DNA of 30,724 nt from a virus (Duplodnaviria > Caudoviricetes). The DNA is taken from the IMG/VR virus record IMGVR_UViG_3300027785_001015, positions 1 to 30,724 of that record; one strand, 5' to 3'. The position numbers were made by a program, and so were the translations under genes. The notes under the pieces are model-generated. The model made no database searches, was not told where the DNA came from, and saw nothing but the letters and a program-made list of their open reading frames with translations. This document shows positions 1-30,724 of this stretch, in pieces (the first letter of the stretch is position 1; each line of letters starts with the position of its first letter).

Positions 1-354
1 CATGATGCCCATACCATAGCAAATTAACCCCATTGCAATGCGGAGGCATCTCGAGGTATTCATAAGGGTCAGGAATGACAGTAGCATCCCGCCCTAGCTC
101 TTTAATTCTTCTTGCCATCTCGGTGGTTGGACAGGTCACCGCATCCGCAAGGCGCAAAGCCTCTTGGTAGTGCATCCAATCAAAATGGTCATCACAAAAG
201 TCCACCACCACCCAAGCGCCTCGGGCTTTAGCTCTTGCCATCACCATTAGCTCATTGGCTTGCGGCTTGGCAAATATCAGCGTGTCAGCGGTTAGATCGT
301 TTTGGTTTGCCCAATCCCCCGCAGGTATCTTAGCTCGGTAGCGCCAGCTTGCCG
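1..354. repeat. Terminal overlap, copy 1 (diverged direct repeat of 30371-30724)
   Basis: Ungapped manual alignment to 30371-30724 gives ~40 mismatches in 354 nt, mostly at synonymous positions. Confidence 0.95.
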
Positions 355-1201
355 CATTCTTGTCGCCCCAATGAATAAATGATGTTCTGTCGTTTAGCTC
401 ACTTTTAACGTCAATAATGCCGCCAAGCTCCATCATGTTTTGTTCACGCTTTTTGATAATGGCTTGGATCAAACCATGCCCATGCCCATTGAATGTGGCA
501 TCAGGCAAATATTCGTAGTACGTTTGGAAGTGCTCGGCTTGCAACGCCATTGCTGTATTGCAATAAAAAATCTCGCCTTGTGGGTCAATCTTGACCTGAA
601 TTAGCTTGTCGCCATCTTTTAGCCCCTCGCCGTTAACTCTCAGCAGCTTGCCGTCATTGCATGAGTCAAACCCAAACAATTCAAACTGGCGGTAGCCAAG
701 GACGTAAAACAACGATATAGCCCTTAATCCCGAGGTTGTGCCCCCACCTATCAGCATGGAGTTTTTAGGGCGATCCTGCCCCTTTTTAACGTATGGATGC
801 CATAGCGTGACCTGATACCCATCTAGGTTGTCAAACATTGCTGGATGACATTGGCTTGCAATCATGTAATGCACAGACGGCTGCGGTTTGTAAAACGCTA
901 TTCTGTGCTCTTGTGGATCAATGGCTAATGCGTAATCAGGTATCACGCCGTTATCAATAAGCCAATCATGTGCGCCCTTGATTGCCACAATAGGCGACCC
1001 TGCCGCTTTCATCTTTTTAATAAGCTCTAACTGACCTTTGACACTTGGTGCGCTTGCCACCAACAGGATTGCGCTAGTCTTTATCGGTTGCGCTTCTTTT
1101 ACCTGTGGGTAACCTCTAGCAATCGCTGCATCCATATTGGCAAACAATGTCTCATCTTCAGCGACACATTTACCAGTAATTTTTAAAGGCAAAGAACTCA
1201 T
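1..1201 (-). CDS. Maf/DUF115 (MptE-like) domain fused to a GT-B glycosyltransferase domain; runs off the left end and continues at 30370-29940 if circularised (~543 aa)
   Basis: Translated by hand with no stop: MSSLPLKITG...ILLVASAPSV...IVAIKGAHDWLIDNGVIPDYALAIDP...YMIASQCHP...IGGGTTSGLRAISLFYVLGYRQFELFGFDSC, then ASWRYRAKIP...VVVDFCDDHF...ADAVTCPTTEMA...VIPDPYE...LLWYGHH. SD AAGGAGG lies upstream of ATG 1201. Confidence 0.85.
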   Translation of the reverse strand, partial: MSSLPLKITGKCVAEDETLFANMDAAIARGYPQVKEAQPIKTSAILLVASAPSVKGQLELIKKMKAAGSPIVAIKGAHDWLIDNGVIPDYALAIDPQEHRIAFYKPQPSVHYMIASQCHPAMFDNLDGYQVTLWHPYVKKGQDRPKNSMLIGGGTTSGLRAISLFYVLGYRQFELFGFDSCNDGKLLRVNGEGLKDGDKLIQVKIDPQGEIFYCNTAMALQAEHFQTYYEYLPDATFNGHGHGLIQAIIKKREQNMMELGGIIDVKSELNDRTSFIHWGDKNAASWRYRAKIPAGDWANQNDLTADTLIFAKPQANELMVMARAKARGAWVVVDFCDDHFDWMHYQEALRLADAVTCPTTEMARRIKELGRDATVIPDPYEYLEMPPHCNGVNLLWYGHH

Positions 1202-1202
1202 T

Positions 1203-1234
1203 AAAAAGACCCCTCCTTTTTTAAGGGAGAGGCC
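1203..1234 (-). terminator. Intrinsic terminator after the capsid/decoration genes, overlapping the SD of the next gene
   Basis: Minus strand reads GGCCTCTCCCTT-AAAA-AAGGAGGGGTC-TTTTT, immediately followed by aATG. Confidence 0.7.
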
Positions 1235-1240
1235 AATTTT

Positions 1241-1774
1241 TTACACAGGGTTAGAAGGCATCAAGCCTGCATTGTTGACCATACAGAATGGTGCTGATGC
1301 AGAAGTAGCCGAGGTGTTAGCCACGATACCTTGAATAAAGCCAGCCGACACGGTTGTGTCGTCCAACGCGCCAGGGGTTGCCGTGGTGTACAAAGGCACT
1401 TTAGGTTGGCAAGCAACCAGCAAGTTAACCTGCAACATACCGTTCAAGCCAACCCAGCCGTAGTAGCTAGAGGCAATCGCGGTTTGTGCAAAACCAACCA
1501 TGTTGTAACCCAAAGCCGCAGCATTTGTGGTGGTCACAGGCACAGCTCGCATAACAGGAGTGGGACTCGCTGAGTTTGCGTATGTGCTCATGATCACCGC
1601 ATCAAATGCGTTGATAGTGGATTCGGCGCGGACAAACATATACACGCCGTTGTTGGAGGTGTTCACCCGAGTACCAGGGGTAACAGGGAACAAAGTTGTT
1701 GAACCAGCAGAAGTGCTCGCATAAGTAGCGGTCAAATCAATACCAATTTTTCCATCGGTGACGTAATCAGCCAT
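1241..1774 (-). CDS. Probable capsid decoration/cement protein
   Basis: 177 aa, beta-rich and Ser/Thr-rich; lies directly after the MCP; AAGGAG SD; YGWV-type motif. Confidence 0.6.
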   Translation of the reverse strand: MADYVTDGKIGIDLTATYASTSAGSTTLFPVTPGTRVNTSNNGVYMFVRAESTINAFDAVIMSTYANSASPTPVMRAVPVTTTNAAALGYNMVGFAQTAIASSYYGWVGLNGMLQVNLLVACQPKVPLYTTATPGALDDTTVSAGFIQGIVANTSATSASAPFCMVNNAGLMPSNPV

Positions 1775-1785
1775 GATTTTGCTCC

Positions 1786-2766
1786 TTATTCAGTCATCAC
1801 GCCTTGGAACTGGAGTCCCGAGGCAGTCATATTGCCAGCCCAGCCGATCAAGCGCACGATGGCATCTTGGTTGGTGGACATACGCTCATCACCAATCGGA
1901 ACAAAGTTACGATTTGCGTGAGGACGGAAGAAAATGTACTTCGTGTTAAGGAAGTAACCAGTAGATGTCGGAATATTGCCGCCGATACCACCGTCAAGAA
2001 CAACGTCAGCGTTCATGTACTTGGAAGCAACAAAGCCAAGTTCAGCCATCTTGCTTGAGCCAGGGAAACGCTGAATGTTTTGCAGAGACGACATGAAGAA
2101 GCCCCACAAGTTGTTATCCAACAAAATCAAATCAACTACGTCAGAGCCGCGACTTGTCTTTGCATACAAACGGTTAAAACCAGTTTGGATGTTGGAGCTA
2201 GATGCAGAAGCGCCTAGATCGCCTGTAAAGTCGAAAGTCTGATTTTGCCAAAATGACCATGTTGCACGGTCAATACCACCGACCACACCTGTGGAGGGCG
2301 ATGCAACCACCATAGCTTGCAAACCTGTGATTTGCTTGCCGTTGTTGGCTGTACCGTCAGAGTAGATACCAGTAGAGATCAAGTTCTCAATGGATGCCTC
2401 GGCAACGTCCAAACGTGCGTCAAACAAATCGATGATCTGTTCTTCGCCGCTGTTTTGGAGCATTTCCAAACCATTAATAGTGACTGCTACGGCTGCCTGT
2501 TTAATCGGGAACTGAGCCGCGCTGATCACGTCCGCTGGGGAGATGTTCAGAACTTCAGCGCCTGAGTAGTACATGGCGGTTGAGTTTGCTTGGAATGACA
2601 ATTCTTGCAGAATGGTCGAACCACCTGTGAAAGGCTTGTAACGGCCTTTCTCGCGCAGGCGAGTCAGCAACGCATTGTTTTTGGTCACGTTATCGGCAAC
2701 GATGCCCGAGCGTGATTCAATGGTGGTTGCTAAAACGTCTGAGTAATTACTATTGGCGTATGCCAT
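1786..2766 (-). CDS. Major capsid protein (podovirus-type HK97 fold)
   Basis: 326 aa after the scaffold; N-terminus ATTIESRSGIVADNVTKNNALL and motifs YSDGT..KQITGL and GGIDR typical of podoviral MCPs. Confidence 0.85.
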   Translation of the reverse strand: MAYANSNYSDVLATTIESRSGIVADNVTKNNALLTRLREKGRYKPFTGGSTILQELSFQANSTAMYYSGAEVLNISPADVISAAQFPIKQAAVAVTINGLEMLQNSGEEQIIDLFDARLDVAEASIENLISTGIYSDGTANNGKQITGLQAMVVASPSTGVVGGIDRATWSFWQNQTFDFTGDLGASASSSNIQTGFNRLYAKTSRGSDVVDLILLDNNLWGFFMSSLQNIQRFPGSSKMAELGFVASKYMNADVVLDGGIGGNIPTSTGYFLNTKYIFFRPHANRNFVPIGDERMSTNQDAIVRLIGWAGNMTASGLQFQGVMTE

Positions 2767-2777
2767 GATTTACCCCT

Positions 2778-3842
2778 TTAAAAATTTGCTGACCGTAACG
2801 CATTTGCGATTACAGCTCGGCGGTCTGATTGACTGATTGGGCCTGAGATCGCGCCGCCTGGCGCACCTCTAACCTGCACAGCCGCTTGTTTTGCTTTCTG
2901 TACCTGATTCTGTGCGGCATAGCTTTGTTGCTGTTGAGCATATAAACTTTGTGCCAACTGTGGATCAAGTCTTACGGCGGTGTCATATGCGACCTGCAAT
3001 TTCTCGCGTTCCGACATATGACTAATGTCCCCTAGAACCTGCGGCGCTTGGAGAAGCGACAACATACGGTCTTGGACTGCCTCAAAGTGTGCGTTTGCGG
3101 GGTCGCTCGCAAACTGCTGGATTACAGAGAGTGCTCTGTTTTCATTCTGTTTCTGCGCTTCATACTGGCTCTGCGTGATGTGTGCCGTGAGCTGCTGTAC
3201 TTGTTGCGCTAATTGATTGTAGTGCGAATCCTGCTGTTGTGGTGGTGCTTCGCCGCCAAAGTAAGCCGCCACTTGCTCCAAAGGGATTTGGAACTGCTGA
3301 ATCATCTGAGCCACCGCTTGGGACTTCTGTTGCGGTGTGCCTGTTCTCAGCAATGCCGCCGTCTGTAGCAATGGTGCAATTGCCTGCGCTGGCGTGGTGT
3401 TCTCATTACGCAGAATCCACTCATAGGGCGCAAACTGTTCGGTAATGGCGCGAGCCTCAGCATCCCTTTGTTTGTATGTGCTAATGCCCTTTTCGTAATC
3501 GGCATCTCGCTGTGCAAAGGCTTGCTGTAGTTCGGCTGGCGCTTTTTCCCAATGTTCTTTCAGCTCAAGGCGCAGGCTTTTGGGCATCTCAGCTCTAGGC
3601 TTTTCTGCCATCTGAGGCGCTTGAGTCTCTGCGGTTGGGAACTTAGGTGCAAACTTACCGCCCTCTCGGGGCTGGCTTGCGGCGTGTTTGCCACGGTTTG
3701 TCGATGTCTTGGTTAACGCCTCGCGGATCGTATCGGCTCGGCTTTGCGGCTCTGCTGGCGCTGATTGAGGCGCTTCTACCGCTGGGGTTTCGGGTGCTGG
3801 TGTTTCTACTGTGTCGGGTGCGACAACTTCGTTTTCCATCAC
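2778..3842 (-). CDS. Capsid scaffolding protein
   Basis: Pro/Glu-rich disordered N-terminus and Gln/Ala helical body, immediately upstream of the MCP. Confidence 0.7.
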   Translation of the reverse strand: MMENEVVAPDTVETPAPETPAVEAPQSAPAEPQSRADTIREALTKTSTNRGKHAASQPREGGKFAPKFPTAETQAPQMAEKPRAEMPKSLRLELKEHWEKAPAELQQAFAQRDADYEKGISTYKQRDAEARAITEQFAPYEWILRNENTTPAQAIAPLLQTAALLRTGTPQQKSQAVAQMIQQFQIPLEQVAAYFGGEAPPQQQDSHYNQLAQQVQQLTAHITQSQYEAQKQNENRALSVIQQFASDPANAHFEAVQDRMLSLLQAPQVLGDISHMSEREKLQVAYDTAVRLDPQLAQSLYAQQQQSYAAQNQVQKAKQAAVQVRGAPGGAISGPISQSDRRAVIANALRSANF

Positions 3843-4261
3843 TTCATCCTTTTCATTTGTTCCAAAGTCATTTTGATCATCTCCTTGCGCTCGGGCATGG
3901 GACGGTTGTGTAGGCGGTTAGCCATCTCTACGTTGAGGTTAGACATCTTAACAGGAGCTATCGGTGCGCCTGGTCGATCAAACTCTTGCACCATTTGCAC
4001 TTGACCACGCAATCGGTCTCGGTGCGCCTCTTTCTTTTTGTTCCATTCGGCTTGAGCATATTTAACGTCAGAGTGCCCCATCTCGATTGAATCGGTGCGC
4101 TTGAGGTGGTCACGCCATTGCTTGCGACCCTCAATCATCACGCCGTCAGGTGACATAAATGGTGCAATATCACCCATAACCGTTGTGTATTCAGCAGAGT
4201 GACCCGCTGTTTTTTCGTATGGCTCGCTGCCATCTGATGGGAAAACCCAAGTTCTTCTCAC
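3839..4261 (-). CDS. Conserved phage head-region protein
   Basis: 140 aa with DIAPFMSPDGVMIEGRKQWRDHLKR motif; start and stop overlap both neighbours. Confidence 0.6.
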   Translation of the reverse strand: MRRTWVFPSDGSEPYEKTAGHSAEYTTVMGDIAPFMSPDGVMIEGRKQWRDHLKRTDSIEMGHSDVKYAQAEWNKKKEAHRDRLRGQVQMVQEFDRPGAPIAPVKMSNLNVEMANRLHNRPMPERKEMIKMTLEQMKRMK

Positions 4262-4623
4262 ATTAGCTCCAAGATCATTGCTACATCTTCTTCATCACGT
4301 TTTAGCTTAACACGAACTTCTAGGTCTTTGACCCTTTGCATTAACAAATCATAATCAATTTGTTTTCTGACCGCAACCTCTATTGTTTGTTGTGGTGCAG
4401 AGGTAATCTCTTCCCTTACTTCGGGCGGCAAACCAAACAGCGCCTCTTGTAGTTTTAGCTTACGTTGCGCCTCTAGCTTTCGGTCTTTAGCCCATTGCTC
4501 ATCGCGCTTTTTTTCGTCAAAGCCAAAGTGACCGCCAAGCAATATTTCAGCAGGAGGTGGTGGTGGAGCGGCATCGCCAATTGTGCTAAATGGTAGCTGT
4601 GCAAAGGCTGATATGCCAAACAT
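4258..4623 (-). CDS. Hypothetical protein (MFGISAFAQLPFS N-terminus, poly-Pro linker, coiled coil)
   Basis: 121 aa ORF, coupled to its neighbours. Confidence 0.6.
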   Translation of the reverse strand: MFGISAFAQLPFSTIGDAAPPPPPAEILLGGHFGFDEKKRDEQWAKDRKLEAQRKLKLQEALFGLPPEVREEITSAPQQTIEVAVRKQIDYDLLMQRVKDLEVRVKLKRDEEDVAMILELM

Positions 4624-5336
4624 TACTCACCCCACTTGGCGGCTAATCCATCGGCATAGGTTTTATTGACAATGTCTGTACCGCCTGACGGTGCTGTGGA
4701 TATTGTGCCAGTAGTTGCGGCTACATTGACAAACGTGCCGTTTTTAGGGGTAACGCCACCAATGACCAAGTTATCCAATGTGCCTGCATTTGTTGGCGCT
4801 ATCTCAACCGAACCTGTACCTGTGGGCTTCATGTGGACATGACCTGTACCTGTTGGGCTAATGTCTACTTGAGCGTTTGCGCCATTTATGTTGGTTGAGA
4901 CGCTTAATGTTAGGTTATCACCACCGCCACCGCCCATGCTCAATTGGGTTGTGCCTGCCGAGTTTTTAAGGGATAAACCTGCCGAATTGGTTGCTTGGAC
5001 TGTAGGCGATGTGACCTTGGTAAACGTGACATCTGTGCCGCTTGTAACCGCCACGCTTGCTGGTAAGGTGACAAATACGTCTTTTGTGCCAGCCGCAAGA
5101 TCCAGTTTTGAGCCTGTGGATGAAGAAATTACGGTTGTTCTAGCCAGCGTACCGCTAGAGTAAGTCCCAATCCCGACCTCCCATTGAGCGCCGCCTGAGA
5201 TTGTGTAATAGGTCGTGTTACCGTTACCAATCGCCGTAAATGACTGAAACCCCTCAACCGAGCCATTTAGCGTGATCGTCCCTGTACCTGTTGAGGTGGT
5301 GGTTTGTCTAACCCGATCAGCTAAGACAAGGCTCAT
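4623..5336 (-). CDS. Fibre-like virion structural protein
   Basis: LADRVRQTTTSTGTGTITL...WEVGIGTY...AGTKDVFVTLPA N-domain; Thr/Gly/Ser-rich beta strands; C-terminal VNKTYAD fibre motif. Confidence 0.6.
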   Translation of the reverse strand: MSLVLADRVRQTTTSTGTGTITLNGSVEGFQSFTAIGNGNTTYYTISGGAQWEVGIGTYSSGTLARTTVISSSTGSKLDLAAGTKDVFVTLPASVAVTSGTDVTFTKVTSPTVQATNSAGLSLKNSAGTTQLSMGGGGGDNLTLSVSTNINGANAQVDISPTGTGHVHMKPTGTGSVEIAPTNAGTLDNLVIGGVTPKNGTFVNVAATTGTISTAPSGGTDIVNKTYADGLAAKWGE

Positions 5337-7633
5337 GCTGTCTCCACGCCTATTACTAAGCCATCAGCACCCCTGATAACTTTCTTGGGTGCGTTAAGCC
5401 TTTGCATGGCAGCGCCAATGTTTTGCATAGACTCACCATGTAGGTTTGCCATGTTGTCGTGCAAGGCGGTTATTTTGTCCATTGCCTGAACAATTGTGCC
5501 GCCCAGCTCGTTGGTTATTTGTGCAGCCGCTGCTTCAACAACTGGTAAATCGACACCAGGGTTGCTACCAATCCTTGCCACCATGATCTTAGTCGCTGCG
5601 TCAAGTTCTGCTTTCCATCGCTCATATTCTTCCTTTCCAGCCATTTCTCGGGCTTTAATTTGGAGTTCATTGTTTTGCTTAGCGGCTTCAAAGTCCGCTT
5701 TCATTTGCGCCAATTGCATATCTGCTTGCGCTTTTGCCTGTTGCATCTGCATATCAAGTTGTGCCTGTGCTTGCGCCAATTGTGCGTCTGCTTGCATCTT
5801 CATTTGTTCAGACTGCGCTTGTGCTTGCATTCGCATCTGTTCGGCTTGCTGTTCGGCTTGCATTTGTAGCATCTCGGGCGGTGGGCCTGCTGGTTGTTGT
5901 TTAGCTTGATCCGCTTTGTCTTGCAGGGCTTTCATTGCCCTTTCAACCGCGCTCTCTAACCCGCGACCAGCTCTGAATCGGCGCACCAAGAATAACAACA
6001 TCTCAGAGGCCATAGGCAAGGTCTCGGGCGCTTGGCTAATCATAGGAATCGCCTCACGCAAGAATAAGCCAATAGCTTGGATTGCCTCTTGTGCGCCTTG
6101 CTTTTCAGCCTGCTCGTCAATCTGCGCCAAGCTGTCAGCCTCTACCGCAATATGGAAGTCACGAATGGTGCTGTCTGACAACATCTGCAACGCCGCTTGC
6201 AATTTTTGCGGGTCTTGACCATCGGGCGTGTTCATCACACCTGACATCTGAACAATCAGCTCGGGCGGGTAAAACTTACAGATAACTTGCGCTTTGAGCT
6301 TAAAGATGTCGGTGGCAAACTTAGCCACATCACCCTGAGAACTCTTTAACCGCAAGCTGCCAAAGTTAGCCTTAAGCTGTTGAGCACCAAGGGTTTCTTG
6401 GGCTTTAGACGATCCACGTAGGATGTCCGATATGCCCATAATTTCATAGATGCTCTGCTTAACTTGCTCTCTTGCGGCATACAACTCTCGCAAGGTCACA
6501 ATGATCTGCGAGGTGTCCATCATGTCGATAGCGCCTTTTAAGCCGCCCTTTTCCGACATTGCCGCCCAACCAGTTACAGGGAACAACTTGTTGTCCACGC
6601 CCTCGCTAAACATCCGCGCCAGCTCTTTAAACTCAGCATTAAACACACCTACCGCTTTACAAGCCTTAGTCAGCAGGTAGATACGTTGGGTTAAGTTATC
6701 TAGCTCTTGCGCTTGATCCTCGTACTCGCAGTAATCGGGTACAGGGATCATCGTGCCTGTGGTGGTGGTTGCCATCAACGGCTTGGGGCATGGGAAGAAC
6801 TCATCAAGCTCTAGCGGGTCATCCCTTTCATCTAGCGCCTGTGGATAACCTTTGGCAATCCAGCAAACCTTACCTGTGCGCTTGTTCCAAATCTCATAGA
6901 CCATCGCCTTTTTGTCGTAAGTCATCTTGGCGGTTAATGGATTCTTGCCATCCATGTCGGTGTTTTGGCTAGTTAGGCTGACGTTCTTGAATACGTCACC
7001 AAAGCGCTCTACGCCCTCTTCCTTGGTCATGTAGACCGCCCGAGCTACCCACCAAACCTCATCCCATGTGCGAGCTGGTGAATGCAAGAAGTCCGACCAG
7101 TAGACGTAATCAATAGGGCTGTGAGCTGCATCAATGCGCTCTGTCGGCTCTTCCACAGAGCTGTAGACTTGCGATTCTTCTCGCTCCATCTCACCCTCAA
7201 CCTCGGGATTGTCATTAACAATCACAGGCTCATAACGAATCCATGCCGTACCGCGACCAGGCAACAATCTGTCCTGCACCGCGCCACTCATTGCCGCATC
7301 AAAGTCCCCAAATTGGGTAGTCTCGTACTCCATAACACGCTCAAGCATGGTGGATGCAAGGCGACCTACAGGGTCTTGATCCATGTAGCGGCGTGACACC
7401 TCGGGCTTGGCTTGTCTGCCATACAAAGCAGGAAACAGCACTTGGATGTTTGACCAAAGGATATTGAACTTCATCCTTGGCATCTCTATCGCATCACGCT
7501 CGTCCCTATACCGCTTGACAACCTTTAAGCCGCGCTTTTCCCACTTATCAAATACCTTAATGGCGGTCTCAATTTGGTCATGCCAGTACGGGCCTGGGTC
7601 TTCGCCCTCGTATGCGCCGTTTTCTTCGTACAT
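5333..7633 (-). CDS. Portal protein (P22-like, long C-terminal coiled coil)
   Basis: ~766 aa after the terminase; FNILWSN, IYEIMGISDILRG and ETLGAQQLKANFGSLRL motifs; Gln/Ala/Met-rich tail. Start at ATG 7633 (TTG 7639 is an alternative). Confidence 0.85.
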   Translation of the reverse strand: MYEENGAYEGEDPGPYWHDQIETAIKVFDKWEKRGLKVVKRYRDERDAIEMPRMKFNILWSNIQVLFPALYGRQAKPEVSRRYMDQDPVGRLASTMLERVMEYETTQFGDFDAAMSGAVQDRLLPGRGTAWIRYEPVIVNDNPEVEGEMEREESQVYSSVEEPTERIDAAHSPIDYVYWSDFLHSPARTWDEVWWVARAVYMTKEEGVERFGDVFKNVSLTSQNTDMDGKNPLTAKMTYDKKAMVYEIWNKRTGKVCWIAKGYPQALDERDDPLELDEFFPCPKPLMATTTTGTMIPVPDYCEYEDQAQELDNLTQRIYLLTKACKAVGVFNAEFKELARMFSEGVDNKLFPVTGWAAMSEKGGLKGAIDMMDTSQIIVTLRELYAAREQVKQSIYEIMGISDILRGSSKAQETLGAQQLKANFGSLRLKSSQGDVAKFATDIFKLKAQVICKFYPPELIVQMSGVMNTPDGQDPQKLQAALQMLSDSTIRDFHIAVEADSLAQIDEQAEKQGAQEAIQAIGLFLREAIPMISQAPETLPMASEMLLFLVRRFRAGRGLESAVERAMKALQDKADQAKQQPAGPPPEMLQMQAEQQAEQMRMQAQAQSEQMKMQADAQLAQAQAQLDMQMQQAKAQADMQLAQMKADFEAAKQNNELQIKAREMAGKEEYERWKAELDAATKIMVARIGSNPGVDLPVVEAAAAQITNELGGTIVQAMDKITALHDNMANLHGESMQNIGAAMQRLNAPKKVIRGADGLVIGVETA

Positions 7634-7635
7634 GA

Positions 7636-7911
7636 TCAATTACCGCTAGAGAAGAAGAACGTCACATCTAATGTGCTGCCAATGGTTGCGTGTAGGCTAG
7701 ACCCCACGTTGGCAGGGAATCGGTGAAACCCAACCGCAGGCGTAATCGTGCCACTCATTACAGTACCGCTAGAGCCACCGTCTTTAAGCACCAATGTGCC
7801 TGAACTTGTGCTGTTAACGTAAAAACCAATCAACTGGCATGGGCCTGTTGTGACTGCGCCTGTGGCGGTGATGTTTTTGTATGCACCGACTTCTGCTACT
7901 GGCTGGCTCAT
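7636..7911 (-). CDS. Small beta-rich virion-associated protein
   Basis: 91 aa, Gly/Thr/Ser-rich, between terminase and portal. Confidence 0.55.
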   Translation of the reverse strand: MSQPVAEVGAYKNITATGAVTTGPCQLIGFYVNSTSSGTLVLKDGGSSGTVMSGTITPAVGFHRFPANVGSSLHATIGSTLDVTFFFSSGN

Positions 7912-9227
7912 ATTCGCTCCTCTTTATGTTGCATCTCATATTCCCACAGCTCATCAAGTGTGATGGTTTGCAGGGTCTTGCCCTTGGGCGGTGTTTGATC
8001 TTTTGCCTCTTGTCGATAGGCTACTGCCAACATTCTAAACGCATCTGCGGGGTGTGAGCACCAATCGTGGCGCGGAGTTTGACGAAAAGTTTTCTTATCT
8101 TCATCATATTCCCGCTGATATTGCCTTAACGCTTCTAACCCCTCATCGCATCTGAAGTCAAAATAACAGTTTGGCAGGATCATCCTCACCGCTTGGATGC
8201 CGTCTTGTATACCTATCTCAGGCACTATTGCCAACTTACTTAAGCCGCCAAGGTGTGCCGCCAACTGTTCAATGATTGACTTGCCGCCCGATGCCAACGT
8301 CTTTGCCCTTGCGTCATGCGGTAGAAAATGGCGGGTGTATCGGTATCCTTTGGCGTTAACTACGTCTGCCAACTGCTCAATGCTTGCCCCTGAGACGGCG
8401 TAATAGTCCATCACCCTAATCTCGCCCCTGACCACTTGCCACCACCAAATGGCGGTGTCGTCCCGATAACCTAAATCCCATGATGTCATTACATTTGCTT
8501 CAGGCTCGAAAGGTAGCTCTCTAATCCTGCCCTCATCTTGAGCTTGGCGCATCTCTTGACCGTAAAACGCCCCAAGAATAGCGGCATCAAAACTGCATTC
8601 ATACTCTTGGTCGTATTGGTCTTGGCTTAACTGAGACCTTGCCGCTTGCAATTCTGAGTCAGGCAATAGCTTGGACACGGATGCAGGCAGCCTTAACAGA
8701 AACCAATCAGGCACTACCTGGCTGACCTTATAAATGTCATGGAACTGGTTTTTGCCCTTGGGTGTACCCCCAAACACAGCCCAGCCCATAGTGCTAGACA
8801 AAGTAGGTCTTACCACATTACCCCACACACTAGGCTTAAAGTCGCCGTATTCATCAAGATACACGCCGTTAAATCCCATGCCCCGCATTGCGTCCGCATT
8901 GTCCGAGCCAAACAGCATGATCTTTGCACCGTTCACCAGCTCCACCGACAGATCGGATTCATTGGTGGCTTTAGTTACTGGTGCGGCATAGAACTTGAGG
9001 TAATCCCATGCCACCCGCTTGGCTTGGCTACGAAATGGTGCAATGTAGGCATATTGGGCTGACCTGTTGCCCTCGGTGATGGCTCGCTTGATCAAGTCAT
9101 TAATTGCCGCTACGGTCTTACCAGCTCTACGGTGGGCAACCAAACAAGACCAGCGCTCGGTGCGCTCATGGAATGGCATGAATGCCGCCCTTGGGCTGTA
9201 GGGCAAGATTACTTCACGCCGCCCCAT
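7908..9227 (-). CDS. terL: Terminase large subunit
   Basis: Walker A AHRRAGKT, Walker B VYLDEYG, GTPKGKN, and nuclease motifs SWDLG and SHPADAFR. Confidence 0.95.
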   Translation of the reverse strand: MGRREVILPYSPRAAFMPFHERTERWSCLVAHRRAGKTVAAINDLIKRAITEGNRSAQYAYIAPFRSQAKRVAWDYLKFYAAPVTKATNESDLSVELVNGAKIMLFGSDNADAMRGMGFNGVYLDEYGDFKPSVWGNVVRPTLSSTMGWAVFGGTPKGKNQFHDIYKVSQVVPDWFLLRLPASVSKLLPDSELQAARSQLSQDQYDQEYECSFDAAILGAFYGQEMRQAQDEGRIRELPFEPEANVMTSWDLGYRDDTAIWWWQVVRGEIRVMDYYAVSGASIEQLADVVNAKGYRYTRHFLPHDARAKTLASGGKSIIEQLAAHLGGLSKLAIVPEIGIQDGIQAVRMILPNCYFDFRCDEGLEALRQYQREYDEDKKTFRQTPRHDWCSHPADAFRMLAVAYRQEAKDQTPPKGKTLQTITLDELWEYEMQHKEERI

Positions 9228-9523
9228 GTCACCACCATTTCTACTGGGCCATCGTCCTTGCCAGTAATCTCAGTTCTTGCCAACTTGGGTACATGGTATT
9301 CAACCACGCTTTGGAATAGCTCAAACGCTTTGGCAGGGTTGGGTTTGATGTCATGCTCAGGAACGCCCTTAGCGACCTCATCTAGCCACTCTGCCAATCT
9401 GTGTGCGTTACCATCAACAAACAAAGCAATCGCCTCCCTTGCCTGTTGTGTGGTCTTGTTAGGCACTCCCGCAGCTCTTCCCCCTGCTTTCTTTCTACTT
9501 TTGACTACTTTAGTTGTTGACAT
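9209..9523 (-). CDS. Probable terminase small subunit
   Basis: GGRAAGVPNKTT and EITGKDDGPV motifs; lies directly upstream of terL. Confidence 0.65.
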   Translation of the reverse strand: MSTTKVVKSRKKAGGRAAGVPNKTTQQAREAIALFVDGNAHRLAEWLDEVAKGVPEHDIKPNPAKAFELFQSVVEYHVPKLARTEITGKDDGPVEMVVTWGGVK

Positions 9524-9544
9524 AGTTATTTAGCATTATTTTTA

Positions 9545-10102
9545 TTAGAATCTACCTTGCACTTGCAATCCTACGCTTTGGTCATAAGGTGTTTTTTTGC
9601 CGTAAACGCCAACTCCCATGTTTTTGTTTAGCTGTTGCAAGTATTGCATTTGCATTTCTTTTACTTTTTGGCGTTCAGCATCTTGACCTGTTGTTGCCGA
9701 TGCCCTGAATTGACCTTTGCTCATTGGTGCGTTGTAGCCGAGAGTTGTTGTTCGTTCAGGAGTACTTAGGCTTTTTAGCAAGTCAACTTGAGCCATACCA
9801 TTACCAATTGGCATTTGGTTGCTAAACGCTACCGAGTTTTCCAAACTCATGGGATTTGCTGTTCTTGCATATTCTAAATTGCCAAGTGGCGTAATTACAC
9901 CTAACGCACCTTGTAAAGCATTTGGGTTTTGGTATGCCCTTAAATTTGCATATCCCAAATCATTATCTATACCCAATTGCCCCACTTGATTGCTTTTCAT
10001 GCGGTTTAATTGATCCATCATGGTTTGGGTGTACAGCTCTTGGTCTTTTTGTCCTTTCATGTCCAAATTAACCAAGGCTTTAGCCATATCTTCTTTATCC
10101 AT
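9545..10102 (-). CDS. Hypothetical protein with amphipathic beta-strand pattern ending in Phe
   Basis: 185 aa ending ...GVGVYGKKTPYDQSVGLQVQGRF. Confidence 0.55.
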   Translation of the reverse strand: MDKEDMAKALVNLDMKGQKDQELYTQTMMDQLNRMKSNQVGQLGIDNDLGYANLRAYQNPNALQGALGVITPLGNLEYARTANPMSLENSVAFSNQMPIGNGMAQVDLLKSLSTPERTTTLGYNAPMSKGQFRASATTGQDAERQKVKEMQMQYLQQLNKNMGVGVYGKKTPYDQSVGLQVQGRF

Positions 10103-10775
10103 GCTCTAGCTCCTTCATTTTGATAAGGCCATTCATCATACGGCTCTTGGTGTTAAACCATTGCTTACTAAAGTCGCAGTTTTGGTAATGGTCAAACTCA
10201 GGGATGCCTAGCGTGTAATGGGCAATCTTGGCGTTCTTATTCTCTTGTTCACCAATTAGTACGTTCCATTCTTTCGGTAGCTCACCGATAAGTGAATCGG
10301 GCAACCAACCGAATCGGTGAAGCTCTGAGCCGCTGTGGTCATCTACAAACTCAGGCGTTAATACCTTATTTCTTGGGTGATCGCAATTCCAAAGTATTAA
10401 ACTTGACCAGTTCTTTCTTGGGTAATCCCTGTTTGGCGCTTCCATTGGTGTGCCAATGTATTTCTTTGGGTGCTTGGTCTGATATTCATGCTTAACAACC
10501 TGCACCGCCTTGGTTGGGTCAAATAACTTGTTAAGGTTATCAATGTTGGCAAGCATTAGCATATCGCTGGCATCCAAGAATATTGCCTTGCCTGTGAATT
10601 TTGTAAAGTATGGAACTAGAAACCGCTGGTAGGTAAATGCGTTTGTGCCGTCTCGTTGTGTACCGTATAGCGGTGTTATGGCTACTGGCTCGCTGGTGCG
10701 CTCAATTAGGCTTTGGCAAAACACATGGTAGCCAATAGCCTCTCTTGGGTCATAGCCAGCAAATATCCTGATCAT
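10095..10775 (-). CDS. GT-A glycosyltransferase, GT8/CDI-like
   Basis: IFAGYDPRE, FTYQRFLVP, FLDASDML (DxD region), YPRKNWSSLILWNC, LHRFGWL, GELPKEWN and HYTLGIP. Confidence 0.8.
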   Translation of the reverse strand: MIRIFAGYDPREAIGYHVFCQSLIERTSEPVAITPLYGTQRDGTNAFTYQRFLVPYFTKFTGKAIFLDASDMLMLANIDNLNKLFDPTKAVQVVKHEYQTKHPKKYIGTPMEAPNRDYPRKNWSSLILWNCDHPRNKVLTPEFVDDHSGSELHRFGWLPDSLIGELPKEWNVLIGEQENKNAKIAHYTLGIPEFDHYQNCDFSKQWFNTKSRMMNGLIKMKELEHG

Positions 10776-11128
10776 TTTAATGTTAGCTTGTACAAGGTTG
10801 AGTCGATCAGCGCCGCTATCTCGTCCACAATGTTTTGTAGCTGGCTGTCATCAGGCAAAGCCTCACGGTTTTTGTAAACGTAGTCTTTGATGCTTGTCAA
10901 ATACTTAACAGGGTCTTTGGCATTGTGAAAGTTTTCAGGAAAATCCTTGATCTTCTCGTAACACCCTGCGTAAGCCTCAGCGTATGTATCAGCCAGCTCA
11001 AGAATCTCCGTGTAGTAAGCCCCAAGCGCCATGTGAACTGCAAATGAGTCAGTCGCTAAGTGCATGAAGTGCGTCACCGTTGAGCTGTGAAACAACGTGG
11101 AAATAAAGTCTGCAACGTCTTTTTTCAT
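10772..11128 (-). CDS. Ferritin/Dps-like four-helix protein
   Basis: HFMHLATDSFAVHMALGAYY...ADTYAEAY and QNIVDEIAALIDSTLYKL; the His/Asp/Glu pattern is that of phage Dps-like proteins. Confidence 0.7.
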   Translation of the reverse strand: MKKDVADFISTLFHSSTVTHFMHLATDSFAVHMALGAYYTEILELADTYAEAYAGCYEKIKDFPENFHNAKDPVKYLTSIKDYVYKNREALPDDSQLQNIVDEIAALIDSTLYKLTLK

Positions 11129-11137
11129 ATTTACCCT

Positions 11138-11166
11138 AAAAAATGCAGGGGTGTTAATGCCCCTGC
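11138..11166 (-). terminator. Intrinsic terminator just downstream of the putative late promoter
   Basis: Minus strand reads GCAGGGG-CATTAACA-CCCCTGC-ATTTTTT. Confidence 0.75.
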
Positions 11167-11180
11167 GAATGAGACAACTG

Positions 11181-11507
11181 CTACTCTATTGTAAACGCTG
11201 GAATAGGTACGTCAAGAGGCCAAACGTTTTGATCACAAAGTTTTGCAATTGTGGCTATGTGGGCATGATGCCATTTTTCTTGTCGTTCTTCCTTGCTTAA
11301 TTCTTTGCCTTGATCAATTTCGTAGTGACATTTAAGGCACAAAGCCGCCACTAAATTATCATCAGCCTTGACCCCTCGACCCTTACCGCCACCCCAATTG
11401 GTGTGAGCTGCCTGCACCATATTGCCCGACCCGCAAGCCTGGCAATCAAGTCCCGCCACCAGCTTTAGGAGTTTTTTGCTTCTGATGTATTGGTGTTTTT
11501 GGTACAA
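11181..11507 (-). CDS. HNH-like Zn-binding nuclease (DUF968/DUF1364-like)
   Basis: CQACG...QAAH...GKGRGVKADD...ALCLKCHYEID. Confidence 0.7.
   Translation of the reverse strand: MYQKHQYIRSKKLLKLVAGLDCQACGSGNMVQAAHTNWGGGKGRGVKADDNLVAALCLKCHYEIDQGKELSKEERQEKWHHAHIATIAKLCDQNVWPLDVPIPAFTIE
11188..11215 (-). promoter_or_regulatory. Sigma70-like promoter (putative late promoter)
   Basis: TTGACG-16 nt-TACAAT on the minus strand. Confidence 0.55.
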
Positions 11508-11631
11508 CTATGGTCTCCAGCGTGGTAAATCTATGTTCGTTAGCGCACTCTAAACGCCGCCGCCGTGTGTTTCCTCTTGAAGTTCTTGTTTCTTTTACGA
11601 TAGTCCAAGTCCCGCATTCGGGACATTTCAT
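11446..11631 (-). CDS. Zinc-ribbon protein (NrdR N-terminal/Ogr-Delta-like)
   Basis: MKCPECG...VKETR...RRRRLECANEHRFTTLE; ATG 11631 overlaps the upstream TGA. Confidence 0.7.
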   Translation of the reverse strand: MKCPECGTWTIVKETRTSRGNTRRRRLECANEHRFTTLETIVVPKTPIHQKQKTPKAGGGT

Positions 11632-11957
11632 TGGTGTGCCTTGTCTTGCATTCGGTTGGTTGCTTCTCGTGTTCGCCAAATCTCTATATCAAGCCTTGCC
11701 GCCTCAATTTCCCATTTCAGCGTTTCTTCTTTTTCAATTGCCGCAGCCAATCCCCTTAACAGCTTGGCATAAACAGGGTCTGCATATGCTTCCCTTTCTT
11801 GGGCGTTTGCCGCTTCAAAGCCCATCTCTAGGGCATCCCTCATCAACAAGGCTTTTTGGCTTTTGCGGAATTCTTCAAGGTAAACCCTTTGGGCTTTAGC
11901 TTCGCCGTAAGCTGGCGCTTTGTCTCTGATGGCTTGCGCCGCTTCTTCAGGTTTCAC
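11628..11957 (-). CDS. Conserved helical phage protein
   Basis: AKAQRVYLEEFRKS...AQEREAYADP...IEIWRTREA; coupled to its neighbours. Confidence 0.65.
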   Translation of the reverse strand: MKPEEAAQAIRDKAPAYGEAKAQRVYLEEFRKSQKALLMRDALEMGFEAANAQEREAYADPVYAKLLRGLAAAIEKEETLKWEIEAARLDIEIWRTREATNRMQDKAHQ

Positions 11958-12220
11958 TTTAATACCCCAATCATGCGTAAAGCCGCGTCAGGGCTATCAA
12001 CCCGCGCCAACGTACTTCCGCTCCAACTTTCAAAAAAATCTCGTTGTAGGGTAGTTAAACGCTTCTTGGCATTTGTTTTAATCTCCACCAAGAATGTGTG
12101 ACCCTTGTACCCAACCAATAGATCAACTGGTAGGCCAATGATCCAAACATAAGCGCCAGCCGCCCTTAATGCAACCACTATTTGATCTTGGTTTGCGTCA
12201 ACTCTCGCCGCGTATCTCAT
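11954..12220 (-). CDS. VRR-NUC-like PD-(D/E)xK nuclease / resolvase
   Basis: RVDANQ...PVDLLVGY...LVEIK...LTTLQRDF. Confidence 0.75.
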   Translation of the reverse strand: MRYAARVDANQDQIVVALRAAGAYVWIIGLPVDLLVGYKGHTFLVEIKTNAKKRLTTLQRDFFESWSGSTLARVDSPDAALRMIGVLK

Positions 12221-12476
12221 TCATTCTCCTGCGTAAATCGTTGGCTACCGCTGTTCCACGCCGCTTCTCTATATCTGAGTAAACCTGCCACCACCATGCC
12301 GATGCTTTGATTTTCCCAAGGTCTCTCGCTTTCTTGCGGTATCTCGCTACCCATTCCCTCGCTTCCGTCTGCCTCAAGGTCTCCAGTAAGTGCAAGCGCT
12401 CTTGTAATGTCAGCGTAGCTAAGTTGGCGGGTTTCTTTGTGTCGGTCAAGGAGCTGGTTTGCTTGGCTTCGGTCAT
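12198..12476 (-). CDS. Hypothetical protein (overlapping frame; protein-like C-terminal half)
   Basis: EAREWVARYRKK...AWWWQVYSDIEKRRGTAVANDLRRRM amphipathic helices; true start uncertain. Confidence 0.45.
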   Translation of the reverse strand: MTEAKQTSSLTDTKKPANLATLTLQERLHLLETLRQTEAREWVARYRKKARDLGKIKASAWWWQVYSDIEKRRGTAVANDLRRRMNEIRGES

Positions 12477-12480
12477 TCAT
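12217..12480 (-). CDS. Hypothetical protein (protein-like N-terminal half)
   Basis: ANQLLDRHKE...ITRALALTGD; start overlaps the upstream TAA and stop overlaps the downstream ATG. Confidence 0.55.
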   Translation of the reverse strand: MNDRSQANQLLDRHKETRQLSYADITRALALTGDLEADGSEGMGSEIPQESERPWENQSIGMVVAGLLRYREAAWNSGSQRFTQENE

Positions 12481-12824
12481 TATCTGCCCCGCAACGCATC
12501 AAGTTTGGCTTTTATGTCCGCAGGCATTGGAACTGCCCTTGCACGGTCTTGGGCGATTTTTTCAAGGATATGGATGGTCTTTTTATCTTCAGGTATCTCA
12601 GCCCCATCCCATCGGCGTTGGTTAAGGTAAACAGCAGGTGAGGGTATATATGCACCGCCGTCTTTGCGCCATTGGTCGGTGGTTTTCATCCACTCAATGT
12701 GCTTGATTATTTGATCAATGCAGCTATCACAATAATACTTCTCCCATCGCTTAAGGCAATCAGACTTGCCGCCCTTGCGTGTGCTGATAGGCCAAGCTGC
12801 CCAAAATCGTTCGAAGTTTGTCAT
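12480..12824 (-). CDS. Replication protein resembling the C-terminal domain of phage replisome organisers/initiators
   Basis: FERFWAAWP..RKGGK...W...YIPSPAVYLNQRRWD; SD AAGGGG upstream of ATG 12824. Confidence 0.7.
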   Translation of the reverse strand: MTNFERFWAAWPISTRKGGKSDCLKRWEKYYCDSCIDQIIKHIEWMKTTDQWRKDGGAYIPSPAVYLNQRRWDGAEIPEDKKTIHILEKIAQDRARAVPMPADIKAKLDALRGR

Positions 12825-13237
12825 CTGTATCCCCTTATTGCTCTTTGGTGATTGTTGGAGCAAAGCACAGCCTTACCGTGGTCAAAACCAAAGTTCGCCT
12901 GTGCCTCGATGTTGCTCTTCGGAGCCATGTCATCGCATCGCACTATCTCAGACTGTTTCAACCACCGCGCTCTAAGACTTAGCCCACGCTCCCCGATTTG
13001 GTTTGCTCGTGTATCGGGGTATCTCAATCGCAACCATCGACGTACCGCATTGCGTTGTACAAAAGCAAAAACCCTACAAATCTCTCTGCGGTCTTGGCTC
13101 TTGGCGAGAGCAACAACAAGCGATTGAGGTGAATCAAAAGTTCGTTTGTCGTCTGACAAGACCGCACAAATATCTGTAGGGTTCAACGATCCACCTCTAT
13201 CGCCTAGATGCCACTCTAGACAGTTGTGAGTATACAT
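12821..13237 (-). CDS. Possible leader ORF spanning the structured RNA region
   Basis: 138 open codons starting 8 nt after the cro stop and ending in an ATGA overlap with the rep start. There is no SD and the protein looks atypical. Confidence 0.3.
   Translation of the reverse strand: MYTHNCLEWHLGDRGGSLNPTDICAVLSDDKRTFDSPQSLVVALAKSQDRREICRVFAFVQRNAVRRWLRLRYPDTRANQIGERGLSLRARWLKQSEIVRCDDMAPKSNIEAQANFGFDHGKAVLCSNNHQRAIRGYR
13061..13183 (-). ncRNA. C4/CI-like three-way-junction RNA / attenuator
   Basis: Closing stem 13183-13157 with 13096-13070 (25/27 pairs, including 2 G-U on the minus strand); internal hairpins with loops UUCACC and CGCCA; followed by a U-rich tail. Confidence 0.65.
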
Positions 13238-13244
13238 AATTTTT

Positions 13245-13400
13245 TTAGGTTGTAAACCACTCGGGTCTAAGGTCTCTGAGCTGGCGCATTCTCAACTCAG
13301 GTACGGTTTTCCACAAGCACACCGCCGCCCTAGAAATGTTCAATAGCCTAGCAAGCTCACTTTGTGAGCCTGCCAACTGAATTAATTCTTGTTTTGTCAT
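13245..13400 (-). CDS. Cro-like HTH regulator
   Basis: MTKQELIQLAGSQSELARLLNISRAAVCLWKTVPELR; TACAAT lies 6 nt upstream of the ATG, so the mRNA is probably leaderless. Confidence 0.85.
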   Translation of the reverse strand: MTKQELIQLAGSQSELARLLNISRAAVCLWKTVPELRMRQLRDLRPEWFTT

Positions 13401-13408
13401 GCGTAGAT

Positions 13409-13426
13409 TGTAAAGCCTAATTAACA
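13409..13426. promoter_or_regulatory. Operator 1, overlapping the leftward -10
   Basis: TGTAAAG-CCTA-ATTAACA matches the palindrome TGTTAAG-N4-CTTAACA at 12 of 14 positions. Confidence 0.55.
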
Positions 13427-13463
13427 AATAAGCGACATTAGGGAAAACACCTACAAATAATAC

Positions 13464-13492
13464 TTGACTGTGTGTTTAGTTGGCTTAACAAT
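13464..13492 (+). promoter_or_regulatory. Rightward early promoter containing operator 2 (13473-13490)
   Basis: TTGACT-17 nt-AACAAT; TGTTTAG-TTGG-CTTAACA matches the palindrome at 13 of 14 positions. Confidence 0.55.
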
Positions 13493-13538
13493 ACATCCAT
13501 GCCCCAGCAATTTCGCATAGGGTCTTTTAGGAGTAGTT

Positions 13539-13655
13539 ATGTTCGAGATAGAAACTTACAAAAAACCCATAAATTGGGCGCAAGTGTGCCTATGGATTGT
13601 CTCCATTACGGCTATTGTAGTGGTTGCTCTTGACGTTTTAGTATGGAGAGCATGA
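13539..13655 (+). CDS. 38-aa single-pass membrane protein (not in ORF track)
   Basis: AGGAG SD; MFEIETYKKPINWAQVCLWIVSITAIVVVALDVLVWRA; ATGA overlap with the next gene. Confidence 0.7.
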   Translation: MFEIETYKKPINWAQVCLWIVSITAIVVVALDVLVWRA

Positions 13656-13927
13656 TGTTAAATGACGGCGATGAGGGTGAATTTATCACCTACATAATTT
13701 GGGATGAGGTTACCGTGCAATGGTCTTGGGTTGAGCCTGAAGACTATGAAATGGATGGCTACTTCGACATTTTTGTTTTTAAAGATGGCTTAGACATCAC
13801 CTACGATATTCCCAAACTTCATTTTAAATGGATTGAAAAAGAAGTAAAAGAATACGCAGGCTATGAGCCACCAAGCCACCAGCGTGTCGCATCTGTCATC
13901 AACGGCTATTTCAACAAAACTTTTTAA
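13652..13927 (+). CDS. Acidic hypothetical early protein
   Basis: ORF coupled via ATGA at 13652, with GGAG upstream. Confidence 0.6.
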   Translation: MMLNDGDEGEFITYIIWDEVTVQWSWVEPEDYEMDGYFDIFVFKDGLDITYDIPKLHFKWIEKEVKEYAGYEPPSHQRVASVINGYFNKTF

Positions 13928-13935
13928 GGATAACC

Positions 13936-14175
13936 ATGAAATACGCACTTTTATTGTTAGTGCTGGTCGGTTGCGCCAGCGAGCCAAAGATGGTCGAACA
14001 ACAGCTCATCATGGATAAACAAATCCAATCGATGGGCAGAAGTGAAATCATTGATGCTGTTAAGCAATGCGAAACGTCAGGTTTGCGAGCCATTACCGTG
14101 TTTGGCAAACGCAAGATCAATGGTTACACCGCAGAGACCATCGTGGATGTGACCTGCGCCCCCAAATATTATTAA
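13936..14175 (+). CDS. Lipoprotein
   Basis: MKYALLLLVLVGC signal peptide with lipobox; AAGGA SD. Confidence 0.75.
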   Translation: MKYALLLLVLVGCASEPKMVEQQLIMDKQIQSMGRSEIIDAVKQCETSGLRAITVFGKRKINGYTAETIVDVTCAPKYY

Positions 14176-14185
14176 AGGAAAAATC

Positions 14186-14794
14186 ATGGAAACTTTTACA
14201 CCCATTCAAAAAAACATTGCTGCGGCATTTGTTAAGGCACAGCGCCAGTTTGGGCCAGCTCTAAAAACGTCTACAAACCCGCACTTTAAATCCAAGTATG
14301 CTGACCTAGCTAATTGCATTGAGGCGGTTATAGAGGCTTTAAACGCCAACGGTATTGGTCTTATGCAACGCACCTATGAATGCAAGGATGGTGTTTTGGT
14401 TGAGACCGTGTTTATCCATGAATCAGGTGAAGTCATGGAATGCGGAATGTTGCACGTTCCCGCTGGAAAACAAGACCCACAGGGTTACGGCTCGGCTTTG
14501 ACGTATGCCAGGCGGTACAGCCTTTTGGCAGCCACAGGTTTAGCGCCCGAGGATGATGATGCCAATGCAGCCAGCCGCCGCACAGAGATCAAATCTACGG
14601 TTAATGAAAGCCAAATAGCTGACCTACTGGCGGCAATGGATGAGGTGACCACCATCAAAGAGCTACAGCAAGCCTACAAAGACGCATACAAGGCGACAAA
14701 TGGCGAGCAGGCATGGCAGACCAAGGTCATCAACAAAAAAGACGCTAAAAAGTCGCAATTGGAAGCCACATTGTCAGCGGAGTTAACTAAATGA
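14186..14794 (+). CDS. erf: ERF-family single-strand annealing protein
   Basis: NPHFKSKYADL...DPQGYGSALTYARRYSL...EDDD. Confidence 0.9.
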   Translation: METFTPIQKNIAAAFVKAQRQFGPALKTSTNPHFKSKYADLANCIEAVIEALNANGIGLMQRTYECKDGVLVETVFIHESGEVMECGMLHVPAGKQDPQGYGSALTYARRYSLLAATGLAPEDDDANAASRRTEIKSTVNESQIADLLAAMDEVTTIKELQQAYKDAYKATNGEQAWQTKVINKKDAKKSQLEATLSAELTK

Positions 14795-14973
14795 ACGCAT
14801 TTCCTAACCCCAACCGCACCGACCAAACAGGCATGACCTTGCGTGACTACTTTGCGGCAAAGGCTGTGCAAGGTATTTGTGCAAGTGGGCCATCAGAGGA
14901 TTGGACTAACGACCAATTGGCGGCAGAAGCATATGAATTGGCAGACGCAATGTTAAAAGCGAGGGAAGCATAA
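14791..14973 (+). CDS. Small conserved phage protein
   Basis: GMTLRDYFAAKA...AYELADAMLKAR motif. Confidence 0.75.
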   Translation: MNAFPNPNRTDQTGMTLRDYFAAKAVQGICASGPSEDWTNDQLAAEAYELADAMLKAREA

Positions 14974-15578
14974 TGGAGCAACGTACAGAGGAATGGTTTG
15001 CCGCTAGGTGTGGCAAAGTCACCGCAAGCCGTGTGGCTGACATCATTGCCAAGACCAAATCAGGGCCAAGCGCCAGCCGCGAGAATTACTTAGCCCAATT
15101 GGTTTGTGAAAGGTTAACAGGCAAGCCTGCCGAGTCCTACAGCAACGCAGCAATGTCTTGGGGAACGGAGCAGGAAGAATTTGCCCGCGCCGCTTATGAG
15201 GCGCGAATGGACTTGTTAGTCACCGAGGTGGGGTTTATCGACCACCCTTGGATCACCATGTCGGGTGCGTCACCTGATGGCTTGGCAAATGAGGGTATGG
15301 TTGAGATAAAAGCGCCCAATACTGCGACCCATCTCCAAACCTTGTTAGACCGAAAAGTGCCTGAAAAGTACATTACGCAAATGATGTGGCAAATGGCCTG
15401 TGCTGACCGCCCCTGGTGCGACTTTGTTTCATTCGATCCTCGTCTTCCTGAGAGACATCAGCTATTCATCAAGCGTATTAACTATGACCCCGAAATGGTT
15501 AATTTGCTTGAGAATTCAGTCATCCAGTTTTTGGGTGATGTAGACCTAAAAATCCAACAGCTAGAAAGTTTGCCATGA
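14973..15578 (+). CDS. YqaJ/lambda-type exonuclease
   Basis: EQRTEEWFAARCGKVTAS, GASPDG, VEIKAP, QMMWQM and WCDFVSFDPR. Confidence 0.92.
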   Translation: MEQRTEEWFAARCGKVTASRVADIIAKTKSGPSASRENYLAQLVCERLTGKPAESYSNAAMSWGTEQEEFARAAYEARMDLLVTEVGFIDHPWITMSGASPDGLANEGMVEIKAPNTATHLQTLLDRKVPEKYITQMMWQMACADRPWCDFVSFDPRLPERHQLFIKRINYDPEMVNLLENSVIQFLGDVDLKIQQLESLP

Positions 15579-15838
15579 AAAAATTTAAAGATATTGTCGT
15601 TGCCACAGGTACTTACATTAACACCACAGGTGAAGAAAAGAAAAGATGGAAAACAATTGGCGCAATTTATTGGGAAGGCAATACAGAAAAATTGTCAGTT
15701 AAGTTAGATTCAATTCCATTTGTGGGCGGCGGTTGGGACGGTTGGGCAACGTGTTTTGAGCCAGAAGATAACAAATTTGTTAAATCTGACAGACCAAACA
15801 AAGTAAGAAGGGATCAAGAAGATGACATACCTTTTTAA
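15575..15838 (+). CDS. Small SSB-like protein
   Basis: KKRWKTIG beta core and acidic DDIPF C-terminus; adjacent to ERF and the exonuclease. Confidence 0.65.
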   Translation: MKKFKDIVVATGTYINTTGEEKKRWKTIGAIYWEGNTEKLSVKLDSIPFVGGGWDGWATCFEPEDNKFVKSDRPNKVRRDQEDDIPF

Positions 15839-16124
15839 ACGCGCACGGTCACTTGACCCAGAAACCAGCCACGCCGCAGCCGACCAAGTCAGCTTTGCTA
15901 ACCAGCACTTTGACAAGATCGTGGATTGTCTCCAGCGTTTTGGCGCTCGGGGCAAGGACGGCATTGCAGAGCTGACCGGCTTGGACGGCAATCAGGTAGC
16001 CAGGCGGTTACCTGAGATGGCTAGGCTTGGCATGGTTGAGCTAACTGGCAAGACCACCAAGTCAAAGTCTGGTAGGGCAGAGCGTGAATGGCGTTTTGTG
16101 CCTATTCAAAGGGAATTAATATGA
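15822..16124 (+). CDS. Winged-helix DNA-binding protein
   Basis: ARSLDPETSHAAA N-terminus; HTH IAELTGLDGNQVARRLPEMARLGMVE followed by a wing. Confidence 0.7.
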   Translation: MTYLFKRARSLDPETSHAAADQVSFANQHFDKIVDCLQRFGARGKDGIAELTGLDGNQVARRLPEMARLGMVELTGKTTKSKSGRAEREWRFVPIQRELI

Positions 16125-16747
16125 GCTACCTTGTTGCGTCATTACCGCCCTTACAGTGCTTTATTAAGGCTGAGTTTCTATACAACCACACCAAAGGGCA
16201 TGGCGAGCTTGTGCCTTGCGTGTGGGTCAGTCTTAAAGCCATCAGAGGCCAAGTTTTTAGGATTGAGTCGCTATTGACCGAATACGGTGCTTTGTACGAC
16301 AAGCTGCCCATCCACGCTTATGTGTGGAAAGAGGGCGCTAGTGACCTGCCTGTGGACATTCTGCAATTGTGGGACTGCATGGGTTACAGGTTCACCATTG
16401 TTGAGAAGATTGGCCTGCGTAATCTGGGCGTTAAGTTTCTTGGCAAGGACAAGCAGTGGCACTTTGGGACATACCTGTTCACCGTGGACTTTTGCGCTGA
16501 TGGGCAAGACCTTGACACCGGCTTTACTGAGACCGCCGAGGAACACAAGTCTTTTAATTTCATACGTTTAGACAATGGTCAGTTTGCCGCCCAGCCCAAC
16601 AACCGATGCCTGTGGTATGACCAAAGCCTGATTCAACAGGTTAAGTTTCCTGATTTCCAAGCAGCGCAAACCATTTACTCAGTCGATGGCACACGCAAGT
16701 GGACAGCAGGGGACGATTGGTTTTATTCAATCAATGAAAATGATTAG
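16121..16747 (+). CDS. Conserved phage protein of unknown function
   Basis: YDKLPIHAY, LQLWDC, YLFTVD, EHKSFN and NGQFAAQPNNR; ATG 16121 overlaps the upstream TGA. Confidence 0.7.
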   Translation: MSYLVASLPPLQCFIKAEFLYNHTKGHGELVPCVWVSLKAIRGQVFRIESLLTEYGALYDKLPIHAYVWKEGASDLPVDILQLWDCMGYRFTIVEKIGLRNLGVKFLGKDKQWHFGTYLFTVDFCADGQDLDTGFTETAEEHKSFNFIRLDNGQFAAQPNNRCLWYDQSLIQQVKFPDFQAAQTIYSVDGTRKWTAGDDWFYSINEND

Positions 16748-16913
16748 CTGGATTGTTTTGTTTGTGGCAATGGCGGTCTGCTTAACACCGCCAAAGCCGC
16801 CGACCGTGGCTGATTTGATGTATAAAGCCAAATACAAGTCTGTTAGCAAAGTCTGTAAAAAGCCCCGCAAGACCAAAGCCGTAAAGGAGCTGTGCAAACG
16901 ATGGGAGAAGTAA
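16734..16913 (+). CDS. Small signal-anchored basic protein
   Basis: MISWIVLFVAMAVC hydrophobic N-terminus followed by a Lys-rich tail; start at 16734 or 16740. Confidence 0.5.
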   Translation: MKMISWIVLFVAMAVCLTPPKPPTVADLMYKAKYKSVSKVCKKPRKTKAVKELCKRWEK

Positions 16914-16996
16914 TCATTACCATTTTGGTCATGGCGGTCGGCGCATTTATTGGCATTGGCGGGATTGTCTTGCTGCTTTACATCTTTGCAGATTAG
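16901..16996 (+). CDS. 31-aa membrane peptide (not in ORF track)
   Basis: MGEVIITILVMAVGAFIGIGGIVLLLYIFAD; AAGGAG upstream; converges on the endolysin stop. Confidence 0.5.
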   Translation: MGEVIITILVMAVGAFIGIGGIVLLLYIFAD

Positions 16997-17331
16997 ACGT
17001 TACGCTCAAAGTGTGGGCAGTCCACCAGGTTGGAAAAATAACCGCCCCACCGATTTTTTGGGTGCAATGATTCCCAATAAATGCCCAGCGGCTCAATGAT
17101 CTTTCTATTCCAAACAATCTTGCCATCCTTAAAAAAGTTTAGATCAATGGCGCAGCGTTTTAGGTGGATGCTGTTCATTGTCTTGGATCGACCTGTTTTG
17201 ACGTAAATAGCCTGCTGTTCGGGTGTGCGGGTAAGCTCACCACCAGTGACCATAAAACCCTGCTCAGTGGCGTACTGGATCAGTTTGCAGGCATCCAATA
17301 GAAAAGCCGCTTGTTCTGTGCTTAGGCTCAT
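16993..17331 (-). CDS. Endolysin, M15-family peptidase
   Basis: RTPEQQ, SIHLKRCAIDL (SxH...D), WGG and DCPHFE. Confidence 0.88.
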   Translation of the reverse strand: MSLSTEQAAFLLDACKLIQYATEQGFMVTGGELTRTPEQQAIYVKTGRSKTMNSIHLKRCAIDLNFFKDGKIVWNRKIIEPLGIYWESLHPKNRWGGYFSNLVDCPHFERNV

Positions 17332-17558
17332 TTTTGTTCTCCATCTGTTTCGCCGTGCGACAGTTTTACGCCAGCAAGTAAGCCAATAAAGCCACCCACA
17401 ATGGTTTGAAATGCTGGGCTAATCAATTTAAATATTTCTGCGTTGTCAACCTTGTCGTCAAATAAGCCAGCCATTAAAACGCCTACCATGCCAACAACAA
17501 CAATGCACAGGGTAAAGCTCACCATCAGGGTCACAAAAAAAGTTAGCTTTGCTTTCAT
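17328..17558 (-). CDS. Two-TM membrane protein of the lysis cassette
   Basis: Two hydrophobic segments; PAFQTIVGGFIGLLAG. Confidence 0.6.
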   Translation of the reverse strand: MKAKLTFFVTLMVSFTLCIVVVGMVGVLMAGLFDDKVDNAEIFKLISPAFQTIVGGFIGLLAGVKLSHGETDGEQK

Positions 17559-18064
17559 TTCTTTCTCATTTCTGCAAGTTTCTCAACCGTGCGACCGCCA
17601 AAGTAAGCGCCCATGATCAGCATTCCCCAGTTACCCAACAAGGTCACATAGCTTTCATTTGCGTTTAGACCATAGGCAGACATCATGGCAAACAAGAAGT
17701 AGCCCAAGAAGATGGCTATAAGGCTCATAGGGCGTATGTTTTTGGACAGCCAAGAGTCACTGGACATATCTGCTTCCCAGCGGTCTGTGATGTTGTCAGC
17801 ATCGTTCTGGGCGGCTTTTGCAAGCAAATCCAGTTCAGCCAATTCCATCTTGGCTTTTTCAATGCCCAGCTCTAGCAACCTTTCCTCGTGGTCAAACTGA
17901 AGCTGGCGCAGCTTGGCAACGTCTTCAGAGGTTGGTGCGTCAGGTATTTTCACGCCTAACGTCTTTTCGACTACGTCTTTGCCCTTGGCTTGGATGGCGC
18001 TGGACAGCAACCCCAAACCGTTTTCGGCTAGTGTGCCAAGCAATGATGCAAGTATTGGGAGCAT
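17555..18064 (-). CDS. Holin, GTA 3TM-type
   Basis: DMSSDSWLSKNIRP...two TM segments...AYFGGRTVEK. Confidence 0.75.
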   Translation of the reverse strand: MLPILASLLGTLAENGLGLLSSAIQAKGKDVVEKTLGVKIPDAPTSEDVAKLRQLQFDHEERLLELGIEKAKMELAELDLLAKAAQNDADNITDRWEADMSSDSWLSKNIRPMSLIAIFLGYFLFAMMSAYGLNANESYVTLLGNWGMLIMGAYFGGRTVEKLAEMRKK

Positions 18065-18345
18065 TATTTTTCCTTTGCTTTGTCAATCAATTTCTGGACA
18101 GCTTTTTGCTGTTGTTTGTTTTCTTGCTGAACAACAAGCATATCAAAATACATTGATGCCATCAAATACAAGAACAGCGGCAAAATCAGCATTATCACAA
18201 CCAAACAAATTAAAAAAACTACTTGTCCATGCTCATTTGTTTTATCGACCACAGCATCAGGTGGAGGTATATAGTAACTGTCAGAACTGCTGCGATTATT
18301 AGCGCCTTGTCTTGTAGATTGCTTATTGTTCTTTTGCGTTGCCAT
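18064..18345 (-). CDS. Single-pass membrane protein
   Basis: Long hydrophobic stretch followed by a coiled coil; 5' end overlaps the upstream gene by 127 nt. Confidence 0.55.
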   Translation of the reverse strand: MATQKNNKQSTRQGANNRSSSDSYYIPPPDAVVDKTNEHGQVVFLICLVVIMLILPLFLYLMASMYFDMLVVQQENKQQQKAVQKLIDKAKEK

Positions 18346-18749
18346 TTGAGTTGTAACTCCGCTTGACGTTCCAGTTCAATCTGTTTTTCGTTTTCCTCGT
18401 TTAGTTTTTTATATTCTTCTTCAAACCGTGACCAGACTGCACCTAGTGCTGGGTCTGTGTGATAGATCAAAAACTCTCGCAATTCTACTGACTCTCGTTC
18501 TAATTCAATCTGGTGAAACACATTCTCAAGAGCCTGTGCTTTCATTGACTTGGTTTTTGGCGGGTCAAGCTCTTGGCGCTTAACTTCTTTTTTTATCTCT
18601 TCATGCGAGTCAAAGAATTGTCCAATAAATCCAGATATTTCCTTGGTTATCTTGTAAAGGTCTGTTCCTGCGGCTTTGGCATCCTTGTACAGAGCCACAC
18701 CTTGCTTAATTCCAGCAATTGCAGCCAGTGCCAATGTGATAGGTTCAAT
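18219..18749 (-). CDS. Coiled-coil protein with C-terminal TM; probable ATT start (MEPITLALAAI)
   Basis: The frame extends from TTG 18734 to ATT 18749, directly after the upstream TAA. Confidence 0.65.
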   Translation of the reverse strand: MEPITLALAAIAGIKQGVALYKDAKAAGTDLYKITKEISGFIGQFFDSHEEIKKEVKRQELDPPKTKSMKAQALENVFHQIELERESVELREFLIYHTDPALGAVWSRFEEEYKKLNEENEKQIELERQAELQLKWQRKRTISNLQDKALIIAAVLTVTIYLHLMLWSIKQMSMDK

Positions 18750-18941
18750 TTACAGCCCCAAGAGTTTCTTAACCATTTCAGCGGCAAAGCCTGGCCCGAG
18801 CAACACAGTGGCAATGACAATGTAGATCAAGTACTCAATCCGAGTCATGCGAGCTTTGCCGGACTCCAGCTTCTCTTCGATGTTCTTGTATCGCTCATCG
18901 CAAGATGCTTGGTGCGCGTAGAAGTCTGTCTCTAGGCTCAT
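18750..18941 (-). CDS. Small coiled-coil plus TM protein of the lysis region
   Basis: HQASCDERYKNIEEKL...RMTRIEYLIYIVIATVLLGPG. Confidence 0.7.
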   Translation of the reverse strand: MSLETDFYAHQASCDERYKNIEEKLESGKARMTRIEYLIYIVIATVLLGPGFAAEMVKKLLGL

Positions 18942-19057
18942 CCTGTCACCTCATCCGCTGGCTCTGGTGTGTTGCCTCTGCAAGCCACTTTAGGTAGGCT
19001 TAATATAGTGACAACGCCACCGCCACTGGTTGTAACTGCTGTTATTGTTAAAGCCAT
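18938..19057 (-). pseudogene. 39-codon chimeric remnant of a tail-fibre assembly gene
   Basis: AYLKWLAE (18999-18976) and GNTPEPADE lie in different frames, one G short of the common AYLKWLAEGNTPEPAD motif. Confidence 0.55.
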
Positions 19058-19058
19058 G

Positions 19059-19235
19059 TTAGATTCCTAATGCTTGTTTTATTGCCAAAAGTGGTAATTC
19101 AATTACTGGTCTAGCCGCAATTATTGCATCAGCTTCGTCTTGCGTAACGGGGGTTTTATCACCTATTAAATGATCTTGTGAACCATCTAACTCGTAAGCA
19201 AAAATTTGATTGTCTTGTGTTTTAAACAGTTTCAT
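19059..19235 (-). CDS. Short tail-fibre assembly-like protein
   Basis: MKLFKTQDNQIFAYELDGSQDHLI...TQDEADAI; TAATG coupling to the fibre gene. Confidence 0.6.
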   Translation of the reverse strand: MKLFKTQDNQIFAYELDGSQDHLIGDKTPVTQDEADAIIAARPVIELPLLAIKQALGI

Positions 19236-20050
19236 TATCTTAACTCCGCCCAAGTTACTAAAGTTAATGTGCCACTATTTGTAAGGGTTACGTAAGTTGC
19301 GCCATCAGGAACAATTAAAGAAAATCCTGAACCATTCCCAATTTCTGAACCATTACAGAAAACTGCTGTTCCATTGATGGTTAATCCTTGCACGGTTGAA
19401 GCTAAATTACAAGTGTATGTAATAGCAACCGTTATAGGTTTGCCAGTTGAATTTGTGTATGTAGTTCCAATGGCTCTTGAGCCAGTAACAATTTGCCAAG
19501 TTTGATTTACCCCAAGACCAGCATTTAAAGAGTTAGCTGTGCCAGTAATGTTTGTTCCTACAAGGGCTGTTGGAGTACCAAGAGCAGGAGTTACCAAGGT
19601 TGGGCTAGTCGCCAGCACGTTGTTGCCTGTGCCTGTATTAGTGACGCTTACAAGCCCCTTAGATGCGTCTGTTGCCACCGCGCTTGAGGCGGTCAGGCTA
19701 GAGTAAATGGGCGCGGCGCTAAATGTTGCAACGCCGGTAACGCCAAGAGTACCCGCTACATTGGCGTTTGTACCCACATACAGCGCCTTAGCCACACCCA
19801 CACCACCAGCCGTAATGATTGAGCCTGTACCCGTGCTAGAGGAGTCTGTGACCAGTGTGGAGGAGATACCCGCCGCAAACGGTATACGAGCCGTTGTAGC
19901 CGTCTGACCGTCCTTAGTGATAGCCGTGGACAGACCTGTTGCCAAATCCGCTGTGAGGGCGTTAAAGGCGGTCGAGGATATGACCGTGCCTGCAACTACT
20001 GGTTGCCCAGAAGTGTTTATTTGGAATGTTCCGCTGCCGTTGTAACTCAT
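19235..20050 (-). CDS. Tail fibre
   Basis: Anchor MSYNGSGTF...DLATGLSTAITKDGQT; C-terminal GLGVNQTWQIVTGSRAIGTTYTNSTGKPI...IVPDGATY...WAELR. Confidence 0.8.
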   Translation of the reverse strand: MSYNGSGTFQINTSGQPVVAGTVISSTAFNALTADLATGLSTAITKDGQTATTARIPFAAGISSTLVTDSSSTGTGSIITAGGVGVAKALYVGTNANVAGTLGVTGVATFSAAPIYSSLTASSAVATDASKGLVSVTNTGTGNNVLATSPTLVTPALGTPTALVGTNITGTANSLNAGLGVNQTWQIVTGSRAIGTTYTNSTGKPITVAITYTCNLASTVQGLTINGTAVFCNGSEIGNGSGFSLIVPDGATYVTLTNSGTLTLVTWAELR

Positions 20051-21852
20051 TTTTTACCTTTCAAAGCTTCAGCAAGTGCATCGTATTTTGTGGATTCTTC
20101 GACTTGTTTTTTGACTTCTCTGTTTTTCATAAAATCTTTTGCAAATTTTGGTGCAATTGAATTTGTTAAGCTATCCAAATACCTTGTAATCACGCTGCCA
20201 GTGTTAGAGTAGTTAACCGAACCAGGCGGCTTGACCAAAGCATCTTTTAAAGTATCTCGCAAGTCTATTAATGTCTGACGGCCTTGTTTCCCAAACATAT
20301 AAACAAGTTTTTCTTCGCTATCCAAAGTGTCAATTGTTGTTTTTAGTTTAGCAAATGAAAGTTGATCGCTTGCATTTTTAGTGAGTTGGTCTTTCATGTA
20401 TTGAATAGTTTGACCTTGCAGCTCGGCATACGCTTGTTGACCTTGTGGCCCACCTTTTTTTAACAACTTGGTGACAGTCCGCATTTCTTCCAAGCTTCCA
20501 TCAAGGACAACATGGGAAAACACATCATCTAACGCCACAGCACGGTCTGCATAGCCGCCCTTAGTGCCAAGCAATTTAGCCACGCGGTAAGTGTTTTCAA
20601 AGTCATTTGCAAGCTCTTTGCGTTGCGTTCTGGCGGCGCGGTACAAGTCCCCGCCAGCGCCCTCAGTCATGTCGTTGATAACGTCTTTAACTTGCCTCAT
20701 AAACAAACCAGATGGCTTACCAGCCTCTCCCAATTGACCCGCAGATTTATACAATTGATCTAAATCATCAATGGTAACTTGACCATTTTTGAGTTTTTTA
20801 AGCTGTTCTAACTTTGCTCCAATAGTGTTAATCGCAGAAACAGAAAGAGCTTCGGGCGCATTAGTTTCTAACCATTGCTCCAAAAGTTGAGTGCTTACTA
20901 CTTGTTTAGTTTCGCCAGCATTTCGAGCTGCTTGATAGGCATTGTCCACTTTAAGGGTTTTGGCCTCAAATAGTTTGACCATTTCTTTATCAACAACAGT
21001 GCCAATACTTCTCAAATTTGTATCCACAGGCGCAATCTTTGTTCCTGTTTGTTCTGCTAAATCTTCAAACCGCTGCAAAATCTTTTGTTTTTGAGTTTGC
21101 TTAAATTCAGTTAAACCTTTTGCCAATTCTGGGTTTTCTTTTGGCAAATCAGATTCGCGTTTCAAAAGCCCAAAATCTTGCAATTGCTCGCCCTTGAGCA
21201 AAGGAATATTCTGCTGCAAGGCTCGTTCTTGGCGTACTAAAGCTGGGTTTGTTGATGCTGCACCCATACCCACCATTTGCGGGTTTTGCGGCTGTAAAAG
21301 CGCAGCCATGCGTTGCTGGGTGGATACCGCAGCCGGTGCAACAATGTTTCTCATCTGACCGCCAGCCGCTGGCGCTAAAACAGATAATTTATTACCCAAC
21401 GCTCCATAGGTTGGTGGTAAAGCACTCAAAGCCTTGCCTAGCTGATTGACAATATCAGGGCCGGTTTCTGTGCGCGGTTGGTAAAACTGTTGGCTGGTTA
21501 CTTGGGCGGCTTTTTGCCCCATCTCTTTGCCCTGTGGTGTGCCATAACCGCCATACGCCTCGCCAACCACTCTAGCAATAGGCGCAGTTACCATGCGACC
21601 AACTTCACCAGCCACGATTGCAGGCGTTTCAACTAAACCCATCAGGCGGTCTTGCATGGATACCGGCTTGGGCTGCATTGTGATTACATTTGCAGCGCCA
21701 GGTATGTCTGCACCCACTAACCCCAATTGCTTGTAAAACTGCGGCTTTGGAATATCAGCATAATATTTAGAATGCAACGCATCAGCCAATGCCGCATCTG
21801 GCATATCGTTATACGCCGGATTTTGTGTGCGAAATTCAGCAAGTGTTGCCAT
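20047..21852 (-). CDS. Probable internal virion/DNA ejection protein
   Basis: 601 aa helical, Gln/Ala/Gly-rich, with N-terminal EFRTQNPAYNDMPDAALADALHSKYY motif; position matches P22 gp16/20-type genes. Confidence 0.6.
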   Translation of the reverse strand: MATLAEFRTQNPAYNDMPDAALADALHSKYYADIPKPQFYKQLGLVGADIPGAANVITMQPKPVSMQDRLMGLVETPAIVAGEVGRMVTAPIARVVGEAYGGYGTPQGKEMGQKAAQVTSQQFYQPRTETGPDIVNQLGKALSALPPTYGALGNKLSVLAPAAGGQMRNIVAPAAVSTQQRMAALLQPQNPQMVGMGAASTNPALVRQERALQQNIPLLKGEQLQDFGLLKRESDLPKENPELAKGLTEFKQTQKQKILQRFEDLAEQTGTKIAPVDTNLRSIGTVVDKEMVKLFEAKTLKVDNAYQAARNAGETKQVVSTQLLEQWLETNAPEALSVSAINTIGAKLEQLKKLKNGQVTIDDLDQLYKSAGQLGEAGKPSGLFMRQVKDVINDMTEGAGGDLYRAARTQRKELANDFENTYRVAKLLGTKGGYADRAVALDDVFSHVVLDGSLEEMRTVTKLLKKGGPQGQQAYAELQGQTIQYMKDQLTKNASDQLSFAKLKTTIDTLDSEEKLVYMFGKQGRQTLIDLRDTLKDALVKPPGSVNYSNTGSVITRYLDSLTNSIAPKFAKDFMKNREVKKQVEESTKYDALAEALKGKK

Positions 21853-22604
21853 TATGGTTTCCTTGGTCTTAATCCAAGCGGATCATTTGCAAGATCAGCG
21901 CCGCCTGATGGCGTTCCAAAATCCATTTTTCTTCCATAAGAAGATTCAAGGTTTTGTTTTGATCTACTAAGCAAACCTTCCATTACCTTAACTTGTTCTT
22001 TCATGGCATCTCTGCTTGTCATTGCTCCAGCTATTGTTGCCGGATTGGTAATTTGTGATTCCACAATGCTCATATCAGGGCCAGTTAAAGCGCCAAGCTC
22101 ATACGCATCTTTTAGTCCCATCAACAAAGCTGTGTACTTTGAATTCATTCGCGCAGTGTCAGAACCGACCGGCAATGGAATAGACAAGCCTTGACTTGGC
22201 AATAATGGTATTTCTTTAGGAAAGACCATTAAATCTTTGTCTAACTCAGTTTTGTAATCTATTAAATAACCCTCAAAGTCTTTGAGTTTTTTGGCTTTTG
22301 CACTAAATTCTGTTGGTGGTGTAGCGCCAGTTTGTGAACGTTTTATTTTTTCTGCCGCAATGCGGTTTGCCTCATTTGCAATAAATTCGTTTCGCGCTTT
22401 TGGCGTTAAGCCCGCTGGCGGTTGGCTTGGGACAAGCTCAGGGGCATCAACTTTTGATGGTTGAATCGCTGCGGCTTGTGAGGCCGCTGGTGGAGCGATT
22501 GGCATCACTTGCTGCAAAGGCAAATAAGGCTTTTGCTTGGGCTTTGCGGCGGGCGTAGTAGGCGCAGCGGGCGCATCTACCAATAAGCCTGTGTATTCAG
22601 CCAT
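21852..22604 (-). CDS. Probable internal virion/ejection protein
   Basis: Pro/Ala-rich N-terminus, YELGALTGPD motif and C-terminal NDPLGLR. Confidence 0.55.
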   Translation of the reverse strand: MAEYTGLLVDAPAAPTTPAAKPKQKPYLPLQQVMPIAPPAASQAAAIQPSKVDAPELVPSQPPAGLTPKARNEFIANEANRIAAEKIKRSQTGATPPTEFSAKAKKLKDFEGYLIDYKTELDKDLMVFPKEIPLLPSQGLSIPLPVGSDTARMNSKYTALLMGLKDAYELGALTGPDMSIVESQITNPATIAGAMTSRDAMKEQVKVMEGLLSRSKQNLESSYGRKMDFGTPSGGADLANDPLGLRPRKP

Positions 22605-23813
22605 TTATTTATCCTCCACATGATTTTTGCCATCTGGCGTTTGATAAACAGGTTTGCCGTCTGGCGTAAATTTGCCTGTTGGCATCGCGTTTAATGGCAC
22701 ACCCTTTGGTAATATTGGTTTGACCAAAGGATTTCCAGCTGGAACCAATGGCGTAGGCTCTGGGAATGGTATGCCTTCATAACCAAGTTTGGCTCGGGTT
22801 TCTGCCACTCTCAACATATAGTTGGCAACATCTTGCGGGGTAACCTGACCAGCGGCTTTATTCAATTGTGAACCAACCAAGTTAAGCAATTGCGGATTAT
22901 TTGTTATGTTTGCCGGCAAATTGTTGGACATGATTAACTCAGCCGCAAAGCCTTTATATTGATCAGGTATGCCACCCATTGCCACTAATACATTTTCTGG
23001 GTAAAACCTAGTTTCTGGCATTCCAGTAACTGGATTATTTGTTTTTATTTCACGCAAAGGCGAATCTTTAGGATTTGTATAAATAGGCTTGCCGCCTTGA
23101 AATAAAGTCGCGCCTGGCGAAACGCTTTGGATTTGCCGTGAAGCCGCCAAATCAGCTTGTGCAGCCGCTTGTTTCTGTGCCTCTTGTTGCATCAAGTATT
23201 GAGCCAGCATTTGTTTACCTTGCCCAGTTTTCATGGCAAGAGGATTGGTTGGATTTAACAAATCCGCACTTAACAAAGGCACTTGTCGGCTTGCTCCTCT
23301 TTCCTCAGCAACAGCAGGAATTTCTCTGCCCTCAGTCATGCTTGGCAAATTTGTGATTCTTTCCCTATCTTCTGGGCGCATTAAGTTGTAACCAATTGCT
23401 GCCCTTGCCGCATTTGTTGGATCAGGCGCAATTAAATTTACTAATTCTTGTCTGCGATTTTCGTTTTCTGGAATAGGCACAGGCGGCTCAAATCTAGCCT
23501 CTTGTGCAGGCGTGATTATGTCGCCAAGCACAGTTTCTGTTTTGCCCATATTTCTGAAAAGTCTTGCCGTATCTTCTGACACTTGATTTTCGTAATCTTT
23601 TTCTTCTTTATCTGCTTTGCTGAGATTTTTGCCAGCAATGTAGCCTTGCAATATCTTTGCAAGACCTGCGTAGGGGCTGATTGCCACTCCCGGCATAGTA
23701 GGCATTTCAATTGGAGTAATAGATTGCTGTTGCATTGCCTCAGCCATCCTACGGCGGCGATTCATTGCCTGCTGATCGGCGGTATATGGGGATAAGTTTA
23801 TATCTGCCATCAA
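22605..23813 (-). CDS. Probable internal virion/ejection protein
   Basis: RRRRMAEAMQQQS...SPYAGLAKILQGY N-terminus; lies in the ejection-gene block. Confidence 0.55.
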   Translation of the reverse strand: MMADINLSPYTADQQAMNRRRRMAEAMQQQSITPIEMPTMPGVAISPYAGLAKILQGYIAGKNLSKADKEEKDYENQVSEDTARLFRNMGKTETVLGDIITPAQEARFEPPVPIPENENRRQELVNLIAPDPTNAARAAIGYNLMRPEDRERITNLPSMTEGREIPAVAEERGASRQVPLLSADLLNPTNPLAMKTGQGKQMLAQYLMQQEAQKQAAAQADLAASRQIQSVSPGATLFQGGKPIYTNPKDSPLREIKTNNPVTGMPETRFYPENVLVAMGGIPDQYKGFAAELIMSNNLPANITNNPQLLNLVGSQLNKAAGQVTPQDVANYMLRVAETRAKLGYEGIPFPEPTPLVPAGNPLVKPILPKGVPLNAMPTGKFTPDGKPVYQTPDGKNHVEDK

Positions 23814-24886
23814 AGTCTCCCGTAATTAACCATTAGATAACCGCTTGGGTGCTGGATCACTGCTTCTGGCATTACTTCCATCAGCTCTTGTGCCATCACA
23901 CCAATTTGGCGACCGCCAAAAATATCGTATTCGTAAATTCCAACACCTATTGGGTGTGTGCCAAGTCTTACAATATTTGATTTTAAGCGGCGGTCAGACA
24001 TTGCATACGCCATCATGCCAGCGCCGCCTAAGCTATACAAACCCGCTGTATTAGCATTTTGTGAGGCCACTTGCTGGTTATAAGTATTTTGATCAAATTG
24101 ACCTTGTTGAGCTGTTGCTTGTGCAATTGGAGAAGGTGCAACATTTGAACCCATGTAAGCGCCAAATTGCGGATTTTCAATTTGTGAACTGCTGGTCAAT
24201 GCGTTAATCTCATTCAGCGGCATTTGACGTTGTTGGATTGCTTGCGCCAACATCTGCTGTTGTGCAGTATTGCCAAACTGGCCCTGTTGCAATGCTTGGT
24301 TGAATCCTAGAGCATTTGCGCTCGTATCTAAGTTAATACCTTGTAAAACGGCCTGTGTTCTAGCATCAGTCTCTTGCTGACCCAGCAAGTTAATGGCGTT
24401 GTTGTAAGCCTCTGTGCCTGGTCGCAATCCCTGATTGATTAACTGGGTCTCAGTGCTAACCCGCTGTCTTGCCAAAGATGGCTCAAGTCGTTGCATGATT
24501 GCTTCTTGACCTGTCATGCCCGCATTGACCGGCATCTTGGCTATGCCGCTTGTGTCCAACGATGTCTGAACGTCAGGCCCGCCAAAGCTAAACGGTTTGT
24601 CCAGCACATTAGAAGCTATGCCAGTTCCTTTTTGAGCAAGGTTTGACAATGAAAGATCAACGTTTTGTTGCGCTTCTAAAGACTTTTGCGCGGTTGGAGT
24701 AAGGGTTTGCCGTACTGTTGGAACATCGCCCTCGTAACTTACTAACTGAGTGCCATAGGGCGTGTAAACATTGGGGTTTGATAGCTTTGCCGTAGCCCTT
24801 GCAGACTCAATATTTGCCGCGCCTTGGGCGACTGCTGCGCCCGTGTAATCAGGCGCTGCCGGTGCAGGTGGTGCTTTTTTTCCCAT
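23810..24886 (-). CDS. Virion (pilot/ejection-like) protein with C-terminal S74 intramolecular-chaperone domain
   Basis: MGKKAPPAPAAPDY N-terminus and Gln-rich body; SDRRLKSNI...GVMAQE...PEAV...VNYG. Confidence 0.7.
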   Translation of the reverse strand: MGKKAPPAPAAPDYTGAAVAQGAANIESARATAKLSNPNVYTPYGTQLVSYEGDVPTVRQTLTPTAQKSLEAQQNVDLSLSNLAQKGTGIASNVLDKPFSFGGPDVQTSLDTSGIAKMPVNAGMTGQEAIMQRLEPSLARQRVSTETQLINQGLRPGTEAYNNAINLLGQQETDARTQAVLQGINLDTSANALGFNQALQQGQFGNTAQQQMLAQAIQQRQMPLNEINALTSSSQIENPQFGAYMGSNVAPSPIAQATAQQGQFDQNTYNQQVASQNANTAGLYSLGGAGMMAYAMSDRRLKSNIVRLGTHPIGVGIYEYDIFGGRQIGVMAQELMEVMPEAVIQHPSGYLMVNYGRL

Positions 24887-25298
24887 ATCTTTCCCCTAAA
24901 TATTTGCAATCATTCTTTGCCAATGTGTAAAGGACTAAATCCCCATCAGCCATGCCGTCCTTGATTCGGGCTTCTTCTGTGAAACCCATCTTTTCAACCA
25001 AAGTGACACTTTTTGAATTTGTTGCATCTACTGGGACAATTATCTTTTTGACATCGCAAACCACAAAAGGATAGTCAAAAATCACCGCCAAGTATCTTGG
25101 TGTCAACCGACCAGAAATGGCAATATGGCAAGTAATTGACCGCCTATTCCAATTCTCGTAAATTACACCGGCAACAAACTCGCCGTTTTTTTTCAATCCG
25201 ATAGACCGGCTTCTTGCCTCGTGATAGCCACCCTCAATCTTTTCAGCAGTCCAATGACCAGCCGAATGATCGGTAACTATCTCAAAGCACACCGCCAC
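24849..25298 (-). CDS. GNAT-fold virion-assembly protein
   Basis: IFDYPFVV...NSKSVTLVEKMGFTEEARI; conserved position after the tail stabilisation gene. Confidence 0.75.
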   Translation of the reverse strand: MAVCFEIVTDHSAGHWTAEKIEGGYHEARSRSIGLKKNGEFVAGVIYENWNRRSITCHIAISGRLTPRYLAVIFDYPFVVCDVKKIIVPVDATNSKSVTLVEKMGFTEEARIKDGMADGDLVLYTLAKNDCKYLGERYGKKSTTCTGSA

Positions 25299-26829
25299 CC
25301 TCGAACACCAGATCGGTTGCGACCCACTGCAATTGTATGCCTTGCGTTGCTGTTTTTAACAACGGCGCAAAGGTATAACCAATATTTGTTGCACCCTGCC
25401 AGTTGGCAATTGGCACTAAACCTGACCCCCAAAGGGCAGCATCCCACAAGCCTGTGTCCCAAACACCATAATTGCTTATGGAAAAATTGAGCTGTGCTGC
25501 TTCATCTGCAAGGTTGTAATCCACATTAACATCACCAAAAACTGATGGCGTTCCATCGCTTTGGATGTGGTAACGAATCATCTTGCATTGCTTTTGTAGG
25601 GCTGTTCCATAGGTTTGGAATGATTGCAAAGCAAAGCCGCTGATGTCAGTGTCATCGTCTGCGTTGCCATTCCAAGCCGCCGCCACATAATTACTGCCAC
25701 CAAAATAAGGGTTGTCGTTAAACAATTCCCAGCAAGTTGCCGACCAGCCGGTAAAGTTGCACCAGCTCTTTGTAATGTTGTTCATCACATACTGCTGCTC
25801 ATCGCCGGTGCTTATAGGCACATTCATAATTAATTGGTTTTCTTTTGGGTAATACAACAAACACCACCCAAAATTATCACCATACAAACTGACCGCCTGG
25901 CTGACCGCATACTGGATTTTATTGGTAATTGATACCCTTGGATCAAGCCTTGAGCTTTGCAATGCCCCCGACATGGGGACAATGCCATCTTGCGTGATGA
26001 TCAGCAAGTCACCGCCAAACTTTGTGTAGCAGCGCCTGCCAATTGGAGCGCCCAGCTTCCACAAGCCCACCATTGAAATGCCTGTTGGCGTGGTAGGGTC
26101 GGTCAGTCGCCAAAGGATCAATTCGCCCTTGTTGGTGATAAACGCCAAATTGTCGTCAACCCCATAGCCAGCGTCCAGCGTCCATGTCATGCCAGCCATG
26201 ATGTAGCCGCCTTGCTGCACCAAGCTGGTCATATCCAGCGCCACAGCCGCCCCACCAATTGCATTTATTGGCAAATACCAAACCTTTAAACTGCCGGTTT
26301 CAATCAACCAAATACGGTTTTTAAACAGCAAAATGTTTGAACAATTAGCCGTATTTACGCCAGTAATATCATAAGGCGAGCCATCTCCATCCTTATGCCA
26401 ATTTGTGCCATCAAAGATTCGGAGCTTGTCTGCGCCGTTGACCGCCATCAAATAGGATGCCGCCGGTGTGGTGATGTTTGTGTACTGGAATTTTGAGTTT
26501 GTCAGACTGCTTACTGCCGCAGCACCCACCGCACCCGCGCTGGTGGCATCGTAAATTTTGCCATCAGATATGGCAAACAATTTGTTTGAAGTCCCCGAGC
26601 TGTACGCCATCAGTGTCTGCACTTCAGCGGGAAATCCTGTGGCGTGTTTGGTGTAGCCGTTTCGCAAGATAACCGAGTTAGTGCCAGGCCAAAAGTTCTG
26701 CAAAGTTACCGCATCCAAGGGATCCATTGCCCCCAGCGCATCCCGAGCATTCCAGCCCCCAATTGGCGCGGCAACCGTCACCGTCTGGGCAGACTGTTGG
26801 CGGGGTATCTTGGCAAATGAATTTAACAT
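25282..26829 (-). CDS. Tail tubular/DNA-stabilisation protein (P22 gp10-like)
   Basis: APIGGWNARD...LQNFWP N-terminus, propeller-like beta repeats and a WDTGLWDAALWG motif. Confidence 0.75.
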   Translation of the reverse strand: MLNSFAKIPRQQSAQTVTVAAPIGGWNARDALGAMDPLDAVTLQNFWPGTNSVILRNGYTKHATGFPAEVQTLMAYSSGTSNKLFAISDGKIYDATSAGAVGAAAVSSLTNSKFQYTNITTPAASYLMAVNGADKLRIFDGTNWHKDGDGSPYDITGVNTANCSNILLFKNRIWLIETGSLKVWYLPINAIGGAAVALDMTSLVQQGGYIMAGMTWTLDAGYGVDDNLAFITNKGELILWRLTDPTTPTGISMVGLWKLGAPIGRRCYTKFGGDLLIITQDGIVPMSGALQSSRLDPRVSITNKIQYAVSQAVSLYGDNFGWCLLYYPKENQLIMNVPISTGDEQQYVMNNITKSWCNFTGWSATCWELFNDNPYFGGSNYVAAAWNGNADDDTDISGFALQSFQTYGTALQKQCKMIRYHIQSDGTPSVFGDVNVDYNLADEAAQLNFSISNYGVWDTGLWDAALWGSGLVPIANWQGATNIGYTFAPLLKTATQGIQLQWVATDLVFEGGGVL

Positions 26830-27116
26830 TAGGCTTTGTTTCGTCGTGATATGGCCTTAGCCGTAGCCTTAGCTTCTTCCTTTGAGCCAGCCCCCCAAGC
26901 CTTGAGGGACAACGCTAGTCGGGTCGGCTCGCCGTTCTTTTCCATTGGACCAGGCATATTGCCCATCCGCGCAAGGAATGATACTCGGCGCGGGTTGTCC
27001 CCTGACTTGACAGGCGGCTTTAAATCCATACCCTCTGCCTTTGCCGAGGCTCTGCCCTTGGCATTTAACCCGCCCTCGGGATTCTTGCCCTCCTTGCGTT
27101 GCCAAGCCGCGGTCAT
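26829..27116 (-). CDS. Small basic conserved phage protein (DUF6321-like)
   Basis: AWQRKEGKNPEGGLNAKGRAS...RRVSFLARMG...LSLKAWG. Confidence 0.7.
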   Translation of the reverse strand: MTAAWQRKEGKNPEGGLNAKGRASAKAEGMDLKPPVKSGDNPRRVSFLARMGNMPGPMEKNGEPTRLALSLKAWGAGSKEEAKATAKAISRRNKA

Positions 27117-27271
27117 TTCTTCTTCTCAGGCTTTGCAGTCTTGGCAGCTTGTTTGAAATCCTTGGCAGACGGTGCGCCCTCAGTGCCTGGCTTTCTCATC
27201 TTCTCGCCCGAGCCTGCGGCGATTCTTGCCCTTTTTGCCTGAATATTTGCATACAAACCATCGAGTTTCAT
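27113..27271 (-). CDS. 52-aa basic protein (not in ORF track)
   Basis: AAGGAG SD; MKLDGLYANIQAKRARIAAGSGEKMRKPGTEGAPSAKDFKQAAKTAKPEKKK; ATGA overlap with the next gene. Confidence 0.75.
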   Translation of the reverse strand: MKLDGLYANIQAKRARIAAGSGEKMRKPGTEGAPSAKDFKQAAKTAKPEKKK

Positions 27272-27280
27272 ATCGTCTCC

Positions 27281-28198
27281 TTAGACACTAGGCCAATTGC
27301 CATCTTGCACACTCCACGGCCCAACCAGTTGGTTCATTCCAACCGGCGCAAGGGACATGGCAGAAACTGGTTGATCTTGAGCTTTGCAGTATGAAAGCGC
27401 CCGCATGAACTCGCCCAGCTCAATTGAGTAATCGAGCTTTTTGGCTTTCAAGAAGTAGAACTTTAATCCAGCCAGCATCAGATCATCAGGAAATATTGAG
27501 GTGTCTGTGTCTGCCGTGTAAGCCGATTTTGACCCTTGATCCGAGCCTGTAGCGCAAACCCAGTAATTCGACACATATTCAAAGGCAAAGTTGTAAACCG
27601 TGGTCAGGGCTTGGAAAATCCTAAACTTGTTGTTGTAGATTCGATAGCGCTCGCGTGGGCCAATTGAGATAATGCCGCCTTGCAAGAATTGCCAATCTTG
27701 TGATGACTTTGGCCCGAGGTTGCGCCAATGGTCAGTCCTGTCCCAATTGGTGTCGGAAATCATGCGGTCGTAGCCATCAGGCAGGTCATAGTCCTGTTTG
27801 GCAAACGTCATTGATACTGATGACGTTGAGGTAGCCACCGGCGTGTTTAGCGTCACCTGTGTACCGCTGTCAATCGTCAAAATCTCAGCATACGGCGCTT
27901 GCCCTGTACCTGTGATCACATTGCCAACCTGCAAAGCCGCAGTAGTTGGAATGTTTGTGATGACCTTTGAGCCTGCGGTGATGTTTCCTGTGGTGCTCAC
28001 CGCAACCTGTGTTTGCCAGATGTACGCTTGCACCAAACGCTGCCATTCGTAATCCCTAACCAAATCCTTGCCCAACCGTTGAGCCAAAGCAAGAATCTGG
28101 ACGGTCTGATTATTAGATGAGCCGATTACCGCCGCTGGCTGAGTTAAGCCCAGCTCTGCGGACATTTGGTCAACCAGTTGCAGTAATGTGTAACTCAT
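27281..28198 (-). CDS. Head-tail adaptor (tail tubular protein A-like) with inserted beta domain
   Basis: TLLQLVDQMSAELGL...EWQRL, DYDLPDGYDRM, FEYVSNYWV and FPDDLMLAGLK. Confidence 0.7.
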   Translation of the reverse strand: MSYTLLQLVDQMSAELGLTQPAAVIGSSNNQTVQILALAQRLGKDLVRDYEWQRLVQAYIWQTQVAVSTTGNITAGSKVITNIPTTAALQVGNVITGTGQAPYAEILTIDSGTQVTLNTPVATSTSSVSMTFAKQDYDLPDGYDRMISDTNWDRTDHWRNLGPKSSQDWQFLQGGIISIGPRERYRIYNNKFRIFQALTTVYNFAFEYVSNYWVCATGSDQGSKSAYTADTDTSIFPDDLMLAGLKFYFLKAKKLDYSIELGEFMRALSYCKAQDQPVSAMSLAPVGMNQLVGPWSVQDGNWPSV

Positions 28199-28199
28199 G

Positions 28200-28778
28200 T
28201 CACTCCTCTACGGTTTCTTTTTTAGGTCGTCCGGCTCTTTTATTGATCATCGCACGAAGTTCAGCCAACTCAGCTTCTTGAGCTTCCAACTTTTTATCCA
28301 TCTCTGCGCGGAGTTTGTCCATCATCTGCGAATCTTGCGCCGCCATAATGAAAGTCCGAGCCTTTGATCTTAAGTCGTTAAAGCCCATAATCTTGTCGCC
28401 AGCCACATCGGGCAGGTTTGCAAACTGATCAATGGTGAAAATGTTAAGGGCTTTGAATTCTGCCTTTTGTGTTTCTGACACAGCCGACCAAGCATCAATT
28501 GGTGTGCCGGCGACTTTTTGTTCTTTCTTTTGCTCAAACCGCGCCCACTCAATTGGGAAATCTTCCATGTCTTGCTCGCGCATAGGACGGTCAACAATTA
28601 AGGTCGAATCGCCTGGCACTAGCTTCTTGATAAAAATGCGCTCTTCAAAGATCGGGCGTTTCTCTGCATCTGATTTAAAGTTGTTTCGCACCTGCACCGC
28701 ATGGAAAAACACCGCCATCTTGCCACGGTTGTCTTCCATGAAGTTATCGTTTGTCCAGCCAGCCACTTCGTTTTTCAT
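28200..28778 (-). CDS. Conserved phage protein with HhH-like motif and AT-hook-like tail
   Basis: GTPIDAW...FKALNIFTIDQFANLPD; C-terminal KRAGRPKK. Confidence 0.65.
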   Translation of the reverse strand: MKNEVAGWTNDNFMEDNRGKMAVFFHAVQVRNNFKSDAEKRPIFEERIFIKKLVPGDSTLIVDRPMREQDMEDFPIEWARFEQKKEQKVAGTPIDAWSAVSETQKAEFKALNIFTIDQFANLPDVAGDKIMGFNDLRSKARTFIMAAQDSQMMDKLRAEMDKKLEAQEAELAELRAMINKRAGRPKKETVEE

Positions 28779-29512
28779 GCTAATTCCTTGAGTTTTAAAG
28801 CAGTTTCCTGCATAAGTCCATCACCGAAAAACACAACTTCAGCATCCTGCGTTTCTATGAAATTTTCCATTTCAATCGCCGCTTGGAGCATTTGCTGTGT
28901 CGTTTGGAAAGTTCTCAAACCAACTCTGACCATGATTTTAACTTGATCCTTGCCAGTGTGAGCGCCTGCGTGACGATTTTTTACAAACGAGCAATCCATG
29001 CCATGAATGTCAAACCGGCGAAACCCTAAAGCCGCCGAAACATTCATAGCCCGCATTCCTACGCTCGAACCGCCACCAATCAGGCTTTCCATCCCCTCTG
29101 GATGGTGCTGGGCAACCCATGCCACCGTCTCTAAATCATTTCCATTCACTAGATGCCATACCTTAACATTCTTTCCTTTGAGGGTCTCCCAAAAGTCTGG
29201 GTGGCAAACTGATGCCATCAGGTACTTAGTATTTTTCTGCGGCTTCCTTAACATCTGCGCCTTGTGCGGTCTAGGGTCACAGTCCACATGGAAATCAGGA
29301 ATAACGCCCCTTTCCACCAGATAGTCATGCGCCCCCGAGACCGTCATGATCGGATGCCTAAGCTGCCGCCAGGTGTCCTCAAGGCTCGGGCCATAACACG
29401 CAATGGTCATGCGCCGGTCGTTGAACTTGCCCTTTTTCTTGAGCATGGGCAGGTGCATTGACTTTGCCATTTGCTCATGGCGCTCGGTGTTGGTCAAGAC
29501 CCCTTTAAGCAT
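28775..29512 (-). CDS. Stand-alone Maf/DUF115 (MptE-like) protein
   Basis: IACYGPSL, TVSGAHDYLVERGVIPDFHVDCDP, MASVCHP and IGGGSSVGMRAMNVSAALGFRRFDIHGMDCSF. Confidence 0.8.
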   Translation of the reverse strand: MLKGVLTNTERHEQMAKSMHLPMLKKKGKFNDRRMTIACYGPSLEDTWRQLRHPIMTVSGAHDYLVERGVIPDFHVDCDPRPHKAQMLRKPQKNTKYLMASVCHPDFWETLKGKNVKVWHLVNGNDLETVAWVAQHHPEGMESLIGGGSSVGMRAMNVSAALGFRRFDIHGMDCSFVKNRHAGAHTGKDQVKIMVRVGLRTFQTTQQMLQAAIEMENFIETQDAEVVFFGDGLMQETALKLKELA

Positions 29513-30006
29513 TCCACCCTCATGTCACGAAATGGGAAATGGTATCTTGGCTCGCAAAATGTGATGTTCTGCATTCCTACCGACTGCAACATATCGTGCA
29601 ATGGGCGCTGAAACCAGCCCCAACGGTGGCACATTTCCTCGGCCTTGTACTTAGGGTCACCCCACAGGGCATAGGTGGTCATAAAGGGCTGTAACGGTTC
29701 TTTAGTGATTACGCAGTTGGACACATAGGCGAAAACCTTATCCATGCAGGGCAGCTCTAGAATCATCTTGCCGCCTGGCTTTAAAACCCGCTTCCACTCA
29801 CTCAGCAGGTCATAGACCTCCCACTCGTAAAAGTGCTCTAAAACGTGGATTGCGGCTACCGCATCGGCTGAGTCAGTCGCCAACTCGAGTTTTCTAAGGT
29901 CGCATTTGATGTCTGAAATATCAGAATGCAGGTCAACGTTTATCCAGCCGTCCCATTTTTTCTTTCCACATCCAAGGTTGTAGGCCGTTTCGTAGCTATC
30001 TTCCAC
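29494..30006 (-). CDS. Class I SAM-dependent methyltransferase (glycan-locus type)
   Basis: NLGCG..WINVD, AIHVLEHF and EWKRVLKPGG..ILELP; likely GTG start at 30006 (the track extends to 30096). Confidence 0.85.
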   Translation of the reverse strand: MEDSYETAYNLGCGKKKWDGWINVDLHSDISDIKCDLRKLELATDSADAVAAIHVLEHFYEWEVYDLLSEWKRVLKPGGKMILELPCMDKVFAYVSNCVITKEPLQPFMTTYALWGDPKYKAEEMCHRWGWFQRPLHDMLQSVGMQNITFCEPRYHFPFRDMRVECLKGS

Positions 30007-30724
30007 TTGTCGATCAGTGTTGCTGGCGAGAATTCTTCCATCACGAACTTCTGCGCCTTGGAAATTAGTTCGTTCATGTCCTGTTGTGTTGTCCATTCGA
30101 TGCCCTCTTTGATGTTGCCAATGTAAATGGGGAAACCCTCCAAAGCTGGATGCGGCTCTGCAACCACATAACAGCCTTGGCGAATTGCCTCAATTGCCCT
30201 GTTTGCGCTTTTGTAAGGAGCTGTGGCAGGGATCACCACTATATCGGCTCGGGCAAATTCCCTCAGCATGGTCTCATGCGACCAAGGGATTGCCCCATCA
30301 AAGTTTGATACCACCCGCAAAGAATAATATGCAAGGTCGGGCAGTATGCGTTGCAGGCTATCACGGTTGACATGATGCCCATACCAAAGCAACTTGACCC
30401 CATTGCAGTGCGGTGGCATCTCGGGGTACTCATAAGGGTCTGGGATCACCGTAGCATCCCGCCCCAGCTCTTTAATTCTTTTAGCCATCTCAGCGGTTGA
30501 ACAAGTCACCGCATCAGCCAGGCGTAGCGCTTCTTGGTAGTGCATCCAATCAAAATGGTCATCACAAAAGTCCACCACCACCCACGCCCCGCGAGCTTTA
30601 GCCCGAGCCATCACCATTAGCTCATTAGCTTGCGGCTTGGCAAATATCAGCGTGTCAGCGGTCAAATCATTCTGGCTTGCCCAATCGCCCGCCGGTATCT
30701 TGGCTCGGTAGCGCCAGCTTGCCG
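29940..30724 (-). CDS. C-terminal GT-B glycosyltransferase part of the Maf-GT fusion (5'-partial in this copy)
   Basis: VVDFCDDH, ADAVTCST, LLWYGH, WSHETMLREFARADIVVIP and KSANRAIEAIRQGCYVVAE. Confidence 0.85.
   Translation of the reverse strand, partial: ASWRYRAKIPAGDWASQNDLTADTLIFAKPQANELMVMARAKARGAWVVVDFCDDHFDWMHYQEALRLADAVTCSTAEMAKRIKELGRDATVIPDPYEYPEMPPHCNGVKLLWYGHHVNRDSLQRILPDLAYYSLRVVSNFDGAIPWSHETMLREFARADIVVIPATAPYKSANRAIEAIRQGCYVVAEPHPALEGFPIYIGNIKEGIEWTTQQDMNELISKAQKFVMEEFSPATLIDKWKIATKRPTTLDVERKNGTAG
30371..30724. repeat. Terminal overlap, copy 2
   Basis: About 89% identical to 1-354, ungapped. Confidence 0.95.

Follow-up and report, generated by a model that had tools for sequence, protein, structure and literature searches.

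Plasmid attenuators of the pT181 and pIP501 type rely on an antisense RNA that acts on a leader and switches on a terminator upstream of replication functions, the antisense being a counter-transcript and the gated message that of rep. Among phages comparable control is described for P1 and P7 (C4 RNA) and for P4 (CI RNA). Immunity in P4, as described in PMC4825925 and PMC10111431, is a premature termination of transcription ahead of the replication functions that involves the seqA leader, the CI RNA and seqC, and the frame eta, coupled to an alpA-like gene and translated across CI, is described in PMC10111431 as preventing termination. The heteroimmunity of P1 and P7 is put down in PMC5320573 to a change in the loop code, and in PMC5737381 c4-2 figures as a distant homologue. 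Related sources are PMC2864571 with its supplements, PMC12197685, PMC10690425 and PMC11109978. In the literature consulted no description of the RNA considered here was found, and pieces of its motif may stand unnamed among the 10,006 IMG/VR-derived candidates of Fremin 2023 or in the Weinberg 2017 supplement.

The window (the whole stretch of DNA analysed, 30,724 nt) is an entire virus record of 30.7 kb. The genome is podovirus-like; besides a cro-like gene it has genes for terminase, portal, capsid, ERF, exonuclease and lysis. On its minus strand an initial annotation had placed a C4/CI-like switch with an upstream and a downstream target. As to the kind of switch, the branched RNA, the upstream target in its own transcript and the terminator-like end are all found, and the downstream target is not. 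The switch RNA is real and strongly covarying, a variant of the C4/CI kind with a non-coding module downstream. Its parts and neighbours, in the direction of transcription, are as follows.

13245 to 13400, minus strand: cro-like HTH gene (Pfam P22_Cro, 34 bits, cut-off 30)
13229 to 13256, minus strand: sigma-70-like promoter, TTTACA-16-TATACT, 10/12 match, predicted start about 13222-13221
12821 to 13237, minus strand: frame of 138 codons across switch and module 2, from the −10 box to the rep ATG (ATGA)
13201 to 13222, minus strand: 5' leader hairpin with constant GUGGCA loop; 5 of 8 pairs changed on both sides, loop invariant
13188 to 13204, minus strand: upstream target (anti-guide), variable part 13196-13188, covarying with the loop across 48 codes
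13157 to 13183, minus strand: closing stem, 5' arm; 8 of 22 consensus closing-stem pairs changed on both sides
13112 to 13153, minus strand: inner stem-loop with guide 13135-13119 and hypervariable core 13135-13127, from fold and covariation
13097 to 13111, minus strand: short hairpin whose CGCCA loop complements that of the leader hairpin; invariant, no covariation
13070 to 13096, minus strand: closing stem, 3' arm, from fold and covariation
13061 to 13071, minus strand: U-tract, UUUUUGCUU or similar, abutting the stem; predicted site of intrinsic termination
12825 to 13058, minus strand: module 2 (class A), non-coding, conserved and structured; compensatory changes at 14 of 55 pairs of a 40-sequence alignment
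12480 to 12824, minus strand: rep-like gene (rep-C), 114 aa, the C-terminal domain only of phage replication initiators (C-terminal match to PHROGs 9474/9327/270)

Other small elements lie nearby. Between cro and the ERF arm (13432-13580) there is a divergent promoter region with a terminator-like hairpin at 13579-13565 on the minus strand and no repressor gene facing cro; the arm that follows the switch has a small zinc-ribbon (NrdR/Ogr-like) gene at 11446-11679 on the minus strand, and in the ERF arm a small gene at 14791-14973 on the plus strand gives a weak regulator match.

The leader RNA and its covarying code

The promoter at 13256-13229 places the predicted start at the 5' hairpin, and so hairpin, target, branched domain and U-tract form one leader of about 160 nt; homologues have a TATAAT-like box at the place of the −10 box in the window. 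The proposed fold is borne out in each of its parts, that is the 27-nt arms of the closing stem (13183-13157 and 13096-13070), the inner stem with its UUGA-UUCACC-UCAA top, the GCUCU-CGCCA-AGAGC hairpin (13111-13097) and the U-rich tail (13071-13061), and the whole has a minimum free energy of −72 kcal/mol (z −4.27; 0 of 200 shuffles as good). The proposed upstream pairing, of 13204-13188 with 13135-13119, was checked base by base and comprises 16 of 17 positions, with two G-U pairs and one A-A. The assignment to the minus strand also has support, from the sigma-70-like promoter just upstream and from 74 G-U pairs among 815 leader:loop pairs; the plus strand of the switch folds well too (z −4.6), so folding by itself leaves the strand unfixed. 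The predicted terminator has a branched loop of about 60 nt and an interrupted U-tract, conserved internal mismatches interrupt the closing stem, and a simple terminator scan of the window did not call the U-tract site.

Covariation was assessed on 121 sequences, of which three are truncated and 118 were parsed, and these type I sequences contain 48 distinct loop cores of 7-12 nt. Core pairing averages −9.7 kcal/mol with the own (cognate) leader and −4.0 kcal/mol with foreign ones, the longest Watson-Crick run is 7.3 nt cognate against 3.7 nt non-cognate, the own leader is the best partner for 26 of the 48 cores, and in 100,000 permutations a match as good was never seen. Loop and upstream site therefore change together across the 48 codes, which is the covariation that the initial annotation had asked to see between loops and targets, whereas the downstream site gives no such signal. 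Within a 53-sequence alignment 16 of 50 stem pairs have changed on both sides (0 of 500 shuffles). The further contact claimed between leader hairpin and CGCCA loop is present as complementarity of UGGC (13213-13210) to GCCA (13105-13102), but these four pairs are invariant in 53 of 53 sequences and so offer no covariation within the family. Two type I copies, L242 and L259 (element 160 nt), have a body 12 nt longer with the reading frame kept.

The same slot can hold other RNAs. Among 80 loci with a rep-C relative 55 have the type I RNA, 8 are cut short upstream and 17 are others; 14 of the 17 are fully visible, and all 14 have another RNA there with the same plan of promoter, 5' hairpin plus target, long stem enclosing the complement, and U-tract. 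Three sister families, with covarying codes in this slot, are further uncatalogued leader RNAs. Type III (L317, L346 and others of L315-L394; 76 of 80 parsed) has 36 codes pairing at −7.7 kcal/mol cognate and −2.8 non-cognate, and type IV (L395-L444; 50 of 50 parsed, about 240 stretches) has 14 codes at −12.1 and −4.5 kcal/mol, with 0 of 100,000 permutations as good in either. In type III UGGU/ACCA replaces UGGC/GCCA and the variable contact is of 6-7 bp only. Type II (L244, L464-L481) is a relative of type I at 52 bits, and its covariation is weak, there being 5 variants only. The U-tract abuts the stem in examples of all four types. With the type I model the 21 type I genomes each give a single copy, and the 28 type III/IV genomes give no match. 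A type III copy, L377, has a loop mismatched to its leader (−0.8 kcal/mol) and is possibly a recombinant or an escape variant.

The region after the switch and the carrier genomes

The initial annotation had the switch gate rep, and in the window a rep-like gene does lie downstream, but a non-coding module follows the switch nearly everywhere and rep is often elsewhere or missing. In 130 of the 133 loci where a Shine-Dalgarno-led ORF of at least 55 aa was found (145 examined) the first such ORF begins at least 150 nt beyond the U-tract, and in nearly every case a gene-free stretch of 150-600 nt follows the switch. Within about 1-1.5 kb of the switch, 57 of 140 loci have rep-C downstream (type I, 43 of 53; type III, 5 of 53; type IV, 9 of 34) and 5 have it upstream, and in the other 78 it is not seen. 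Its 27 longer relatives are of 212-322 aa, some with DUF1376 or HTH_36, the nearest named cluster is Phg_2220_C, and no solved relative was found by sequence. A full initiator directly after the switch is seen at L411:1298-1768 on the plus strand, where an HTH_36 protein gene with internal repeats follows a type IV U-tract and module 2 is missing; a search for a second such case gave one of 98 type IV loci, which is the same contig as L411.

The module itself is structured. Class A, that of the window, has covarying hairpins and invariant loop motifs, with 282 G-U against 59 A-C cells in its alignment, and class B (23 sequences) has compensatory changes in 28 of 56 pairs; in both classes the pairing favours the transcribed strand. 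The window copy taken by itself folds no better than shuffles (z −0.9), and no Rfam match was found for module 2. At least 8 further module classes occupy the slot in relatives, and the classes mix freely with the switch types. By blastn against annotated phages and plasmids module B has one match only, the uncultured spring phage MW202484, in which rep-C precedes a type IV switch and module B. Module 2 is probably the gated product and is a candidate primer or origin RNA.

The carriers are a widespread group of uncultured freshwater phages. A 22-nt pattern matches the switch RNA at 120 IMG/VR loci, with about 310 stretches estimated, and 14 freshwater DNA runs contain 73-93% of the words sampled from the switch region. 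A looser gapped pattern gives mostly noise, with about 7 real variants among the 51 listed matches that lack the 22-mer; L008 and L164 match it on both strands at one place because the switch element is a long inverted repeat. A scan of 185,579 GTDB genomes gave 2 matches, one a chance 22-mer and the other a real element on a 2-kb MAG contig (L313), so no prophage or host was found there. Blastn of the switch element against annotated phages and plasmids gave no match, and the switch RNA was not found in any cultured phage. In metatranscriptomes assembled contigs of relatives cover the element in 3 of 4 RNA runs; these contigs show no ends and conserved regions recruit best, and so they are not counted as evidence of expression.

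The description of the phage as one with neither CI nor integrase is upheld by the 52 ORFs scanned in the window and by 50 long carrier genomes, 40 of them at least 90% complete. In these 50 there is no hit to integrase PF00589, S24 repressor PF00717 or ParA PF13614, with ERF as a control found in 31. Searches of the same genomes for replication proteins gave no PolA, no HTH_36 over cut-off, one DnaB and three DUF1376, and 47 of 50 have neither of the initiator families tested. In 8 whole genomes no primase, helicase, polymerase or initiator was seen among 300 of 343 ORF-cluster representatives, most ORFs being without a family and rep-C often being there.

With integrase, CI and ParA lacking from the 50 carriers, and mostly any initiator too, an RNA-primed origin becomes a live possibility. 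Module 2 would then be a ColE1-like primer or origin RNA in place of an initiator protein, the leader switch a same-strand, self-amplifying antisense gate, and the 6-12-nt code a means of sorting co-infecting phages into incompatibility groups without repressor, integrase or initiator. We hold this as a tentative proposal and on balance a doubtful one. Pointing to it are the non-coding slot, which in its one clear exception, L411, is taken by an initiator gene, a rep-C that has no DNA-binding half and can be upstream or absent, and the 47 of 50 genomes with neither initiator family. Split G-tracts of the GGGGTAGGGGGG type resemble the G-rich elements, at mitochondrial CSB2 and in ColE1, that promote R-loops according to PMC6056714; they occur on the transcribed strand of many modules, about 115-215 nt past the U-tract in L321, L323, L348, L376, L377, L382 and L396. 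Against it, type III modules are the only ones in which G-tracts are common (29 of 58 on the transcribed strand against 4 on the other), the counts being 5 of 61 for type I and 7 of 38 for type IV modules, and the module class of the window has none. DnaA boxes are not enriched in module 2 (14 of 145 loci, against 9 in downstream and 23 in upstream controls), no plasmid likeness was found by sequence, and three carriers (G002, G006 and G038) have a DUF1376 initiator elsewhere in the genome, G002 with DnaB as well, hinting at two replication modes. GC skew tracks gene direction and does not locate an origin.

Two folds and a proposed control of read-through and termination

Nascent folding was modelled as equilibrium folding of prefixes in 53 homologues, which is not a kinetic treatment. 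In such models the guide core, after the guide has emerged, is paired with the leader in 52 of 53 homologues, and in 42 this pairing persists to the point at which the upper stem could close; for the full-length RNA the closed-stem state is favoured in 52 of 53, with a mean advantage of about 13 kcal/mol. At emergence of the 3' arm the modelled probability of the upper closing stem is 0.18 with the leader free (above 0.5 in 8 of 53 homologues), 0.97 with the leader blocked (52 of 53), 0.92 with the variable target alone blocked (50 of 53) and 0.81 with foreign leaders (47 of 53), and from this difference the coded pairing specifically delays the stem ahead of the U-tract. The type I leader:guide helix, 15 bp long on average, invades the inner stem, and a few nucleotides separate the end of the target from the stem base.

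A reading frame crosses the switch. In the window its ATG at 13237 is 7 nt past the cro stop, and the frame from the −10 codon is open through the U-tract in 29 of 52 homologues, compared with 3 and 1 for the other two frames. With an open 5' part 29 of 34 stay open, against a permutation mean of 16.8 and a maximum of 26 in 20,000, although the homologues are related and not independent sequences and kinship inflates these reading-frame statistics. An open frame tends to have cro as its neighbour (17 of 23, against 9 of 29; Fisher p 0.005). The frame is closed or startless in 26 of 52 homologues, and the P4-type feature, a frame that runs across the RNA and is coupled to an HTH gene upstream, is present in about half. 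A conserved peptide was considered for the crossing frame and rejected, the core being read in different frames. The crossing frame is likely a read-through device.

The reading we prefer, with a probability of about 0.58, is a two-state leader RNA of the C4/CI kind, its loop matched to its own upstream site, which is likely an attenuator open by default and would be shut in trans by its own released RNA. Transcription is predicted to start at about 13222. The emerging guide would pair with the leader in a helix of at least 15 bp, trapping the 5' arm of the closing stem (the pairing seen in covariation, the folding modelled), with the result that the stem before the U-tract would come late and the polymerase would continue into module 2 and the rightward arm. 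Transcripts that close the stem would stop at the U-tract, and trimming of the leader could leave an RNA of about 120 nt displaying the CGCCA loop and the variable loop. By analogy with P4, this RNA may bind the leaders of new transcripts of the same code, whereupon the stem would form and termination be forced; more inhibitor would be made, expression would be self-limiting, genomes of the same code would be excluded and a changed code would escape. Along the longer transcript ribosomes arriving from cro might translate through the switch, the frame for this being present, and override it as vis-eta does in P4. The regulated product would chiefly be the non-coding module 2, probably tied to replication initiation. 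The closing of the gate in trans is suggested by P4 together with the diversity of the codes; the RNA does not have RNase P-type ends, and any route to a leader-free form is putative. Points against the model are the branched loop and interrupted U-tract of the predicted terminator, which the simple scan did not call, the invariance of the UGGC/GCCA contact, the homologues in which the frame is closed, and the lack of integrase and ParA in all 50 genomes, which makes a carrier state needing immunity hypothetical.

It is possible to do without a trans RNA, the leader:loop pairing then setting a kinetic or translation-coupled read-through in cis and the codes drifting neutrally by compensatory change. 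All of the computed support is for cis pairing, cofolding in trans being uninformative (cognate −3.7 against non-cognate −3.2 kcal/mol, by a method that cannot model kissing loops), and the selected reading frame offers a trigger in cis. This account is nonetheless unlikely: a 6-12-nt loop that takes 48, 36 and 14 codes on three unrelated scaffolds, while the stems on either side hardly vary, is what selection for specificity between genomes would be expected to give, and it is on such a change that P1/P7 heteroimmunity rests as described in PMC5320573.

Rather less probable again is that the two folds govern the processing or folding of the transcript and not its termination. A 27-bp stem has the shape of an RNase III substrate and might be cut by a nuclease of that sort, or leader pairing might decide the folding of a module 2 primer as RNA I does that of ColE1 RNA II. 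The stem exceeds what a terminator needs and conserves its internal mismatches, and module 2 is structured, predicted to be co-transcribed and has the ColE1 precedent (as described in PMC5043065). Yet the U-tract directly abuts the stem in examples of types I to IV, and because switch types mix freely with module classes specific folding contacts between switch and module are disfavoured.

A single stable RNA in a double pseudoknot, the leader docked on both loops and the whole with a structural or catalytic role of its own, would account for the conservation of both contacts and for a type III contact of 6-7 bp that makes stem opening unnecessary. It is very improbable given the 15-bp, inner-stem-invading helix of type I, a target that ends so close to the base of the stem tipped by the guide, and hypervariable codes that are unexpected in a catalytic core.

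Finally, the two-target scheme of the initial annotation, with a processed RNA acting upstream and downstream to gate rep as at P1 a2/b2 or P4 seqC, is scarcely tenable: the 9-mer claimed as its downstream site, GCGAUUGAG (13031-13023, minus strand), exists in the window, but a 9-mer complement of their own occurs in only 3 of the 113 homologues with enough downstream DNA, these being the window plus two copies nearly identical to it, the cognate run is 5.7 nt against 5.9 nt non-cognate (n=46), no second target site common to four whole genomes was found, and rep is often not downstream. The first bases of the 9-mer are the 3' arm of a covarying hairpin in module 2, and at the position of its A the module 2 alignment has U, A being rare there; 13023-13031 was accordingly rejected as part of the switch and is a chance match inside module 2.

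Attenuation by the preferred route would give freshwater phages that have no CI, integrase or ParA a plausible protein-free limit on their own early transcription and a means of kin exclusion. Specificity would reside in a short RNA code, readable from metagenomes and open to swapping in laboratory work, and the four natural scaffolds offer more than 100 candidate orthogonal leader/guide pairs for antisense-controlled termination. Were module 2 in truth to prime replication, a tailed phage would have an origin like that of ColE1, and the replication of these genomes without a recognisable initiator would be accounted for.

Comparison with described systems

Searches with the Rfam C4 models, which the initial annotation had called for, gave chance-level hits only and no match for the window, 20 type I, 16 sister and 4 further loci, while controls with RF01695 (clan CL00128) scored 68.8 bits for P1 and 74.9 for P4; the type I model R1 in turn finds no match in P1 and P4 at E<=1. 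Traits of C4/CI that are present are the three-way junction with a long closing stem and variable apical loop, and the two-part upstream target in nested order, of which the variable part covaries and the constant part is invariant. Absent are a downstream target (a2/b2, seqC), among homologues and four whole genomes, and a tRNA-like RNase P substrate, that is a GG(U/A) start with a short hairpin 5' of the guide stem. The switch RNA works like C4/CI and is uncatalogued, and since it fails the C4 model, is without RNase P ends, a second short hairpin and a downstream site, and has its stem joined to the terminator, it is not filed as a member.

In both P1 and P4 the order is hairpin-loop site, single-stranded variable site, apical variable loop and GCCA-like motif, as in the window. 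P4 is further alike in that its promoter lies within a frame preceded by a small HTH gene, and in having a branched RNA with a variable apical loop and then a short constant motif. Differences from P4 are that there is no match to Rfam C4/isrK (RF01394), that the leader abuts the stem here and is more than 100 nt away in P4, and that here the closing stem itself enters the U-tract, with no second hairpin with a UUCG-type loop and no downstream site. Integrase, primase and kil are not present here, and a structured non-coding module follows the switch.

With immI of P1/P7 the likeness is in the two-point recognition, a constant contact of the UGGC/GCCA type (UUGGCAG and UGCCAA in the Rfam consensus) and a variable specificity loop. 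The leader hairpin of the window is the counterpart of the P1 a1 hairpin-loop site, and the b1-like hairpin seen in Weinberg's a1b1 alignment (c4-a1b1, RF03163) recurs in sister type III. In contrast, C4 of P1 is a 77-nt RNase P product that starts GGU and represses icd-ant translation at a2/b2; the stem here starts AACCC and ends GGGUU followed by the U-tract, where P1 has GGUGGGG...GCCACC, the GCCA motif here has a hairpin of its own, and there is no downstream site, antirepressor or C1.

Likeness to ColE1 RNA I/RNA II, in so far as that system is described in PMC5043065, is that most carriers have no recognisable encoded initiator, that a long structured non-coding transcript would be under antisense control, and that variable loops could define incompatibility. 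RNA I is a counter-transcript, whereas the inhibitor here is predicted to come from the same strand. With attenuators of the pT181/pIP501 type the switch would share termination by an antisense-to-leader contact before replication functions.
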